A DNA stretch of 64,000 nt, taken from contig CAYFQD010000006.1 in the NCBI GenBank assembly GCA_964345275.1, positions 812-64,811 on the forward strand, given 5' to 3'. This document shows positions 1-64,000 of this stretch, in pieces. Made by a program: the position numbers and the translations under genes. The notes beneath the pieces are model-generated. The model made no database searches. It saw only the letters and a list, made by a program, of their open reading frames with translations, and had not been told where the DNA came from. Within the stretch, counting starts at the first letter, position 1; each line of letters opens with the position of its first letter. This stretch comes from an uncultured Oscillospiraceae bacterium. Lineage in GTDB: Bacteria; Bacillota; Clostridia; Peptostreptococcales; Anaerovoracaceae.

Positions 1-3000
1 TGAAAAATGCAGTTATAAATTTGCCTGATCCATCCGGTTCATCTCCACCGGAGAATCCCCCGGGAATGAATATCATCTGAGTTCCTGCCAGCTTGCCGGC
101 AAACTTTTCGAGAGAATCCAAGATAGCTTCCGCACTCATGTTTCTGATTATAAACGCTTCGGCTTCAGCGCCAGCCCTCTCAAGGGCTATGGCGGAATCA
201 TACTCGCAGTTTGTTCCCGGGAACACCGGAATGAGAACTTTTGGCTTTGCGACCTTTATAACGGAGGAGTTCAATTCTCTTCCGTCTGTGTAATCCAGGT
301 CAGGGATATCTGGTCCGGCCGCATCTATATTGCACGGATATATACCCTCCAGCCGGCCTTCATAAATATGCAGAAGCCTTTCCAGAGTTATACTTTCGTT
401 ATCACCGGCCGAACCGCTCATGAAGCAGCCTTCAACATAAATGTTCGGAACCGCAACAGTATAGCCAAGGGTGAGAGCCTCAAACAAAGAGTCAGTTTCT
501 GCTTCAATATCCCTGTCCACCTCAATCAGAAAAGAACCGTAAGCATATTCAAACAGGTTATCCGCTGCCTCACCGCCAAAGGCTCTGTCATATTCAAACC
601 CTATCATATTTCCAAAACCCATCTTCATGACGGCTTCGGCCACACCTCCGGGTCCCGGAGTGTAAGCGGCATAAATAAGTCCATCTTTTATCATCCCGCT
701 TATCTTATGCATGACTTTGTTCAGGCTGTCCAGTTCAGGCAGCCCGTCCTCACCTGCAAACGGACGGACCCAGATTACCTTATGTCCCGGTGCTTTAAAC
801 TCATTTGAAATTACATCGTCCACATCTGCAGTGGTTACGGCAAAGGAGACCAGCGTAGGAGGGACATCCATATCTTCGAAGGAACCGCTCATGGAATCCT
901 TGCCGCCTATAGCTGCGATTCCCAGACTCTGCTGTACCCGCAAGGCACCCAGCAGTGCAGCCATAGGCTTACCCCATCTTCTGCCGTCTTTGCCCGGCTT
1001 CTCGAAATATTCCTGGAAGCTGAGGTATGTCTCGTTATTTCCGCCGCCTGCAGCTATAAGCTTGCAAACCGAGTCCACAACTGCCAGATATGCACCATGA
1101 TAAGGGCTCTCTGATGAGATAAACGGGTTGTATCCCCAGGACATAATGGAACATGTATCCCCGGTCATATGAGGATGAGAAATCTTCTGAGCCATAACCT
1201 GCGCCGGTGTCAGCTGATACCTGCCCCCGAAAGGCATAAGCACGGTACCGGCACCTACAGTTGAATCGAACTTCTCCGACAGCCCTCTCTTTGAGCAGAT
1301 GTTCAGATCCGCTGCCAGAGATTCATACCTCGAGGTAAATCCATCGCCCTGAAGTTCAAGCCCTCTGGTTTCTAATCCGGCGGCAGGAACAGTGACACTG
1401 ATATGCTTCTCCGCACCATTTGAATCCAGAAACTCTCTTGAGATATCAACAATGTTCTCACCTCTCCATCTCATAACGAGACGGGGTTCCCCGGTAACCG
1501 CCGCTACTATGGTGGCCTCCAGATTTTCATCCGCCGCCATTGCTTTGAATTTTTCCGCATCTTCAGCGGCAACCACCACAGCCATTCTCTCTTGAGATTC
1601 GCTGATTGCCAGCTCTGTTCCGTCAAGCCCTTCATATTTCCTCGGAACAGCATCCAGATTAATATCAAGACCGTCTGCCAGTTCTCCGATGGCAACGGAC
1701 ACACCTCCGGCACCAAAGTCATTGCACTTCTTTATGAGGCGGGATGCTTTCCCGTTTCTGAACAGCCTCTGTATTTTTCTTTCTTCCGGAGCATTGCCTT
1801 TCTGGACTTCGGCTCCGCAGCTCTCTAATGAACTCAAGTCATGTGATTTAGATGAACCTGTTGCTCCGCCGCAGCCGTCTCTTCCGGTTCTGCCTCCCAG
1901 GAGAATTATTGCATCACCGGGCTCCGGCTTATCACGAACAACATTTTCACATGGAGCCGCGCCGACAACAGCACCCAGTTCCATGTGCTTGGCGACATAG
2001 CCGTCGTGGTATATTTCCTCAACCAGCCCCGTAGTTACACCTATCTGATTTCCGTAAGAAGAGTATCCGTCAGCTGCAGCAGTCACTATTTTTCTCTGAG
2101 GCAGCTTGCCTTCAAGAGTTTCTTCCGGCGACTTAAGCGGGTCGGCAGCGCCGCTGATTCTCATTGCCGTATATACATATGCTCTTCCCGAAAGAGGATC
2201 TCTGATAGCCCCTCCGATGCAGGTTGCCGCACCGCCGAAAGGTTCTATTTCGGTGGGGTGATTGTGAGTTTCATTTTTGAACAAGAGCAGCCAGCCTTCT
2301 TCCTTACCGTTGAACTTAGCCTTGATTTTAACCGTGCACGCATTTATCTCATCGGATTCATCCAGATTATCCAGTTTACCTGCAGCCTTTAACGCCTTGG
2401 CGCCGATAGTACCAAGATCCATCAATGTTATGGGCCTGGTTCTTCCGATCTTTTTCCGCGTGGCCAGATATTCGTCATAGGCGGCAGCGGTAATTTCATC
2501 TTCAAACTCAACTTCATCTATAACCGTGTTAAATGTAGTATGCCTGCAGTGATCGGACCAATAGGTATCAAGCACCCTTATCTCTGTAATGGACGGATCC
2601 CTTTTCTCCGAGGCGAAATAGTCCCGGCACACTTTGAGGTCATCTGTATCCATAGCGAGACCCAGCTCCCCGATAAAGGCTTCCAGCTGATCGTCCCGCA
2701 GACCGGTAAAGCCATGTAGAATCTCAACTCTCTCCGGTACTTCATATTCGGTTTTCAAAGTCTCCGGCATTCCCTGTTCCGCTTCACGGGTTTCAACCGG
2801 GTTTATTACGAACTCTTTTATGGCTTTAATATCCGCCTCGTTCAGTTCGCCTTCAAGAACATAAACTTTGGCGCATTTTACAGCAGGTCTTTCCTGCTGC
2901 GAAATAATCTGTATACACTGAGCTGCCGAGTCGGCTCTCTGGTCGTATTGCCCGGGCAGTGCTTCAACGGCAAAAACAAAACCCTCGGCCCCGGCTTCAG

Positions 3001-3217
3001 CAAAATCTTCGTAAACCATATCAACCTGAGGCTCAGAAAAGACCTTGTCTATGCAAGTATCAAACAACTCCCTGTCAATATCTTCAACATCATATCTGTT
3101 CAGGACTCTCACCGCCTTAAGACCTTCAATACCCAGGAAAGTCTTTATCTCTGTCAGCATGGCCCTGGCTTCATTTGCCACTGTTTCCTTTTTTTCTACA
3201 TATACGCGGTAAACCAT
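1..3217 (-). CDS. purL: Phosphoribosylformylglycinamidine (FGAM) synthase, single-chain large type; 3' end lies outside the window
   Basis: Not in the ORF track because its stop lies left of base 1. Manual translation from ATG at 3217-3215 gives MVYRVYVEKKETVANEARAM...VLDTYWSDHCRHTTF. The same frame is still open at base 1 (AGKLAGTQMIFIPGGFSGGDEPDGSGKF, glutaminase-type motif). Last gene of the pur operon. Confidence 0.9.
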   Translation of the reverse strand, partial: MVYRVYVEKKETVANEARAMLTEIKTFLGIEGLKAVRVLNRYDVEDIDRELFDTCIDKVFSEPQVDMVYEDFAEAGAEGFVFAVEALPGQYDQRADSAAQCIQIISQQERPAVKCAKVYVLEGELNEADIKAIKEFVINPVETREAEQGMPETLKTEYEVPERVEILHGFTGLRDDQLEAFIGELGLAMDTDDLKVCRDYFASEKRDPSITEIRVLDTYWSDHCRHTTFNTVIDEVEFEDEITAAAYDEYLATRKKIGRTRPITLMDLGTIGAKALKAAGKLDNLDESDEINACTVKIKAKFNGKEEGWLLLFKNETHNHPTEIEPFGGAATCIGGAIRDPLSGRAYVYTAMRISGAADPLKSPEETLEGKLPQRKIVTAAADGYSSYGNQIGVTTGLVEEIYHDGYVAKHMELGAVVGAAPCENVVRDKPEPGDAIILLGGRTGRDGCGGATGSSKSHDLSSLESCGAEVQKGNAPEERKIQRLFRNGKASRLIKKCNDFGAGGVSVAIGELADGLDINLDAVPRKYEGLDGTELAISESQERMAVVVAAEDAEKFKAMAADENLEATIVAAVTGEPRLVMRWRGENIVDISREFLDSNGAEKHISVTVPAAGLETRGLELQGDGFTSRYESLAADLNICSKRGLSEKFDSTVGAGTVLMPFGGRYQLTPAQVMAQKISHPHMTGDTCSIMSWGYNPFISSESPYHGAYLAVVDSVCKLIAAGGGNNETYLSFQEYFEKPGKDGRRWGKPMAALLGALRVQQSLGIAAIGGKDSMSGSFEDMDVPPTLVSFAVTTADVDDVISNEFKAPGHKVIWVRPFAGEDGLPELDSLNKVMHKISGMIKDGLIYAAYTPGPGGVAEAVMKMGFGNMIGFEYDRAFGGEAADNLFEYAYGSFLIEVDRDIEAETDSLFEALTLGYTVAVPNIYVEGCFMSGSAGDNESITLERLLHIYEGRLEGIYPCNIDAAGPDIPDLDYTDGRELNSSVIKVAKPKVLIPVFPGTNCEYDSAIALERAGAEAEAFIIRNMSAEAILDSLEKFAGKLAGTQMIFIPGGFSGGDEPDGSGKFITAFF

Positions 3218-3219
3218 GT

Positions 3220-4494
3220 TTATTTCCTTTCTGCCTCAAGGGCTTTCCTGCCTATATCTTTTCTGTAATAAGCCTTTGCAAAAGAAATATTCTTAACATT
3301 TGCATAAGCGTCACAGATTGCAGATGACAGTGTCTCTGATCTGGCCGTTACCCCCAGGACTCTTCCGCCTGATGTAACCAGCTCCCCATTTTCATTGAGT
3401 TTCGTTCCGGCAAAGAAAACATCTATATTGCTGTCAAGCCTCCCTATGCTTATAGGGAAGTCCTTCTCGTAGCTCTCAGGGTAGCCGCCTGATGCAATTA
3501 CAACACAGCATGTAGAGTCTTTGGAAAAACGCACATCCACATCCTCCAGACTGCCGTCTGCCACAGCATTCATTATTGTGAAGAGATCGCTGTCCAGAAG
3601 AGGCAGAACCGCCTGGGTTTCCGGATCTCCGAAACGGCAGTTATATTCAATTACTTTCGGACCGTTATCAGTCAGCATAAGCCCGAAATAGAGGCATCCC
3701 TTAAAGGTTCTCCCTTCACTGTTCATGGCATCCATCGTAGGAAGGAATATTTTTTGCATACATTCATCTGCAATTTCCTCTGTATAGTACGGATTAGGGG
3801 CGACCACGCCCATGCCTCCGGTATTGAGACCCCTGTCTCCATCCAGGGCTCTCTTGTGATCCTGAGATGATACCATGGGAACAAGGGATTTGCCGTCGGT
3901 AAAACTGAGAACAGACACCTCCGGGCCCGTCAGAAATTCCTCGATTACTATTGTACTTCCGCTTTCTCCGAAAGCTTTAGCTTCCATCATGGATTTAACA
4001 GCATCAACTGCCTCCTGACGGGTTTCGGCAATAATTACTCCCTTTCCCAGAGCCAGACCGTCAGCCTTTACAACTGTGGGCATGGGTGCATCCTTCAGAT
4101 AATCCAGTGCAGCATCCGCATTGTCGAACACCCGGTATGCCGCTGTGGGGATACCGTACTTTTTCATAAGGTTCTTTGAGAAGACTTTGCTCGCTTCGAT
4201 AATTGCCGCCGCCCTGTCAGGTCCGAAGCACTTTATCCCTGCAGCTGTCAGCGCATCCACGGCACCTGCCGCCAGCGGATCATCGGGAGCAACCACAGCA
4301 AAATCAATGTCCTCTTTTATCGCAAAATCAACCTGTTCATCTATATCCATCACCCCTATGGAAATGCACTCCGCGTCGGCTGCAATGCCTCCGTTTCCCG
4401 GCAGAGCATAGAGCCTGTCGATGCGGGGATTCTCTTTGAGTTTCCTGATTATAGCGTGTTCACGACCGCCTCCGCCGATTACCATTACTTTCAT
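3220..4494 (-). CDS. purD: Phosphoribosylamine-glycine ligase
   Basis: MKVMVIGGGGREHAI... ATP-grasp GARS sequence. Start moved to the internal ATG at 4494, which is preceded by GGAGGA (atggaggaacctcaaATG). pur operon context. Confidence 0.93.
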   Translation of the reverse strand: MKVMVIGGGGREHAIIRKLKENPRIDRLYALPGNGGIAADAECISIGVMDIDEQVDFAIKEDIDFAVVAPDDPLAAGAVDALTAAGIKCFGPDRAAAIIEASKVFSKNLMKKYGIPTAAYRVFDNADAALDYLKDAPMPTVVKADGLALGKGVIIAETRQEAVDAVKSMMEAKAFGESGSTIVIEEFLTGPEVSVLSFTDGKSLVPMVSSQDHKRALDGDRGLNTGGMGVVAPNPYYTEEIADECMQKIFLPTMDAMNSEGRTFKGCLYFGLMLTDNGPKVIEYNCRFGDPETQAVLPLLDSDLFTIMNAVADGSLEDVDVRFSKDSTCCVVIASGGYPESYEKDFPISIGRLDSNIDVFFAGTKLNENGELVTSGGRVLGVTARSETLSSAICDAYANVKNISFAKAYYRKDIGRKALEAERK

Positions 4495-4513
4495 TTGAGG
4501 TTCCTCCATACTC

Positions 4514-5698
4514 TCAATGGTGAAAAAGTCTGATTCCATTGAAGACCATTGTGATTCCGTACTTATTGCATGTCTCTATAACCTGGTCGTCTCTCACCGA
4601 GCCTCCCGGCTCACTGACATATGACACCCCGCTCATTACGGCACGCTCTATACTGTCTCCAAAGGGGAAAAAGGCATCTGATGCCAGGGAACCGCCGGAC
4701 AGCCTCTCCAGATATTCTTTCTTTTTTTCGGAAGTCAGAGGCTCAGGCCTGCTGCTGAAAAACCTCTGCCATACGCCATCGGAACAAACATCTTCTTCAT
4801 TTTCATTGATGTAGGCATCAATGGCATTATCTCTGTCAGCTCTGGCGATTTTATCTTTAAAGGGCAGATTCAGCACTTTCTCATGCTGCCTGAGATGCCA
4901 TGTGTCCGCTTTGTCTGCCGCCAGACGGGTACAGTGAATTCTTGACTGCTGTCCGGCACCTATTCCGATGCACTGACCGTCCAGAGCGAAGCACACCGAA
5001 TTGGACTGAGTGTATTTGAGCGCTATGAGAGCTATGATGAGATCCCTCACGGCACTGTCCGGAAGTTCTTTGCTTTCCGTAACTATATTGGTCAGCAGGC
5101 TTTTGTCTATCTTAAGTTTATTGTGACTCTGCTCGAATGTAATTCCGAATACCTGCCTGCTCTCCGTTTCAGCGGCTTCATAGCCGGGATCAATCTTTAT
5201 CACATTGTAGTTTCCGCCCTTCTTCTTGCTGAGAACAGCAAGCGCTTCGTCTGTGAAACCCGGTGCAATTATACCGTCGGACACTTCTCTCTTGATTATC
5301 TTCGCAGTAACTTCGTCACACTCGTCCGAAAGGGCAATAAAGTCTCCGAAAGAGCAGAGCCTGTCCGTTCCTCTGGCTCTGGCATATGCACATGCCACAG
5401 GGGATTCGTCCAAGCCCTGGATGTCGTCAACAAAACAGGCTTTTTTCAAGGTGTCGCTCAGAGGAATCCCAACCGCGGCGGATGTGGGGCTGACATGCTT
5501 GAAGGAAGTCGCTGCCGGAAGTCTCGTAGCTTCCCTCAGCTCCTTTACAAGCTGCCATGAGTTAAATGCGTCCAGAAAATTGATGTATCCCGGCCTGCCG
5601 TTGAGTATTTCAATGGGAAGCTCGCTTCCGTCCGCCATAAATATTTTCGCTTTTTCCTGATTGGGATTGCAGCCGTACTTTAGCTTAAACTCTTTCAT
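4514..5698 (-). CDS. purH: AICAR formyltransferase-only PurH (no N-terminal MGS/IMP cyclohydrolase domain)
   Basis: MKEFKLKYGCNPNQ...SFKHVSPTSAAVG...GAGQQSRIHCTRLA...SDAFFPFGDSIE...LFHH matches the AICARFT domain. At about 394 aa it is too short to hold an IMPCH domain. Start chosen at the MKEFKLKYGCNPNQ methionine (5698). Confidence 0.85.
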   Translation of the reverse strand: MKEFKLKYGCNPNQEKAKIFMADGSELPIEILNGRPGYINFLDAFNSWQLVKELREATRLPAATSFKHVSPTSAAVGIPLSDTLKKACFVDDIQGLDESPVACAYARARGTDRLCSFGDFIALSDECDEVTAKIIKREVSDGIIAPGFTDEALAVLSKKKGGNYNVIKIDPGYEAAETESRQVFGITFEQSHNKLKIDKSLLTNIVTESKELPDSAVRDLIIALIALKYTQSNSVCFALDGQCIGIGAGQQSRIHCTRLAADKADTWHLRQHEKVLNLPFKDKIARADRDNAIDAYINENEEDVCSDGVWQRFFSSRPEPLTSEKKKEYLERLSGGSLASDAFFPFGDSIERAVMSGVSYVSEPGGSVRDDQVIETCNKYGITMVFNGIRLFHH

Positions 5699-7025
5699 TC
5701 TTATTAATAATCCTTTCTTCATATTCTCCGGTTTTTGCATCCGTATACCTGACATACAGTGAAATTCTGTTATCCCTGTCCAGGTTCTCCCAGATAAGCT
5801 CCGTAAACTCCCCTATATCCTCGGGTATACTCACTCTCAAGGGTTCGCCTCTGAAAGCCGGGAGCGGATTGCCGTCTCTCACATAGGTATGGATAAAGTG
5901 CCCCAGACCCGCTTCAGGCTCATAATTAAAAGTATATCTGCTGCATCTGGAACCCTCCCTGTCCGCACTCTTGAGAATGCTGAGCTTGTAGGAAAAATCC
6001 TCCTCATCAAAAGTTATCATCCCGCTGATTCTCGGCGTCAGGTTGGGATAATCAGGTTCAAATTTTCTGGTGCTCAGCGCCTCCTCAAAGGTTTTGCCTG
6101 CTTCCAGATAGTCGTATATGGTATCCGTCTGGTCACCGTTTGTGACGATGAGATTATTTCCGGATTTTCTTATAGCCGCATAGATAATCAGTGACGGATC
6201 CTCAAGCTTCGAGGGATCAAAAGGTTCCGTAAACAGCTCCTCTCCCCGGAGAGAAAAGACTCTGTTTCTGCTGTTTTCGCTCCTGCCCATTATGAAGTAG
6301 GCACTCACTGCCTTGCCTGACTCCCTGCTCTTGCCCAGCACGATTCCGCGGCCCACATATGAATTGTCCGCAATGATATTACCTATGCTGTTTGTTCCGT
6401 AACTGCTCATTTCTATCTCCTTTGCCTCCGCTATATCCTTACAGACCATCTCTACAGCCCTTGGGAGAATCTGCCACTCCGCTTCAGCCATTACTCTCTT
6501 CTGAAGAATTTTTGCCGTGTCACCTTTCTTGACGGGCACCGCTTTCTGCATGATAATCTTTCCGCCATCGGGATTTTCGTTTACAAAATGCACTGTGGCA
6601 CCCGTCACCTTGACCCCGTATTCCAGTGCCATCTCATGCACCTTCAGACCGTAGCAGCCTTTACCGCAAAAAGACGGTATCAGGGACGGATGAATATTTA
6701 TTATTCTGTTCTCATATCTCTTCACGAAGTCGCTGCTGAGAATATTCAGAAACCCCGCAAGCACTATAACTTCAATTTCATACTCCTCCAGCTTCTCAGC
6801 CAGCTTACGCTCGAATTCTTCCTGTCCGCCGCACATCTTTTTCGTTATGACAACTGCATCTATCCCCGCCTTCTCTGCACGCTTCAGACCGTAGGCTATG
6901 GAATTTGAGGATATCACCAGCTTTATGCGGCCGCTTCTGATTATACCTTCCTTCTGAGCATCGATCAGTGCCTGCAGGTTGGTTCCTCCTCCGGAAATGA
7001 GAACCGCTATATCAGTCTTTTTCAT
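5685..7025 (-). CDS. purN: Fusion protein: GAR formyltransferase (PurN) N-terminal half + PurO-type IMP cyclohydrolase C-terminal half
   Basis: The N-terminal half (MKKTDIAVLISGGGTNLQALIDA...NIHPSLIPSFCG...ATVHFV) carries PurN motifs. The C-terminal half (SYVGRGIVLGKS...AYFIMGRSENSRNRVF...IVTNGDQTDTI...FEPDYPNLTPRISG) carries archaeal-type IMP cyclohydrolase motifs. Single uninterrupted 446-aa ORF. Confidence 0.85.
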   Translation of the reverse strand: MKKTDIAVLISGGGTNLQALIDAQKEGIIRSGRIKLVISSNSIAYGLKRAEKAGIDAVVITKKMCGGQEEFERKLAEKLEEYEIEVIVLAGFLNILSSDFVKRYENRIINIHPSLIPSFCGKGCYGLKVHEMALEYGVKVTGATVHFVNENPDGGKIIMQKAVPVKKGDTAKILQKRVMAEAEWQILPRAVEMVCKDIAEAKEIEMSSYGTNSIGNIIADNSYVGRGIVLGKSRESGKAVSAYFIMGRSENSRNRVFSLRGEELFTEPFDPSKLEDPSLIIYAAIRKSGNNLIVTNGDQTDTIYDYLEAGKTFEEALSTRKFEPDYPNLTPRISGMITFDEEDFSYKLSILKSADREGSRCSRYTFNYEPEAGLGHFIHTYVRDGNPLPAFRGEPLRVSIPEDIGEFTELIWENLDRDNRISLYVRYTDAKTGEYEERIINKNERV

Positions 7026-7046
7026 TTTCTCCTCCGGTATTAATTA

Positions 7047-8087
7047 TTACTCCAGGATAACTCCCTCTTCGGATTCAACGACTTCACCCAGGATATATGG
7101 TTCCTCGCCGCTTCCTCTCAATATTTCCAGCGCTTCGTCCGTATTGCCGGCGCCGACTATACATATCATGCCGACGCCCATGTTAAATGTATTATACATA
7201 TCGTGCTCCGATATGTTTCCACGCTCTGCAATCAGATCAAAAATCGGAAGGGTTCTTACATCGCTCTTCTCTATTTTCGCACCCAGCCCGTCAGGCAAAG
7301 CCCTTGGAATATTTTCATAAAATCCGCCTCCGGTAATATGGGCAACGGATTTAACTTCTACTTTTTTTATCAGGTTCATTACCGCTCTGACATATATCTT
7401 TGTAGGCGTAAGCAGAGTCTCCAGAAGGCTCTTTCCTCCCAGGGCCTCCTCATGACCTGTAATATCTGAACTTTCCACATCGAAAACTTTTCTTACCAGG
7501 GAGAAGCCGTTTGAGTGTACGCCGCTTGAAGGCAGCGCGATAATCTTATCCCCCGCGCTGACCTTCCCTTTGTCAAGTACCTTCTTTTTGTCAACGATTC
7601 CCACAGCAAAGCCTGCCAGATCATATTCATTTTCAGGGTAAAATCCCGGCATCTCCGCCGTTTCGCCACCGATAAGTGCTGCTCCCGACTGAACACATCC
7701 CTCTGCAACTCCCCTGACAATCTGTGCAATTTTTTCAGGGAATATTTTCCCGCATGCGATGTAGTCCAGAAAAAACAGAGGCTGTGCCCCGCAGCATACA
7801 ATGTCATTTACACACATGGCTACAGCGTCTATACCTATTGTGTCATGCCTGTCTGCAAGAAATGCCAGCTTCAGTTTGGTTCCAACACCGTCTGTTCCGC
7901 TTACGAGAACCGGCTCCTCCATTCCCGAAATATCAGGCGCAAAGAGACCTCCGAATCCACCCACATCTGACAGCACTCCCGGCGTCATTGTTCTCGTCAC
8001 ATGATCCTTCATAAGCTTAACTGCCTCATATCCGGCAGTAATATCCACTCCGGATGCCGCATAGGCATCTGATTTAGAATTATTCAT
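7047..8087 (-). CDS. purM: Phosphoribosylformylglycinamidine cyclo-ligase (AIR synthetase)
   Basis: 346 aa with typical PurM sequence ([16 protein letters not shown]...[12 protein letters not shown]...DYIACGK...[10 protein letters not shown]). Confidence 0.95.
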
Positions 8088-8105
8088 TTCCTCTCCTTAC
8101 TTACC

Positions 8106-9527
8106 TTACTTGCCGGTCCAGCAATATGTACACACTTTACATGGATCAAGTCCTATTGCCTCTAAAATATTATCCACTCTCTGATAGCCCATGGAATCGA
8201 ATCCCAGCTTCTCACATATGGCATTTCTCAGAGCTTTGCCTCTCTCCGTGGTTCCGTCACTGTATTCGCTTATATGCTTATCGCCTTCCGGTCCTTCCAG
8301 TTCCGCAATAATGCTTCTTGCCAGAAGTTCATCATCCCTGTTCTGTCTTGAGAATGTCAGATACTTGCAGCCGAACATTACAGGCGGACATGCTGACCGC
8401 ATGTGTACTTCTCTGGCGCCGTTCTCATAGAGAAAATCTATTGTCTCTTTCAGCTGTGTCCCCCGTACGATGCTGTCATCCACAAAGAGAAGCTTCTTGT
8501 CCCTGATGAGCTCTTTTACCGGCACCATCTTCATCTTGGCCACACGGCTCCTCTGCTCCTGGTTCATAGGCATAAAACTCCTGGGCCAGGTGGGCGTATA
8601 CTTGATAAAGGGTCTGGCGTAGTTTATGTCCGTTTCGTTAGCGTAGCCGATAGCGTGGGGAATACCTGAGTCAGGAACACCCGCAACAAAATCCATATCG
8701 AAACTCTCACCGCATTCTCTGTCCAGCTGCGCCAGCAGGTGTCCGTTTATATTTCTCATCCTTTCGACATTTTTACCTTCGTAAGCGGAATTCGGGTAAC
8801 CGTAGTAAGTCCAGAGGAATGCACATATCTGCATCTCTTCTCCCGGTTCAACCAGCGTTCTGACCGAATCGGCGGTAATTTCCACAATCTCTCCCGGTCC
8901 CAGTTCCTTGATGGTTTCATAACCCAGCTTCTCATATGCGAAGGATTCGAAAGCCAGACTGTGACCCTCCTCGTCTTTGCCTATGAGCATAGGTGTTCTG
9001 CCGTATTTATCTCTGGCTGCAATGATGTCGCCATTCTCCTTCATTATGAGGATTGACGCGGAGCCTTCAATAGAATTCTGTGCGAAAACTATCCCGGCCT
9101 CGAAGCTGCTCTTCTGGTCTATAAGAGAAGCCACTATTTCCGTAGAATTTATTCTGCCTCCGCTCATGGCATCGAAATGTCCGCCGCTGAATGAAAGGTA
9201 TGACTGCATCAGCTGTTCCTTATTAAGAATGTTTCCCACTGTAATAATCGCGTATGTTCCAAGATTGGATCTTATGAGCAAAGGCTGCGGATCGCTGTCG
9301 CTGATACAGCCTATCCCCGCCTTTCCCGCAAAATCTTCTCTGACTCCCTCAAACTTGGTTCTGAAAGGTGAGTTTTCTATATTATGTATTTTTCTCTGGA
9401 ATCCGTAATCGTCGTTCATGATTGCCATGCCGCCGCGTCTCGTCCCAAGATGTGAATGGTAATCCGTACCGTAAAAAATATCCATGACGATATCTCTTCT
9501 TGATACCGCACCGAAGTAACCGCCCAT
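8106..9527 (-). CDS. purF: Amidophosphoribosyltransferase-like protein, divergent form lacking the N-terminal Cys nucleophile
   Basis: 473 aa. PRTase core motif LLFVDDSIVRGTQ and a Cys-rich C-terminus (CKVCTYCWTGK). The N-terminus reads MGGYFGAVS instead of (M)CG(I/V)xG. It occupies the purF position in the operon. Confidence 0.8.
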   Translation of the reverse strand: MGGYFGAVSRRDIVMDIFYGTDYHSHLGTRRGGMAIMNDDYGFQRKIHNIENSPFRTKFEGVREDFAGKAGIGCISDSDPQPLLIRSNLGTYAIITVGNILNKEQLMQSYLSFSGGHFDAMSGGRINSTEIVASLIDQKSSFEAGIVFAQNSIEGSASILIMKENGDIIAARDKYGRTPMLIGKDEEGHSLAFESFAYEKLGYETIKELGPGEIVEITADSVRTLVEPGEEMQICAFLWTYYGYPNSAYEGKNVERMRNINGHLLAQLDRECGESFDMDFVAGVPDSGIPHAIGYANETDINYARPFIKYTPTWPRSFMPMNQEQRSRVAKMKMVPVKELIRDKKLLFVDDSIVRGTQLKETIDFLYENGAREVHMRSACPPVMFGCKYLTFSRQNRDDELLARSIIAELEGPEGDKHISEYSDGTTERGKALRNAICEKLGFDSMGYQRVDNILEAIGLDPCKVCTYCWTGK

Positions 9528-9571
9528 TTACTTGTCCTTTCCTTATCTGCCGGAAACAGAGATTATGCCTG

Positions 9572-10270
9572 CTATACCGTCATCGCTGCGAAAAACAGCT
9601 CCGACAGAGTCATCGGATCTACATACTCTCCATCCTTATATACTCTCATATTACCTGAAGCAATTTCGTCGATGAGCATTACTCTGTCATCCGCATCGTA
9701 TCCGAATTCGAGCTTGATATCATAAAGAACAAGGTTCTTTTCTCTCAGGTCATCGGCAACAATCCGGGTTATTTTCTGTGTCATTGCCTTCATATCCTCA
9801 TACTGCTCATCGGTCATTACACCCAGAACTATGAGCCCATCCTTAGTTACCAGCGGATCACCTTTCTCATCATTCTTAAAAGTCATCTCTACATATTCAG
9901 GCAGATCGGCACCTTCCTCAATGTATTCCCCATATCTCCTGAAGAAGGAACCCACCGCCTTGTGCCTGCAGATTACTTCCAGTCCCTTCCCGAACACTCT
10001 GGCAGGCTTAACCGTCATGGTCGTGCTTGCCGGATCTGCGCTGACATAGTGAGTAAGAATACCGGCAGCGTTTATCTTTTCGAAGAAATATGCTGACATT
10101 CTGAGATTAGCATAACCGACCCCTTCTATTGTCAGGCCAACAGCATTTCCACCCGGATCAAAAACCCCGTCCCTGCCGGTGCAGTCATCCTTAAAAACCA
10201 GCAGATAGTTGCCATCTTCCTGCTTGTAAACATCCTTAGTTTTTCCCTTATAAACCAGTTCGCTCTTCAT
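9572..10270 (-). CDS. purC: SAICAR synthetase
   Basis: [15 protein letters not shown]...; the internal ATG at 10270 is preceded by GGAGGA (aacggaggaaaagATG). Confidence 0.95.
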
Positions 10271-10300
10271 CTTTTCCTCCGTTAAAATAAGTATCACAAT

Positions 10301-10783
10301 CTACAGCCTGAGAGCTGCGTCCCCGGCAAGAACCCTTTCCGAAGCTTTCGCTCTGGCATTGGCAAGCTTAGATGTCAGGTCAGCGTCGCTCACAGCGAGA
10401 ATCTGTGTTGCAAGGATAGCGGCATTCTGCGCTCCATCGATGGCAACCGCAGCAACAGGAATGCCCGATGGCATCTGCACTGTAGAAAGAAGAGCATCCA
10501 GACCGTCAAGGGCAGAAGACTTGACAGGAACGCCTATAACCGGCAGCAAGGTGTTAGCTGCCAGCGCACCCGCCAGATGGGCAGCTTTTCCCGCAAATCC
10601 TATTATGACTCCGAAGCCTTCTGCCGCTGCATTCTGTGCGAAATCTCTGGCCTGCTCAGGAGTTCTGTGTGCCGAATAGATGTGCGCTTCGTAAGGTACT
10701 CCGTACTCTTTGAGAACATTTACCGCTTTTTCAACTACAGGCAGATCACTGTCACTTCCCATAATCAATGCTACTTTTTTCAT
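10301..10783 (-). CDS. purE: N5-CAIR mutase / AIR carboxylase catalytic subunit
   Basis: MKKVALIMGSDSDLPV...SAHRTP...GVPV motifs; first gene of the pur operon. Confidence 0.93.
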   Translation of the reverse strand: MKKVALIMGSDSDLPVVEKAVNVLKEYGVPYEAHIYSAHRTPEQARDFAQNAAAEGFGVIIGFAGKAAHLAGALAANTLLPVIGVPVKSSALDGLDALLSTVQMPSGIPVAAVAIDGAQNAAILATQILAVSDADLTSKLANARAKASERVLAGDAALRL

Positions 10784-10795
10784 TTTTTTATCCTT

Positions 10796-10843
10796 TCAAA
10801 AAACACAAAAGGCAACCTGCACTGTATGGAAAACAAGTTGCCT
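10796..10843 (-). terminator. Intrinsic terminator in the pur leader (expression platform of the upstream aptamer)
   Basis: On the minus strand: AGGCAAC-N20-GTTGCCTTTTGTGTTTTTT. Its 5' flank GTTCAGGC can alternatively pair with GCCTGAAC of the aptamer P2 strand to form an antiterminator. Confidence 0.6.
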
Positions 10844-10866
10844 GAACCAACCAATAAAAAACAAAA

Positions 10867-10933
10867 ACCAATAGTCACTTTTTTTCGGCGCGTGGTAGAG
10901 ACGTTCAGGCCGTCATACTGAACATATATTAGT
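10867..10933 (-). promoter_or_regulatory. Purine (guanine-type) riboswitch-like aptamer with an atypical P3
   Basis: Minus-strand RNA: ACUAAUA-UAU-GUUCAG-UAUGACGGC-CUGAAC-GUCUCUACC-ACGCGCCGAAAAAAAGU-GAC-UAUUGGU. P1 and P2 pair. The J2-3 (GUcUCUACC) and J3-1 (GAC-UAU, with C at the specificity position) signatures match the purine riboswitch. L2 GG and L3 CC are present. The P3 helix is largely unpaired. Confidence 0.5.
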
Positions 10934-10983
10934 AAAATATTCAATTGTGACAAGAAAACTGCTGATTCCATGTCCTTAAAGCA

Positions 10984-11012
10984 ATTATACTCCTGCTGTT
11001 AAGGTTTGTCAT
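10984..11012 (-). promoter_or_regulatory. Sigma-A type promoter of the pur operon
   Basis: Minus strand: ATGACA-17 nt-TATAAT, about 50 nt upstream of the aptamer and immediately after the sigH stop. Confidence 0.5.
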
Positions 11013-11022
11013 TATAATTCGC

Positions 11023-11667
11023 TTAGCTCCAGAGGTAATCATTAACTTTTCTCTTTGTACGCTGGAGTGCATTATCTATTGATTTCTTGGACTTCCCCAG
11101 TTTATCGGCGATCTGATCGTAAGTATAGCCTTTAATCGCCTCGCTTAGCACCTGCATCTCAAAATCGCTGAACACATTGTCCCCGTTATAGAGTATGTAT
11201 GCGGTAACATCCTTTATTATGAGCATGGCCTCAGGGCTGTAGGCATCGGCGGCATAAAGAGTATCTCCCAGCGTTACTCCGTCATTCTCGCCTCCCGACA
11301 GCTCATAGTCAGATGCTATCGGTCTGTTGAGAGATACGGAAGTGTTGAGAGGTTTGTGTTTAATGCGATTGGCTTTTCTTATTGCACTTATTATCTGTCT
11401 GGTAATGCATACTTCCGCAAATGTTGCAAAGGTGGCTTTTTTTTCCGGATTAAAACTTCTGATTGCCTTCATCAGACCTATCATGCCCTCCTGAATGACA
11501 TCATCCGCATCGGCTCCTACCATATAATAGGCCTTCGCCTTGCCCTTTACTATGCCGCTGTACTTTCTCATCAAGGTTTCTTCAGCTGCCATATCACCCG
11601 CCTGTGCTTCGACAGCCAGCATGTTATCCGTATTGGTTATTGAATTTATCAGATCCTTCTTTGACAT
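11023..11667 (-). CDS. sigH: Sporulation/early stationary phase sigma factor SigH
   Basis: MSKKDLINS...DDVIQEGMIGLMKAIRSFNPEKKATFATFAEVCITRQIISAIR...QIADKLGKSKKSIDNALQRTKRKV; located downstream of rlmB as in Bacillus. Start set at ATG 11667. Confidence 0.88.
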   Translation of the reverse strand: MSKKDLINSITNTDNMLAVEAQAGDMAAEETLMRKYSGIVKGKAKAYYMVGADADDVIQEGMIGLMKAIRSFNPEKKATFATFAEVCITRQIISAIRKANRIKHKPLNTSVSLNRPIASDYELSGGENDGVTLGDTLYAADAYSPEAMLIIKDVTAYILYNGDNVFSDFEMQVLSEAIKGYTYDQIADKLGKSKKSIDNALQRTKRKVNDYLWS

Positions 11668-11678
11668 AAGGGACCTCT

Positions 11679-12413
11679 CTAAAGCCTTTGCCTGACTATT
11701 TCGTACATGATTATTGCTGCTGCATTGGAAGCGTTCAGCGAGTTTACTCTGCCTTTCATGGGAATGCTCAGAACAACATCGCATTTTTCCTTCACGAGAC
11801 GGCTGATTCCGAAACCTTCACTTCCGATTACAATAGCAGCCGGTCCGGTAAGATCCTGACTGTACATGAGATCGCTGCCCATGTCACATGCATAAACCCA
11901 GATTCCTCTTTCCTTTAACTCGTCAATAGCATTTCCAATATTTGTAACCCTGGCACAGAGCATATGTTCAGCCGCTCCGGCACTTGTCTTCAGCACTGTT
12001 TCATTTACGGAAACACTTCTGCGTCTGGGAATAATTATCCCATGCGCTCCGGCACACTCCGCTGTACGCATAATTGCACCCAGATTGTGCGGATCTTCCA
12101 GACCGTCCAGCAAAATAAGCAATGGTTTCTCCCCGCGCTCCTCTGCCAGGGAAATGATATCCTGCATTTCACAGTATCGGAAATCCGATGCCACAGCTAT
12201 GATCCCCTGATGATTGGAACCTTTCAGCATCCTGTCCATAAAAGCTTTATCGCTGTAATAAATGGGGATTTTTTTATCCTTTGCCTTTGCAATTATCTGC
12301 TTTACGGATCCGCTGTAACGCTCATCGCTTTTCTGTATGTTGATTTTTTCTATTTCACGGTCTCCCTTTAATGCTTCAAGGACCGCATTTCTTCCTATAA
12401 TAAGGTCGGACAT
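11679..12413 (-). CDS. rlmB: TrmH-family 23S rRNA (Gm2251) 2'-O-methyltransferase
   Basis: SpoU/TrmH motifs (LLILLDGLEDPHNLGAIMRTAECAGAHGIII...IGSEGFGISRL...IPMKGRVNSLNASNAAAI); conserved position upstream of sigH. Confidence 0.82.
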   Translation of the reverse strand: MSDLIIGRNAVLEALKGDREIEKINIQKSDERYSGSVKQIIAKAKDKKIPIYYSDKAFMDRMLKGSNHQGIIAVASDFRYCEMQDIISLAEERGEKPLLILLDGLEDPHNLGAIMRTAECAGAHGIIIPRRRSVSVNETVLKTSAGAAEHMLCARVTNIGNAIDELKERGIWVYACDMGSDLMYSQDLTGPAAIVIGSEGFGISRLVKEKCDVVLSIPMKGRVNSLNASNAAAIIMYEIVRQRL

Positions 12414-12453
12414 TTAATTCTATCCTTTTCCTCTTTATGCCGGCTGCTGCAGA

Positions 12454-12966
12454 CTAAGGCTTCTCGTACTTGCGGAAGGTGTATCTGTAACCCCCGTCCT
12501 CCTGCAGATCCGATTCCCAGGTTACTTTGTATCCCAGCTCATCCAGATCCGGAAAGAATCTGTCCGCATCAAAGGAGTGATCTATCCATGTTACATAGAG
12601 GCTGTCCACATCATCAAGAAAGAGTTCATAAATCGATGATCCTCCGCATATGAAAACCTCTTCAAATTCCTTTGCTGCTTCCAGAACTTCTTCCTTAGAG
12701 CGGCATAGAATGCACTTGTATTCTCCGCCTTCCTTCATATTTTCCCTCAGTGGAATATCGAAATCCGGATCAGTGCTCAGAACTATATGATTGCGGTTGG
12801 GCAAAGGTCTGCATCCCGGCAGGGATTCCAAAGTTTTTCGACCAAAAACAACACATTTGCCCTGGGTTTTGTCCTTGTAATATTTCAGATCACCCGGCAG
12901 ATGTGCCAGCAGGTCGTTATTTTTGCCGATTCCCCAATTTTTGTCAACCGCCACTATTAAATCCAC
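12454..12966 (-). CDS. folA: Dihydrofolate reductase
   Basis: MDLIVAVDKNWGIGKNNDLLAHLPGDLKYYKDKT...GRKTLESLP...; 170 aa, downstream of thyA. Confidence 0.9.
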   Translation of the reverse strand: MDLIVAVDKNWGIGKNNDLLAHLPGDLKYYKDKTQGKCVVFGRKTLESLPGCRPLPNRNHIVLSTDPDFDIPLRENMKEGGEYKCILCRSKEEVLEAAKEFEEVFICGGSSIYELFLDDVDSLYVTWIDHSFDADRFFPDLDELGYKVTWESDLQEDGGYRYTFRKYEKP

Positions 12967-13005
12967 ATCTCTCCTCCGTTTAAGGCAGCCTTTTGGCTCT
13001 TTGCC

Positions 13006-13836
13006 CTATATTGCTATAGGAATATCCGCAATCTGCGGATTATTCCTGTAATCTTCAATTTTTATATCCCCCGGGGTAAAATCATAAAAGTTTCTTACTT
13101 CAGGATTCAGTTTGAATTTCGGCGCCGGATATTGCGGTCTCTCGATCATTTCCCGGACTATTTCCGTATGTCTGTCATATATGTGAGCATCGGCAATGAC
13201 ATGGATCAGTTCTCCGGGAATCAGATCCGAAACCTGTGCCATCATGTGAATCAATACTGCATACTGAACCACATTCCAGTTGTTGGCCGCCAGTATGTCC
13301 TGTGAGCGCTGATTTAATATGGCGTTCAGCCGATTTCCCGTCACATTAAAGGTCATGCTGTATGCACATGGTTCCAATCCCATCTCCGAAAGATCAGCAA
13401 AATTGTATATATTGGTCATTATCCGCCTGGAATAAGGTGTATTCTTCAATTGCCAGAGCACATTGTCAACCTGATCCATTTCGCCCTGGGCAAATCTGTA
13501 TTTAACGCCCATCTGATAGCCGTATGCCTTGCCTATTGTCCCGTGCTCGTCAGCCCACTGATTCCATATGGTACTCTTGAGTTCACTGATTCTGTTGGAC
13601 TTCCTCTGCCATATCCAGAGCATCTCGTCAACGGCACTTTTTATGTATGTAGGTCTGAGTGTCAGTGCCGGGAATTCTTCCTGAAGGTCGTATCTGTTCA
13701 CAACTCCGAACTGTTTGATTGTGTGTGCCGGTGTTCCGTCTTCCCATCTGGCGCGGACATCATAGCCTTCACTGGAGAATCCATTATCCAGTATGTCCCT
13801 GCACATATTCACAAAAATCACATCTGCCTTACTCAT
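13006..13836 (-). CDS. thyA: Thymidylate synthase (ThyA type)
   Basis: 276 aa with ...LEPCAYSMTFNV...LNQRSQDILAANNWNVVQYAVLIHMMA... ThyA-type motifs. Confidence 0.88.
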   Translation of the reverse strand: MSKADVIFVNMCRDILDNGFSSEGYDVRARWEDGTPAHTIKQFGVVNRYDLQEEFPALTLRPTYIKSAVDEMLWIWQRKSNRISELKSTIWNQWADEHGTIGKAYGYQMGVKYRFAQGEMDQVDNVLWQLKNTPYSRRIMTNIYNFADLSEMGLEPCAYSMTFNVTGNRLNAILNQRSQDILAANNWNVVQYAVLIHMMAQVSDLIPGELIHVIADAHIYDRHTEIVREMIERPQYPAPKFKLNPEVRNFYDFTPGDIKIEDYRNNPQIADIPIAI

Positions 13837-13868
13837 AATAAAACTTCTCCCTCATCGCATGAAATTAC

Positions 13869-14123
13869 TCATATCCCCGGTTTCCAGAAATCATGTTCCA
13901 GTACAACCAGCTTAATAAAGAAACCGACCAGGGCAACTATTATGATCACAATACACCAGAGTTCAAAGGAATTCAGGCGTCTGAGACCCTTCTTCTCCTG
14001 TCTGCCCTCTTCTTCACGGCGCCTACGGTTCTCATTGTCGAACTCACGCCCGGTCATATAGTAATCCATAATCCAGCCCTTTGACTTGTTTCTTACCTTC
14101 TTGTTCTTGCTTTTCTTTGACAT
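13869..14123 (-). CDS. Small hypothetical protein, highly basic N-terminus + one TM helix
   Basis: 84-aa ORF starting 4 nt after the mrnC stop with GAAGGA upstream. Sequence MSKKSKNKKVRNKSKG...RRRREEEGRQEKK...LWCIVIIIVALVGFFIKLVVL. No family recognised. Confidence 0.45.
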   Translation of the reverse strand: MSKKSKNKKVRNKSKGWIMDYYMTGREFDNENRRRREEEGRQEKKGLRRLNSFELWCIVIIIVALVGFFIKLVVLEHDFWKPGI

Positions 14124-14127
14124 CTTC

Positions 14128-14508
14128 CTATCCTTCGATTATTTCTACGGCACGGTTCATTATTGCTGTCAGCCTTTCCTCTTCCTCCGCCAGATACAGA
14201 TATCCGACAAGAGCTTCAAATGCAGTTGCCCATTTGTAAGTGATGGGATCTGCATTCTTCGCCTTTGAATTGAATTTGTGATTTCTTGCACGCTTCACGA
14301 GCCTTTGCTCTTCATAGGAAAGCTCTTCAAACATGCAGCGAATCGCCTCTGCCTGTGCCCCCGCCTTTACATATCCGGTAGCAGCCCTATGCAGATTGTT
14401 GGCTCTGACCATGCCAACAGACAGAAGTTTCTCTCTTATAAACTTTTCATAGACCGCGTCGCCCATGTATGCCAGGGCTTCTGTATTTATACATTTGATA
14501 TTTTTCAT
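14128..14508 (-). CDS. mrnC: Mini-ribonuclease 3
   Basis: 126 aa; ALAYMGDAVYEKFIRE...NAD... RNase III-like signature; immediately downstream of cysS as in Bacillus (yazC). Confidence 0.85.
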   Translation of the reverse strand: MKNIKCINTEALAYMGDAVYEKFIREKLLSVGMVRANNLHRAATGYVKAGAQAEAIRCMFEELSYEEQRLVKRARNHKFNSKAKNADPITYKWATAFEALVGYLYLAEEEERLTAIMNRAVEIIEG

Positions 14509-14510
14509 TC

Positions 14511-15929
14511 TTATTCTCTGATAATCTGTACACCCTGTGAAGTATCCTTAAGAGTTATTCCCCTGGCTTTAAGCAAATCTCTTATTTCGTCGGCTCTTGC
14601 AAAATCTTTTGCTTTTCTGGCTGCCTGTCTTTCATCTATGAGTGTTTTAATTTCAGGCTCTATATCCTCAGCATCGGTTTCTCCGCCTGCATCCTGCTGA
14701 AGCAGGCCGAGAACTGTGGCAAGTTCCATCAGAATATCCAGGGCACCCTGTGCAAACTCCTTTGAAGCACCGCCTGCGACCGCTGTATTTATTGCCGTTA
14801 TAAGCTCAAAGACAACCGAAATAGCATCTGCTGTATTAAGGTCGTCGTCCATTACTGCGCAAAAATCGTTTCTGTATTTATCAAAGCTTTCAAGTGTCGC
14901 CTTCTCAGCATCGGTAGCGTTGACATTATCTCCGGCTGTTGCAATAAGGTGCTTCAGGTTTGACTTGGCATTTCGCATTCTCTTGAGTCCGTTCTCCGAC
15001 TGTGCCAGAATTTCCGGATTGAAATCGATTGGCCCTCTGTAGTGCCCGCTGAGAATAAGAAATCTGAGAACCTCACCATCATATACATTCAGCAAATCCC
15101 GTACCGTCTTGAAGTTGCCAAGAGACTTGCTCATCTTGACGCCATCAACATTAATATATCCGTTATGCATCCAGTATCTGGCCAGCTGCTTGCCGTTATG
15201 CGCCTCTGACTGTGCTATCTCATTTTCATGATGAGGGAACTGCAAGTCTTCTCCTCCTGCATGGATATCCAGTGTATCACCCAGGTACTTCTTTGACATG
15301 GCTGAACACTCGATGTGCCAGCCGGGTCTGCCCATGCCCCACGGAGAATCCCAGGCAATTTCCGAATCTTCCTTGCGAGCCTTCCAGATGGCGAAATCAA
15401 GAGGATCTTCCTTCTTTTCATCCACTGCAATACGAGCACCCAGCCGCAGGTCATCTGTGTTCTTGCCCGAAAGCTTGCCATAACCATCGAACATCTTTGT
15501 TCTGTAATAAACATCGCCGTCCGATTCATATGCAAAGCCTTTATCTATCAGGTCGGCAACAAATTTAATGATACCGTCCATTGTTTCCGTAACCTTAGGA
15601 TGAACAGTTGCCTTCTTAACATTCAGTGCTGCTGCATCTTTATAATACTCTTCTATATACTTTTCACTGATATCCTTTGCAGCGACACCTTCTTCTTTGG
15701 CACGATTTATTATTTTATCGTCAACATCTGTGAAGTTCTGAACAAACTTCACCTTGTATCCGCGATATTCCAGGTATTTTCTCATGGTATCAAAGACCAC
15801 AAAAGGTCTGGCATTTCCGATATGGAAGTAGTTATATACGGTAGGGCCGCATACATACATTTTTACTTTGCCTTCTTCAACAGGAATAAATTCCTCTTTT
15901 TCCCTCGTGAGAGTGTTATATACTTTCAT
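14511..15929 (-). CDS. cysS: Cysteinyl-tRNA synthetase
   Basis: MKVYNTLTREKEEF...MYVCGPTVYNYFHIGNARP...KMSKSLGN (HIGH and KMSKS motifs). Start at 15929 is preceded by AAGGGGGA. Confidence 0.95.
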   Translation of the reverse strand: MKVYNTLTREKEEFIPVEEGKVKMYVCGPTVYNYFHIGNARPFVVFDTMRKYLEYRGYKVKFVQNFTDVDDKIINRAKEEGVAAKDISEKYIEEYYKDAAALNVKKATVHPKVTETMDGIIKFVADLIDKGFAYESDGDVYYRTKMFDGYGKLSGKNTDDLRLGARIAVDEKKEDPLDFAIWKARKEDSEIAWDSPWGMGRPGWHIECSAMSKKYLGDTLDIHAGGEDLQFPHHENEIAQSEAHNGKQLARYWMHNGYINVDGVKMSKSLGNFKTVRDLLNVYDGEVLRFLILSGHYRGPIDFNPEILAQSENGLKRMRNAKSNLKHLIATAGDNVNATDAEKATLESFDKYRNDFCAVMDDDLNTADAISVVFELITAINTAVAGGASKEFAQGALDILMELATVLGLLQQDAGGETDAEDIEPEIKTLIDERQAARKAKDFARADEIRDLLKARGITLKDTSQGVQIIRE

Positions 15930-15940
15930 ACTGATCCCCC

Positions 15941-16735
15941 TTATTTTTCTGTTCTGAATTCTTCCAGAAGCAAGTCCACATCTTTCATGGAGCATCCCGT
16001 ATCATCACAGGAAATGCAGTCACAGGAGCCTTGCTTCTCCTCATATACCTGATTGTTGATCTCCTTTACTATTTCCTCGTACTGACAGTTCTGGCTGCAT
16101 CTGTTCCCGTATTCTCTTACTATCAGTTCCTCAAGCTCAACTACACGGCGTCTGAGGCACTCCAGTTCAACAGCTATCGGATCCGGCATATCAACCTGAT
16201 CCATTTCCGATGTAGGGCTGCCATTCATCTTTACGACTGTTCCCGGAATTCCAACAACTGTACAGCCGTCGGGAACCTCTCTGAGAACCACCGCTCCGGC
16301 TCCCACCTTACAGTCGTTTCCAACCTTGAATGGTCCTAAGACCTTTGCTCCTGTACTGATTACACACCTGTCACCTATGGTCGGATGTCTCTTGCCTGTA
16401 TCTTTTCCCGTGCCTCCAAGAGTAACACCCTGATAAATGGTAACATCATCTCCAACTTCAGTTGTCTCACCTATTATTACCGCCATGCCGTGATCAATTA
16501 CACATCTGCGGCCAATGGTCGCTCCGGGATGTATCTCTATTCCCGTAAACCATCTGGTTAACTGGGAGATTATTCGGGCAATCAGTTTTAAGTTATGTTT
16601 ATACAGCCAGTGCGCCATCGTATGACACATGAGTGCCCATACACCCGGATAACACAAGAAAACCTCCAGACCGTTTCTTGCGGCCGGGTCTCTCTCCATA
16701 ACAGCTTTTATGTTTTCCCGTGTTCTTTTGAACAT
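15941..16735 (-). CDS. cysE: Serine O-acetyltransferase with a roughly 90-aa Cys-rich C-terminal extension
   Basis: Hexapeptide-repeat SAT core (GIEIHPGATIGRRCVIDHGMAVIIGETTEVGDDVTIYQGVTLGG...) followed by a coiled segment and CSQNCQ...GSCDCISCDDTGC. Confidence 0.88.
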   Translation of the reverse strand: MFKRTRENIKAVMERDPAARNGLEVFLCYPGVWALMCHTMAHWLYKHNLKLIARIISQLTRWFTGIEIHPGATIGRRCVIDHGMAVIIGETTEVGDDVTIYQGVTLGGTGKDTGKRHPTIGDRCVISTGAKVLGPFKVGNDCKVGAGAVVLREVPDGCTVVGIPGTVVKMNGSPTSEMDQVDMPDPIAVELECLRRRVVELEELIVREYGNRCSQNCQYEEIVKEINNQVYEEKQGSCDCISCDDTGCSMKDVDLLLEEFRTEK

Positions 16736-16746
16736 TTCTTTTCCCC

Positions 16747-17574
16747 CTATTTATCTGCCGTTTCCCTGACATTTGGATAATCGTCTCCGTGATAATCCGA
16801 TCCTTCCGTAATATGCAGGCGGTATTTCTCCGCAATTTCAACAAATCTCATAGCTTGTTCTTCATTATGATCCGGGTGGTAGCATTCCAGCCCTTTCAGC
16901 CCCTTTTTCCTGAGCCGGCCAATCAGCTTGTCGGCGTTTTCAAAGAACTCCTCGCTTCCCGGAATTCCCATTCCTTTTATCTGTATGGGATGTGCCAGTA
17001 CCGGTGTACCTCCGGCTTTTATTATTACTTCTATGGCATCTTTGACCGAGGGTTTTGCTTTTTTAATCTTTCTTAATTTCTCGCTCCCCAGTATTTCCGG
17101 ACCGAAGGCTTGCTTCTGGTGTGTTATATAACCTTTTTTCACCAGGGCATCTGCTATAAGCGGCTTGCCGATAAAGCTGTTCTTTCCCTTCTCTACATCT
17201 TCAAAACTCACATTGTAACCACTCTCCCGCAACGCTTCAAAAAGTCTGACATTTCTATCTTCCCTGTTGGCTATGAGCTGCTTCAGGAAGTCTTTCAGTT
17301 CTTCGGAATTCGTATCTATGTTATACCCAAGGATGTGAAGTCCCAGTCCCTCTTCGGACTCCGTTGCAACTTCCAATCCGGGAATCACTTTTAAGTCTAC
17401 AGCTTCAGCTGCAATCATCGCCTCCGGAATACCGTCAACATTGTCATGATCGGTTATGGCAATTATATCATACCCCTGCTCCTTGGCCTTTTTAATGATG
17501 TCCGTCGGTGTAGAGTGTCCGTCGGAATATGTTGTATGTATGTGATAATCCACTTTGTATTTTTCCATTTCCAT
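16747..17574 (-). CDS. PHP-domain metal-dependent phosphoesterase
   Basis: YKVDYHIHTTYSDGHSTP...IAITDHDNVDG...VLAHP...GSDYHG, typical PHP/TrpH-like motifs. The start is ambiguous between 17574 and 17568. Confidence 0.8.
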   Translation of the reverse strand: MEMEKYKVDYHIHTTYSDGHSTPTDIIKKAKEQGYDIIAITDHDNVDGIPEAMIAAEAVDLKVIPGLEVATESEEGLGLHILGYNIDTNSEELKDFLKQLIANREDRNVRLFEALRESGYNVSFEDVEKGKNSFIGKPLIADALVKKGYITHQKQAFGPEILGSEKLRKIKKAKPSVKDAIEVIIKAGGTPVLAHPIQIKGMGIPGSEEFFENADKLIGRLRKKGLKGLECYHPDHNEEQAMRFVEIAEKYRLHITEGSDYHGDDYPNVRETADK

Positions 17575-17597
17575 CCCCCTCGCTTCTCCGCACACCA

Positions 17598-18170
17598 TTA
17601 TTCAAAGTATACCCGGCCATCCTTTATCTGGCTTATTACGGCCAGAGACTCAACTCTGTATCCCTTTTCCCTTAATCTTTCTGCTCCGCCCTGATATCCT
17701 TTTTCTATTACTGCTCCAAAGCCTACAACCTCAGCTCCTGCCTGCTCAGCGATATCCACTAGAGCCATTGACGCTTCGCCGGTTGCCAGAAAGTCATCAA
17801 GAATCAAAACCTTATCGCCCCTGCTCAGATATTTTCTGTCTACCTTAAGGTTTGATACCGTTCCCTTTGTAAAAGATTTTGCAGCTGCTTCGAAGAAGTC
17901 CTCCGTCATGGTGCTCGGTGCTGCCTTTTTGGCAAATACCACAGGCGGAAAACCAAAATGTCTTGCTGCCATGCATGCGATACCGATTCCGCTGGCTTCC
18001 ACTGTCATAATTTTACTGACCTGAACACCATCAAATCTCTTTCTGAATTCTGCTCCTATTTCATCAAAGAACTCCACATCAATCTTATGATTCAGAAAGG
18101 AATCAACCTTGACTATTTCGGTTCCTATTACCGAGCCTTCTCTTCTGATTTTTTCCTTCAGGGATTCCAT
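17598..18170 (-). CDS. xpt: Xanthine phosphoribosyltransferase
   Basis: 190 aa; VDSFLNHKIDVEFFDEIG...KVLILDDFLATGEA (PRPP-binding motif). Confidence 0.9.
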   Translation of the reverse strand: MESLKEKIRREGSVIGTEIVKVDSFLNHKIDVEFFDEIGAEFRKRFDGVQVSKIMTVEASGIGIACMAARHFGFPPVVFAKKAAPSTMTEDFFEAAAKSFTKGTVSNLKVDRKYLSRGDKVLILDDFLATGEASMALVDIAEQAGAEVVGFGAVIEKGYQGGAERLREKGYRVESLAVISQIKDGRVYFE

Positions 18171-18231
18171 ATTTTTTCCTCTCGCTGAAATTCTGTTTTT
18201 TTGTCCCCTGCGCCGGACGCTCCCTCACTAT

Positions 18232-18270
18232 GCAGCAGAAAAGCATACGCGGCACTCACGCGCCGCGTAC
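18232..18270 (-). terminator. Intrinsic terminator after the coiled-coil protein gene
   Basis: Minus strand: TACGCGGC-gcgtgagt-GCCGCGTA followed by TGCTTTTCT. Confidence 0.5.
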
Positions 18271-18300
18271 ATTTCCAGACTTCCTCTATCTTTTTACCGA

Positions 18301-19722
18301 TTATTCATCCTTGAAAAGGGCTTCAAGGCTCTCAAATGTAATCTCTTCCGCAGGTTCTGCAGGTTCCGCCGGTTTCGCCGATACTTCGGAGATATCCGCT
18401 GCGTTATCGGTAACAGCCTCAATTTCATCTGCGACTGCAACAGCAACTCCGGCTGCCAGCTGGGCTGTAGCCTCCTGGTCAACCTCAACTTCAGTAAGAT
18501 TATCCAGGCTGATTTCTTCTACACTCGCCGCTTCGGATTCCACAATAGTTTCAACTTTTATTTCTTCAAAGTCTTCCAGATTAATATTCTCAATCACTTC
18601 CTGACTGATTTCCCCCTCAGGCTCAGTAATCTCCGCCTTGTCAGCATCCGGTAACTCGTTAAACATATCTTCAAAAGAAATCTCTTCTAAGAGCTCTTCT
18701 ATGTCCGCAGCCACCCTCTCCGGTTCTTCCGAAACCGGCTCAAAGTCATCCTTGCTCTCTGATTTCGCATAGATATCAGCCGGCAACTCCTCTGAAGGCG
18801 CATCTATATTGTCCATAATCTGACTCTTGAAAAATTTCTCTGCAAAGAGTTCGTCTGTTGCAAATAAACTTTCTGCCGGCTGCTCCGGCTGCTCCGGTAT
18901 CTCGTCTTTTTCTGAAGATTCCCCGATCTCAACCTCAGTCACCGGCGCGGCTTCTGCCGGGGGTTCCCCCTCGGTATCTATTTTCATCATTGAATCAAGT
19001 TCCTGTTCAATATGCTCCGTCGGAAAATCCAGAATCTCCTCTACGCCTGCATCGGCTGCCGGGAACTCAACCACTCCGTCACTTTCTGCAACCGTCCACT
19101 GACCTTCTTCTACAACACTTACCTGAGATTTCAGCCCGTTGAGACTCGTTGCCGTTCGCAGGATATTTGTCCTGATTTCCTGGAATTCTTCTTCCATTAC
19201 ATCGATTTTTTGTTTATATCTGATTTTGATTGCATCAAGTTTCTCTTTTTCTGCTTCGACCTCGGCTTTCATGGCATCCTTCTTCGCTTCAGCCATATTC
19301 CTTGCTGCATCAAGCTCTTCACCTAAAACTTCTTTCTCGTTTTCAAAAGCTCTTCTCAGATTTTCAATCTGAAGCTGCTGATCTTCGTACTGCTTTTGAG
19401 CATTTGCCATCAGTTCATATACTTCATCGTTGGTCTGCTTAACCATATCATCATGATATTTCTGCGCACTCGTCATGATATCCGCATATTGCAGACTCTT
19501 TTCATCGTATTTATTACATCTTTCTGTTATTTCCGCCAGCTCTACTTCATAATGTTTATCCAGCTCATCTATGTGAGTCTCATAGAGATCACACAGCTGC
19601 TGAATACAGGCATATACATCTTCCTTGTCAAACCCCTCTTCCGTACTCTTCCTGATTCTCATCCCCTTGAGAAGGCTGATTACTGTTTCTCTTCTTTTTT
19701 CTGTTAATGCATTTTTATCCAT
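18301..19722 (-). CDS. Coiled-coil protein with DivIVA-like N-terminal motif and long acidic, low-complexity C-terminal half
   Basis: 473-aa ORF. The N-terminus (EEGFDKEDVYACIQQLCDLY) resembles the GYD..EVD motif of DivIVA/GpsB. It continues with heptad-like coiled coil, then an E/D/P/A-rich tail ending AKPAEPAEPAEE. The functional call is tentative. Confidence 0.6.
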   Translation of the reverse strand: MDKNALTEKRRETVISLLKGMRIRKSTEEGFDKEDVYACIQQLCDLYETHIDELDKHYEVELAEITERCNKYDEKSLQYADIMTSAQKYHDDMVKQTNDEVYELMANAQKQYEDQQLQIENLRRAFENEKEVLGEELDAARNMAEAKKDAMKAEVEAEKEKLDAIKIRYKQKIDVMEEEFQEIRTNILRTATSLNGLKSQVSVVEEGQWTVAESDGVVEFPAADAGVEEILDFPTEHIEQELDSMMKIDTEGEPPAEAAPVTEVEIGESSEKDEIPEQPEQPAESLFATDELFAEKFFKSQIMDNIDAPSEELPADIYAKSESKDDFEPVSEEPERVAADIEELLEEISFEDMFNELPDADKAEITEPEGEISQEVIENINLEDFEEIKVETIVESEAASVEEISLDNLTEVEVDQEATAQLAAGVAVAVADEIEAVTDNAADISEVSAKPAEPAEPAEEITFESLEALFKDE

Positions 19723-19790
19723 TTGTTTGTCCTCTTAAATAAATTCTTTACGGGTTTTTAATAAGTGGTAAACACTGTACGCTCCATAGC

Positions 19791-19799
19791 ATTATACCA
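19791..19799 (-). promoter_or_regulatory. Extended -10 element (TGgTATAAT) upstream of the coiled-coil gene
   Basis: Minus strand reads agTGGTATAATgc about 70 nt upstream of ATG 19722. It lies within a 7-bp inverted repeat AGTGGTA...TACCACT. Confidence 0.35.
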
Positions 19800-19874
19800 C
19801 TCTTATCGCTCTTTGTCTCTCAAAAACAACTTTAAGATTTTGTTAATTTATAAAAAATTATTAATATATTTAGG

Positions 19875-19904
19875 TTGACTTTGTACTGCTGTCGGGTCTA
19901 TCAT
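19875..19904 (+). promoter_or_regulatory. Candidate sigma-A promoter for the plus-strand ORF
   Basis: TTGACT-18 nt-TATCAT, about 65 nt upstream of ATG 19969. Confidence 0.35.
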
Positions 19905-19968
19905 TATAGGGAGTACTTTTTATTTTTACAATATTGAATAATGCAAAAACAAAAAGTTCGGAGGATTC

Positions 19969-20730
19969 ATGAACGCAATAGAATTTAAAGCCAATGGTAA
20001 GGTGTTTCTTTTTACAGCGAAATCCCTTATCATCGACGGCCGAGAATATTCTTATACCGGTATGAGTGCAATAAAGCATTCATCTTCAAAACATACTTAT
20101 ATCTTCAGATACAATGATGCCTGGCAGCAGCTGGTTTATGACCCTGCTGATGCTCAAAAACTTGGAACTCTCTTTGCACGAATCGTAAAGATGAACCAGA
20201 CCAGGCTGGCCAGGCAGCAGACCGCTGCAAAAGCCGCCGCTCCCGTAGAAAGAGCTCTCACCGTGCATCCGTCTGCCACAATAACAGGCAATGAGTCTTT
20301 TGCCGAAGCTCTTTCCAAGGCGATCCGTGAAAGCGATGCAAAAATCGATGCATCGGAAACGCCGGCAAAAGCGCCTATAGAGGCTCAGGCTGAGACTCAA
20401 GTTCAAGCTGAAACTCAAACTGAAACTCAAACTGAAACCCAGGCTGAAGTTCAGGCTGAGGCTCAGATTGAAGAAGCAAGTGCTAAAGATGCTGGAGATA
20501 CCGAAAAAAAAGAGCCGGATAATGATCTCACGCCTAAACAGGCAGAAAAAAAATCCAAGCTGAAAAAGGCGTTAATAATTTTCGCAATAATCATCGGCCT
20601 TTTCGTCCTTCTCGGAATAGGATACTTTTTTGTATTCGGTCCGACGGATTACCCGGTAATCACACCAGGAACAGGCCAGGAACAACAGTATAAAGATATC
20701 GATGATCTGATTGAAGATCTGCAAAAATAA
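19969..20730 (+). CDS. Hypothetical membrane-anchored protein with (A/T)ETQ low-complexity repeat
   Basis: The only convincing plus-strand gene outside the island. RBS GGAGG sits 6 nt before the ATG. C-terminal TM helix ALIIFAIIIGLFVLLGIGYFFVF. A terminator follows the downstream tRNAs. Confidence 0.7.
   Translation: MNAIEFKANGKVFLFTAKSLIIDGREYSYTGMSAIKHSSSKHTYIFRYNDAWQQLVYDPADAQKLGTLFARIVKMNQTRLARQQTAAKAAAPVERALTVHPSATITGNESFAEALSKAIRESDAKIDASETPAKAPIEAQAETQVQAETQTETQTETQAEVQAEAQIEEASAKDAGDTEKKEPDNDLTPKQAEKKSKLKKALIIFAIIIGLFVLLGIGYFFVFGPTDYPVITPGTGQEQQYKDIDDLIEDLQK
20383..20466 (+). repeat. In-frame tandem 12-nt repeats (actgaaactcaa and variants) encoding AETQ/TETQ/AEVQ
   Basis: Read directly: gctgagactcaagttcaagctgaaactcaaactgaaactcaaactgaaacccaggctgaagttcaggctgaggctcag. 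Confidence 0.8.
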
Positions 20731-20756
20731 AAAAGTATATACATTGATATATACAA

Positions 20757-20832
20757 GCCACTGTAGCTCATCCGGCAGAGCAGCACATTCGTAACGTGCA
20801 GGTGGCCGGTTCGATCCCGGCCAGTGGCTCCA
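20757..20832 (+). tRNA. tRNA-Thr (anticodon CGT), CCA encoded
   Basis: Manual cloverleaf: acceptor GCCACTG/CAGTGGC, D stem GCTC/GAGC, anticodon arm GCACA-TTCGTAA-CGTGC, T arm GCCGG-TTCGATC-CCGGC, then T+CCA. 76 nt. Confidence 0.85.
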
Positions 20833-20833
20833 T

Positions 20834-20909
20834 GGGGCATTGGCGCAGCTGGGAGCGCGCTTGGCTGGCAGCCAGGAGGTCAGGGGTTCGAGCCCCCTAT
20901 GCTCCACCA
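20834..20909 (+). tRNA. tRNA-Ala (anticodon GGC), CCA encoded
   Basis: Acceptor GGGGCAT/ATGCTCC with the G3:U70 identity pair, anticodon loop CTGGCAG, T arm AGGGG-TTCGAGC-CCCCT. 76 nt, 1 nt after tRNA-Thr. Confidence 0.88.
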
Positions 20910-20916
20910 ATACTGA

Positions 20917-20945
20917 AAAAGCATCCTCCACGGGATGCTTTTTTG
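20917..20945 (+). terminator. Intrinsic terminator after the tRNA pair
   Basis: aaaaaGCATCC-tccacg-GGATGCtttttt. Confidence 0.75.
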
Positions 20946-20957
20946 ACATATAGCTTT

Positions 20958-20974
20958 ATAGGAGGCTCGAACCC
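20958..20974 (-). repeat. Inverted partial copy of the tRNA-Ala T-arm/acceptor 3' segment
   Basis: Minus strand GGGTTCGAGCCTCCTAT versus tRNA-Ala 20884-20900 GGGTTCGAGCCCCCTAT (16/17 identical), in opposite orientation. Confidence 0.6.
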
Positions 20975-20981
20975 GAGAGGG

Positions 20982-21011
20982 CCTGATGGTCCTGTGCCTG
21001 ATGGTCCTGTG
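20982..21011. repeat. Perfect tandem duplication, 2 x 15 bp (cctgatggtcctgtg)
   Basis: Read directly; lies between the tRNA-like fragment and the stop of the M20 relic. Confidence 0.9.
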
Positions 21012-21014
21012 CTG

Positions 21015-21563
21015 TTATCTTTTATTTTTCTCAAGCCATTTCACAGCTGCCTGAGCCATTGCAGCCGGTCCGATGATCAGTGCTTCTTCGTCAAACTCCG
21101 CTTTCGGATTATGAACCGCAAATACATTTCCGTCCTTATCCGGCAGCGGACAGGAAACAAAGAAATAACAGGATTCCGGAAGATTATATGCGATGTGAGC
21201 ATAGTCATCTGATGCCAGCATTGAGTCCGTATACTCTACCGCATAATCCGGCCCTAAAACTTCCTCTGCCGATTCTTTAACCAGGATTGCCATTTCTAAA
21301 CTGTTTTTTAAAGCCGGCACATCGGCAGCCACTTCGTAATTTGTCTCTGCTCTGAATGCTTTTCCTATATGCTCCACCATCAGCCTTCCCCCGTTAAGGG
21401 TCTCTTCCGCCGGCTGAAATAAAAATTTAATCTGTCCCGGCAACCTGTCCTCATCCTCTTTAAGCATTATTAAAGTCACCAGCAATGAAGCTGTGTGAAT
21501 GTCATGTCCGCAAAGATGAGAGCAGCTGCTGTCAGACGCAAACTCTAAATACGATGGCATCAC
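21015..21563 (-). pseudogene. Relic of an M20D-family amidohydrolase (N-terminus and central lid/dimerisation domain missing)
   Basis: The 182-aa ORF keeps SHLCGHDIHT and FLFQPAEETLNGG metal-site motifs and a C-terminal ...SDDYAHI...FAVHNPKAEFDEEAL segment. Family members are about twice this length. Its ATG overlaps the TGA of the upstream acyl-CoA synthetase gene (TGATG). Confidence 0.55.
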
Positions 21564-23365
21564 TGCTCTTCGGTTTTGTTCTCTTCTGAGAATCTGATGA
21601 GTTTGGACGATGTGTTGTGAACGAAGTCACTCTTTCTGAGAATAACCTTTTTAATCATTCTGTAAGCAGGTGCTTCGTTATTGATTTTATCCACTTCCTG
21701 CCAGATCAGCTGTTTTATACCATCATCAGTATATCCGGCACCTAAAATTTCCTCTGCTTCTTCCTCATCAACTTTGATTGATGCAACGATCAGTGTATCA
21801 CTTCCGGAGGCCTTTTCATCCTCAAAAACGAAGGATTCCTGCACGAACGGAATCAGTCCCAGCTGGTATTCCAGCTCTTCCGGATATACATTCTTGCCAT
21901 TCTTTGTGATGATTACATTCTTGGCTCTTCCCGTAAGGAAAGTATATCCATCCTTATCAATGTATCCCAGATCTCCGGTGTGGAACCATCCCTCCTCATC
22001 AAGCACTCTGGCTGTCTCTTCAGGATCATCAAGGTATCCCATCATGATGTTCTCACCGCGCAGGCATATCTCTCCAATACCTTCTTCATTTTCATTGATT
22101 ATCTTAATTTCCTGCCCCGGAAGCGGAACTCCGATAGCTGCTGAGTTAGGAGCGTCCTGAGGATTCAGCGCTCCCATAGGTGCAGCTTCGGTCAAACCAT
22201 AGCCCTGGAGTGCATTTATACCGAAGTCCTTTATCCCTTCTAAAATATCAGGGTCTATCTTGGCACCGCCGCATATCATAGTTTTCATTCTTCCTCCAAA
22301 GATATCTCTTATTTCCTTGAGGAAGATATCGCCCAGATCCAGACCGGCCTTTTTTGTAATTCTGTTTACCTTAAGAACTCTCCTGAGTATTTTCTCCTTA
22401 CCCTGCTTGCGAACATTTTTCCAGATGGTATTATATAATTTCTCATAGAGAGCCGGTACACCAAGCAGAAGGGTCGGCTGTATTTCTTTCAGGTTCTTCG
22501 TTATATATTTAAGACCCTGACAGAAACCCACGGAACAGCCCTTGTAGAATCCGATCAGGAATGTGCATGTACACTCATAGGTGTGATGAAGCGGCAGAAA
22601 CGAGAAGAATCTGTCCTCCTCTACCAATTCGAAAATCGTAGGCCCTATCATCAGCTCAGAGCAAAGATTTTTCTGGTTTATCATTACACCCTTAGGAACT
22701 CCCGTTGTTCCCGAGGTGAATATAAGCACGCTCATTATCTCGTTGTCAACTTCGGCATCAAGATACTCTCTTTCTCCTTCTTCCACCAGCTTCTTGCCTT
22801 CATCCTTAAGTTGCCTCCATGAAAGAATGCCATCCTTTTCCTCATCCAGATTAAAGCTTATTATGATTTCCAGATTGGTGTCTCCGCTTGCCTTGATGTC
22901 TTCAAAAATTCTGATGAACTTTTCGTCAGCCACAACAGCAGTAACGCCCGATCGTAAAATCTGATTTTTTATTTCTTCACCATTAAGCTCTTTATCTAAA
23001 GGCACAATGCACCCGATGCCTCCGGTTACAGCCAGATAAGCAGAGCACCACTGATAACAGTTAGGCCCTATCACAGCGACTCTCTTATCCTTAAGTCCCA
23101 GCTTCATCATGGATGTGCCCAGTCCGTTTACATCATGAAAAACCTCTCTGTATGTAGTGGGCTCAAATTCACCGTCAGGGTTCCACTTCTGCAGATATGC
23201 AATATTATCTCCATAATGTTCATTGGCCTTGATAAGCAAATCCTTCAGGTCCGTTACCGGCCAACCGTCTCTTACCTTGACATAAGGTCTCGGGTCATCC
23301 CTGACCTTTTGCATTACACCCTCTGCCCACTCTATCGCTTTTCTTCTCTTTTCTGTAATTTCCAT
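21560..23365 (-). CDS. AMP-forming long-chain acyl-CoA synthetase (FadD-like)
   Basis: 601 aa; AMP-binding motifs IFTSGTTGVPKGV, GYGLTE and HTGDLG. Confidence 0.85.
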   Translation of the reverse strand: MEITEKRRKAIEWAEGVMQKVRDDPRPYVKVRDGWPVTDLKDLLIKANEHYGDNIAYLQKWNPDGEFEPTTYREVFHDVNGLGTSMMKLGLKDKRVAVIGPNCYQWCSAYLAVTGGIGCIVPLDKELNGEEIKNQILRSGVTAVVADEKFIRIFEDIKASGDTNLEIIISFNLDEEKDGILSWRQLKDEGKKLVEEGEREYLDAEVDNEIMSVLIFTSGTTGVPKGVMINQKNLCSELMIGPTIFELVEEDRFFSFLPLHHTYECTCTFLIGFYKGCSVGFCQGLKYITKNLKEIQPTLLLGVPALYEKLYNTIWKNVRKQGKEKILRRVLKVNRITKKAGLDLGDIFLKEIRDIFGGRMKTMICGGAKIDPDILEGIKDFGINALQGYGLTEAAPMGALNPQDAPNSAAIGVPLPGQEIKIINENEEGIGEICLRGENIMMGYLDDPEETARVLDEEGWFHTGDLGYIDKDGYTFLTGRAKNVIITKNGKNVYPEELEYQLGLIPFVQESFVFEDEKASGSDTLIVASIKVDEEEAEEILGAGYTDDGIKQLIWQEVDKINNEAPAYRMIKKVILRKSDFVHNTSSKLIRFSEENKTEEQ

Positions 23366-23406
23366 AATTAACAGTCTCCTTTGTTAGTTAATCTAACTAC
23401 TTTAAG

Positions 23407-23424
23407 TATGGTAATTTTACCATA
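23407..23424. promoter_or_regulatory. Perfect 18-bp palindrome, candidate operator upstream of the acyl-CoA synthetase gene
   Basis: TATGGTAA-TT-TTACCATA, about 40 nt upstream of ATG 23365. Confidence 0.4.
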
Positions 23425-23452
23425 TGTTATCTGTAATGCAAATACTTTCTAT

Positions 23453-23480
23453 TAAAAAAGGAATCTCCATTGAGATTCCT
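23453..23480 (-). terminator. Intrinsic terminator after rplS
   Basis: Minus strand GGAATCTC-aatg-GAGATTCC followed by TTTTTTAAT. Confidence 0.8.
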
Positions 23481-23505
23481 TTTGAACATAGGATTTCTGT
23501 CTGAT

Positions 23506-23844
23506 TTATCTCTGCTTAATCTTAGCTGACTTTCCTGTTCTCTGGCGCATGTAGTGAAGTTTAGCTCTTCTGACTTTTCCGCGCTTGGTTACTTCAATTT
23601 TTTCCACCAGCGGTGAATGCAGCGGAAATGTCTTTTCCACGCCAACACCGGAGGCCATTCTCCTTACTGTGAATGACTCTCCGATTCCACCGTTCTGTCT
23701 TTTCAGAACGAAACCATCGAATATCTGAATTCTTTCTCTGTTACCTTCTCTAATTTTAATGTGCACTTTAACAGTGTCTCCAACATTAAACGCAGGGATG
23801 TCAGACTTCATATATTCCTTTGTTACTGAGCTCAATATGTCCAT
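23506..23844 (-). CDS. rplS: 50S ribosomal protein L19
   Basis: 112 aa; [31 protein letters not shown]...FTVRR...[11 protein letters not shown]...[11 protein letters not shown]-like sequence. Confidence 0.96.
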
Positions 23845-23958
23845 CGCTCTTCCTCCTTCCCTTCGAAACGTTCGTGCCTTAAATAACTTTATGTATCAGA
23901 CAGAGGACCGCCCGTAAAATACTTATAACCGCATGTATTATTTTACACACGCTCAATT

Positions 23959-23987
23959 ATTATACATGTCCATGCCCTTTGAATCAA
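23959..23987 (-). promoter_or_regulatory. Sigma-A promoter of rplS, followed by a leader of about 105 nt (possible L19 autoregulatory leader)
   Basis: Minus strand TTGATT-17 nt-TATAAT. The long structured-looking 5' UTR before the GGAGG RBS was not checked against a covariance model. Confidence 0.55.
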
Positions 23988-24005
23988 GTACCTTTTTGCT
24001 CTTTT

Positions 24006-24890
24006 CTACCTGGCTCTCGGATGGGTATGATCGTAAACATCTTTGATGCGGCTTTTTGTTGCAGCCAGATACATCTGCGTAGCTGTAATGTCTTCATGAC
24101 CCATCAGTTCCTGCAGAGACTTGAGATCCGCTCCGTTCTGCAGCATGTGCACTGCGAAGGAGTTCCTGAGAATATTTGGCGTCAGACCGCAGCTTAAACC
24201 TGCCTTCTCGCCATATTCTTTCAGGGTTTTCCATAGCCCCTGTCTGGTAATCCTCACACCCGCGTAATTAACGAACAGTGCCTTCTCATCACTTACCCCT
24301 TTTATGAACTTGTCCCGAAAACGAAAGACATATTCCTCCAGTGCCTCCCTTGCCGGACGCCCCAGGGGAATGATTCTTGCTTTGTTGTTGGCAGCCGATG
24401 CTGTAATAAATCCCATCCGGAAATTGACATCCTCCAGATCAATCTCGATCAGCTCCGTAGCCCTGATCCCGGTAGCATAAAGAATCTCCAGGATAGCTCT
24501 GTCCCTGACTCCTTTCATGGATTTGCCGGGGCATTCCATGAGCCTTTCTATTTCTTCAATGCTGAGGTATTCGGGAATCTTTTTTTCAATTTTAGGTGCT
24601 CTGATATTAATCGTAGGATTGTCAGTTATTACTCCGATTTGAGTCAGAAAAGTAAAGTATGCTCTTACAGAAGCCATCTTCCTGTTAACAGTGGATGCGG
24701 ATTTACCTTCGTCTTTCAAACAGTGAAGATAGGCGATTATCTCGGTGCTGGAAATCTCCCTTATATCTATGATTCCCCGTTTCTCCTCAAAAGAGAGAAA
24801 AGCCTTCACATCTTTTGTGTAGGCCGCTAATGAGTTTGCGGCCATTTTCTTTTCATTTCGAAGATGCTCAGTAAAAGCTTCGGTATACAT
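24006..24890 (-). CDS. xerD: Tyrosine site-specific recombinase, XerC/XerD family
   Basis: [32 protein letters not shown]... N-terminal SAM-like domain, then ...[14 protein letters not shown]...[36 protein letters not shown]. Start at 24890 with a GGAGG RBS. Confidence 0.8.
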   Translation of the reverse strand: [294 protein letters not shown]

Positions 24891-24894
24891 TGTA

Positions 24895-25425
24895 TTACCT
24901 CCGTTCCCCGGCCATAAGAAGCGCTGCCAGAGTTTTAGCATCGACCAGCTCCCCGCGTACGCCCATCTCGTACACTTCATCAAAAGGCATCTCTATCACT
25001 TCCAGTGCTTCATCTTCATCGGGAGACTGTTCTCCGGGATTAAGCCCTGTCATTAAATACAGGTGGATGACCTCTTCAGAGTATGCACAGCTGGGATTCA
25101 CATCTCCCAGATGTTCAATGTTCTCAGCCGTATATCCCGTTTCCTCTTTAAGTTCGCGGACAGCTGCACTTACGGGATCTGTCTCTCCGCGGTCAATCTT
25201 TCCCGCAGGAATCTCAAGGACCGGCCTGCCGCAGGCATATCTGTACTGACGGACCATAACCACCTTGTCGTCGTCAGTCAGCGCCAGCATGGCAACTGCA
25301 CCGTTATGTTCAACGATTTCGCGATACGCCTCCCCGCCTGCCGCTGTAACTCTGTCACGGCGCAGGTTTAAAATTATTCCTTCATATATTCGTTCACTGT
25401 CTATTTTTTTTTCTTCAAAAATCAT
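24895..25425 (-). CDS. nudF: ADP-ribose pyrophosphatase (NUDIX hydrolase)
   Basis: Nudix box GKIDRGETDPVSAAVRELKEETGY; 176 aa. Confidence 0.85.
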   Translation of the reverse strand: MIFEEKKIDSERIYEGIILNLRRDRVTAAGGEAYREIVEHNGAVAMLALTDDDKVVMVRQYRYACGRPVLEIPAGKIDRGETDPVSAAVRELKEETGYTAENIEHLGDVNPSCAYSEEVIHLYLMTGLNPGEQSPDEDEALEVIEMPFDEVYEMGVRGELVDAKTLAALLMAGERR

Positions 25426-26240
25426 TCTTTCGTCATCTCCCTTGAGCGTGCAACTGCCGCTCTGAAGCCTTCCTTTATTTTTTCTTCGAAACCATTAGCC
25501 TGCAAAACCTTGACAGCTTCTATTGTGGTACCGCCCGGTGACGATACATTTATTCTCAATTGTTCAGGACTCTCGCGATTTTCCAGAACCATCCTGGCCG
25601 CTCCAAGCACTGACTGTGCAGCAAACACTTTGGCCCTGTCTGGTTCCACTCCCCCCTCTATCGCTGCTTTAAGAAGAGCATGGATGTACATATATGTGTA
25701 CGCGGGACTGCTTCCGCTGACTCCGACAACGCAATCCATCAGCTCCTCTTCAACTTCTTCGGCTCTCCCGACAGCATCAAAGATAGCTTTGGCTGCAGCG
25801 AAATCCTCTGCACTCACATTGCCGTTTCTTGTCATAGCTGTCATTGCTTCACCCACCTGTGCCGGCGTGTTGGGCATGATGCGAATAAGACGGGCATCCG
25901 GTCCGAGAACGGCCTCCATGCTTGCCAGACTCACACCTGCCGCCATAGAAACAATTAACTTGCCGCATTCTTTTATTTCATTCAGAACTCCCGGGACATC
26001 CATTGGTTTGACACCCACTATTACAATATCCGACCGTTGAGACAAGATAAAGTTATCATTACATATTTCAATGGCCGGTTCGCTCTGAACGGCACTTCTG
26101 ATGACCTTTGCCATCTCCTCGTTTCGCTCCGTCGTCCTGTTGTGAATCAGAATTGTATTACCTGCCGCCGCAGATGATCTGGCATAGCCCCACAGGATGG
26201 CTCCACCCATATTTCCCGTTCCAATAAATCCTATATTCAT
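25422..26240 (-). CDS. proC: Pyrroline-5-carboxylate reductase
   Basis: MNIGFIGTGNMGGAI...RIMPNTPAQVGEAMT...SGSSPAY...SPGGTTIEA. Confidence 0.92.
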   Translation of the reverse strand: MNIGFIGTGNMGGAILWGYARSSAAAGNTILIHNRTTERNEEMAKVIRSAVQSEPAIEICNDNFILSQRSDIVIVGVKPMDVPGVLNEIKECGKLIVSMAAGVSLASMEAVLGPDARLIRIMPNTPAQVGEAMTAMTRNGNVSAEDFAAAKAIFDAVGRAEEVEEELMDCVVGVSGSSPAYTYMYIHALLKAAIEGGVEPDRAKVFAAQSVLGAARMVLENRESPEQLRINVSSPGGTTIEAVKVLQANGFEEKIKEGFRAAVARSREMTKE

Positions 26241-27277
26241 TCCAGTTCCTCCCTAATGAATTTACCTAACAAGGCCTTTGTAAAATAATTAATTTCCGTA
26301 TATTTAATATCGTCCCGCTCAGCAATGACGAGAAAGCCATTGTCACAGCCGGGAAGCACATGAAAATCCCATGGACTGCCTGCACCCATGGTCTCGTCCG
26401 GTTCCAGCCTCAGTATCTTTAAATCTATTACCGCCAGTCCCGAGCTGCGTACTATTGGAACCTCAAACTCAAAGGATTCCTCCATGCCATTGAATACAGT
26501 TCTGATATCTCTCCCGTTCCAGTCAAAACCGACATAATCAACCGGCAGTCTGCCCGGTGTAAAGAGCTGTCGTCCCTTTATCTTCAGGGTACTTCTGCCC
26601 AGCACCGGTTTCCCTGTGACAAGTCGAATTCCTGACCGGTAAACAGGGAACCCCATTCTGAACATGGCTCTGTGAAAGTCGCATTTACCTATAACTTTCG
26701 TAAGACCGGCCAATTGCCGCACATCGTCTTTATTGTGGAGCAGAATCTTATGCTCGGTCTCCTCATCTGCAGTAGCTTCATAATGCATATATAAATCCGC
26801 ACTTTCTGCACCGCTTATTTTATCTTCCCTGAATGACCAGAGTCCCATATAGCTTTCAACAGTCTTCTGCTTTAAATTCGGCAAGAGACTTCTGAGAGGT
26901 GAATATCCGTCTATCACTCTGTACAGATCCAGATTATAGACTTCTTTCATTGCCGGCATCCTGTGATGATGCAGCCTCTGCTCCAGAAATGGTATGTCGA
27001 AGTTTTTGCCATTATATGTTATCAGAACATCCAGTCCGGCAATTTCCCTTGTCAGTGCCTCCAGAGTTTCACGCTCCCGGGTTCTGCTTTCAGCCAGAAA
27101 CTGATATAATTTACCTTCTTCGTATTTATAGATGCAACCCAGTATATATTCAGACCATCGGGGATTGAGACCTGTAGTTTCTATATCAAGCACACCTATG
27201 CTCATCCCGGTGAGATAAGCATCCCGCAGCGGACCCTCATAAATAGCTTCAGTACAGGGTTCAATAAATGTTTTCAT
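26237..27277 (-). CDS. RNase H-like / YprB-type predicted 3'-5' exonuclease domain protein
   Basis: GVLDIETTGLNPRWSEYILGCIY...ITYNGKNFDIPFLEQR (DEDD-like exonuclease motifs). The start is ambiguous between 27328 and 27277. Confidence 0.65.
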   Translation of the reverse strand: MKTFIEPCTEAIYEGPLRDAYLTGMSIGVLDIETTGLNPRWSEYILGCIYKYEEGKLYQFLAESRTRERETLEALTREIAGLDVLITYNGKNFDIPFLEQRLHHHRMPAMKEVYNLDLYRVIDGYSPLRSLLPNLKQKTVESYMGLWSFREDKISGAESADLYMHYEATADEETEHKILLHNKDDVRQLAGLTKVIGKCDFHRAMFRMGFPVYRSGIRLVTGKPVLGRSTLKIKGRQLFTPGRLPVDYVGFDWNGRDIRTVFNGMEESFEFEVPIVRSSGLAVIDLKILRLEPDETMGAGSPWDFHVLPGCDNGFLVIAERDDIKYTEINYFTKALLGKFIREELE

Positions 27278-27344
27278 TTTTTTATCCTCTTGATAGGGAC
27301 AAGTATACCACACTTTTATGTAAACCACTAAAAAAATATCAACA

Positions 27345-27426
27345 TAACAAAAGAGACCCGAAGGTCTCTTTTGTTAAAAGGGGTATTGGGATTAGAGATT
27401 AATGAGGTTATCAGGGGGATAACCAC
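27345..27426 (-). ncRNA. Candidate small RNA of about 80 nt with C-rich motifs (alternatively a cis-acting leader/attenuator)
   Basis: It follows its own promoter. The 5' hairpin is GGUUAUC-CCCCU-GAUAACC, then UCAUUAAUCUCUAAUCCCAAUACCCCUUUUAAC. It ends in the terminator AAAAGAGACC-UUCG-GGUCUCUUUU-GUU. It sits between the terminator of the upstream gene and the next gene. Confidence 0.45.
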
Positions 27427-27432
27427 ATATAG

Positions 27433-27461
27433 AGTATAAAGTATTGAATGTTAAAAATCAA
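27433..27461 (-). promoter_or_regulatory. Sigma-A promoter of the candidate sRNA
   Basis: Minus strand TTGATT-17 nt-TATACT. Confidence 0.5.
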
Positions 27462-27493
27462 GCAAATTGTTTTAAAATTGGCTGCAATCAACG

Positions 27494-27519
27494 AAAAAGA
27501 GCCCAAAAGGACTCTTTTT
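27494..27519 (-). terminator. Intrinsic terminator after the aminotransferase gene
   Basis: Minus strand AAAGAGUCC-UUUU-GGGCUCUUU followed by UUCGU. Confidence 0.7.
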
Positions 27520-27547
27520 ACAATTAATGTTCAATCGATTTTGTCAA

Positions 27548-28906
27548 TTATTTAGCTGATTCTTCTGCCAGTGCTGACTCGAAAATTTCCAGTCCTGCAG
27601 CCAGCTGCTCATCAGTTACGCACAGTGGGCAAAGGAATCTGATAACGTTTCCGTAAGTTCCCGCTGATTCTAGCATCAGAGCTTTGTGCATAGCGTTTTG
27701 AACGATTCTGTTAACCAGGTCAGCATCCGGCTCCTTAGTCTCTCTGTCCTTAACGAATTCAACACCCATCATAGCGCCCATTCCTCTGATATCACCGATG
27801 CAGTCATACTTCCTGGCCAGTTCTTCAAATCTGCCTCTTACGATTCCCGCAATGTGAAGAGCCTTTCCGGGATAGTCGTCTCTCTGCATAACTTCGATAA
27901 CTTTCAGTGCCGATGCAGCTGCAACAGCGTTTGCACCGTATGTTCCGCCTATTGTTCCAGGAGTTACCGCATCCATGATTTCCGCACTTGCAGTTACTGC
28001 CGATATCGGCAATCCTCCTGCCATTGACTTGGCTGTAGTAAGAATATCAGGAGCTGCACCTGCTTCTGCGAAATATTCTGATGCAAACAACTTTCCTGAT
28101 CTTCCCCATCCGGTCTGCACTTCGTCACATATCATCATGATGCCGTTGTCATCACAAATCTTTCTGACAGCCTTAACCCATTCGATCGGAGCAGGAACAA
28201 ATCCGCCTTCTCCCTGAACGGGTTCGAATACGATAGCAGCACACTGGTTGTATGGAGTTGCTTCGATGAATACTGCTTCCAGCTTCTTAACATAGTATGC
28301 GATAGCTTCTTTTTCACTCATATTGCCCGGTGCTCTGTAGAGATTAGGGAACTCTGCTCTGTAAACGCCGTCAGGGAAAGGTCCCATGCCGACTGCATAA
28401 GCCTTCTTAGCCGTCATTGTCATAGTCAGAGCTGTTCTTCCGTGAAATGCACCTGTGAATACGATGATGTTAGGTCTGCCTGTATAGCTCTTTGCAATCT
28501 TAACAGCGTTCTCATCAGCTTCCGAACCCGAGCAAACGAACATTGACTTTTTCTTGTCACCCTTGACAGGAACTATTTTGTTCATTTCTTCCGCCAGCTT
28601 AACATATCCTTCGTGAGTAGTCATGTTGAACATTGAATGGAAGAACTTGTCCGCCTGTTCCTTTACAGCTGCGATACATTCAGGATTTGAATATCCTATA
28701 TTGAGTACACCTACGCCGCCGATCCAGTCGAGGAAAATATTTCCATCAACATCTTCAAACATGGCGCCTTCTCCTCTTTCGATTACCGCTTTGTAAGCAC
28801 AACCGATTCCCTTAGGAACTGCTGCAGCTCTTCTGTCCAGCATAGCCTGCGCTTTAGGACCAGGCAGTGGGGTAACGATCTTTGGTAATGCTTCTCTTAA
28901 TGACAT
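27548..28906 (-). CDS. Class III PLP aminotransferase (4-aminobutyrate/beta-alanine aminotransferase-like)
   Basis: 452 aa; PLPGPKAQAML...GGVGVLNIGYSNPE...CDEVQTGWGRSGKLFASE...TTAKSMAGGLP (PLP-lysine region). Confidence 0.85.
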   Translation of the reverse strand: MSLREALPKIVTPLPGPKAQAMLDRRAAAVPKGIGCAYKAVIERGEGAMFEDVDGNIFLDWIGGVGVLNIGYSNPECIAAVKEQADKFFHSMFNMTTHEGYVKLAEEMNKIVPVKGDKKKSMFVCSGSEADENAVKIAKSYTGRPNIIVFTGAFHGRTALTMTMTAKKAYAVGMGPFPDGVYRAEFPNLYRAPGNMSEKEAIAYYVKKLEAVFIEATPYNQCAAIVFEPVQGEGGFVPAPIEWVKAVRKICDDNGIMMICDEVQTGWGRSGKLFASEYFAEAGAAPDILTTAKSMAGGLPISAVTASAEIMDAVTPGTIGGTYGANAVAAASALKVIEVMQRDDYPGKALHIAGIVRGRFEELARKYDCIGDIRGMGAMMGVEFVKDRETKEPDADLVNRIVQNAMHKALMLESAGTYGNVIRFLCPLCVTDEQLAAGLEIFESALAEESAK

Positions 28907-29065
28907 AGTTAATTCCTCCTTGAATTATATTTAAATAAAATCATTAGTTGTCACTTTTTATACTATTCTGCCTTTAATATTTTACTACATTTCCGCAGCC
29001 TTGTACAATGAAACCTGGCAAGAATAATGTTATTTCGCATTATAATAAAGGTAAAAAACTCACCT

Positions 29066-30856
29066 TCAGTTAATATCAAGTTCCGACAGTTTCCTATATA
29101 ATGTAGCTCTTGACATTCCCAGCTCCCGGGCCACAACATCCTTGACGCCGTTATGCTGCTTCAGCTTTTTGATTATTATCTCTCTCTCGTAATACTTGAT
29201 CTGCTCGGAAAGAGGTTTATCCATATTTCTGAATTTGGTAATCTCCTCTTCCTTCTTCAGAATTCTGGCAGGAACTTCCTCTATGGTTATCATGTTGCCA
29301 AAAGCCATGTTCGTTCCGTATTCCACCGCATTCTCCAGTTCCCGTACATTGCCGGGCCAGTCATGATTCATGTACAGCTCCTCAACTTCCGAAGAAAATC
29401 CGCTGATTCTTCTGTTCATAAATGCATTGTTTTTCTTCAGGAAATGGTGCATAAGCATTCTTATGTCTTCCTTGCGCTCTCTGAGAGGAGGGATATTAAG
29501 AGGTATGACACTCAGCCTGTAATACAGATCCTCACGGAACTTGCCTTCCTCTATGAGTTTCTCCAGATCCCTGTTGGTTGCTGCAATTACGCGAACATCC
29601 ACGATTATATCTCTGTTTCCGCCCACTCTTTCGAATTTCATGTTCTGAAGAACATGGAGGATCTTTACCTGCAGATGCAGCGGCATGTCTCCGATTTCAT
29701 CAAGAAAGATAGTCCCGCCGTCAGCCATCTCAAACTTTCCCGCCTTGCCTTTCTCCGACGCCCCGGTAAACGCCCCCTTCTCATATCCAAAGAGTTCACT
29801 TTCAAGCAGGTTTTCGGGAATAGCACCACAATTCACCGTTACAAACGGTCCATCAGCTCTGTTGCTGGCATAGTGAATAGCCTTGGCAAACATCTCCTTA
29901 CCCGTGCCCGATTCGCCGGTAATGAGAACCGTGGAGTTTCCCTTGGCAATAACAAGTGACTGTCTCTTTGCAATCATTATTTTTTTGCTGTTCCCGACAA
30001 TATCATGAACCGTGTTCTTTATCTGCCGGTTATTAAAAGTGTATACCAGCTTTTGCGCTTCCTCTATATCCCTGAAAGATACAACGACTCCTTCAATTTC
30101 ATCGCCCGTTATTATTGCCTTTACCGAAACTATGAAGTGATGCTGTCTGTCATCTATCTTAAATATCTCTTCATTTTCAGTGTATCCCTTGCCTGTTTCC
30201 AGAACCTTGATGGCAGGGCTGCCCGGCATGAGGTTGCTTATATGTTTGCCTATCAGATCCTTTTTGGTTGTTTTGAACAAAGATGCTGCTCTGTTGTTGC
30301 AATGTTTCACATATCCGCGAACATCCAGCGCGAAAATGCCTTCGTGGGCTGTTTCGAGAAATGTGGACATTTCGTCACGGGATACTGATACACTGGTAAG
30401 CGTAGCCTGCTGATCCGCCTTGGCAGCCAGAAGATCCGCCATTCTTTCCACAAAACCCACCATATTTCTCTTTGCATCCGACAGAATCTGCTTCTGTTCC
30501 TCAGTAAAAGCAACCAGTCCGATTATCCCTATTGTGTCCTCGCCGCATACAATCGGCGTGCATATTTCGGCCCTTTCTCCGGACATGGTAGCTCCCAGTC
30601 CTTTCTCATCGTATCCTACTTCTGCCATTGCGTCCTCAATATATTGAGTAACGCCCATACGCAAAACCCTTGCATAGAGATAGTTACCCTCCAAATCGCC
30701 GCTCTCCTCTTTTTTACCTATGCGATCCTGATAAACACCGGTTCCGCCTATAACAGTCAGTTTGTTATCAACAATTTCAACTTCTACCCCCAGTGCGATA
30801 CTGATAGCCTCAGCCACCTGCTGTACACTTTCCTTAATACTCTGTAAATATGACAT
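29066..30856 (-). CDS. Sigma-54-dependent transcriptional activator (sensor N-domain + PAS + AAA+ + Fis HTH)
   Basis: Walker A GESGTGKE, the sigma-54 contact loop GAFTGA (YEKGAFTGA), [10 protein letters not shown], and a C-terminal [18 protein letters not shown]. Start set at ATG 30856 (GAGGAG RBS). Confidence 0.88.
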
Positions 30857-30941
30857 TATAAAACTCCTCACAAATTACACTTTGTCTCTATCTTAACACA
30901 CTGTATCGTTTTTGTGACAAAGTTTTCTCAAAAATGTCCTT

Positions 30942-30964
30942 GAAAAAAGCACCCTCATGGGTGC
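30942..30964 (-). terminator. Intrinsic terminator overlapping the stop of the beta-CASP gene
   Basis: Minus strand GCACCC-AUGA-GGGUGC followed by UUUUUUCAAGG. Confidence 0.65.
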
Positions 30965-32700
30965 TTTGCGACTCTTTCCTGCTCTTGTTCCCTTGTTTTC
31001 TCTTCTATTCTGACCATATCCTCTTCTGTCAGTTCTATCCCGTCAGACTCGTCGCTCTCGGAAATGGCAGCTCCCAGATTGATGGCAGCTTTCTCCAGCT
31101 CAAGGATTATATTGTTCATCCTTGCCAGCTTATCTGCGGAAGTGTTGTGGTCAACACTTAAGTTCGTATTGTAAATGATATCTTCCAGTCTTCTTCTGAC
31201 ATTATAGAGATTGTCTCTGGTATCGTTTACAACCTTTTCATCGACGGCTTCCTCCATGGCTTCTTCCATGGTTACAGATGCTCCTCCCGCTTCAAGCTCA
31301 TATTCGCTGTTGACATTTACCGCTATGGGCTCGTAGCCCAGCGCCTGCTTCACTGTTTCTGCGAAGTCAATCTTTACCTGCGGTTCTCCGTGCACCAGAA
31401 ATATCTTCTTGGGCTCGACCTGGAATCCTTTTAGCCAGGCCAGCAGGCCTTCTCTGTCAGCATGGCCGGAGAAGCCCTCCAGATTGTGAATCTTGGCAAC
31501 AACATTAATCTTTTCACCAAACAGAGTGACCTCGGACGCGCCTTCAATCAATGTTCTTCCCAGAGTTCCTTCTGCCTGATACCCCACGAACACAATGCTG
31601 TTCCTGGCATCCCACAGGTTGTACTTCAGGTGATGCCTGATTCTTCCGGCTTCGCACATTCCACTGGCTGAAATAATCACCTTAGGGTTGCGATTGAAAT
31701 TCAGCCACTTGGATTCTTCAGTCGTCTTAGTGAATTTCAGATTGTCAAACTCAAGAGGGTGATCGCCCTTGCTGATATAATCCTTGGTGCTCTCATCAAA
31801 GACCTGAGCGTTTTGTTTAAAAACCTCTGTTGCGGCATTTGCCATAGGGCTGTCCACATAAACCATAATATCCTGCAGCTTCTTTTTTCTCGGGTCGTCT
31901 TCACTGTCATAGATCTTGTTCAGTTCATAAATAAGCTCCTGTGTTCTCCCCACCGCAAAGGATGGAATGATGGTATTCCCGCCCCGAGCCGATGTCTCTA
32001 TGATAATATTGATAAGATTGTTTACATCCATAATATTCTCAGGGTGCAGCCGGTTTCCGTAAGTTGTTTCCATAATCACATAGTCCGCTTTCTTGATTAT
32101 GGTAGGATTGCGCAGAATAGGTCTGTCCATTACACCAAGGTCACCGGAAAAAACAATCTTTGATACATTTCCGTTTTCTTCAACCCACAATTCAATTATG
32201 CCGGATCCCAGAATATGACCCGCATCATTGAACACAACTCTCATTTGCTCGTTTAATTCGATGAGCTGATCGTATAGAACCGGTTTCACATATTTCAGAG
32301 ATTCCTCTGCTTCCTGTTCCGTATACAGAGGTTCAACCAGCGGTCTGCCCGCTCTCTCATTCTTTCTATTCTGCCATTCCGCCTCTTTCTCGTGAATATG
32401 TCCGCTGTCCTTCAGCATTATTTCCAGCAAATCAGCAGTGGCATCGGTACAGTAAATCTGACCTGTGAAACCCCTCTTCACCAGCAGAGGAATTCTGCCG
32501 CAATGATCAATATGTGCATGGCTCAATATAATATAGTCCACTTCCGAAGGTTCGAAAGGGAATGGTTCATAGTTCATCTCCTCCTGTGCTTTTCCGCCCT
32601 GAAACTGTCCGCAATCGAGCAAAATCTTATGCTTATCCGTTGTTATAAGATGGCATGAACCGGTTACACCTGTCGTTGCTCCGCAAAAATGAATTTTCAT
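30955..32700 (-). CDS. MBL-fold beta-CASP family hydrolase (RNA-metabolising type) with a C-terminal extension
   Basis: MKIHFCGATTGVTGSCHLI...ILSHAHIDHCGRIPLL...; beta-CASP region and ...GFSGHAD...VHGE. The extra C-terminal stretch of about 130 aa is acidic/coiled. Confidence 0.8.
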   Translation of the reverse strand: MKIHFCGATTGVTGSCHLITTDKHKILLDCGQFQGGKAQEEMNYEPFPFEPSEVDYIILSHAHIDHCGRIPLLVKRGFTGQIYCTDATADLLEIMLKDSGHIHEKEAEWQNRKNERAGRPLVEPLYTEQEAEESLKYVKPVLYDQLIELNEQMRVVFNDAGHILGSGIIELWVEENGNVSKIVFSGDLGVMDRPILRNPTIIKKADYVIMETTYGNRLHPENIMDVNNLINIIIETSARGGNTIIPSFAVGRTQELIYELNKIYDSEDDPRKKKLQDIMVYVDSPMANAATEVFKQNAQVFDESTKDYISKGDHPLEFDNLKFTKTTEESKWLNFNRNPKVIISASGMCEAGRIRHHLKYNLWDARNSIVFVGYQAEGTLGRTLIEGASEVTLFGEKINVVAKIHNLEGFSGHADREGLLAWLKGFQVEPKKIFLVHGEPQVKIDFAETVKQALGYEPIAVNVNSEYELEAGGASVTMEEAMEEAVDEKVVNDTRDNLYNVRRRLEDIIYNTNLSVDHNTSADKLARMNNIILELEKAAINLGAAISESDESDGIELTEEDMVRIEEKTREQEQERVAKHP

Positions 32701-32715
32701 GTTTCCCTTTTCCTC

Positions 32716-34017
32716 CTACTCGACAATCCTTTTTAATAACTCTCTTTTAATCGGCATATCGCTTCCTGTTTTGAAAGCCTTTGCTGCCTCTTCAGCAGCC
32801 GCCTGCATTTTTATGTCATCATTGCCGTACAGGGTACAGAGCAAATCACCTTCTTTAATCCTGTCTCCTGTCTTAACAGCGAGTACAATTCCTGCCGACA
32901 GATCCACCCGGCCATCCTTTTTCTCCCGCCCTGCACCGGTATGCTGCGACGCCAGGCCGATAATCATAGCATCCACACCCTGAATATAGCCGGAAGACTT
33001 TGCTCTGATTTCAATCTCCTTGCCGGCCCGTGGAAGCAGATTGTAATCCTCCGTAATGTCAGGGTTGCCGCCTTGAGCTGATACAAACTCTCTGAATTTA
33101 TCAAGGGCTCTGCCATCGGAGAGGGCTTCCTTCGCCCTTTGTGTCGCCTTTTCAACATTCTCGCCGGTACTCAGATGGATCATCAGCCCTGCCAGCCTGA
33201 TGGACAGCTCTCTTATATCTCCGGGGCCCTGCCCTTTAAGTACATCTATTGCCTCCTTAACCTCAAGGGCGTTTCCTACTGCCAGCCCCAAAGGTTCCTC
33301 CATATCTGAAATCACTGCCAGAGTTTTCTTTCCACTGCCTCTTCCGATCTTCACCATCATTTCCGCCAGAGCTAAGGATTCCTTCTCATCCTTCATAAAT
33401 GCCCCGCTTCCTGTCTTTACATCCAGAACTATTGCATCGGAACCGGCAGCAAGCTTTTTGCTCATTATGCTTGCAGTAATCAGACTGAGATTCTCTACTG
33501 TTCCCGTCACATCTCTAAGAGCATACATCTTCTTGTCAGCCGGAGCTATGTGTCCGGTCTGCCCGATAACCGCGATTCCTTTCTCGTTTACCTGTCTGAT
33601 GAATTCCTCCTGCGCCATTGATGTTCTGAATCCCGGTATGGCTTCCATCTTGTCCACGGTCCCTCCGGTAAAGCCCAGCCCTCTGCCGCTCATCTTGGCA
33701 ACAGGCACCCCGCAGGCTGCAGCGACAGGCCCCACGATGAGGGTTGTCTTATCACCAACCCCTCCGGTGCTGTGCTTGTCGACTTTTATGCCTTTGATAC
33801 CGGACAGATCCATCACATCTCCCGAGTCTCTCATGCACCCGGTCAGATTAACGGTCTCCTCTTCATTCATCCCGCGAAAATAGACAGCCATAAGAAAAGC
33901 TGCCATCTGATAATCGGGGATACTTCCATCAGTATAACCCCTCACCATATATTCTATCTCTGCAGGGGCGAGAACTTTGCCGTCTCTCTTCTTTGTTATG
34001 ATATCAACCGTATTCAC
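32716..34017 (-). CDS. pdp: Pyrimidine-nucleoside phosphorylase
   Basis: (V)NTVDIITKKRDGK...DKHSTGGVGDKTTL...AKMSGRGLGFTGGTVDK... The start is probably GTG 34017, preceded by AAAGGAG. The upstream ATG 34044 has no RBS. Confidence 0.92.
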   Translation of the reverse strand: MNTVDIITKKRDGKVLAPAEIEYMVRGYTDGSIPDYQMAAFLMAVYFRGMNEEETVNLTGCMRDSGDVMDLSGIKGIKVDKHSTGGVGDKTTLIVGPVAAACGVPVAKMSGRGLGFTGGTVDKMEAIPGFRTSMAQEEFIRQVNEKGIAVIGQTGHIAPADKKMYALRDVTGTVENLSLITASIMSKKLAAGSDAIVLDVKTGSGAFMKDEKESLALAEMMVKIGRGSGKKTLAVISDMEEPLGLAVGNALEVKEAIDVLKGQGPGDIRELSIRLAGLMIHLSTGENVEKATQRAKEALSDGRALDKFREFVSAQGGNPDITEDYNLLPRAGKEIEIRAKSSGYIQGVDAMIIGLASQHTGAGREKKDGRVDLSAGIVLAVKTGDRIKEGDLLCTLYGNDDIKMQAAAEEAAKAFKTGSDMPIKRELLKRIVE

Positions 34018-34204
34018 TTCGTCTGCTCCTTTTCTCCAAAGCATAGCTTTGTAGCAACACTATTATACTACAAATTGGGGAAATGGGTAGTTTAAAAGGA
34101 CCGCCATTAAGATGATCCTCTGATAGATACAATTATGGATTACGAGAACATTAAAAGCCTTATTCCCGCCACGAGGAAGGATAAAAAGCACAGACCCAAA
34201 ACAA

Positions 34205-34483
34205 TCATAGTGCAGAAAGTATTTCTCCCAGTGAAGAAAGTGTTCCCCACACGAGGGAGGATAAAAAACACGAAATGATAAATAGTAATATCTTGCCACC
34301 TGTGCTAATGGTTCTGGCCATAAAGAGGCCAAAGATACCAATAGGCCAGCAAAAAATCAAGGCCAATATGAGAAACCATTTCTTCTCACACATTTCTTTA
34401 AACCAGTTAAAAGCCCTTCTCCACCATTTATTCTCGTATTCCAGGCGACGTTTATTCTCTTCTCTCTGCTGTACTTTAGTCAA
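34205..34483 (-). CDS. Small membrane protein, basic N-terminus + two predicted TM helices (partner of the DUF4145-like protein)
   Basis: The TTG start overlaps the TGA stop of the upstream ORF (caTTGAct). Sequence KRRLEYENKWWRRAFNWFK... then WFLILALIFCWPIGIFGLFMA and ILLFIISCFLSSLVWGTLSSL. An internal ATG (MCEKKW) is an alternative start. Confidence 0.55.
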   Translation of the reverse strand: MTKVQQREENKRRLEYENKWWRRAFNWFKEMCEKKWFLILALIFCWPIGIFGLFMARTISTGGKILLFIISCFLSSLVWGTLSSLGEILSAL

Positions 34484-35694
34484 TGCAGCATTATAATAAA
34501 CACTAAAAGGCCCATAGTTGAAACATTCGATATCATTCCGGGACGATTATTTTTAAATATATCGCAAATTTCGTTGTATGCATCAGCCAATGCTCCCTCA
34601 TACTCGGTAATTGTGTTATTATCATCTGCAGCTTTTGCACACAAAACCATAAATTTCAGTTTTTCAAGTGTATCGTAATTAGCACTTTGGTGAATGGGTG
34701 CAATGATATTGCCCTGATATTTATCGAAAATATAATTGGTGAATTCCGCTGTCATAGAATACAGAGCAGTAGCTCTGTACCACGAAAACCCCTCGTATTG
34801 ATTTTCATAAATCGGAGTAGGTATTTTTTGTCTGCTGTTACTATCGTAATATTCATTGATGCCCGATACATAATAGTAAACATAATTACTTATTCCTCTA
34901 TAAAATGCATAATTATATGCATCCCATATTGCAGTTGCGATGTATCTCAAAGGAACATATTCTCCTCTTTCCCACTTTCTTGCTGCCGTTATAACGGCTT
35001 CGCTGACCCAGTAATAATATCTGGCATCATAGCTATAAGCCGGCGAATACTTCTTTCCCTTGAAAAAGTATGCAGGCATATTGACTAAACCATTGTCGTT
35101 CCATACGAGATTTTTTGGATCTTTAGAAAGAAAACCAATTGCAATATCCAGCATTGCCTCAACATCACCATTCTCAGCCTTACGCTTCAATTCGCAGTAT
35201 TCGGGAATGACCAGCAATTGTTCATTTTTTGTGCAATCCGACCATCTGCCGTAATATCTGTGGTTCTGACTGTAGTAATCAGGGTGTTCCATTGGAATAT
35301 TATTTTCATACCTTGCCTGACTCATCCTTTCACTGCGGTCAGAATTTGTAATAATTTCTATAAGTTTTCCTAACTCATCTATGACTTCATTGGCTAATGC
35401 AATTGGAATTTCTACCGCGTCCAGATCCACATGGCTCCCTTTGTTTGCATTAGTTCTGATTCGATGCATCATATCTTTTTCTCGTATGCTGATCACATCT
35501 GACTCATACAGACTGTCAATCATTTCCATCAAATCCATCTCTCGTGTATCCGAAACCACTCCGGAATTTACGCACATCTGTTTTATCAGCATTTCAAGTG
35601 CACGCCTGGAAGCGGAGAGAGAACCATAGCTGTCCCCATCACGAGCATATTTTTTTGCGTTTTCGTAAGGCTTCAATATCATTTCGTATTTCAT
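34480..35694 (-). CDS. DUF4145 (HEPN-related)-like N-terminal domain fused to a Tyr/Trp-rich Sel1-like repeat region and a hydrophobic C-terminal tail
   Basis: 404-aa intact ORF with its own AT-rich promoter region and a GAAAGG RBS. Residues 1-115 (SASRRALEMLIKQMC...LMEMIDSLYESDVI...MHRIRTNANKGSHVD) fit my recollection of the DUF4145 pattern. KRKAENGDVEAMLDIAIGFL is Sel1-like. The tail reads STMGLLVFIIMLH. No search was run. Confidence 0.7.
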   Translation of the reverse strand: MKYEMILKPYENAKKYARDGDSYGSLSASRRALEMLIKQMCVNSGVVSDTREMDLMEMIDSLYESDVISIREKDMMHRIRTNANKGSHVDLDAVEIPIALANEVIDELGKLIEIITNSDRSERMSQARYENNIPMEHPDYYSQNHRYYGRWSDCTKNEQLLVIPEYCELKRKAENGDVEAMLDIAIGFLSKDPKNLVWNDNGLVNMPAYFFKGKKYSPAYSYDARYYYWVSEAVITAARKWERGEYVPLRYIATAIWDAYNYAFYRGISNYVYYYVSGINEYYDSNSRQKIPTPIYENQYEGFSWYRATALYSMTAEFTNYIFDKYQGNIIAPIHQSANYDTLEKLKFMVLCAKAADDNNTITEYEGALADAYNEICDIFKNNRPGMISNVSTMGLLVFIIMLH

Positions 35695-35789
35695 TTTTTC
35701 AACCTTTCATTCCGTAAAAAGAAATAATAATTTCATGCTCACAAGATAATATTTTAATTATATACCTTACAAACACCTTTATCAAAGGG

Positions 35790-35814
35790 CCAAAAGGCAG
35801 GATTATATCCTGCC
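35790..35814 (-). terminator. Hairpin/terminator at the end of the CAP-domain relic
   Basis: Minus strand GGCAGG-auauaau-CCUGCC followed by UUUUGG; the stop codon lies in the loop. Confidence 0.5.
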
Positions 35815-36177
35815 GAAACACTGCACCCAGTACCTTACGCCATCCTCCTCATAGCAGGCGATACCTACTGCATTAAATCTGGAACACAACATGTTTCTTC
35901 GATGTCCCTGCAGATTATACTTTTCATCTGTTTCCTTCCAGACCTCTGTCGCATCCTTCGCTGTTCTATACCCATAAACCAGGTTTTCGCCCCTGAATTT
36001 TATTCCCTTAGGATATGCTGTAAAGCAATTTTTCCCATTTGGACGAGTGTGAGAATACTTCACTGCAATCTCTTTAGCGCGAATTTTAGCAGTATTCTCC
36101 AGTCTGGCATTCCTCTTTAGCGGCTTCAGTTTATTCTTTGCATTGGTATTGAAATACTTTTTATGAAAATCACGGTT
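35803..36177 (-). pseudogene. 5'-truncated CAP/SCP/PR1-like (YkwD-type) domain gene
   Basis: The open frame reads RDFHKKYFNTNAKNKLKPLKRNARLENTAKIRAKEIAVKYSHTRPNGKN...GHRRNMLCSRFNAVGIACYEEDGVRYWVQCFGRI. It has no signal peptide and no ATG, and is bounded upstream by an in-frame TAA at 36178-36180. Confidence 0.6.
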
Positions 36178-36368
36178 TTAAAAAGAACGCGGAAACCGAA
36201 TCCTGTATTGAGCTTTCCGGCGAAGTAATCGGTATGGGAAATTTCGCTCGTTTTCTCCGTGGATTCGGCTCATCTGCAATCGTAATGAAACCGGCATCCC
36301 TGCGTCAGCTAATGTTGTCTTCAGCGGACAAGGTAATTGCACGATACAAAGAGGTAAATGAAAAATGA
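36153..36368 (+). pseudogene. C-terminal fragment of a WYL-domain regulator (5' part deleted)
   Basis: Only about 70 codons are open: ...ELSGEVIGMGNFARFLRGFGSSAIVMKPASLRQLMLSSADKVIARYKEVNEK. This resembles the C-terminal extension of WYL regulators. Its TGA overlaps the ATG of the next gene (ATGA). Confidence 0.5.
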
Positions 36369-37337
36369 TTGATTTGATTAACAAATATGAGAGACTGTCT
36401 GCCGAACTATGCTTCCTTAACCACAGCTTATCTGCAGAGGAACTGCCGGATGATTGCCCTGCAGGCATAACTCCGGCAACTCTCAGTGAAGAAATACATG
36501 TTCCCCTGGAAATAGTTCGGGAAGATCTGATGTTCATTCTGGCTTCACCGATTTTTCGTACCGCCTGTATATCCGAACTGAAACCGATGGAAATTGTAGA
36601 TATTTTGGGAAAACAGTCCCATGGATGGGAGCATATTCCTTTGGCCTTTTCACTTGACTGTTTGGACTTAGACCCTCCATTAACCGGTATACCTGTTTAT
36701 ATGACACCAATTGAACAGTCGGTATTTCGTTCGGTTCTGAATCATCGGGAACCTGCCGGTGAAATCGTCTCTGTAAAAGATCAATGGAGAAGTTCAGCTG
36801 ATTCAGACTGCACCGCGACTGATCATCACTTCAATTGACACACAACTGAGCTACATGGTTTCATTTTCTAAAATAACATCAAATAAAAATCTCACGGAGC
36901 CGATGCTTATGCTATATCGTTTAGATCGTATTCAGGATGGCATCGTGCATAAGCTGCCTAAATTGAAATCCCTGCCTCTGACATCTTCTGAGTCAGCGCT
37001 TCTGGAGCGGTTGTCCTACGCCTGGGGAACCGATTTTCCGACAGGAAGCGAACCCTTCAATGTAAAAATAAAAATCTTTGCACATACAGAAAACCTGATA
37101 TCAAAAATCAAAAGTGATACATCAAGACGCACCAGCGGCAGATTATGACGAGATGAATCTGACCCGGAAATTTATTATTACACAGACAAGATACTTGGTC
37201 TGAATTCCTTTCGGAGATGGGTAATGAGTTACGGAAGCAGTGTGATTGTATTGTCACCGGAATCGCTTGCAGAATCAATCGTCAGTTCTGCAGAGGAAAA
37301 GAAGAATTTTTATAAAAGAAACGATTTTTCATATTGA
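36365..37337 (+). pseudogene. WYL-domain regulator disrupted by one frameshift and one in-frame TGA
   Basis: There are three pieces. Frame 2 covers 36365-36838. The reading continues in frame 0 from about 36777 (KINGEVQLIQTAPRLIITSIDTQLSYMVSF...MLMLYRLDRIQDG, the WYL-type RLDRI motif); the shift is near the A-run at 36775-36778. An in-frame TGA lies at 37146-37148, followed by RDESDPEIYYYTDKILGLNSFRRWVMSYGSSVIVLSPESLAESI. Confidence 0.6.
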
Positions 37338-37347
37338 GTAAACCGCT

Positions 37348-37378
37348 GCTGAAAGTTTAATTCCTTTCAGCTTTATTT
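37348..37378 (+). terminator. Intrinsic terminator after the WYL genes
   Basis: GCTGAAAG-tttaattc-CTTTCAGC followed by TTTATTT. Confidence 0.65.
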
Positions 37379-37380
37379 AA

Positions 37381-37414
37381 AACTAAGAAAGGACCGTCTA
37401 TAGACGGCCCTTTC
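37381..37414 (-). terminator. Intrinsic terminator after preA
   Basis: Minus strand GAAAGGGCCGTC-tata-GACGGTCCTTTC followed by TTAGTTTT. Confidence 0.75.
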
Positions 37415-37439
37415 TTCAATCAGCTTTATAATATGATTC

Positions 37440-38738
37440 TTAGTCGTAATTCTTCTTGAACTTGATATCCTTAGACATCTTGTGGCCCTTCTTTTCCTTA
37501 AATTCGCCCGGAACGATACAATCCTGAACAGGGCAAACATTCAGACAGAGGTGACAGCCAACGCAATTGTCTTCATTCAGAACAGGTTTTCTGTTCTTCT
37601 CATCCCAATCGATTGCCTGATGAGCAGCATCGTAGCAGGAGATGTAGCATCTGCCGCATCCGATACACTTCTTGTCATCGAATCTTGGGAAGAGCATGAA
37701 GCTTCTGTCAAGATTTTCTGCAGGAATCAGGTTAGGAAGTGCGCATCCGATGAATTCATCTAGATGGTCATAACCCTTCTCTTCCATGAAGTGCATGAGA
37801 CCTGACTTCATATCTTCAACAATTCTGTATCCGTACTGCATAATAGCCGTCGTAACCTGAACGTTTCTGCATCCTACAGCCAGGAACTCTGCAGCGTCTC
37901 TCCATGTTTCGATACCGCCGATACCGGAAAGTTCGTGTCCGTATCCGAAATCAAACTTGCCTTCTCTGGCCATTTTCTGAACTTCTTCATCCTGCTGAAC
38001 CTGAGCACAGAATCTGAGAGCAACCGGCTTAACTGCCGCACCGGAGTATCCGGAAATCGATGATTTACCGTTTACTACAGGCATTGCTGTGTTGTTTTCG
38101 AAGTCAATGTTTGTAATTGACTTGATGGTGTTAATAGCGGAAACCGCTGCTGCTCCACCTTTCAGAGCCGCACGAGCGTGCTCTTCCATGTTCTTGCAGT
38201 TCGGTGTCATCTTAGCTACAAACGGAATGTGCGGAACTGTTTCCGCTACTGCTCTTGAATATGATTCAACCAGCTCGTTGTTTGTGCCGACATCGGAACC
38301 CATATCGTGTGAAGTCATCTGAGGGCATGAGAAGTTTCCTTCAATAATCTTTGCGCCCGCTTCATCTGCCATCTTCGCGAGTTTCTTCCATTCATCAACG
38401 GTTGAACCCATAATCGATGCTACAGTGATGTGTTCAGGATAATCTCTGCACAGTCTGTAGATGAATTCGAAGTTCTGTTCCGTCGGCTTATCGGAGATCT
38501 GCTCCATGTTCTTGAATCCCAGCCAAGGGAGACCTTCCTTGTTAGTCTGGTCAAATCTTGGTGAGCATTCGTCTGCTACAAATATACCAATGGTCTTAAA
38601 GAAGCATCCGCCCCAACCGGTTTCGTAGCACTTGGCAACCATGTCATAGTTACCGCCTACCGGTGATGATGAAAGAAAGAAAGGATTCAGACAATCAACA
38701 CCCAGATATTTCAATGATAAATCTTTTTTAACTGCCAT
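37440..38738 (-). CDS. preA: Dihydropyrimidine dehydrogenase PreA-like subunit (DHOD-like TIM barrel + 2x[4Fe-4S] ferredoxin domain)
   Basis: 432 aa; GNFSCPQM active-site loop (Cys present); C-terminal [11 protein letters not shown]...[12 protein letters not shown]. Confidence 0.82.
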
Positions 38739-38739
38739 T

Positions 38740-39999
38740 CTATTTCACTCCTTTCTTTTCAAGGTATTCAATCATGGAAGCCGCTGCTTCCTTGCCCTTT
38801 GCTACTGCTTCAACAACAGTTTCGCCACCGTTTACAGCATCGCCTGCTGCGAAATACTTTCCGCCGGCCTTGCCTTTAGGCGCCTTAATTGTTCTGCCCT
38901 TTTCGTTGATTTTAACAGGTGCGATTTCAGTCATATCTGCAGGTCTCTGTCCGGTTGCGAATACGATAATGTCAGCACTGAATTCTGCTGAAGCCTTTTT
39001 GTCATAGAATCCCTTGAATTCGACGGATTCAACCTTCTTGCCGCCATTGATTGCCGCAGGAGCCAGTCCGGTAACCATTCCGATTCCCAGTGACAGAGCA
39101 TAGTGGAACTCTTCGATAGTTCCCGGAGCTTCTTCTATAGTTCTTCTATAAACGATCTTAACATCTTCTGCTCCCAGAAGCTTAGCTGTTACTGCACAGT
39201 CTGTAACGGAGTCGCCGCCGCCTATGCAGAGAACTCTCTTTCCTGCAAATGAAGGCTTGGTGGTCTTTGCTTCTTTAAGGAAGTCCAATGCACCGTAAAC
39301 ACCCTTCAGGTCAGCGCCTTTAATGTCAGGAATTGCACTTACACCGCAACCTGCACCGATGAATACTGCATCGTAATCATCCAGGTCACCGGCTTTTACT
39401 TCGGTGTTGAATACAAATTTAACACCGAGACCCTTAACCTGTGCAACGTCATGATCAACTACTGCCTGCGGAAGTCTGGAAGGGACTATTGCATATGAAG
39501 TTGCTCCACCCGCTTTTGCTTCCTTTTCAAATACTGTAACTTTGTAACCGGCCTTTGCCAGTTCAGCTGCACATGCCAGCGATGCAGGACCTGCGCCTAC
39601 ACAGGCAATCTTGCCAGGCAGCTTCTTTGCAGGGGCTTTCAGAGTCTTCATCTTGAAGAGCTTTTCCTGTTCGATAGCATATCTTTGAAGCTTGCCGATC
39701 TGGATAGGCTTATCGATACCGCATCTTGAACAGGCTTCTTCGCAGAGTCTGTCATAAGGACAAACATGTGCACATGTTCCGCCCATGATGTTGCTTTCTC
39801 TGATTGTCTCAGCCGCACCCTTAACGTTTCTGAATCTTATCGATCTTATGAACTTGCCAGGGTCTGTTCCTGCAGGGCAGTCCTGACTGCATGGTGCATC
39901 GTGGCACAGCAGGCATCTTGCCGCTTCTTCCAAAGCTGTTCTGTGAGTGAATCCCGCAACAGCTTCAGCAGTGTACTTTGCTTTTACTACTTTACTCAA
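38740..39999 (-). CDS. preT: Dihydropyrimidine dehydrogenase PreT-like subunit (GltD-like, Fe-S + FAD/NAD(P) binding)
   Basis: 419 aa; TTG start with AAAGGAGGA RBS; [19 protein letters not shown]..., [29 protein letters not shown]. Confidence 0.8.
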
Positions 40000-40066
40000 T
40001 TTTATTCCTCCTTTTCAGGTTCCCGGATAGTTATCCTATATTTTAAGGCCATGCCTATTGGGTCGA

Positions 40067-41362
40067 TTAAAACTCATCCGATGCATCACACTTGAGAACT
40101 GCATTGAGAGTAGCTGTTGCCACTGCAGTACAGTCTTCGTCGGATACATGTTCATCTTCACAGTGTGAAAGTCCATCCTTGGTTCTTGCAAACAGCATTG
40201 TAGTAGGAATCATATATGCACAGAACTGTGCGTCATGTCCTGCTCCTGACAGTATCTTCTGCCACTTGGCTCCCATTTCTTCCATGGACTCTTCTACAAA
40301 TCCTATAAGTCTGGAATCAAACGGTACAGTGTCTCTTACCCAGTTCTCCTTGAGTTCACACTTACACTGCTGCCAGTCCTGAGATGCCATTTCCTTAAGA
40401 ATTTCCATGCATCTGGCTCTTACCGCCGGTTCAGGATGTCTTACATCCAGTGAAATAACCGCTTCATCAGGAATAACTGTATGGATACAAGGGTGAACAT
40501 GAATTTCACCTGTTGTAAATACGAATTCAGGCATTCCCGCTGCAACAACTTCTGCATTGTAAGCATCATATCTCTTATGCAGTTCACAGATGAAATCTGA
40601 AGCAGCATGGAGAGCGTCATGTCTCTTTGCCATCGGGAATGTACCGGCATGAGCTGAGAATCCGCTGAACTTGATTCCATAGTTGAACATACCCATTACC
40701 AGCTGTACTGCACCGATTTCATTTCCGGCGTCTTCGAGAATAGGTCCCTGCTCCAGATGTGCCTCAAACATTGCACAATACTTGTCAGGGCTGATTCTGT
40801 TCTCCTTAGGTCCCTTGAACTTGCTCGCTGCCAGAGCTTCTCCGAAATTCGCATATGGAGATTCATCCATCGGCTTGGAAGCCATCATGTTTTCATACTT
40901 GAAATTCGGTTTCAAAGAGTCAGGCAGGTAATCGTGGCAGATAATACCCGATACCATCATTGCCGGCGGATAGAGTGATCCTTCCTCGTTGGTCCATATC
41001 ATTGCTGTCAGCGGGTGCTTATGAGGGATGCCTTCTGCAACTACTGTTTCCAGTACTTCCATACCGGTCATAACACCCAGGATTCCGTCATAGTTACCTC
41101 CGTTCTTTACCGAGTCACAATGGGAACCCATAACGATTCTCTTGGCGTCAGGATCTGAACCTTCGATTGTAGCATACATGCATGCCAGGTCATCGCATTC
41201 GATCTTGGCACCGATGGCTGTCATTCTCTTCACAAATTCTTCTCTTGCCATGTTGGCCTCTGCGGAAAGCGAGTATCTTGTGATACCGCCATGTCCTGCG
41301 TCGCCAAACTTGGAGAAAGTCCTGATTTTGTCTGACATTCTTTCTAAACTACACTTATACAT
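40067..41362 (-). CDS. M20-family amidase, hydantoinase/carbamoylase type (N-carbamoyl-amino acid / beta-ureidopropionase-like)
   Basis: 431 aa; GGITRYSLSAE..., MGSHCDSVKNGGNYDGILGV, WTNEEGS, ...SGAGHDAQ. Confidence 0.78.
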   Translation of the reverse strand: MYKCSLERMSDKIRTFSKFGDAGHGGITRYSLSAEANMAREEFVKRMTAIGAKIECDDLACMYATIEGSDPDAKRIVMGSHCDSVKNGGNYDGILGVMTGMEVLETVVAEGIPHKHPLTAMIWTNEEGSLYPPAMMVSGIICHDYLPDSLKPNFKYENMMASKPMDESPYANFGEALAASKFKGPKENRISPDKYCAMFEAHLEQGPILEDAGNEIGAVQLVMGMFNYGIKFSGFSAHAGTFPMAKRHDALHAASDFICELHKRYDAYNAEVVAAGMPEFVFTTGEIHVHPCIHTVIPDEAVISLDVRHPEPAVRARCMEILKEMASQDWQQCKCELKENWVRDTVPFDSRLIGFVEESMEEMGAKWQKILSGAGHDAQFCAYMIPTTMLFARTKDGLSHCEDEHVSDEDCTAVATATLNAVLKCDASDEF

Positions 41363-41409
41363 ACATCTCCTCCTTTGCTTAGATGAAATATTTATTAAAG
41401 TAATGGTTG

Positions 41410-41423
41410 TGAAACCAGTTACA
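41410..41423 (-). promoter_or_regulatory. LacI-family/cre-like operator
   Basis: Minus strand TGTAACTGGTTTCA matches TGNAANCGNTTNCA at 13/14 positions. It lies just downstream of the promoter -10. Confidence 0.4.
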
Positions 41424-41429
41424 TAGCTA

Positions 41430-41463
41430 CTTATAATTATAGAGTATTTTCTGTCAATTACAA
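41430..41463 (-). promoter_or_regulatory. Sigma-A promoter of the carbamoylase-preT-preA operon
   Basis: Minus strand TTGTAA-16 nt-TATAAT, overlapping the alternative TTGACA-16 nt-TATAAG. Confidence 0.5.
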
Positions 41464-41471
41464 GTCATTTA

Positions 41472-41500
41472 AACAAAAAAGGCCGTTTACGGTCTTTTTT
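41472..41500 (-). terminator. Intrinsic terminator after the PreA paralogue
   Basis: Minus strand AAGACCG-taaa-CGGCCTT followed by TTTTGTTT. Confidence 0.65.
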
Positions 41501-41505
41501 TGTCA

Positions 41506-42633
41506 TTACCATTCCAGCTTCAGTTTTTTTGCAGGACAAATAGAAATGCATAATCCGCATCCTGTGCATCTGCTTCTCTCCACACTTATTGAATCACCGC
41601 TTCTGGATATAGCCCCATGCATGCATGTGTCAATGCATCTGCTGCAGTTTTCTCTGCAGGCGACACCGCCGGCTCTGCTTACGGCAGGTTCGAATTTCAT
41701 CTCATCAAATGACTTGAGTTTATCCAGTGCAGCCCCTCTTATATCCGAAATGTTTTGAAGATCATGTGATCTTCCCCATTCTTCCATCCCCTGCAGAATC
41801 TCTGAAACTATACCTCTGCCCTCCAGCATGACAGCTGTAGCCACCTGTACCGTGCCGGCACCGAGCATCATATACTCAATTGCAGCATATGAACTGTCTA
41901 TTCCGCCTATTCCGCTTATGGGTATATCCACCGTCTGCGAAATGGTAGCAACGGATGCCAGTCCAAGAGGCCGTATGTACTTGCCGGAAATACCTCCGTA
42001 TGTCACCAGCGAAGGAGAAGCCGTCTCAATATCCACACCCAGAATTCCCCGTACAGTATTTATAGCACTTACACCGGCACCGCCGGCATCCTTTACTGCT
42101 CTGGCAACCTTGGAAAGATTTGTCGTGTTCTGAGATAGTTTGACAATTACAGGAATCTTTACCGCCCCGACAACTTCTCTGGTCATCTCAAACATAATGT
42201 CAGAATGGGAAGCTACAACCTCCAGTGCTTCTATTGCCGGATTTGATACAGAAAGTTCTATTGCATCGGCTCCGTATTTCTCCATTTTGCTGGCCAGATA
42301 CGCCAGTTCCGAAGGAGAATGTCCGGAAATGCTGGCTATTATAGCCGCACCCCTGCCGTCGGGATCTCTGCCTGATCTGGCAATTTCTATTTCCCGTTCC
42401 CAGCCCTCAATCTGTATATCGCTGTATAGTCTGATATTCTGCGCCCCTAAATCGTCACTGGCAATTCGCGGTCTGACATCAAGCATCGTATCGCTGACAA
42501 TACTTTCCGTTACAACAGCACCGGCACCGGCTGCAATTGAATTTCGAAGACCTCTTCCGTCTCTGTTCCACGGACCCGCGGCAATGAACACCGGGTTTTT
42601 CAGTTTCATTCCAAGAAAATCAGTCTGTAACAT
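41506..42633 (-). CDS. PreA/DHOD-like flavoprotein paralogue with C-terminal [4Fe-4S] domain; active-site Cys replaced by Ser
   Basis: 375 aa; LKNPVFIAAGPW..., active-site loop ELSVSNPA (versus NFSCPQM in preA), C-terminal CSRCIDTC...CTGCGLCISICP. Its start overlaps the LacI stop (TGATG). Confidence 0.75.
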   Translation of the reverse strand: MLQTDFLGMKLKNPVFIAAGPWNRDGRGLRNSIAAGAGAVVTESIVSDTMLDVRPRIASDDLGAQNIRLYSDIQIEGWEREIEIARSGRDPDGRGAAIIASISGHSPSELAYLASKMEKYGADAIELSVSNPAIEALEVVASHSDIMFEMTREVVGAVKIPVIVKLSQNTTNLSKVARAVKDAGGAGVSAINTVRGILGVDIETASPSLVTYGGISGKYIRPLGLASVATISQTVDIPISGIGGIDSSYAAIEYMMLGAGTVQVATAVMLEGRGIVSEILQGMEEWGRSHDLQNISDIRGAALDKLKSFDEMKFEPAVSRAGGVACRENCSRCIDTCMHGAISRSGDSISVERSRCTGCGLCISICPAKKLKLEW

Positions 42634-43709
42634 CAGAACATCTCTCCTATTCTTCCCTTATTTCCGCAGGATTTCCTGACACGCATCTTCGTTTGTAGCA
42701 CAATATGCTTAGGGTCAGCTTTTTCCCCGGTTTTCTTCTCTTTCTTCCTGCTTGCATTGTCTTCAATAAGATCAAAAAGTATTCTGGCACCATATATGCC
42801 CATCTTTCTGAATGGCAGCTCCACTGTAGTAAGTTTCGGTTCCATAAGGTTTGACATCCTGTTATTCCCGAACCCGGCTATAGCTATATCCTCAGGTATC
42901 TTCAGTCCGCTGTCCTTAATTGCATCCATTGCCCCATAAGCAATCTCATCGCTTGTTGCAAAAATCACATCCGGAAGTTTATCCATTACAATCTCTTCTT
43001 CCGCGGTGGATTCCGCAATCAGCTTTTTCATGCCCAGATAGCCGCCTTCGATATTATTTTCAACATATCGGACAAGCTCCTCGCTGACATTTTTACCGCT
43101 TGCCTTGAGCACATTTCTGTATCCCAGCAGCATATCATTCATTTCCGCTTCCGGATTGTCACCGCACAAAATCCCCATGGTTTCGTGCCCGCACTCAACC
43201 AGATGAGCAACCATTTCGGCTGATCCCGCCCGGCTGTCCACATTTACCGAGTCCCAGTCCTGAAGAAACTTTCCTCCACCTATAAGCACTGTTGGAATTT
43301 TCTCATCGCGAATCCACTTCAAATAATCGTCTTCCAGATTTGTGAACATCAAAATAAGGCCGTCAACCTTTCTCTTAATCAGCTGATCGATATATTCCTT
43401 TTCCTTCTGGATGCCCTCCTCCATGTTGCACATGAAGGTTATATATCCATTCTGCCATGCCACTTCCTCAACACCGTTGGCAATCTCCATATAATTGGAA
43501 TTTATCGTATGGGGAATTACTAGACCTATTGTCTTTGTCCTGTTGAAGTTCAGTCCCCTGGCAAACCAGTTGGGAGTGTACTCCTTCTCGTCTATTACTT
43601 TTTGAATTTTTTCTCTTGTTGCAGGCGCCACACTATCCGGATGATTCAGCACCCTGGACACCGTCGCAACAGATACGCCTGCAGCCTTCGCTATCTGTTT
43701 GATGTTCAT
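42633..43709 (-). CDS. LacI-family transcriptional regulator
   Basis: MNIKQIAKAAGVSVATVSRVLN HTH followed by a periplasmic-binding-protein-like fold. Confidence 0.9.
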   Translation of the reverse strand: MNIKQIAKAAGVSVATVSRVLNHPDSVAPATREKIQKVIDEKEYTPNWFARGLNFNRTKTIGLVIPHTINSNYMEIANGVEEVAWQNGYITFMCNMEEGIQKEKEYIDQLIKRKVDGLILMFTNLEDDYLKWIRDEKIPTVLIGGGKFLQDWDSVNVDSRAGSAEMVAHLVECGHETMGILCGDNPEAEMNDMLLGYRNVLKASGKNVSEELVRYVENNIEGGYLGMKKLIAESTAEEEIVMDKLPDVIFATSDEIAYGAMDAIKDSGLKIPEDIAIAGFGNNRMSNLMEPKLTTVELPFRKMGIYGARILFDLIEDNASRKKEKKTGEKADPKHIVLQTKMRVRKSCGNKGRIGEMF

Positions 43710-43748
43710 ACTATAATTATTACACTATTGGAATGTTTTGGCAAGGAC

Positions 43749-45152
43749 TCAGTATTTTCGCTTCCTCTTCAGCGATAAAAAAACACCGGCTAAACACATT
43801 ATCGTAAATATTATAAAAGCTGTATTTATGACTTTCACCAGTCCTGACGGTTCCGCGGCAACCAGCTGTATTCCCGGAAGAGTAACGGAAACAATTATGG
43901 TCACTATCACCATACTTAATGTCTGACCAATGGAACGCATGGTGTTCAAAACTGAGTTGGCTATTCCATAGTCCTTTCTGTCCACACACCCCATAACCGC
44001 ATTGGTATTAGGCGATGCAAACAGAGAAAACCCAAGCCCGGTTACAATAAGTGCTGCTATGATATATGTCAGGGAAGTCTCAACACTGACAAAAATAAAC
44101 AGTGCTGTCCCCACTGCACAGAGCAGCATCCCCAGCGAGGACATAATAAATGGTGAAAAGCGATCCGACAGTCGGCCCATTGACGGTGTCAGCAGTGCCA
44201 TAATCGCCGGCTGAGTAATCATAATCAGTCCCGCCGTTGCGGCACTGTATCCTATAACAATCTGAAGATAGAGGGAGATCAGATAACCGATTGCAAAGGT
44301 TGCGGAGTAATTCAAAAGTGCCGACAGGTTAGACATAGTGTATCCGATGTTGTTTCGGAACAGAGAAATGTTGAGAACAGGATTGGAATCTTTAAGCTCA
44401 TGAGCGATGAACAGAATACCAGCAATGATTCCCGCCCCTGCTATTATCACATATATGATTCCCCTCTCCACGGACGACATTCCAAACATAAAAGCCACGA
44501 TAAAAATCACAAACAAAATTGTTCCGCCTATATCAGTGTAAGCGCCCCTGTCTCCATTTTTTCTGTCCTTGATAAACACTGCCATTACTGTCAGCGGAAC
44601 AATGAGCACAACGGAAGCGAACAGAAAGATGCTTCTCCACCCGAAGGTATATGTCAGTAATCCGCCCAGAACAGGTCCCAGGGCAAGGCCGGTGTACACT
44701 GCAGCCGTAGAGAGCCCAAGTACACGGCCTCTCATATTGCCGGGATAAGCGCTTATGAGAATAGGCATATTGGAGCTGAGAACCATGGATGCGCCAACGG
44801 CCTGAGCCACACGGACTGCAATAAGAATTTCCATTGAAGCCGCAAATATGGAAGCGGCGCAGAAAACGATAAATATAATCATGCCTGTAACCATGACTTT
44901 CTTTCTGGAAGTCACATCGGCAAGTCTGCCAAAAGGTACCGACAGAGCTGCCACAGTCAATATGTAGGCGGTTACCATCCAGCCCACTGCAAAAGCATCT
45001 GCATTGAATTCGGACCCTATCTGGGGTATGGCCAGATTAAGCGAATTTCCCATGAAGGGCATTACAAAAGCGGTCACCATATTGGTGACCAGTGCAGCAC
45101 GACGCAGCTTCAGCGTTTCTCTACCGGTACTTTCATTATATTTTTTATTCAA
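43749..45152 (-). CDS. MFS transporter (DHA2/EmrB-like, about 14 TM segments)
   Basis: 467 aa, hydrophobic throughout; motif [12 protein letters not shown] after TM2. Confidence 0.85.
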
Positions 45153-46545
45153 TTATTTTTCCTCTGAGACTGAATGTGTTTGAGCCGGTTATCCTGACAG
45201 ACACAATTTCTCCTATATACTCCTCCGGTGTTTTCCCCTGGGGGAGACTGATGTCAACAAGTTTGAAACCCTCTGTCCTTCCGGAAAGTGTTCTGTCCCC
45301 CTTCTTGGCAAAGCCCTCAATGAGCACATGACATATGCGTCCTGTATAGGCGGCATTGCACGATGCCGCCGATGAATTAATAACGTCCACAAGGCGGTTA
45401 AATCTCTCATGCTTGACATCCTCGGGGACCTGATCTTCATAGTCTGCCGCCGGTGTGCCCCGGCGAGGCGAATATAAAAAAGTGAATGCTGAATCGTAGC
45501 CTACTTCTTCAGCCAGTGACAATGTATCCTCAAACTGTTCATCGGTTTCTCCGGGGAAACCGACGATAATATCCGTGCTTATGGTAATCTCCGGGACAGC
45601 CTTGCGAAGCTTTCTGACCAGCTCCAGATACTGCTCCCGGGTGTATTTTCTGTTCATTCGCTCCAGTACCCGGGTGTTTCCCGCCTGTACCGGTAAATGT
45701 ATATAGTTGCAGAGCTTATCGCATCGCGCAAAGGCTTCTATCAGCTTGTCAGACAGGTCCTTGGGATGGGAGGTCATGAAGCGAATGCGCTCCAGCCCGT
45801 CTATCTCTGCCAGTGCATATATCAAATCTGCAAAGTCCCATACCTGTCCGCTGCAAGAAGCCTCTCCACCGGTAATTCCTATATAAGAATTCACATTCTG
45901 ACCCAGAAGCGTAATCTCTCTGACTCCATCAGCCACCAGGTTGCCAACCTCTGCGATAATGTCCTCAGGTCTCCTGCTTTTCTCCCTTCCGCGGGTATAG
46001 GGCACCACACAGTATGTGCAGAAATTATTGCAGCCGTACATAATGTTTACAAAACTCTTATGTCTGTACAATCTTGCTGCCGGAAGCCCCTCTACGATAC
46101 CTTCCCGGTCGGGATATGTCCTGACAACTCTTGTCTTCTTTGAGCTTCGGCTGTTGTAACCCTTTTCCCTGCGGGCAGCATACATCTCCTCCAGCATATC
46201 CGGTAATTCATGAATATTGTGTGTTCCGAAGATGACATCAACCCAGGGATAACTCCGCTTCACCTTTGTTATGATATGATCCTGCTGCATCATGCAGCCG
46301 CAGACGCAAACCGCAAAATCCGGTTTTCTCTCTTTTATCTTCTTTAACTGTCCCAAAGTGCCAAAAAAACGCTTGTCAGCATTCTCACGAATGCTGCAAG
46401 TGTTTATGATTATTATATCGGCATCCTGACGAAACTCCTCGCCCAAACAGGTATAGCCTTTCTGTTGAAGCAGGCCTGAAATGGTATCGGAGTCATGTTC
46501 ATTCATCTGACACCCGAAAGTTATTATATTAAAGGTCCTACTCAT
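45145..46545 (-). CDS. miaB: tRNA-i6A37 methylthiotransferase
   Basis: FNIITFGCQMNEHDS..., radical-SAM motif CNNFCTYCVVP, C-terminal TRAM domain. Start at ATG 46545. Confidence 0.82.
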   Translation of the reverse strand: MSRTFNIITFGCQMNEHDSDTISGLLQQKGYTCLGEEFRQDADIIIINTCSIRENADKRFFGTLGQLKKIKERKPDFAVCVCGCMMQQDHIITKVKRSYPWVDVIFGTHNIHELPDMLEEMYAARREKGYNSRSSKKTRVVRTYPDREGIVEGLPAARLYRHKSFVNIMYGCNNFCTYCVVPYTRGREKSRRPEDIIAEVGNLVADGVREITLLGQNVNSYIGITGGEASCSGQVWDFADLIYALAEIDGLERIRFMTSHPKDLSDKLIEAFARCDKLCNYIHLPVQAGNTRVLERMNRKYTREQYLELVRKLRKAVPEITISTDIIVGFPGETDEQFEDTLSLAEEVGYDSAFTFLYSPRRGTPAADYEDQVPEDVKHERFNRLVDVINSSAASCNAAYTGRICHVLIEGFAKKGDRTLSGRTEGFKLVDISLPQGKTPEEYIGEIVSVRITGSNTFSLRGKIIE

Positions 46546-47536
46546 GTCTTCTGTCTCTGCCCATAAGCATGTCAACAGCATCGGAAGCCTTGAGTGTCCC
46601 CCTGGTCACATTGTATATGGCATCGGTAATAGGCATTTCAACATCTGCTATTTTTGCCAGCTCATAGGCCGCTTCAGCAGTAAACATTCCCTCAACAACC
46701 ATTCCGATCTTTGCAATCGCATCGGCAGGGGACATACCTTCACCCATCATTATGCCGCATCTGCGGTTACGGGAATGCATGCTTGTGCATGTTACAATCA
46801 GGTCGCCCGTCCCGGTGAGTCCTGCAAAGGTCTCAGGCTTTGCACCAAGTTTCACGCCCAGACGGGTAATCTCTGCAAGTCCTCTGGTCATGAGAGCTGC
46901 CTTTGCATTGTCTCCGAATCCCATGCCGTCCGATATCCCCGCACCCAGTGCAATAATGTTCTTAAGAGCTCCTCCCAGTTCAACTCCCACTACATCATCG
47001 GAAGTATATACTCTGAATCTGTCAGTCATAAACAGATCCTGAACTGCCAGGGCTGCCTCCATATTGCGTGATGCCGTAGCAACGGTTGTCGGCAGCTGTC
47101 TGCCAACCTCTTCTGCATGGGACGGACCTGACAGAACAACATACCCTGACATTCTTTCCTGTCCCAGAACATCCTCCGCAATTTCCGACATTCTCCTGTG
47201 GGTGCCCCGCTCAATGCCCTTAGCAACATTTATAATAATGGCATCCTCGCGCATAAACGGAACAGCAGCACTTATCGCACTTCTGAAAAACTGAGCCGGT
47301 GCAGAAAACAGGACGACATCTGCATCCTTAACTGCTTCCTCATTTGAATAGGCAATCTCAATATTCTCATTTAAATGAACCCCCGGAAGATATTTCACAT
47401 TCTCACGCTCTTTTTCCATGGACTTGAGATGCTCCGCATCAACATCATAGATTTTGACTTTATTGCCTTTGCCGGCAACTACAGTTGCAAGGGCCGTTCC
47501 CCAGCTGCCTGCACCTATTACTCCGATATTAGTCAT
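46538..47536 (-). CDS. gpsA: NAD(P)H-dependent glycerol-3-phosphate dehydrogenase
   Basis: MTNIGVIGAGSWGTALA...GALKNIIALGAG... Confidence 0.93.
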   Translation of the reverse strand: MTNIGVIGAGSWGTALATVVAGKGNKVKIYDVDAEHLKSMEKERENVKYLPGVHLNENIEIAYSNEEAVKDADVVLFSAPAQFFRSAISAAVPFMREDAIIINVAKGIERGTHRRMSEIAEDVLGQERMSGYVVLSGPSHAEEVGRQLPTTVATASRNMEAALAVQDLFMTDRFRVYTSDDVVGVELGGALKNIIALGAGISDGMGFGDNAKAALMTRGLAEITRLGVKLGAKPETFAGLTGTGDLIVTCTSMHSRNRRCGIMMGEGMSPADAIAKIGMVVEGMFTAEAAYELAKIADVEMPITDAIYNVTRGTLKASDAVDMLMGRDRRHE

Positions 47537-48162
47537 TGCACATCCTCCTCTTGAATCTCTTCTTTTTCCTTTTTCTCAAAAATACTCATAATAGGTTCTT
47601 CTCCGTGAATCAGTCTGCTCATATTGGATCTGTGCTTTACAAGCAGGATAATTGTCATGATAGCAGCAACCCAGACAAATGCCGGTTCCATAAAGAATGC
47701 CACAACAGGCAGAGCTACTGCTCCCGCGACAGATCCCACTGACATCCTCTTTGTTATCAGTACAAAAATCGCCACAATTGCTAACATCACCACCGCATAC
47801 AGCGGATTAACCGCCAGCAGTGCGCCAAAGGTCGTAGCAACACCCTTGCCTCCTCTGAACCTGTAAATCATTGGCCATACATGACCGAGAAATACAAACA
47901 GAGCACAGCAGTACGCTCCCATGCTTCCGGCAAAAACAAAGCCTATGAGAACAGCTGCAACGCCTTTGAGTATGTCCACCACCATGGTGATGGCTCCGGC
48001 TTTTTTACCCATGACACGGAGAGCATTGGTGGTTCCGGCATTGCCGCTTCCTTTCTCTTTGATATCAAAACCGGCACGCTTAGCCATAATTGTTGATGGC
48101 GAGATATTGCCGATGAAATAAGCTATCAGGCCTGCTATCCCAATAATTACAAAAGTCTGCAT
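47533..48162 (-). CDS. plsY: Acyl-phosphate:glycerol-3-phosphate acyltransferase
   Basis: GSGNAGTTNALR...DILKG...FRGGKGVAT motifs; polytopic membrane protein. Confidence 0.92.
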   Translation of the reverse strand: MQTFVIIGIAGLIAYFIGNISPSTIMAKRAGFDIKEKGSGNAGTTNALRVMGKKAGAITMVVDILKGVAAVLIGFVFAGSMGAYCCALFVFLGHVWPMIYRFRGGKGVATTFGALLAVNPLYAVVMLAIVAIFVLITKRMSVGSVAGAVALPVVAFFMEPAFVWVAAIMTIILLVKHRSNMSRLIHGEEPIMSIFEKKEKEEIQEEDVQ

Positions 48163-48165
48163 CTA

Positions 48166-49494
48166 TTAAAACTCCTCTTCTTTTTCATCTTTCTCCCTAA
48201 AGACAAACTTGATTGAAGTCCCCTCGAATCCGAAGGCGTCTCTGATCTGATTCTCCAGGTATCTGGCATAGGAGAAGTGCATTAACGGTCTGGAATTTAC
48301 CTTGAATGAGAACAGTGGCGGTTTAACACCCACCTGAGTCACATAGTATATTTTTAAGCGCCTGCCCTTGTCAGCCGGCGGCTGTTTCATCATGGTTGCG
48401 TCTACAATCAAATTGTTAAGCTGACCGGTAGGGACCCTCATGGCACGATTTTCTGCTACATATCTGGCCATACCGATAACCTGGCTGACGCGCTGCCCCG
48501 TCAGTGCTGAAATAAACAGTGACGGCGCGTAGGACATGAACCCCAGTTCACGGTACATTTCTCCGCGAAAATCCCGCATGGTGTTGGTCTCTTTCTCTGC
48601 CAGATCCCACTTATTTACAAGAATTACTATCCCTTTGCCCGCCTCGTGAGCGATGCCCGCAATCTTTTTATCCTGCTCCGTAACGCCTTCCGTCGCGTCA
48701 ATCATCAGCATGCATACATCGCATCTTTCTATAGCAGCAACAGCTCTTAGAACACTGAATCTTTCAATGTTCTCGCTAACCTTGCTCTTCCTTCTTATTC
48801 CCGCTGTGTCAATCAGGGTGTACTTCTCCCCCTCGTGTTCAAATGGTGTGTCGATGGAGTCTCTGGTGGTCCCCGCAATGGGCGAAACAATTACACGATT
48901 TTCACCAAGAAGCTTGTTTATCAGCGACGACTTGCCCACATTAGGCTTGCCGATCATTGCTATTTTTATGGAATCGTCCTCTTCCAGCCCGGCTCCTGCC
49001 GGGAAGCTGGCCACGATTTCATCCAGCAGATCCCCCAGGTTAAGCATATTCGCGGCAGAAATGGGTATAGGCTCTCCCAGCCCAAGTTCATAGAAATCAT
49101 AGAAATCCGGTGAAACTTCCGCCTTGTCCACCTTATTTACAGTCAGGACAACTTTTTTACCGGTTTTCATGAGCATCTCGCCTACTTCTCTATCCGCTGC
49201 AGTCAGTCCCTCCTTACCGTCAACCATAAAGAGAATTACATCGGATGTATCCATAGCCATTTCCGCCTGTTCTCTCATCTGTGACAGTATGATATCTTTG
49301 CTGTAAGGCTCAATTCCTCCCGTATCAATAAGGCCGAAGCGGATTCCGTTCCACTCAGCCTCAGCGTATATTCTGTCTCTCGTAACTCCCGGTGTGTCTT
49401 CGACAATGGAAATTCTCTGCCCGACAATCTTATTGAAAAGGGTTGATTTTCCTACATTAGGACGGCCGACTACGGCCACCATAGGTAAACTCAT
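48166..49494 (-). CDS. der: Ribosome-associated GTPase Der/EngA (tandem G domains + KH-like domain)
   Basis: Two G domains: [12 protein letters not shown]...DTGG and [12 protein letters not shown]...DTAG. Confidence 0.95.
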
Positions 49495-50390
49495 GTCGTC
49501 TCCTTAAATATTCCCTGTGCGAACTGGTTCGGCTCGAATTCCTCCAGGTCCTCAAGTCCTTCCCCAAGTCCTACAAACTTGACCGGCATATCGAACTCGT
49601 CTGCAATGGTAATCACGATGCCGCCCTTTGCGGTACCGTCAAGTTTTGTCAGCACTATGCCGGTAATGTCCGCAGCCTCTCCGAATTCCGAAACTTGTGA
49701 TACGGCATTCTTTCCGGTTGTGGCATCAAGTACCAGCAGATTTTCGCGAGTAGCTTCAGGCCATTCTCTGGAAATGACCTTATCCATCTTGTTCAGCTCA
49801 TCCATAAGATTTTTCTTATTTTGCAGCCTGCCGGCAGTGTCGCATATCAGAACATCCATTCCCTTTGCCTTTGCCGACTGAATGGCATCGTAAATAACGG
49901 CAGACGGGTCGGCACCTTCTCCATGTCTGACTACATTCACGCCTACACGGTCACCCCATATACACAGCTGTTCGCTGGCAGCCGCTCTGAATGTATCGGC
50001 AGCCGCCAGCATGACCTTTCGGCCGTCCTTCTTAAGTCTGTGAGCTATTTTGGCAATGGAGGTGGTTTTACCTCCGCCGTTTATTCCTATCATCAGGATT
50101 ACAAGGGGATAGGCATCGCTGAGCCTCTGTGCCTCGCCTTTGTTAATCAGACTTGCAATAATCTTTCCCAGCCTGATTTTTATAACTTCCGGCTTTGTCA
50201 GATTGTTGCTTCTGACTTCCCTTTGAAGAGTGTCAACAATTTTCATGGTGGTGTCCATTCCAATGTCGGAAGTTATCAGAATTTCCTCCAGCTCTTCGAA
50301 GAAGTCCTCGTCTATGTTGGGGCTCATTGTGAGAGCATCGGTTATTCGCTGGGACATTCGCCCGAAAAAGCCTTTCTTTTCGCCTAACAT
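49491..50390 (-). CDS. ftsY: Signal recognition particle receptor FtsY
   Basis: [15 protein letters not shown]...DTAGRL...[10 protein letters not shown]. Confidence 0.94.
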
Positions 50391-50403
50391 ACTGTCTCCT
50401 TTT

Positions 50404-53400
50404 TTATTTCGTATATCCGCTCAGGTCTTCTGTCATATTCAGCGAGAGAACCTTGGATACACCGCGCTCCGGCATGGTTACGCCATAAAGCACATCTGTC
50501 TTTTCCATGGTTGCCTTCTGGTGTGTGACCAGGGTGAACTGAATGTCATCAAACTGCCTGAGACATCTGATAAATCTTTCAATGTTAGCATCGTCAAGTG
50601 CCGCCTCTACCTCATCAAGAATGCAGAACGGCGTCGGTTTAGCCTGAAGTACGGCAAACATCAGTGCAATTGCCGTCAGCGTCTTCTCTCCTCCTGACAG
50701 CAGGTTGATATTCTGCAGCTTCTTTCCCGGCGGCTGTGCCACAATATCAATTGTCGATTCCAGAGGATTGTTCTCGTCAGAGAGCCTCAGCTCCGCATGT
50801 CCGCCCCCAAAGAGTTCTTTGAACTGCACCTCGAAATTGACAACAATCTGATCAAAGCTCTCCTTGAACAGAACCCTGATAGTTTTATCCATATCCGTGA
50901 TAATCTTATTCAGATCATCCATGGCCGCCTGCACATCATCCCGTTCTCCCGTAAGGAAATCCAGCCTTTCTCTGACGGTTTCATATTCCTCAATAGCGCC
51001 GACATTGACCTCGCCCAATTCCCTTATCCGGTTTCTTATCTGTCTGTTCTCTCTGACCGCGGTAGACATTACGAATTTATCGGATCTGAATTCCATAGCC
51101 TGAATATAGGATATCTCGAAATCCTCCCAGAGCTTTTCCTTGTATGTGTCCAGCTGGGTCTCATTCTTGGCTTTTCTTACATCCAGCTCGTATTTCTGAT
51201 CCTGATAGTGCTGAATCTTCCCGGCAAGCTCCTCTCTCTCTTCATTAAGTTCTGCCAGACTTGCCGTTAAGGCTGCCTTTTCTTCCGATATTGCATTCAA
51301 GTGTTCTTCTGCATCCTGCTTAACGGCTTCCTGCTCTCTGATAAAGTCATCTACATTCCCGTGTCCGGATGTGATTTCCGACTTTTCTTTTTCCTGATTT
51401 TCCAGCTGCTGCTGCTTGACCCGCAGCTCTTCGTCAATTTCCCTGATGGCGGAGTTTATTCTTGCCATCAGATCATCGGCATGTGCCTTTCTCTCGTTAC
51501 AGGTTGTAACATTAATCCTGACTGCCGTAATCTCATCGTTAATCCTGTCAAATCCAGCCTTGCTTTCCTCATATTCAGCCAGCTTTTCTGCACTGAACTT
51601 TTCAATCTCTTTGATTTCAGCTGTATTTGCTTCGATTTTCGCCCTGAGCTCCGCAATCATTCTCAGAGAGTTCTCCATTTCCGTGCTTATGCTCTCCAGC
51701 TCTCTCCCTACTCTGCCGGCACTGTTTCTTATATCGTTGAGGGTCTTCTCGGACAGATGAATTTCACTGTCCTTGACCATAAGAGCGTGTTCTTCAGCGC
51801 GAACTTCACCTTCCAGTGCACTTATTTCATTATAGGATTTCTTGATGTTATTCCGCAGGTCTTCCAGCGTCTTTTCGTCTCTCCGGTGCTTCTCCTTCCC
51901 CTCTGCAATATGCTGCGCCAGATTGGCTATCTCCGCCTTTCTGTCAAGAATGTTGGCACTTTTATTTTTGTACCTGCCTCCTGTTATGGCTCCGCCCGCA
52001 TTTATTACCTCACCGTCAAGAGTGACAATGCGCATTCCGCTCCCCTGTTTGGAAATCCTGACTGCGTTGTCCATGTTATCCACAATAGCAACCCGGCCAA
52101 GCAGATAATCTGCTACATGAGCGTATTTTCTTTCGTACTGAATAACTTCCGATCCGAAACCTATAAATCCCTGTCGTTCCTTTAATGTCTCATCTCTTCC
52201 GCTGCGAGTCTTTATGGACGCCAGAGGTAAAAATGTCATTCTCCCCGCTCTGTTATCCTTAAGATACCTTATCGCCCTCTTTGCACTCTCATCATTTTCA
52301 CAGACGATGTTCTGCAGTGATGCACCCAATGCGGTTTCAATGGCTGTTTCATATCCCCCGGGTACCTCTATGAGATCTGCAACTACTCCGTGAATGCCCG
52401 GCAGCCCTGACTTCATAACATGCCTGACGGCACTGTTGTATCCTTCATAGTTGCTCTCCATCTCCTCGATGGTTTTTTTTCTGGCACTCAATCTGCTGAG
52501 ATTTATTTTGAGCTCCTCGGTCTCCCCCGCAAGACTGCGCTCCAGAGTCTGCCGGCTCACAAGAGTGTTACGCATTTTCTCAACGCGAGCCTTTTTCTCT
52601 TCGATTGAGTCTTCAATATCCGCCCTCTCCGCTTTTGACAGATTCAGGCTGTCCAGAGTTTCTCTGTTTATATCTTCTCCCGCATTCTTTTCAGAAAGAA
52701 GCACATCCTGCCGCTTGCGCAAAGTCTCCTGTAAGTGCTCCAGACTGTTTATTTCCGCTCTCTCTGAATTGATTTCCCCGGATTTTTCAAAAATTTTATT
52801 TCTGTATGCATCCGCCTCCTCCATGAGAGCGGTCATCTCCTCCGTAAGATCATTGAATATCTGAATTTTTTCGTGAAGCTTCCTGTTCTCTTCTTCCGCC
52901 TCAGCATCTATCTTTGCTTTCTCATCCGCAAAACCTTCCGCATTGGTCTGCTCGCGGAATTTTTTTTCCTCCAGCTGACCGATCTCAATTGCCAGCCTCT
53001 GCCTGTTCTCCTCAATAGCCGACAGTCTTTCTCTATCAATCTCTCCCCTGTTCACAAGGGCATTCAGATTGTCAATGGCCTGAATCAGCTTTTCTCTGGC
53101 ATCAACAGACAGAGCTTCCAGAATTTCATTCCTGTTGTTACCCTCACTGATCTGTTTTTCCAGTTCCTGCTTTTCGTCTCTGTGCCTTCCAAGGGAGTAG
53201 TTTATATTTCTTAAATCTTCTTCTGCATACTGATTCTTCAGATCCAGCCCTTCAATATTTTTTAAAATAATATTAATTTCCAGTTCCTTGTGTCTGTCTC
53301 TGAGCTCCAGATATTCCTCAGCCTTGATGCTGTCCTCACGAAGTCCGTCAATTCTTCCGTCCAGCTCGCTGATAATATCCTGAATTCTATCCATATTAAG

Positions 53401-53955
53401 ATTTGCAGATGCCAGCTTCTTCTCCGCATCTGCCTTTTTAACCCTGTAGGCAACGACCCCCGCAGCCTCTTCAAAAATCTCTCTTCTGGACTCTGTCTTA
53501 TTGCTTATAATATCATCTATTTTACCCTGACCGATCAGGGAGTATCCATCAACTCCGATACCCGTGTCCATAATCAGCTCGCGGATATCTCTCAGTCTGC
53601 ACTGGTTCCCGTTAATATGATATTCACTCTCTCCGGATCTGAACATCCTTCTGGTAATGGCAACCTCCTTGTAATCAATAGGCAGGCTCTCATCACTGTT
53701 ATCGATTACCAGAGTTACTTCGGCCATTCCTCTTGATTTCCGGCTGTCGGTCCCGTTAAAGATGACTTCCTCCATCTTGCCGCCCCGGAGCATCTTGGGG
53801 CTCTGTTCACCCAGAACCCATCTGATCGCATCACTGATATTGCTCTTTCCGCTTCCGTTTGGTCCGACAATTCCGGTTATCCCCTGATTGAATTCAATTG
53901 TTACGGGCTCGGCAAATGATTTGAACCCGTGCATTTCTATTTTTTTAAAAAACAT
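50404..53955 (-). CDS. smc: Chromosome segregation protein SMC
   Basis: 1183 aa; N-terminal FKSF...GPNGSGKSN Walker A, long coiled coils, a hinge, and a C-terminal LSGGEKTLTAIAL...ILDEVEAALD. Confidence 0.96.
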   Translation of the reverse strand: MFFKKIEMHGFKSFAEPVTIEFNQGITGIVGPNGSGKSNISDAIRWVLGEQSPKMLRGGKMEEVIFNGTDSRKSRGMAEVTLVIDNSDESLPIDYKEVAITRRMFRSGESEYHINGNQCRLRDIRELIMDTGIGVDGYSLIGQGKIDDIISNKTESRREIFEEAAGVVAYRVKKADAEKKLASANLNMDRIQDIISELDGRIDGLREDSIKAEEYLELRDRHKELEINIILKNIEGLDLKNQYAEEDLRNINYSLGRHRDEKQELEKQISEGNNRNEILEALSVDAREKLIQAIDNLNALVNRGEIDRERLSAIEENRQRLAIEIGQLEEKKFREQTNAEGFADEKAKIDAEAEEENRKLHEKIQIFNDLTEEMTALMEEADAYRNKIFEKSGEINSERAEINSLEHLQETLRKRQDVLLSEKNAGEDINRETLDSLNLSKAERADIEDSIEEKKARVEKMRNTLVSRQTLERSLAGETEELKINLSRLSARKKTIEEMESNYEGYNSAVRHVMKSGLPGIHGVVADLIEVPGGYETAIETALGASLQNIVCENDESAKRAIRYLKDNRAGRMTFLPLASIKTRSGRDETLKERQGFIGFGSEVIQYERKYAHVADYLLGRVAIVDNMDNAVRISKQGSGMRIVTLDGEVINAGGAITGGRYKNKSANILDRKAEIANLAQHIAEGKEKHRRDEKTLEDLRNNIKKSYNEISALEGEVRAEEHALMVKDSEIHLSEKTLNDIRNSAGRVGRELESISTEMENSLRMIAELRAKIEANTAEIKEIEKFSAEKLAEYEESKAGFDRINDEITAVRINVTTCNERKAHADDLMARINSAIREIDEELRVKQQQLENQEKEKSEITSGHGNVDDFIREQEAVKQDAEEHLNAISEEKAALTASLAELNEEREELAGKIQHYQDQKYELDVRKAKNETQLDTYKEKLWEDFEISYIQAMEFRSDKFVMSTAVRENRQIRNRIRELGEVNVGAIEEYETVRERLDFLTGERDDVQAAMDDLNKIITDMDKTIRVLFKESFDQIVVNFEVQFKELFGGGHAELRLSDENNPLESTIDIVAQPPGKKLQNINLLSGGEKTLTAIALMFAVLQAKPTPFCILDEVEAALDDANIERFIRCLRQFDDIQFTLVTHQKATMEKTDVLYGVTMPERGVSKVLSLNMTEDLSGYTK

Positions 53956-54640
53956 TATATATACCTGTCAGGGCTTTTTCTGCAGCTTTTTGCTCCGCCT
54001 CTTTTTTGCTTTTTCCCGATCCTTCTGCCACCGCTTCTCCGTTTACTACCAGGTTTGCCGTGAAGGTCTTGCAGTGATCCGGACCGGACTCATGAACAGT
54101 AGCATAGCTAATATCCCGTATTCCCTGCGCCTGCAGTACCTCCTGCAGTGCGGTTTTAAAATCATTAATTATATATTTCCCTCTTTTGGCATTTTCAATG
54201 GCATCCGAGAAAAGTGTCAGAACCGTCTTCTTAGCGGCATCATAACCTTCATCCAGATAAACCGCTCCGATAATGGCCTCCATTGTATCAGCAAGGATTG
54301 ATTCTCTCTCTCTGCCTCCGCTTCTCTCCTCTCCCACACCTAACATAACATATTCCCCCAGCCCGATTTTTCTGGCAACACCTGCCAGTGATTTCTCACA
54401 GACGAGAGTTGCTCTTATTCGTGACAAGAATCCTTCCTCTTCCTGAGGAAAGATTCTGTACAATTCTTCTCCTATTATCGCATCTAAAAAAGCATCTCCC
54501 AGAAACTCCAGCCTCTCATTGCTTATTGTACCCTTTCCCGCTTCACATGCACGGGAACTGTGAGTGAGCGCAGTATTCAGCAGTTCCGGGTTGCGGAATC
54601 CGTGCTTAACTTTTTCTTCGAGTAATTTTTTGTTATTCAC
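53945..54640 (-). CDS. rnc: Ribonuclease III
   Basis: NERLEFLGDAFLD signature plus a C-terminal dsRBD. Confidence 0.94.
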   Translation of the reverse strand: MNNKKLLEEKVKHGFRNPELLNTALTHSSRACEAGKGTISNERLEFLGDAFLDAIIGEELYRIFPQEEEGFLSRIRATLVCEKSLAGVARKIGLGEYVMLGVGEERSGGRERESILADTMEAIIGAVYLDEGYDAAKKTVLTLFSDAIENAKRGKYIINDFKTALQEVLQAQGIRDISYATVHESGPDHCKTFTANLVVNGEAVAEGSGKSKKEAEQKAAEKALTGIYNVF

Positions 54641-54652
54641 TCTTTTTTATTC

Positions 54653-55669
54653 CTATTCCTCTTCCATAATTTCTTCTATTTCAAGAAGTGCCGCCTGGAT
54701 TACCTCCACAACATTTTCCTTTGCAAAAGGAAGAGCTCTAATAATTGCATTCTTTACCGCAACCGATGTGGACGACCCGTGGATTTTGACCACCGGTCCG
54801 TTCACACCTAAAATAGGTGCGCCGCCGTATTCCTCATAATCGAACATTCCTTTCAATTCTTTCAATTCTTTCTGGATTATAAGCGCAGCCATCTTCGTCT
54901 TGATATTATGCATGAGCTTGCCCTTTATCAGCTTGAAGAAATTTATGGCCAGACCCTCGGTAAGCTTGAGAATAACATTTCCTGTGAACCCGTCACAAAC
55001 TATAACATCACAAGGTCTCTCCGGCAGCTCTCTGGCTTCAACATTTCCTATAAAGTTCAAATGCGATGCCTCGAGCATCTGATAGGCATCCTTGGTGACA
55101 CTTGTTCCCTTACTTTCTTCTACCCCCATGTTGACAAGTCCCACTGTAGGATTGGGAACTCCCCACACTTTCTTCATGAAAATGCTGCCCATTATGGCAT
55201 ATTCTAAAAGGTTCTGAGCCTTTGATTCGGAGCTGGCACCGGCATCGCAAAGAAGTGCAGGCCTTTCCCCTGTCGTTGCAGGATATATAGATGCCAGTGC
55301 CGGCCTGTCCATTCCTATCAATCTGCCCAGAATCATTCTGGCTCCTACGGCCAGAGCTCCGGTATTTCCCGCCGAAATAAGAACCGCATCCTTGTCCCCT
55401 TTAAGCATGTTGATTGCCACAACCAGAGATGAATCGGTCTTTCTTCTGATGGCTCGCACGGGACTGTCATCCATGGAAATCGTCTGGGTAGCGGGAATAA
55501 TTCTTATCTGATTCCCCTTATATTTATTCTTTTTCAGTTCCTCCTCTATTGCATCAGGCAGACCGACAATACAGATTTCATCATCGATTAACCCTGCTGC
55601 TTCAACAGCACCCTTTACTATTTCTTCGGGAGCGTTATCGCCACCCATTCCATCAAGTATTATTCTCAT
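54653..55669 (-). CDS. plsX: Phosphate:acyl-ACP acyltransferase
   Basis: MRIILDGMGGDNAPEEIV...GNVEAR...CDGFTGNV. Confidence 0.94.
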   Translation of the reverse strand: MRIILDGMGGDNAPEEIVKGAVEAAGLIDDEICIVGLPDAIEEELKKNKYKGNQIRIIPATQTISMDDSPVRAIRRKTDSSLVVAINMLKGDKDAVLISAGNTGALAVGARMILGRLIGMDRPALASIYPATTGERPALLCDAGASSESKAQNLLEYAIMGSIFMKKVWGVPNPTVGLVNMGVEESKGTSVTKDAYQMLEASHLNFIGNVEARELPERPCDVIVCDGFTGNVILKLTEGLAINFFKLIKGKLMHNIKTKMAALIIQKELKELKGMFDYEEYGGAPILGVNGPVVKIHGSSTSVAVKNAIIRALPFAKENVVEVIQAALLEIEEIMEEE

Positions 55670-55712
55670 TCCTTAATCCTCCTGTTGTTTACCATCAGTA
55701 CCGGCATTTATG

Positions 55713-56366
55713 CTAACGAATTTTTGCGATAAATTCTTTAGTTCTCTCCTCAATATCCGTCGCATTAAAAACTGCTGACCCGGCAACAACAATATCAACT
55801 CCGGCATCAATAATTTCTGCCGCATTATCAAGGGTGGCTCCTCCGTCCAATTCGATTTTGAAGCCAAGCTTTCTGCATTCTCTTATCTTCGCCAGTTCCC
55901 TTGCCTTTCCCAGCACATTTGGAATTAATTTCTGCCCGCCGAAACCCGGGTTGACCGACATGAGAAGAACCAGATCCACATCTTCCAGTATATATTCCAG
56001 CACCCCCGGAGGTGTAGCCGGGTTTATAGACACTCCCGCTTTAACACCAAGAGATTTAACATACTGCACCGTTCTGTTCAGATGAGCACATGCCTCTGCA
56101 TGCACCGTGATGTATTCGGTCTGAGGCGTAACAAATTCCTCAAGATAATCATCAGGGCTTTCTATCATAAGATGAACATCAAAGGGCAGAGCTGTATTGC
56201 CCATAAGGCTCTTCATAACAGTGGATCCAAAGGATATATTGGGTACGAAGTGTCCGTCCATTACATCAACATGTATAAGATCCGCTCCTCCCTTTTCGAT
56301 TTTTTTAACATCATCAGCTAAATGTGCGAAATTCGCAGAAAGGATTGATGGTGCCAGTTGTTTCAT
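55713..56366 (-). CDS. rpe: Ribulose-phosphate 3-epimerase
   Basis: MKQLAPSILSANFAHL...HVDVMDGHFVPN...MSVNPGFGGQ. Start at 56366 with a GGAGGA RBS, overlapping the rsgA stop (ATGA). Confidence 0.94.
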   Translation of the reverse strand: MKQLAPSILSANFAHLADDVKKIEKGGADLIHVDVMDGHFVPNISFGSTVMKSLMGNTALPFDVHLMIESPDDYLEEFVTPQTEYITVHAEACAHLNRTVQYVKSLGVKAGVSINPATPPGVLEYILEDVDLVLLMSVNPGFGGQKLIPNVLGKARELAKIRECRKLGFKIELDGGATLDNAAEIIDAGVDIVVAGSAVFNATDIEERTKEFIAKIR

Positions 56367-57274
56367 TTTCGTATTTCCTCCATTTGAGTTCTGTACGACT
56401 CGTATCTCGACTTGCTGATTTCTCCTCTTGCCAGAGCACCCTTGACTGCACATTCAGGTTCGGCAATATGCCTGCAGTTATCATATCTGCACTTGCCGGC
56501 AAATCTTCCTATTTCAGGGAAAAGGAACTGCAGTTCTTCCTCATCTGCCTCCAGCATGTCGAAGGATGTGAACCCCGGTGTATCAAAGAGCATGGTGCCC
56601 CTTTTCTCATCCACCGTAAACAGTTCCGAATGTCTGGTTGTATGTTTGCCTCTCTGCGTCTTCTCGCTTACACTCCCGGTTTCCATTGCAGCGTGAGGAA
56701 TCAGCTGATTTAGAATTGTTGATTTTCCCACTCCCGAAGCGCCCGTCAGGGCAACCGTCTTTCCGGTAATAAGATCCTTCAACTCTTCTATTCCTTTCCC
56801 TGTAAGTCCCTCTATGCATACTACCGGATATACAGGCTCATATGTTTCACGCAATTCCTTCAAATTCTTTGCAGCCTTTTTTGCGGCACCCTTGCCGTTT
56901 ATATCCGCCAGGTCGCACTTGTTGATACAGATAACTATTTCTGTCCGCGCCTTTTCCGCCATTACGAGAAATCTGTCTATTGTCTGCATAATCGGCTGCG
57001 GCCTCGCTACCGCAGTAATCATGGCGAAACAATCAACATTAGCCACAAAAGGTCTGATGAAATCATTCTTTCTGGGCAGAATTTCCGTAATCAGACTATC
57101 ATCATTGTCCTCTATGAGTTCCATTATTACCCGATCGCCCACAGCCGGCCTGATGCCCCATTCCTTAAATATCCCGCGGGCTTTGCATCTGTATACTGCT
57201 TCGCCGGATTTCACATAATAAAACCCGGCGATACCTTTGACTATTGTTCCTTGAAGGATTTTGCATTTGCTCAC
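56363..57274 (-). CDS. rsgA: Ribosome small-subunit-dependent GTPase A
   Basis: Circularly permuted GTPase: NKCDL...GASGVGKSTILN...DTPGF; zinc-finger motif CRYDNCRHIAEPECAV. Confidence 0.93.
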   Translation of the reverse strand: MSKCKILQGTIVKGIAGFYYVKSGEAVYRCKARGIFKEWGIRPAVGDRVIMELIEDNDDSLITEILPRKNDFIRPFVANVDCFAMITAVARPQPIMQTIDRFLVMAEKARTEIVICINKCDLADINGKGAAKKAAKNLKELRETYEPVYPVVCIEGLTGKGIEELKDLITGKTVALTGASGVGKSTILNQLIPHAAMETGSVSEKTQRGKHTTRHSELFTVDEKRGTMLFDTPGFTSFDMLEADEEELQFLFPEIGRFAGKCRYDNCRHIAEPECAVKGALARGEISKSRYESYRTQMEEIRK

Positions 57275-57277
57275 GGC

Positions 57278-58996
57278 TTATTCCCCTTCACCTTCCGGGG
57301 GAGCCGGAGGATTCGGAATCACGCACACTGTTATAGTTATGGTGGTACCCTTCTTAACCATGGTGTTGGCGACTTCGCTCTGTGCCGTCACATAACCTTC
57401 CTTATAGCCTGAGGTGTATTCTTTCTTAACTACATTGTATCTGAGGCCCGCATTGGCAATAAGTGCCTCCGCCTCATCCTGCGGCTTGCCCACTACACCC
57501 GGAACGGCAACCTTGGCCAGGGAACCGTCGCTGACAACCACATCGATGGCAGACCCCTTCTGCAGTTCGCTGCCTGCTTTCGGACTTTGATCGATTACTG
57601 TACCTTCCGGCTTATCGCTGGCGGATGTTGTAACCTTACCCAGTTCGAAGCCTGCCGCCTCCAGATATTTTTTCAAATCCCCCTGCATCTTGCCTTCAAG
57701 ATTCGGTACCGAGCCATCCCCTCGGCCCTTACTGATGTTAAGAGTAACTGTGCTTCCCGTCTTGATTATTTCACCCGGTTCGGGATCCTGGGAAACTACC
57801 AGCCCCTTGTCGACTGTATCGCTGATAACCTCGTCACCCATCTTTACTTTAAGATCAAGGGTTTCGGCTAATTCTTCGGCTTCTTCAAATGTCATACCTT
57901 CAAATGCGGGAGTCTCTATTTCCTCTCCACCGAAGATAAATATCGCTCCTGCTATTACCAGCAGCAGCACAGCTGCCGCTGCAGCAATTATTCCTATGGT
58001 CTTCTTTGATGATTTCCCTTTCTTGCCGGCCGGTCGTCTGTCCTCATAAATATATTCGTCATCCTCGTCATCATCATAGTCATTATATGCTGTCTCTGCA
58101 ACAGGACCTCTATGTACCGGAGCATCATGTCTGGATGAACCTCTTCCCATAATAACTCCGTCACCTACAACGCTGCTGACAAATTCCAGATTGTTAAGGG
58201 CTTCAATAAGCTCATCGGCTGATGCAAACCTGTTAACCGGATACTTGTCACAGCACTTCATGATGATGTGTTCTAATGCCGGCGGTACCCCGCTCACTAT
58301 CTGTGAAGGGGGAACCATTTCCTCGTTTATATGCTGAAGCGCGATGTTTACGGGATTTTCCCCGTCAAAGGGAACCACTCCTGTCAGCATTTCATACATT
58401 ACAATTCCCAGCGAATACAGATCGGATTTCTCGTCCACATATCCGCCTCTGGCCTGTTCAGGTGAAAAGTAGTGCACTGATCCCACAATACCATCGGTAT
58501 TGTCCACAATGGTCGCCGCATTTACCGCCTTGGCTATGCCGAAGTCGGTAATCTTGGCTGTACCATTAGGTGTAATCATTATATTATGCGGCTTAACATC
58601 TCTGTGAATTATATGGTTTTTGTGAGCAAAAGACAGAGCCGATGCAATCTGTTTCGAAAGGGTTATCACCTTAGGATAGGACATGCCGTTTGGCTCTTTT
58701 TTGATGTAATCGCTCAGCGTTCTTCCTTCAATCAGCTCCATTACTATGTAGTGGATGTTGCCCTCTCTGCCCACATCATAAATGTTTACGATATTGGGAT
58801 GGGACATGCTTGCCGCATTTTGCGACTCTCTTCTGAAGCTGTCTATGAACTTGTGGTCGTTGATGAACTCGGGCTTAAGAATTTTGATAGCCACGAATCT
58901 GCTGAGAAGCCTGTCCTTGGCTTTGTATACTACCGACATGCCTCCCTCACCGACTCTTTCAAAAAGTTCATATCTTCCTGCGAGTACCTTACTCAT
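57278..58996 (-). CDS. prkC: Ser/Thr protein kinase with TM segment and extracellular PASTA repeats
   Basis: GRYELFERVGEGGMSVVYKAKD...HRDVKPHN...DFGIA; the TM segment is IGIIAAAAAVLLLVIAGAIFIF, followed by PASTA-like repeats. Start at 58996 (AGGAGG RBS). Confidence 0.92.
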   Translation of the reverse strand: MSKVLAGRYELFERVGEGGMSVVYKAKDRLLSRFVAIKILKPEFINDHKFIDSFRRESQNAASMSHPNIVNIYDVGREGNIHYIVMELIEGRTLSDYIKKEPNGMSYPKVITLSKQIASALSFAHKNHIIHRDVKPHNIMITPNGTAKITDFGIAKAVNAATIVDNTDGIVGSVHYFSPEQARGGYVDEKSDLYSLGIVMYEMLTGVVPFDGENPVNIALQHINEEMVPPSQIVSGVPPALEHIIMKCCDKYPVNRFASADELIEALNNLEFVSSVVGDGVIMGRGSSRHDAPVHRGPVAETAYNDYDDDEDDEYIYEDRRPAGKKGKSSKKTIGIIAAAAAVLLLVIAGAIFIFGGEEIETPAFEGMTFEEAEELAETLDLKVKMGDEVISDTVDKGLVVSQDPEPGEIIKTGSTVTLNISKGRGDGSVPNLEGKMQGDLKKYLEAAGFELGKVTTSASDKPEGTVIDQSPKAGSELQKGSAIDVVVSDGSLAKVAVPGVVGKPQDEAEALIANAGLRYNVVKKEYTSGYKEGYVTAQSEVANTMVKKGTTITITVCVIPNPPAPPEGEGE

Positions 58997-59015
58997 TACT
59001 TTCCTCCTAAACCTG

Positions 59016-59747
59016 TTATATTTTGATGCATACAACCGTAATGTTATCACGGCCTCCGGAACGAATCGCTTCATCCACCAGCTCTGCGCATATATCATTC
59101 ATGCTTCCGCTGCCACCCAGGATGACCTCCATTTTCTTTTCTCCCACTTCTCCGTAAAGTCCGTCTGTGCATAGCAACAGCACATCGTCCGGTGCGAGCC
59201 CTACCTTATAGAAGTCGGGTTCAACGGCACTTTCCGCTCCTATGGCCTTGGTTATAACATTCTTCTGCCTGTGACTTTCAGCTTCATCTTCAGTAATTAC
59301 ACCCTTTTCTATCAGCTCATTCACATAGGTATGATCTCTGGTTATCCGCTTCATCCGGCCTTTCCTGTAAAGGTATGCTCTGCTGTCACCGATATTCGTT
59401 ATGTATGCATCGCCTTCATGTACATAGGCCATGACCACAGTTGTTGCCATTCCTCTGTTTTTCGGATTTGTCATTCCCAGGCTGTAGACACTGCTGTTAG
59501 CCGCATCCACTGCTTCAGTGAAAAAGCCGAAAATTTCCTCCGGTGTCCTGTTTTCCCTTATGTTTTCATCTTTTACATATTCAGCGATTGTCTCTACAGC
59601 TGTACTGCTGGCCAGCTCTCCGGAATTGTTTCCTCCAACACCGTCAGCAACTATATATACATCCAGACTGGGAATAACAAAGCATGCATCTTCGTTATTC
59701 TCACGGACGACCCCTCTGTTACATTTAAATCCTATCTGTTGAATCAT
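59016..59747 (-). CDS. stp: PP2C-family Ser/Thr phosphatase
   Basis: RENNEDA...VADGVGG...CTDGL...GGRDNITVV. Confidence 0.92.
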   Translation of the reverse strand: MIQQIGFKCNRGVVRENNEDACFVIPSLDVYIVADGVGGNNSGELASSTAVETIAEYVKDENIRENRTPEEIFGFFTEAVDAANSSVYSLGMTNPKNRGMATTVVMAYVHEGDAYITNIGDSRAYLYRKGRMKRITRDHTYVNELIEKGVITEDEAESHRQKNVITKAIGAESAVEPDFYKVGLAPDDVLLLCTDGLYGEVGEKKMEVILGGSGSMNDICAELVDEAIRSGGRDNITVVCIKI

Positions 59748-59762
59748 GTTTACATAATTCTC

Positions 59763-61055
59763 CTATTTTATTCTTCCCGCTTTCTTCATTACGCATATGA
59801 AGAATCCATCGGTTCCATTAACATTTGGAAGCAGTAATATTCGTTCTGTCTTTGAGAAAGAAGGATTTTTCTTGAGAAATTCAGCCACCACCTTCTCGTT
59901 CTCATCCGGATTTATTGTGCATGTGCTGTACACCAGCGTTCCTCCCGGCTTTACATAAGAGGACGATGCGGACAATATGGCAAGCTGTTTCTTAGGAAGC
60001 AGTTCAATATCAGCATTCTTTTCTTTGTATTTGATCTCAGGCTTCCTTCTGACCACGCCCAGGCCCGAACACGGAGCATCCACAAGAACTCTGTCTGCCT
60101 TATCCACCATTGTGGAATCAACTCTCGTCGCATCCCATGACCTGGACTCTATATTGGTGATACCCAGTCTCTTGGCTTCTCTGTTAACCTGTTCAAGCTT
60201 CCTGCGGTAAATGTCCGACGCGATAATGCGACCGGTGTTATTCATTCTTTCCGCAATAGCGGTGGTTTTGCCTCCCGGAGCGGCGCATACATCCATTACA
60301 AGATCCCCGTGCTGCGGATCCAGCTTCTCTGCAACCATCATAGAACTTTCATCCTGTGGTGTGAAAAGTCCGTGTTCGTACATCTCACTGTCCAGAAGTC
60401 CGCTGCCCTTTACATAAAGCGCATTGGCACAATTTCTGCCCTCCTCAACTTCAAATCCTCTTTCTTTGAGTGCATTGATAAGATCCTGCTTTCTGATTTT
60501 AAGCCAGTTTAGCCTGATCGTCATAGGAGGTCTCTCGTTTCCCGCCTCCAGAAGCTTTTCTACGAAATCCGTACTGTAATATTTAAGCCATGTCTCAATA
60601 ATCCACGGTGCATATGAATACTTTATGGAAAGATACCTGATTTCGTCTTCGTCTCTCTCAGGAAGCCTTAAATGAATTTTTTTATTCTGATACTCTCTGA
60701 GAACTCCATTCACCAGACCTGCCCTGCCCCTGGCGTATCTCTTTGCCAGAATCACGCTTTCGTTTACAGCTGCGTATTCCGGAACGGAATCCATATATCC
60801 AAGCTGATACATTCCCATTCTTATTATGTTGAGCTCAGCCTGCTTTAAGCTGTCCACCCCGTCTCGCACCAGCTGATCTATGTAATAATCCAGAGTAAGC
60901 TTGTTCTCCAGAACTCCGTATACCAGTTCTCTCACAAACGCCGGTGAGTTTGGCTTGTTTATGGCTATCTTGTGATTAAGCGCCAGATTGGAATATGCCT
61001 TTTTATCTTCAACATCCTTCAGGGTCAAGTATGCTGTCTTTCTGTTAGCGTCCAT
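59763..61055 (-). CDS. rsmB: 16S rRNA (m5C967) methyltransferase
   Basis: NusB-like N-domain plus SAM MTase motifs DVCAAPGGKT and DAPCSGLGV...YSTCT. Confidence 0.9.
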   Translation of the reverse strand: MDANRKTAYLTLKDVEDKKAYSNLALNHKIAINKPNSPAFVRELVYGVLENKLTLDYYIDQLVRDGVDSLKQAELNIIRMGMYQLGYMDSVPEYAAVNESVILAKRYARGRAGLVNGVLREYQNKKIHLRLPERDEDEIRYLSIKYSYAPWIIETWLKYYSTDFVEKLLEAGNERPPMTIRLNWLKIRKQDLINALKERGFEVEEGRNCANALYVKGSGLLDSEMYEHGLFTPQDESSMMVAEKLDPQHGDLVMDVCAAPGGKTTAIAERMNNTGRIIASDIYRRKLEQVNREAKRLGITNIESRSWDATRVDSTMVDKADRVLVDAPCSGLGVVRRKPEIKYKEKNADIELLPKKQLAILSASSSYVKPGGTLVYSTCTINPDENEKVVAEFLKKNPSFSKTERILLLPNVNGTDGFFICVMKKAGRIK

Positions 61056-61762
61056 TAGTTGTTCCTCCCTCTGATCAGCAGAATTCTTACAAGGTTCAGT
61101 ATTGAGGTTGCCAGTGCAGCAACATATGTCAATGCCGCCGCAGACAAAACCGCCCTGGCTCCCTTTATTTCGCTTTCATCAATTATGTTCAGTTCAACAA
61201 GCTGGTTAACAGCTCTTTTGCTGGCATTAAATTCCACCGGAAGCGTAACGGTGTGAAAGAGAACCACCAGAACGAACATGATAATTCCAATATCAAATAT
61301 CAGGTTTCCGGCGGTGTGGCTTCCTGCATAGATAATCATCAGACCCACAAGAATCAATGGCCAGGAGGCACCTGATACAAAGTTTACAATGGGAACCATA
61401 GCTATCCTGAAATTCAGAAAGCTGTAATTTGTTCCGTCCTGAATTGCGTGCCCTGACTCGTGAGCCGCAATGGCAACCGCCGCAATGCTGGATTCCGTCG
61501 CGGTTCCGGCAGACAGCTGCATCTTATCTTCTTTAGGATTGTAGTTGTCTGTCAGCTCCCCGGCTATCTGCAATATCGGAACATGTTTCATCCCGTTATT
61601 ATCCAGAATCATTCTGGCCGCCTGCTTCCCCGTGATTCCGCTTTTAACTGGAATCTTCGAGTACTTGCCGTATGCACTTTTCACCTTTGCCTGAGCAAAA
61701 ATAGTAAAAAGAATGGCCGGTATCAGTACTATGAAGGTAGGATCAAAAATTCCAAAATACAT
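61055..61762 (-). CDS. Membrane zinc metallopeptidase (Zn_peptidase_2/YugP-like)
   Basis: HESGHAIQ (HExxH) motif and several TM helices; 235 aa. Confidence 0.8.
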   Translation of the reverse strand: MYFGIFDPTFIVLIPAILFTIFAQAKVKSAYGKYSKIPVKSGITGKQAARMILDNNGMKHVPILQIAGELTDNYNPKEDKMQLSAGTATESSIAAVAIAAHESGHAIQDGTNYSFLNFRIAMVPIVNFVSGASWPLILVGLMIIYAGSHTAGNLIFDIGIIMFVLVVLFHTVTLPVEFNASKRAVNQLVELNIIDESEIKGARAVLSAAALTYVAALATSILNLVRILLIRGRNN

Positions 61763-61784
61763 AAAATCACCTCTGACGGGTATT

Positions 61785-62717
61785 TTATCTTAAAACCGTT
61801 CCGATTTCAATGTTATTGCCCTTTAAATATTCCTCTGCCGCAACACGCTTCCTGCCCGGTGCCTGCACCTCCAGCACCCTTAAAATGCCGCTGCCGGCAG
61901 CGATATCAAAATATTCTTTGCCAACAGCTGTAACAGTTCCCGGTTCAGCCCCTGCAGCACCCGGCGAAATTGCTTCTGCCTTCCACAGTTTAAAAAGCTT
62001 TTCATCCAGATATGCATAAGTTCCCGGCCACGGATCAAAAGCTCTGATTGTCCTTTCGATTCTCTCCGGTTCCTGAGTAAAATCTATATGTCCGTCCCCT
62101 TTGGAAATCATAGGCGCATAGGTTGCCAGGCTGTCATCCTGCTTTTCAGGATGAACTTCTCCTGTCCGGATTTTTTGCAGCGTCTCAACCATCAGCCCGG
62201 CTCCCATCGCTGCCAGTTCATCGTGAAGCTGCGCTGCTGTTTTATCTTCTATGGGCGTAGAGACTCTGGCAAGCATATCACCTGTATCCAGCCCCTCATC
62301 CATACACATAATGGTTATACCCGTCTCCCTGTCCCCTTCCATGATGGCTCTCTGAATCGGTGCTGCACCTCTGAACCGGGGCAGCAATGAACCGTGAATA
62401 TTGAGGCATCCGTACCCGGGGACCTCCAGCAAATCCCCCGGAAGAATCTTGCCGTATGCAGCCACTACAACTGCATCGGGCTGAGCATCCTTCATAATCT
62501 GAAGAAATTTTTCGTTCCTTTTCAGCTTCTTCGGCTGCAAAACCTTCAGCCCCAGCTCCAGGGCCTTTTCCTTGACAGGCGGAAATTTCACCTTCTTGCC
62601 TCTGTCCCTGACAGTATCCGGCTGAGTTACAACAAAGGCTATTTCGTGTCCCGCTTCATGAATTGCCTCCAGTGCCGGAACAGCAAAATCCGGAGTGCCC
62701 ATATATACTATCCTCAT
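61785..62717 (-). CDS. fmt: Methionyl-tRNA formyltransferase
   Basis: MRIVYMGTPDFAVPAL...NIHGSLLPRFRGAAPIQ... Confidence 0.95.
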   Translation of the reverse strand: MRIVYMGTPDFAVPALEAIHEAGHEIAFVVTQPDTVRDRGKKVKFPPVKEKALELGLKVLQPKKLKRNEKFLQIMKDAQPDAVVVAAYGKILPGDLLEVPGYGCLNIHGSLLPRFRGAAPIQRAIMEGDRETGITIMCMDEGLDTGDMLARVSTPIEDKTAAQLHDELAAMGAGLMVETLQKIRTGEVHPEKQDDSLATYAPMISKGDGHIDFTQEPERIERTIRAFDPWPGTYAYLDEKLFKLWKAEAISPGAAGAEPGTVTAVGKEYFDIAAGSGILRVLEVQAPGRKRVAAEEYLKGNNIEIGTVLR

Positions 62718-63187
62718 TCTGCGGCCTCCGGCTTAATTTCATACATCTTCTCCGCTTTGTCTTTATAGAGAACTCCCTCCAGATGATCAAACTCATGGCA
62801 CATTACTATAGCATCAAAGCCTTCAAATTCATGTTCCTGCTCATTTCCGTCTCTGTCCAGCCCCTTTATTTTTATCCTTTCAGGCCTCTTAACCAGACCG
62901 GTATATCCGGGAACCGACAGGCAGCCCTCCTCACTCTCCTGTTCACCTTCCAGGGTCAATATTTCAGGATTGATAAAAACATACAGCCTTTCCGGCTCCG
63001 GTTCGGCAACAAAAATTCTTCTCATCACTCCCACCTGCGGAGCTGCCAGACCAACACCCTGTGCACTTCTCATTGTTTCAACCATATCTTCTATGAGCTG
63101 AATGGTTCTGCCGGTTACCTCACCGACTTCTCTGCAGGTTTTTCTCAGTATAGGGTCTCCCTCGGTGACTATGTTTCTTAATGCCAT
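62714..63187 (-). CDS. def: Peptide deformylase
   Basis: GVGLAAPQVG...EGCLSVPG...HEFDHLEG, the three PDF motifs. Confidence 0.95.
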   Translation of the reverse strand: MALRNIVTEGDPILRKTCREVGEVTGRTIQLIEDMVETMRSAQGVGLAAPQVGVMRRIFVAEPEPERLYVFINPEILTLEGEQESEEGCLSVPGYTGLVKRPERIKIKGLDRDGNEQEHEFEGFDAIVMCHEFDHLEGVLYKDKAEKMYEIKPEAAE

Positions 63188-63205
63188 TTTCTTCTCCTTC
63201 TGTTT

Positions 63206-64000
63206 TTATACGAAGCTGTAAGGATTGATGTCCACTACAGCAATATAGTTCTTTCTCTTCCCTGCCTTTGTATCCTCATCCTTAATAGCCCGCAGATAGC
63301 CGGAATATTCCCGCCTTTTGCCCTTGGGGCATTTTATTATGAGCGAGTATCTGTAAGTATCGCGGATTTTACTCATGTAGGCTTCCTGGGGCGGAAATAT
63401 ATTCTTTCTCTCATCTTCCCCGACCAATCCGGTTATTCTTTCATACCAGCTTTGTGCTCCTGCCTCCGCTGCGGCAGGGTTATCCGCCGTAAACAGTACC
63501 TGAAAGATATCGCTGTAAGGCGGATACGACATGTATTTCCTGAATTTAATCTCATTTTCATAGAAACACTCATAGTCCTGTACGGCAGACATCTGAACAG
63601 CATAGTGATCTGGATTGTATGTCTGTATTATTACCTTTCCTTCTTCTTCTCCTCTGCCGGCTCTGCCCGCCGCCTGGGTGATAAGTTGAAAAGCCCTCTC
63701 CGGCGAACGAAAATCCGGTATGTTCAACGATACGTCCGCCGATATTATTCCAACCAGGCCAACATTCCTGAAGTCCAGACCTTTTGCTATAAGCTGAGTT
63801 CCGATCAGTATATCTGTCTTGCCTTTTTCAAAGGCTTTCAGCTTCTTCCTCAGCTGACCCTTCTGCCTTGTGGAATCCAGATCTACTCTTTCTGTAACGG
63901 CATTCGGGAACAATTCCCTGACTGCCTCCTCCACCCTTTCCGTTCCCGTTCCGAAATATCTGACATAGCCGCTGCCGCATTCCGGACATCGGGTTATCAT
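63206..64000 (-). CDS. priA: Primosomal protein N' (replication restart helicase), C-terminal part; 5' end outside the window
   Basis: ...CPECGSGY... zinc-binding region, GTQLIAKGLDF, AGRAGRG helicase motif VI and the C-terminal domain. The ORF runs into the window edge. Confidence 0.88.
   Translation of the reverse strand: MITRCPECGSGYVRYFGTGTERVEEAVRELFPNAVTERVDLDSTRQKGQLRKKLKAFEKGKTDILIGTQLIAKGLDFRNVGLVGIISADVSLNIPDFRSPERAFQLITQAAGRAGRGEEEGKVIIQTYNPDHYAVQMSAVQDYECFYENEIKFRKYMSYPPYSDIFQVLFTADNPAAAEAGAQSWYERITGLVGEDERKNIFPPQEAYMSKIRDTYRYSLIIKCPKGKRREYSGYLRAIKDEDTKAGKRKNYIAVVDINPYSFV

What the first reader, a model, noticed from the sequence alone, without database searches (positions are those of the whole stretch)
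34205..35694. Intact two-gene cassette (DUF4145/HEPN-like + Sel1-like protein with a small 2-TM partner) in an AT-rich island: candidate undescribed defence/abortive-infection module
These are the only intact genes in the island. The two ORFs are translationally coupled: the TTG start overlaps the TGA stop (caTTGAct).

- **Large protein, N-terminus:** about 115 residues fit my memory of the DUF4145 pattern (RRALEMLI..., ...IRTNANKGSH). That family is related to HEPN nuclease domains and recurs in restriction and abortive-infection contexts.
- **Large protein, remainder:** a Tyr/Trp-rich region with at least one Sel1-like repeat (ENGDVEAMLDIAIGFL) and a short hydrophobic C-terminal tail.
- **Small partner:** a basic cytosolic head and two TM helices, the typical shape of a membrane effector or anchor.
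- **Context:** the cassette has its own promoter-like AT-rich upstream region and sits next to relics of WYL regulators, which are often attached to defence islands.

I cannot match this domain combination to any named defence system.
Basis: partly seen in the sequence, partly recalled or inferred. Interest (0 to 1): 0.7.

Follow-up and report, generated by a model that had tools for sequence, protein, structure and literature searches.

The report
Split HEPN-nuclease gene, not a pair
The supposed two-gene defence cassette is most likely one gene of a rare gut-Clostridia family (a HEPN-type RNase domain, an undescribed domain and a membrane anchor) that a frame break has cut in two inside a small patch of decaying genes.

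Summary
The sequence features are real. A 404-aa ORF (34480-35694, minus) has a bona fide DUF4145/HEPN N-terminus. A 92-aa TTG-started ORF with two TM helices (34205-34483) overlaps its stop. WYL/WCX regulator relics lie alongside, and no known defence model matches.

The "intact two-gene cassette" reading does not hold:
- The small ORF is an orphan with no Shine-Dalgarno sequence.
- No relative has such a partner. All relatives examined in genomic context (8 independent contexts) are single ORFs.
- About a third of the family carries 1-4 TM helices fused at its own C-terminus.
- The small ORF's frame aligns colinearly with the juxtamembrane region of the nearest homologue (p≈0.0015), starting upstream of the TTG.
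- A second sample of the same locus carries a nonsense mutation in the large gene.

The family has 77 clusters among 1.84 billion. Its core is DUF4145, with the R-x7-H dyad validated in RAZR, plus a ~230-aa Tyr/Trp-rich domain with no Pfam or PDB match. Tails are variable (TM, Sel1, zinc ribbon, coiled coil).

A membrane-tethered, signal-activated RNase of the conflict/defence type is plausible but unproven. Genomic contexts are mixed: Ser/Thr kinases near the origin, WYL/WCX pairs, a phage-like module. They are not defence islands.

The parts
35757..35785 (-). Promoter-like site (TTGATA, 17-nt spacer, TATAAT; 11 of 12 matches), about 60 nt upstream of the large ORF
   Evidence: The total count of such sites in the region is not above the shuffle expectation, so this is positional evidence only.
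34480..35694 (-). Large ORF, 404 aa, ATG start, preceded by the SD-like GAAAGG 8 nt upstream
   Evidence: On record at NCBI as a 404-aa product.
35335..35694 (-). N-terminal DUF4145 / HEPN-fold domain (residues ~1-120) with R30, E34, H77, R80, N84 and H88. The R80 codon is 35455-35457 and the H88 codon is 35431-35433.
   Evidence: Pfam 32.4 bits. Foldseek HEPN hits. Residues conserved in 66-71 of 73 family members.
34549..35322 (-). Undescribed Tyr/Trp-rich alpha/beta domain (residues ~125-382; the conserved core is 125-352)
   Evidence: The profile finds only 77 clusters in 1.84 billion. The AF2 domain model has pLDDT 81 and pTM 0.81. No PDB or BFVD fold match. No Pfam family.
34483..34546 (-). 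Frame-junction interval. The small ORF's frame is already open here (21 codons upstream of the TTG) while the large ORF's frame runs to its TGA. A putative 1-nt deletion would lie in this stretch.
   Evidence: The corresponding frame-0 tail (residues 383-404) has pLDDT below 50 and no similarity to homologues (p=0.47).
34205..34483 (-). Small ORF, 92 aa, TTG start, no SD. It has a basic head and two TM-like helices, and probably represents the detached C-terminal membrane anchor of the same gene.
   Evidence: orphan; fused TM tails in relatives; colinear similarity to the P0002 C-terminal region, z=4.4, p=0.0015.
34140..34229 (-). Cryptic third hydrophobic segment (MIVLGLCFLSFLVAGIRLLMF) in another frame just past the small ORF's stop. 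It contains one copy of a 29-nt repeat (34163-34191); the other copy (34243-34271) lies in TM2.
   Evidence: Repeat score 38 against a shuffle maximum of 30. The 80-nt spacing is 27 codons minus 1.
34781..34781 (-). Polymorphic site: G in the window (TGG, W305), A in an independent sample (TAG, stop)
   Evidence: L001, Logan ERR3345669, 99.94% identical over 3532 nt.
35803..36165 (-). 5'-truncated CAP/YkwD-family gene relic
   Evidence: Pfam CAP profile positions 39-117 of 117, and NCBIfam spore_YkwD far below its cutoff. There is no start codon or signal peptide upstream in frame (read directly).
36153..36365 (+). C-terminal remnant of a WYL-type regulator (WCX domain); the 5' part is missing
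   Evidence: Pfam WCX 24.4 bits, cutoff 23.9.
36365..37334 (+). Second WYL/WCX-type regulator gene, about 323 codons, broken by a frameshift near 36800 and an in-frame stop at 37146-37148
   Evidence: Pfam WCX 26.1 bits on the pieced translation. The tandem arrangement with a 4-nt overlap matches the intact WYL + WCX pair upstream of the family gene in L011.
37385..37416 (-). Strong terminator-like hairpin (14-bp stem) ending the upstream dihydropyrimidine dehydrogenase-like operon. It marks the edge of the AT-rich patch.

Best explanation
The locus holds one degraded gene, not a two-gene system.

The ancestral gene encoded a protein of about 500 aa belonging to a rare family restricted so far to gut and rumen Clostridia. 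Its parts were:
- an N-terminal DUF4145-type HEPN domain, the predicted RNase, carrying the R-x3-N-x3-H signature;
- a previously undescribed ~230-260-aa aromatic-rich domain, the presumed sensor or regulatory module;
- a C-terminal membrane anchor of two, perhaps three, TM helices.

In this lineage a frame change, most simply a 1-nt deletion between 34483 and 34546, separated the anchor from the body. That produced the 404-aa ORF and the 92-aa TTG ORF. The gene lies in a 3.4-kb AT-rich patch, together with a truncated CAP gene and two broken WYL/WCX regulator genes, between two pyrimidine-metabolism operons. This patch is the remains of an acquired module in decay.

For intact family members I infer the following working model, which is not shown. 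The protein sits at the inner face of the membrane, or is tethered by Sel1 or coiled-coil tails. The novel domain holds the HEPN domain inactive until a signal arrives, such as a phage or envelope cue, or phosphorylation by the neighbouring kinase. HEPN dimerisation then cleaves RNA and stops growth.

Shown: domain identity, residue conservation, family architectures, orphan status of the small ORF, decay of the neighbours. Inferred: the frameshift itself, RNase activity, and any defence role.
For: Family shape and fused anchors:
- All relatives examined in context are single ORFs: 459-632 aa for the nine closest, against 404+92=496 here.
- 24 of about 70 members have 1-4 TM helices fused C-terminally. 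P0031 (489 aa, TMs at 426-444 and 452-470), P0044 (497 aa) and the 653-aa L011 protein have two.

The small ORF is not an independent conserved gene:
- It has no homologue among 5.8 billion proteins other than itself.
- It has no similar neighbour in 8 independent contexts.
- It uses TTG with no SD, whereas the large ORF has GAAAGG-N8-ATG.

Frame evidence:
- Its frame is open 21 codons upstream of the TTG.
- The 113-aa frame-2 peptide aligns colinearly with P0002 residues ~424-470, just before P0002's own TM helix. Smith-Waterman score 46, z=4.36, empirical p=0.0015. The soluble part alone gives p=0.0095. The alignment begins 18 residues upstream of the TTG.
- The large ORF's own tail shows no similarity (p=0.47) and is the lowest-confidence part of the model (pLDDT below 50).

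Decay:
- An independent assembly has W305* as one of only two SNPs in 3.5 kb.
- A 29-nt repeat leaves a cryptic third TM segment out of frame.
- The neighbouring CAP and WYL/WCX genes are fragments.

HEPN identity:
- Pfam DUF4145 scores above its gathering cutoff, and 59 of 73 relatives match it.
- Foldseek's top hits are HEPN proteins and toxins, probability 0.99-1.00 and TMt up to 0.71.
- R80, N84 and H88 are conserved in 67, 71 and 69 of 73 members.
- RAZR's DUF4145 domain is a validated RNase needing R146 and H154, the same R-x7-H spacing (PMC13017515).

Prior description:
- Membrane-associated HEPN proteins, and a Firmicutes DUF4145 architecture with Sel1, zinc ribbon, TM and SH3, were described in PMC3710099.
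Against: - No sequence closer than 43% identity exists, so the ancestral single ORF cannot be shown directly.
- tblastn with nine homologues finds no significant second-frame HSP.
- blastp and phmmer of the frame-2 peptide against the family give only E of 0.05 or worse.
- A motif profile from 14 relatives scores neither frame.
- The portion upstream of the TTG is not significant on its own (p=0.10), and 21 open codons are expected by chance about 20% of the time.
- TTGA-type overlaps are a known form of translational coupling.
- The junction is identical in two assemblies, so it is not a sequencing error, and a working gene fission cannot be excluded.
- The large ORF keeps a good promoter-like site and SD, all HEPN signature residues, and a weakly hydrophobic tail of its own (19-mer KD 1.77). 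It could therefore still be functional.
- RNase activity and any trigger are inference only.
Confidence: 0.55

Rival explanations
1. This is a working two-gene operon. An ancient gene fission left a cytosolic HEPN/novel-domain protein and a separately translated 2-TM anchor or effector. The two are translationally coupled through the TTGA overlap. Together they act as a membrane-associated abortive-infection module.
For: - The overlap of stop and start is exact.
- The 113-codon open frame is far longer than chance allows (P about 2e-4), so it has been under recent coding constraint.
- The junction is identical in two independent assemblies.
- The large ORF has promoter-like and SD signals and all conserved HEPN residues.
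- Small or multi-pass TM proteins lie adjacent to family members in other lineages: 128 aa in L004, 143 aa in L010, 313 aa in L009. Membrane partners in trans may therefore be a family theme.
Against: - The small ORF has no SD and a TTG start in a lineage whose other genes show normal signals.
- It has no homologue anywhere.
- The adjacent TM proteins of other lineages are unrelated to it and to each other, and those of L004 and L010 lie upstream, not downstream.
- A third of the family has the TMs fused.
- The similarity to P0002 runs through and upstream of the TTG.
- There is a nonsense allele in the other sample and decayed neighbours.
Confidence: 0.27
2. The family is not a defence system. 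It is a chromosomal signalling or envelope-associated component. Either it is a HEPN-type RNase, or a non-catalytic HEPN scaffold, that acts with Ser/Thr kinase/PP2C modules and secreted fn3 or surface proteins to regulate RNA stability in response to cell-surface signals. The window simply holds a dead copy.
For: - In two divergent lineages (L004 rumen, L010 Anaerovoracaceae MAG) the gene sits near dnaA/dnaN/recF/gyrB. A Ser/Thr kinase (plus PP2C in L004) and a shared ~455-aa protein lie nearby, with the gene order rearranged but the linkage kept.
- The downstream secreted fn3 protein is shared by L002 and L004.
- No neighbour in any context matches a PADLOC model convincingly.
- The family is absent from sequenced phages and plasmids.
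- The human-gut orthologue is stably intact in about 25 samples.
- PMC3710099 proposed stimulus-dependent RNA degradation for membrane HEPN proteins.
Against: - The family is extremely patchy: 2 of 185,579 species representatives and 77 clusters in 1.84 billion. That fits accessory or conflict genes better than core signalling.
- One member is fused to a TIR domain.
- WYL/WCX regulator pairs accompany it in two contexts.
- The human-gut copy borders a phage-like module, and three of its contigs are in IMG/VR.
- DUF4145 recurs in the defence models PD-T7-4, PDC-M16A and PDC-S06.
Confidence: 0.15

Closest known systems
RAZR (PD-T7-4), ring-activated zinc-finger RNase (PMC13017515)
   Same: - Both use a DUF4145-type HEPN domain.
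- The catalytic Arg and His have the same spacing: R146/H154 in RAZR, R80/H88 here.
- Both are single-polypeptide effectors with an attached non-catalytic module.
- Two relatives of the window protein give weak hits to the PD-T7-4 model through this domain.
   Different: - RAZR has an N-terminal Cys4 zinc finger and a C-terminal DUF4145. Here DUF4145 is N-terminal and is followed by an unrelated ~230-aa domain and TM or repeat tails.
- The window protein itself does not match the PD-T7-4 model.
- No trigger, oligomer or RNase activity is known for this family.
DUF4145 (PF13643) HEPN family as surveyed by Anantharaman et al. 2013 (PMC3710099), including the listed Firmicutes architecture 'Sel1, Zinc Ribbon, TM and SH3' and the 'membrane-associated HEPN' groups
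   Same: - The domain identity is the same.
- The family's accessory modules found here (Sel1 in 12 members, zinc ribbon in 6, TM in about 24, SH3_3 in 1) reproduce the 2013 list. The architecture class was therefore already noticed.
- The proposed logic is the same: a cytoplasmic HEPN domain on a membrane protein, giving stimulus-dependent RNA cleavage.
   Different: - In the passages I read, the 2013 survey does not describe the conserved ~230-aa domain that defines this family.
- The membrane DUF4145 group it details has an N-terminal single TM with a WP signature, not C-terminal anchors.
HEPN toxins of HEPN/MNT toxin-antitoxin pairs (e.g. PDB 5yep, 6m6w, 7ae6)
   Same: They are the best structural matches to residues ~1-130: Foldseek probability 0.87-1.00, TM normalised to target 0.40-0.58.
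   Different: - No MNT nucleotidyltransferase gene is adjacent.
- Those toxins are ~130-aa stand-alone proteins with Rx4-6H.
- Sequence identity is only 10-14%.
PADLOC candidate systems PDC-M16A and PDC-S06
   Same: 28 family members (PDC-M16A) and 5 (PDC-S06) match through the DUF4145 domain.
   Different: - Matches cover only about 100 of the 930 profile positions of PDC-M16A, or about 70 of the 784 positions of PDC-S06.
- The window protein matches neither.
- This is a shared domain, not the same protein.

Membership tests
Pfam DUF4145 (PF13643) | Score at or above the curated gathering threshold (23.1 bits) | tested here: met
   32.4 bits, E=9.5e-8, residues 22-91. 59 of 73 relatives also match.
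Pfam DUF4145 (PF13643) | Conserved Arg...Asn...His signature on the last core helix | tested here: met
   R80, N84 and H88 are present in the window protein and conserved in 67, 71 and 69 of 73 members.
HEPN superfamily | Four-helix HEPN fold | tested here: met
   Foldseek's top 29 PDB hits are HEPN or HEPN-like domains (2hsb, 5yep, 6m6w, 1o3u and others), probability up to 1.00 and TMt 0.5-0.71. E-values are only 0.05-1 because the query was the whole 404-aa model. Sub-threshold matches to the Pfam HEPN model appear in relatives, and one is above threshold (P0049, 25.8 bits).
HEPN superfamily | Canonical Rx4-6H catalytic motif | tested here: not met
   The spacing is R-x7-H (R80...H88), read directly. 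This is the DUF4145 variant and is identical to RAZR's functional R146/H154, so activity is not excluded.
HEPN superfamily | RNase activity | not testable with these tools
   Needs biochemistry.
RAZR / PD-T7-4 | N-terminal Cys4 zinc-finger domain followed by C-terminal DUF4145; match to the PADLOC PD-T7-4 model | tested here: not met
   No PADLOC hit for the window protein at E<=1. There is no zinc-ribbon Pfam hit, and DUF4145 is N-terminal.
Sel1-repeat proteins (PF08238) | At least one repeat detectable by the Sel1 model | tested here: not met
   No Sel1 hit at E<=1 in the window protein. The helix-turn-helix at 164-187 resembles half a repeat only by eye. Genuine Sel1 arrays occur in 12 other members.
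HEPN/MNT type II toxin-antitoxin | Adjacent minimal nucleotidyltransferase (MNT) antitoxin gene | tested here: not met
   The neighbours are a CAP relic, WCX relics and pyrimidine-metabolism genes.
   The small ORF has no homologue. No equivalent downstream gene is found in 8 independent contexts.
   - No convincing PADLOC hits among 10 neighbours from five contexts.
- Three of the contexts lie next to replication genes (dnaA/dnaN/recF in L004 and L010, a phage-type dnaN in L008).
- Against that: a WYL/WCX pair in L011, a phage-like module in the human-gut lineage and one TIR fusion.
- The sample is too small for enrichment statistics.
New family defined here (DUF4145 + ~230-aa aromatic-rich domain) | Significant match to the middle-domain profile, with the nearly invariant motifs N-x-P-M...P-D-Y, R-[RK]-Y-x-G-x-W, R-Y-Y-Y-W and Y-I-A-T-A | tested here: met
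   The window protein seeded the profile. Its truncated twin P0001 scores 255 bits. There are 75 hits at E<=1e-10 and a sharp cut-off. The motifs are present, except H145 where 66 of 73 members have R.

The most novel reading that the evidence does not exclude
The DUF4145 + novel-domain family is an undescribed single-protein abortive-infection or conflict system of gut Clostridia, in some lineages regulated by a WYL/WCX pair. The aromatic-rich domain, which has a new fold, recognises a phage or mobile-element cue. It then releases a membrane-tethered HEPN RNase. The window preserves a recently inactivated, or fission-rescued, copy together with its decayed WYL/WCX regulators.
Probability: 0.25. 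Interest if true: 0.6.

Novelty: new variant of a known kind. Interest (0 to 1): 0.35.

Why it matters
If the family reading is right, it adds a new sensor domain with no known fold to the growing set of DUF4145/HEPN RNase effectors, which became experimentally grounded only with RAZR. It would also place such an effector at the membrane of strictly anaerobic gut bacteria, where almost no defence systems have been tested.

The practical lesson for annotation is more immediate. Overlapping 'translationally coupled' small TM ORFs downstream of orphan genes can be detached C-termini. Here the clue came from the architectures of distant relatives, not from any sequence match.

The window's own copy is probably a poor experimental starting point. 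The intact human-gut orthologue (L008/L018 lineage) or P0031/P0044-type members would be better.

Tried and rejected
Tests of the one-gene-or-two question that gave nothing decisive:
- tblastn of nine homologues against the locus, looking for a second-frame HSP past the junction: none significant.
- blastp and phmmer of the frame-2 peptide and of the frame-0 tail against all 80 family proteins: best E about 0.05-0.4, not usable.
- A 39-column profile of the conserved '...W-x-x-L-x-P-Y-T-x-G-x-F-C...' motif from 14 relatives, scored on both frames: neither scores. The motif cannot place the frameshift.
- Programmed -1 frameshifting: read by eye, there is no X XXY YYZ slippery heptamer in the 63-nt interval where the shift must occur, and the A-rich run upstream is followed by stops in the -1 frame. 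Rejected as unlikely.

Context and organism look-ups that failed:
- Exact-protein look-ups of the two flanking genes, to find island-free strains and the organism: not on record. Relatives are Clostridia MAGs.
- Homology search with the 157-aa ORF, to prove WYL ancestry: it is an orphan. This was resolved instead by piecing frames together and finding WCX domains.
- tblastn of the L011 WYL/WCX proteins against the window: only E=0.04.

Searches for known relatives that were negative:
- tblastn against phage and plasmid collections: no match.
- PDB sequence profile search: nothing.
- Foldseek against BFVD: nothing beyond the HEPN part.
- PADLOC hits of relatives to PtuA: these fall in their Sel1-repeat regions with no accepted stretch and were disregarded.
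- I could not identify which single member carries the TIR fusion. P0022 and P0066 were tried: P0022 has Sel1, P0066 has nothing.
Full report
**1. What is in the sequence**

On the minus strand there is a 404-aa ATG ORF (34480-35694) and a 92-aa TTG ORF (34205-34483). The TTG overlaps the TGA of the first ORF (caTTGAct).

The region is an AT-rich patch, GC 0.37-0.42 against about 0.45-0.50 around it. It runs for about 3.4 kb. On one side is the terminator-like hairpin of a dihydropyrimidine dehydrogenase-like operon (37385-37416). On the other is a pyrimidine-nucleoside phosphorylase gene (32716-34044).

The large ORF has a near-consensus promoter-like site (TTGATA-17-TATAAT, 35785-35757) and the SD-like GAAAGG 8 nt before the ATG. 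The small ORF has no SD; the sequence before its TTG is TTTATTATAATGCTGCA.

The small ORF encodes a basic head and two hydrophobic 19-mers (residues 37-55 and 65-83, KD 2.49 and 2.08). The large ORF's tail contains only a 13-residue hydrophobic run.

**2. The large protein**

- **N-terminal domain.** Pfam assigns residues 22-91 to DUF4145 at 32.4 bits against a gathering cutoff of 23.1. PADLOC and NCBIfam give nothing useful.
- **Model.** An AlphaFold2 model from a 10-sequence alignment is usable (pLDDT 79, pTM 0.73). The last 22 residues fall below pLDDT 50.
- **Fold of the N-terminus.** Foldseek against the PDB returns HEPN domains and HEPN toxins for the first ~130 residues, with probability up to 1.00 and TM normalised to target up to 0.71. 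E-values are 0.05-1 for the full-length query. Nothing matches the remainder, and BFVD adds nothing.
- **Middle domain.** Modelled alone, residues 125-352 give pLDDT 81 and pTM 0.81. No PDB structure resembles them: best probability 0.12, all TM-scores at or below 0.30. A profile search of PDB sequences is also empty.
- **Sel1.**

**3. The family**

The word-indexed search found only 10 relatives among 5.8 billion clusters. A profile of the middle domain alone, run exhaustively against 1.84 billion representatives, found 77 proteins. Of these, 75 score at E<=1e-10, which is a sharp boundary. Only 2 of 185,579 species-representative genomes carry it: an Anaerovoracaceae MAG and an uncultured Clostridia MAG. 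No sequenced phage or plasmid carries it.

The conserved core is DUF4145 immediately followed by the novel domain; 59 of 73 members match DUF4145. The attached modules vary:
- Sel1 arrays at either end (12 members)
- zinc ribbons (6 members)
- TPR repeats
- one SH3_3 domain
- one TM2 domain
- one TIR domain
- coiled-coil tails
- 1-4 C-terminal TM helices in about 24 of 70 members

The 2013 HEPN survey already lists a Firmicutes DUF4145 architecture 'fused to Sel1, Zinc Ribbon, TM and SH3' (PMC3710099). The architecture class is therefore not new. The middle domain is undescribed as far as I could find.

R30, E34, H77, R80, N84 and H88 are conserved in 66-71 of 73 members, and the window protein keeps all of them. 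The R-x7-H spacing falls outside the canonical Rx4-6H. It equals the spacing of R146/H154 in RAZR (PD-T7-4), whose DUF4145 domain is an experimentally validated RNase required for abortive infection (PMC13017515).

**4. One gene or two?**

Evidence that the small ORF is the detached C-terminus of the same gene:
- Every relative examined in genomic context is a single ORF. The nine closest are 459-632 aa, against 404+92=496 here.
- P0031 (489 aa) and P0044 (497 aa) have two C-terminal TM helices in exactly the expected place. The 653-aa L011 protein also ends in two TM helices, and the nearest homologue P0002 (43% identity) has a basic stretch followed by a TM helix.
- The small ORF has no homologue in the 5.8-billion-cluster collection other than itself.
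- Nothing like it is found next to any relative.
- Its reading frame is open for 21 codons upstream of the TTG.
- The 113-aa frame-2 peptide aligns colinearly with P0002's juxtamembrane region. The Smith-Waterman score is 46, z=4.36 and empirical p=0.0015 against 2000 shuffles. The soluble part alone gives p=0.0095. The alignment starts 18 residues upstream of the TTG.
- The large ORF's own tail shows no similarity (p=0.47).

Evidence that leaves the question open:
- tblastn shows no second-frame HSP.
- Family-wide blastp and phmmer are non-significant.
- A motif profile discriminates neither frame.
- The upstream 22 residues alone give p=0.10, and 21 open codons occur by chance about 20% of the time.
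- The junction is identical in a second, independent assembly, so it is not a sequencing error. A functional fission with TTGA coupling therefore cannot be excluded.

I put about 0.55 on 'one gene, frame-broken and probably decaying' and about 0.27 on 'working split pair'.

**5. Signs of decay**

- **Nonsense allele.** The independent assembly L001 (Logan ERR3345669) is 99.94% identical over 3532 nt. One of its two differences is TGG to TAG at window 34781 (W305*) in the large gene.
- **Out-of-frame repeat.** A 29-nt direct repeat (25 of 29 identical, score 38 against a shuffle maximum of 30) lies 80 nt apart, one base short of 27 codons. One copy encodes CFLSSLVWG in TM2 of the small ORF. The other encodes CFLSFLVAG just beyond the stop in a different frame. 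That leaves a cryptic third hydrophobic segment and suggests a second frame disruption.
- **Truncated CAP gene.** Next door, a CAP/YkwD gene lacks its 5' half.
- **Broken regulators.** On the opposite strand are two tandem WYL-type regulator genes. One is reduced to its WCX C-terminus (36153-36365, 24.4 bits). The other (36365-37334) is broken by a frameshift and an in-frame stop, and its WCX domain scores 26.1 bits against a cutoff of 23.9.

'The only intact genes in the island' overstates the state of the cassette.

**6. Genomic contexts of relatives**

There are 8 independent contexts:
- **G2 (L002/L003).** The family gene is followed by a secreted fn3 protein.
- **G3 (rumen, L004-L007).** The order is PP2C, a 1369-aa Ser/Thr kinase with Sel1 repeats, a 128-aa TM protein, the family gene, a 52-aa ORF, an fn3 protein homologous to that of G2, and recF. 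gyrB follows a few genes further on.
- **G6 (Anaerovoracaceae MAG, L010/L015).** The order is dnaN, dnaA, rnpA, yidC, jag, a transglutaminase-like protein, a 143-aa TM protein, the family gene and a 910-aa Ser/Thr kinase. G6 shares a ~455-aa unknown protein and recF with G3.
- **G4 (human gut, L008 and about 24 further contigs).** The gene is intact in all of them. Its length varies from 661 to 816 aa, probably through Sel1 copy number. It always follows a phage-type sliding clamp and other PHROG-matching genes (nucleotidyltransferase, antitoxin, phrog_23767). Cell-surface genes lie downstream. Three of the contigs are IMG/VR entries.
- **G5 (L009).** A 313-aa multi-TM protein lies downstream.
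- **G7 (Clostridia MAG, L011).** An intact WYL protein (411 aa) and WCX protein (328 aa) lie directly upstream on the same strand, and the family protein has two fused TM helices.
- **G8 (L017).** The contig is too short to be informative.

Ten neighbours from five contexts gave no convincing PADLOC hit. PADLOC hits of family members (PDC-M16A in 28, PDC-S06 in 5, PD-T7-4 in 2) cover only the DUF4145 domain.

The picture is a patchy accessory gene with mixed company, not a classical defence-island resident. Two recurrent associations deserve testing: Ser/Thr kinases in two lineages, and WYL/WCX regulator pairs in two lineages, one of which is the window.

**7. Mechanism**

*Shown:*
- a DUF4145/HEPN fold with a conserved R/N/H signature;
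- a conserved novel domain;
- frequent membrane or repeat tethers.

*Inferred:*
- Intact members are cytoplasm-facing, membrane- or scaffold-tethered RNases. Their HEPN domains must dimerise to form an active site, as is general for HEPN domains (PMC13017515).
- The novel domain is the sensor or autoinhibitory element.
- The output is RNA cleavage and growth arrest.

This follows the 'stimulus-dependent RNA degradation' idea for membrane HEPN proteins (PMC3710099) and the RAZR precedent. A non-defence signalling role alongside the kinases is a live alternative, at about 0.15.

**8. Verdict**

The headline claim, an intact and undescribed two-gene defence module, is not supported. The locus is best read as a single, probably decaying member of a rare DUF4145 family whose middle domain is new.

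Novelty: a new variant of a known kind, namely a HEPN/DUF4145 effector with a novel accessory domain. Interest is moderate to low for this locus (0.35). It is higher for the family if an intact member proves to be a defence RNase.

Noticed in passing
window 34163-34191 and 34243-34271; 34140-34229 (-): A 29-nt direct repeat, 80 nt apart, encodes the same peptide motif (CFLS[SF]LV[WA]G) in two different frames. It leaves a cryptic third TM-like segment just past the small ORF's stop, which may reflect a second frameshift or a partial duplication.
   Followed up: partly
window 34781 (L001 position 2703): An independent metagenome assembly of the same locus (99.94% identical over 3.5 kb) has a TGG to TAG nonsense change in the large ORF. 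It is one of only two SNPs.
   Followed up: yes
window 35803-36165 (-): A 5'-truncated CAP/YkwD-family gene fragment (CAP profile positions 39-117 only), with no start codon or signal peptide.
   Followed up: partly
window 36153-37334 (+): Two tandem WYL/WCX-type regulator pseudogenes with a 4-nt overlap. They mirror the intact WYL + WCX pair directly upstream of the family gene in locus L011 (7659-9877).
   Followed up: yes
L008 and L012-L038 (family gene at about 7500-9900): The human-gut orthologue is intact in about 25 independent contigs but ranges from 661 to 816 aa, apparently through Sel1-repeat copy-number variation. It always follows a phage-type sliding clamp gene, and three of the contigs are IMG/VR viral entries.
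   Followed up: partly
L004 2484-12513; L010 8370-15478: In two divergent lineages the family gene lies near dnaA/dnaN/recF next to a Ser/Thr kinase (plus PP2C in L004), a small TM protein and a shared ~455-aa protein with no Pfam match. The gene order differs but the linkage is kept.
   Followed up: partly
L002 2441-3979; L004 9661-11244: A secreted fn3-domain protein of about 520 aa (29% identical between the two loci) lies downstream of the family gene in two independent contexts.
   Followed up: no
window 10852-10951 (-): Purine riboswitch aptamer (Rfam RF00167, 50.6 bits).
   Followed up: no
window 20757-20909 (+): A tRNA-Thr(cgt) and tRNA-Ala(ggc) pair, next to one of the few plus-strand genes. 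It coincides with a local reversal of AT skew.
   Followed up: no
window 35260-35262 (residue 145 of the large ORF): The window protein has His where 66 of 73 family members have Arg, in the conserved R-[RK]-Y-x-G-x-W motif of the novel domain.
   Followed up: no
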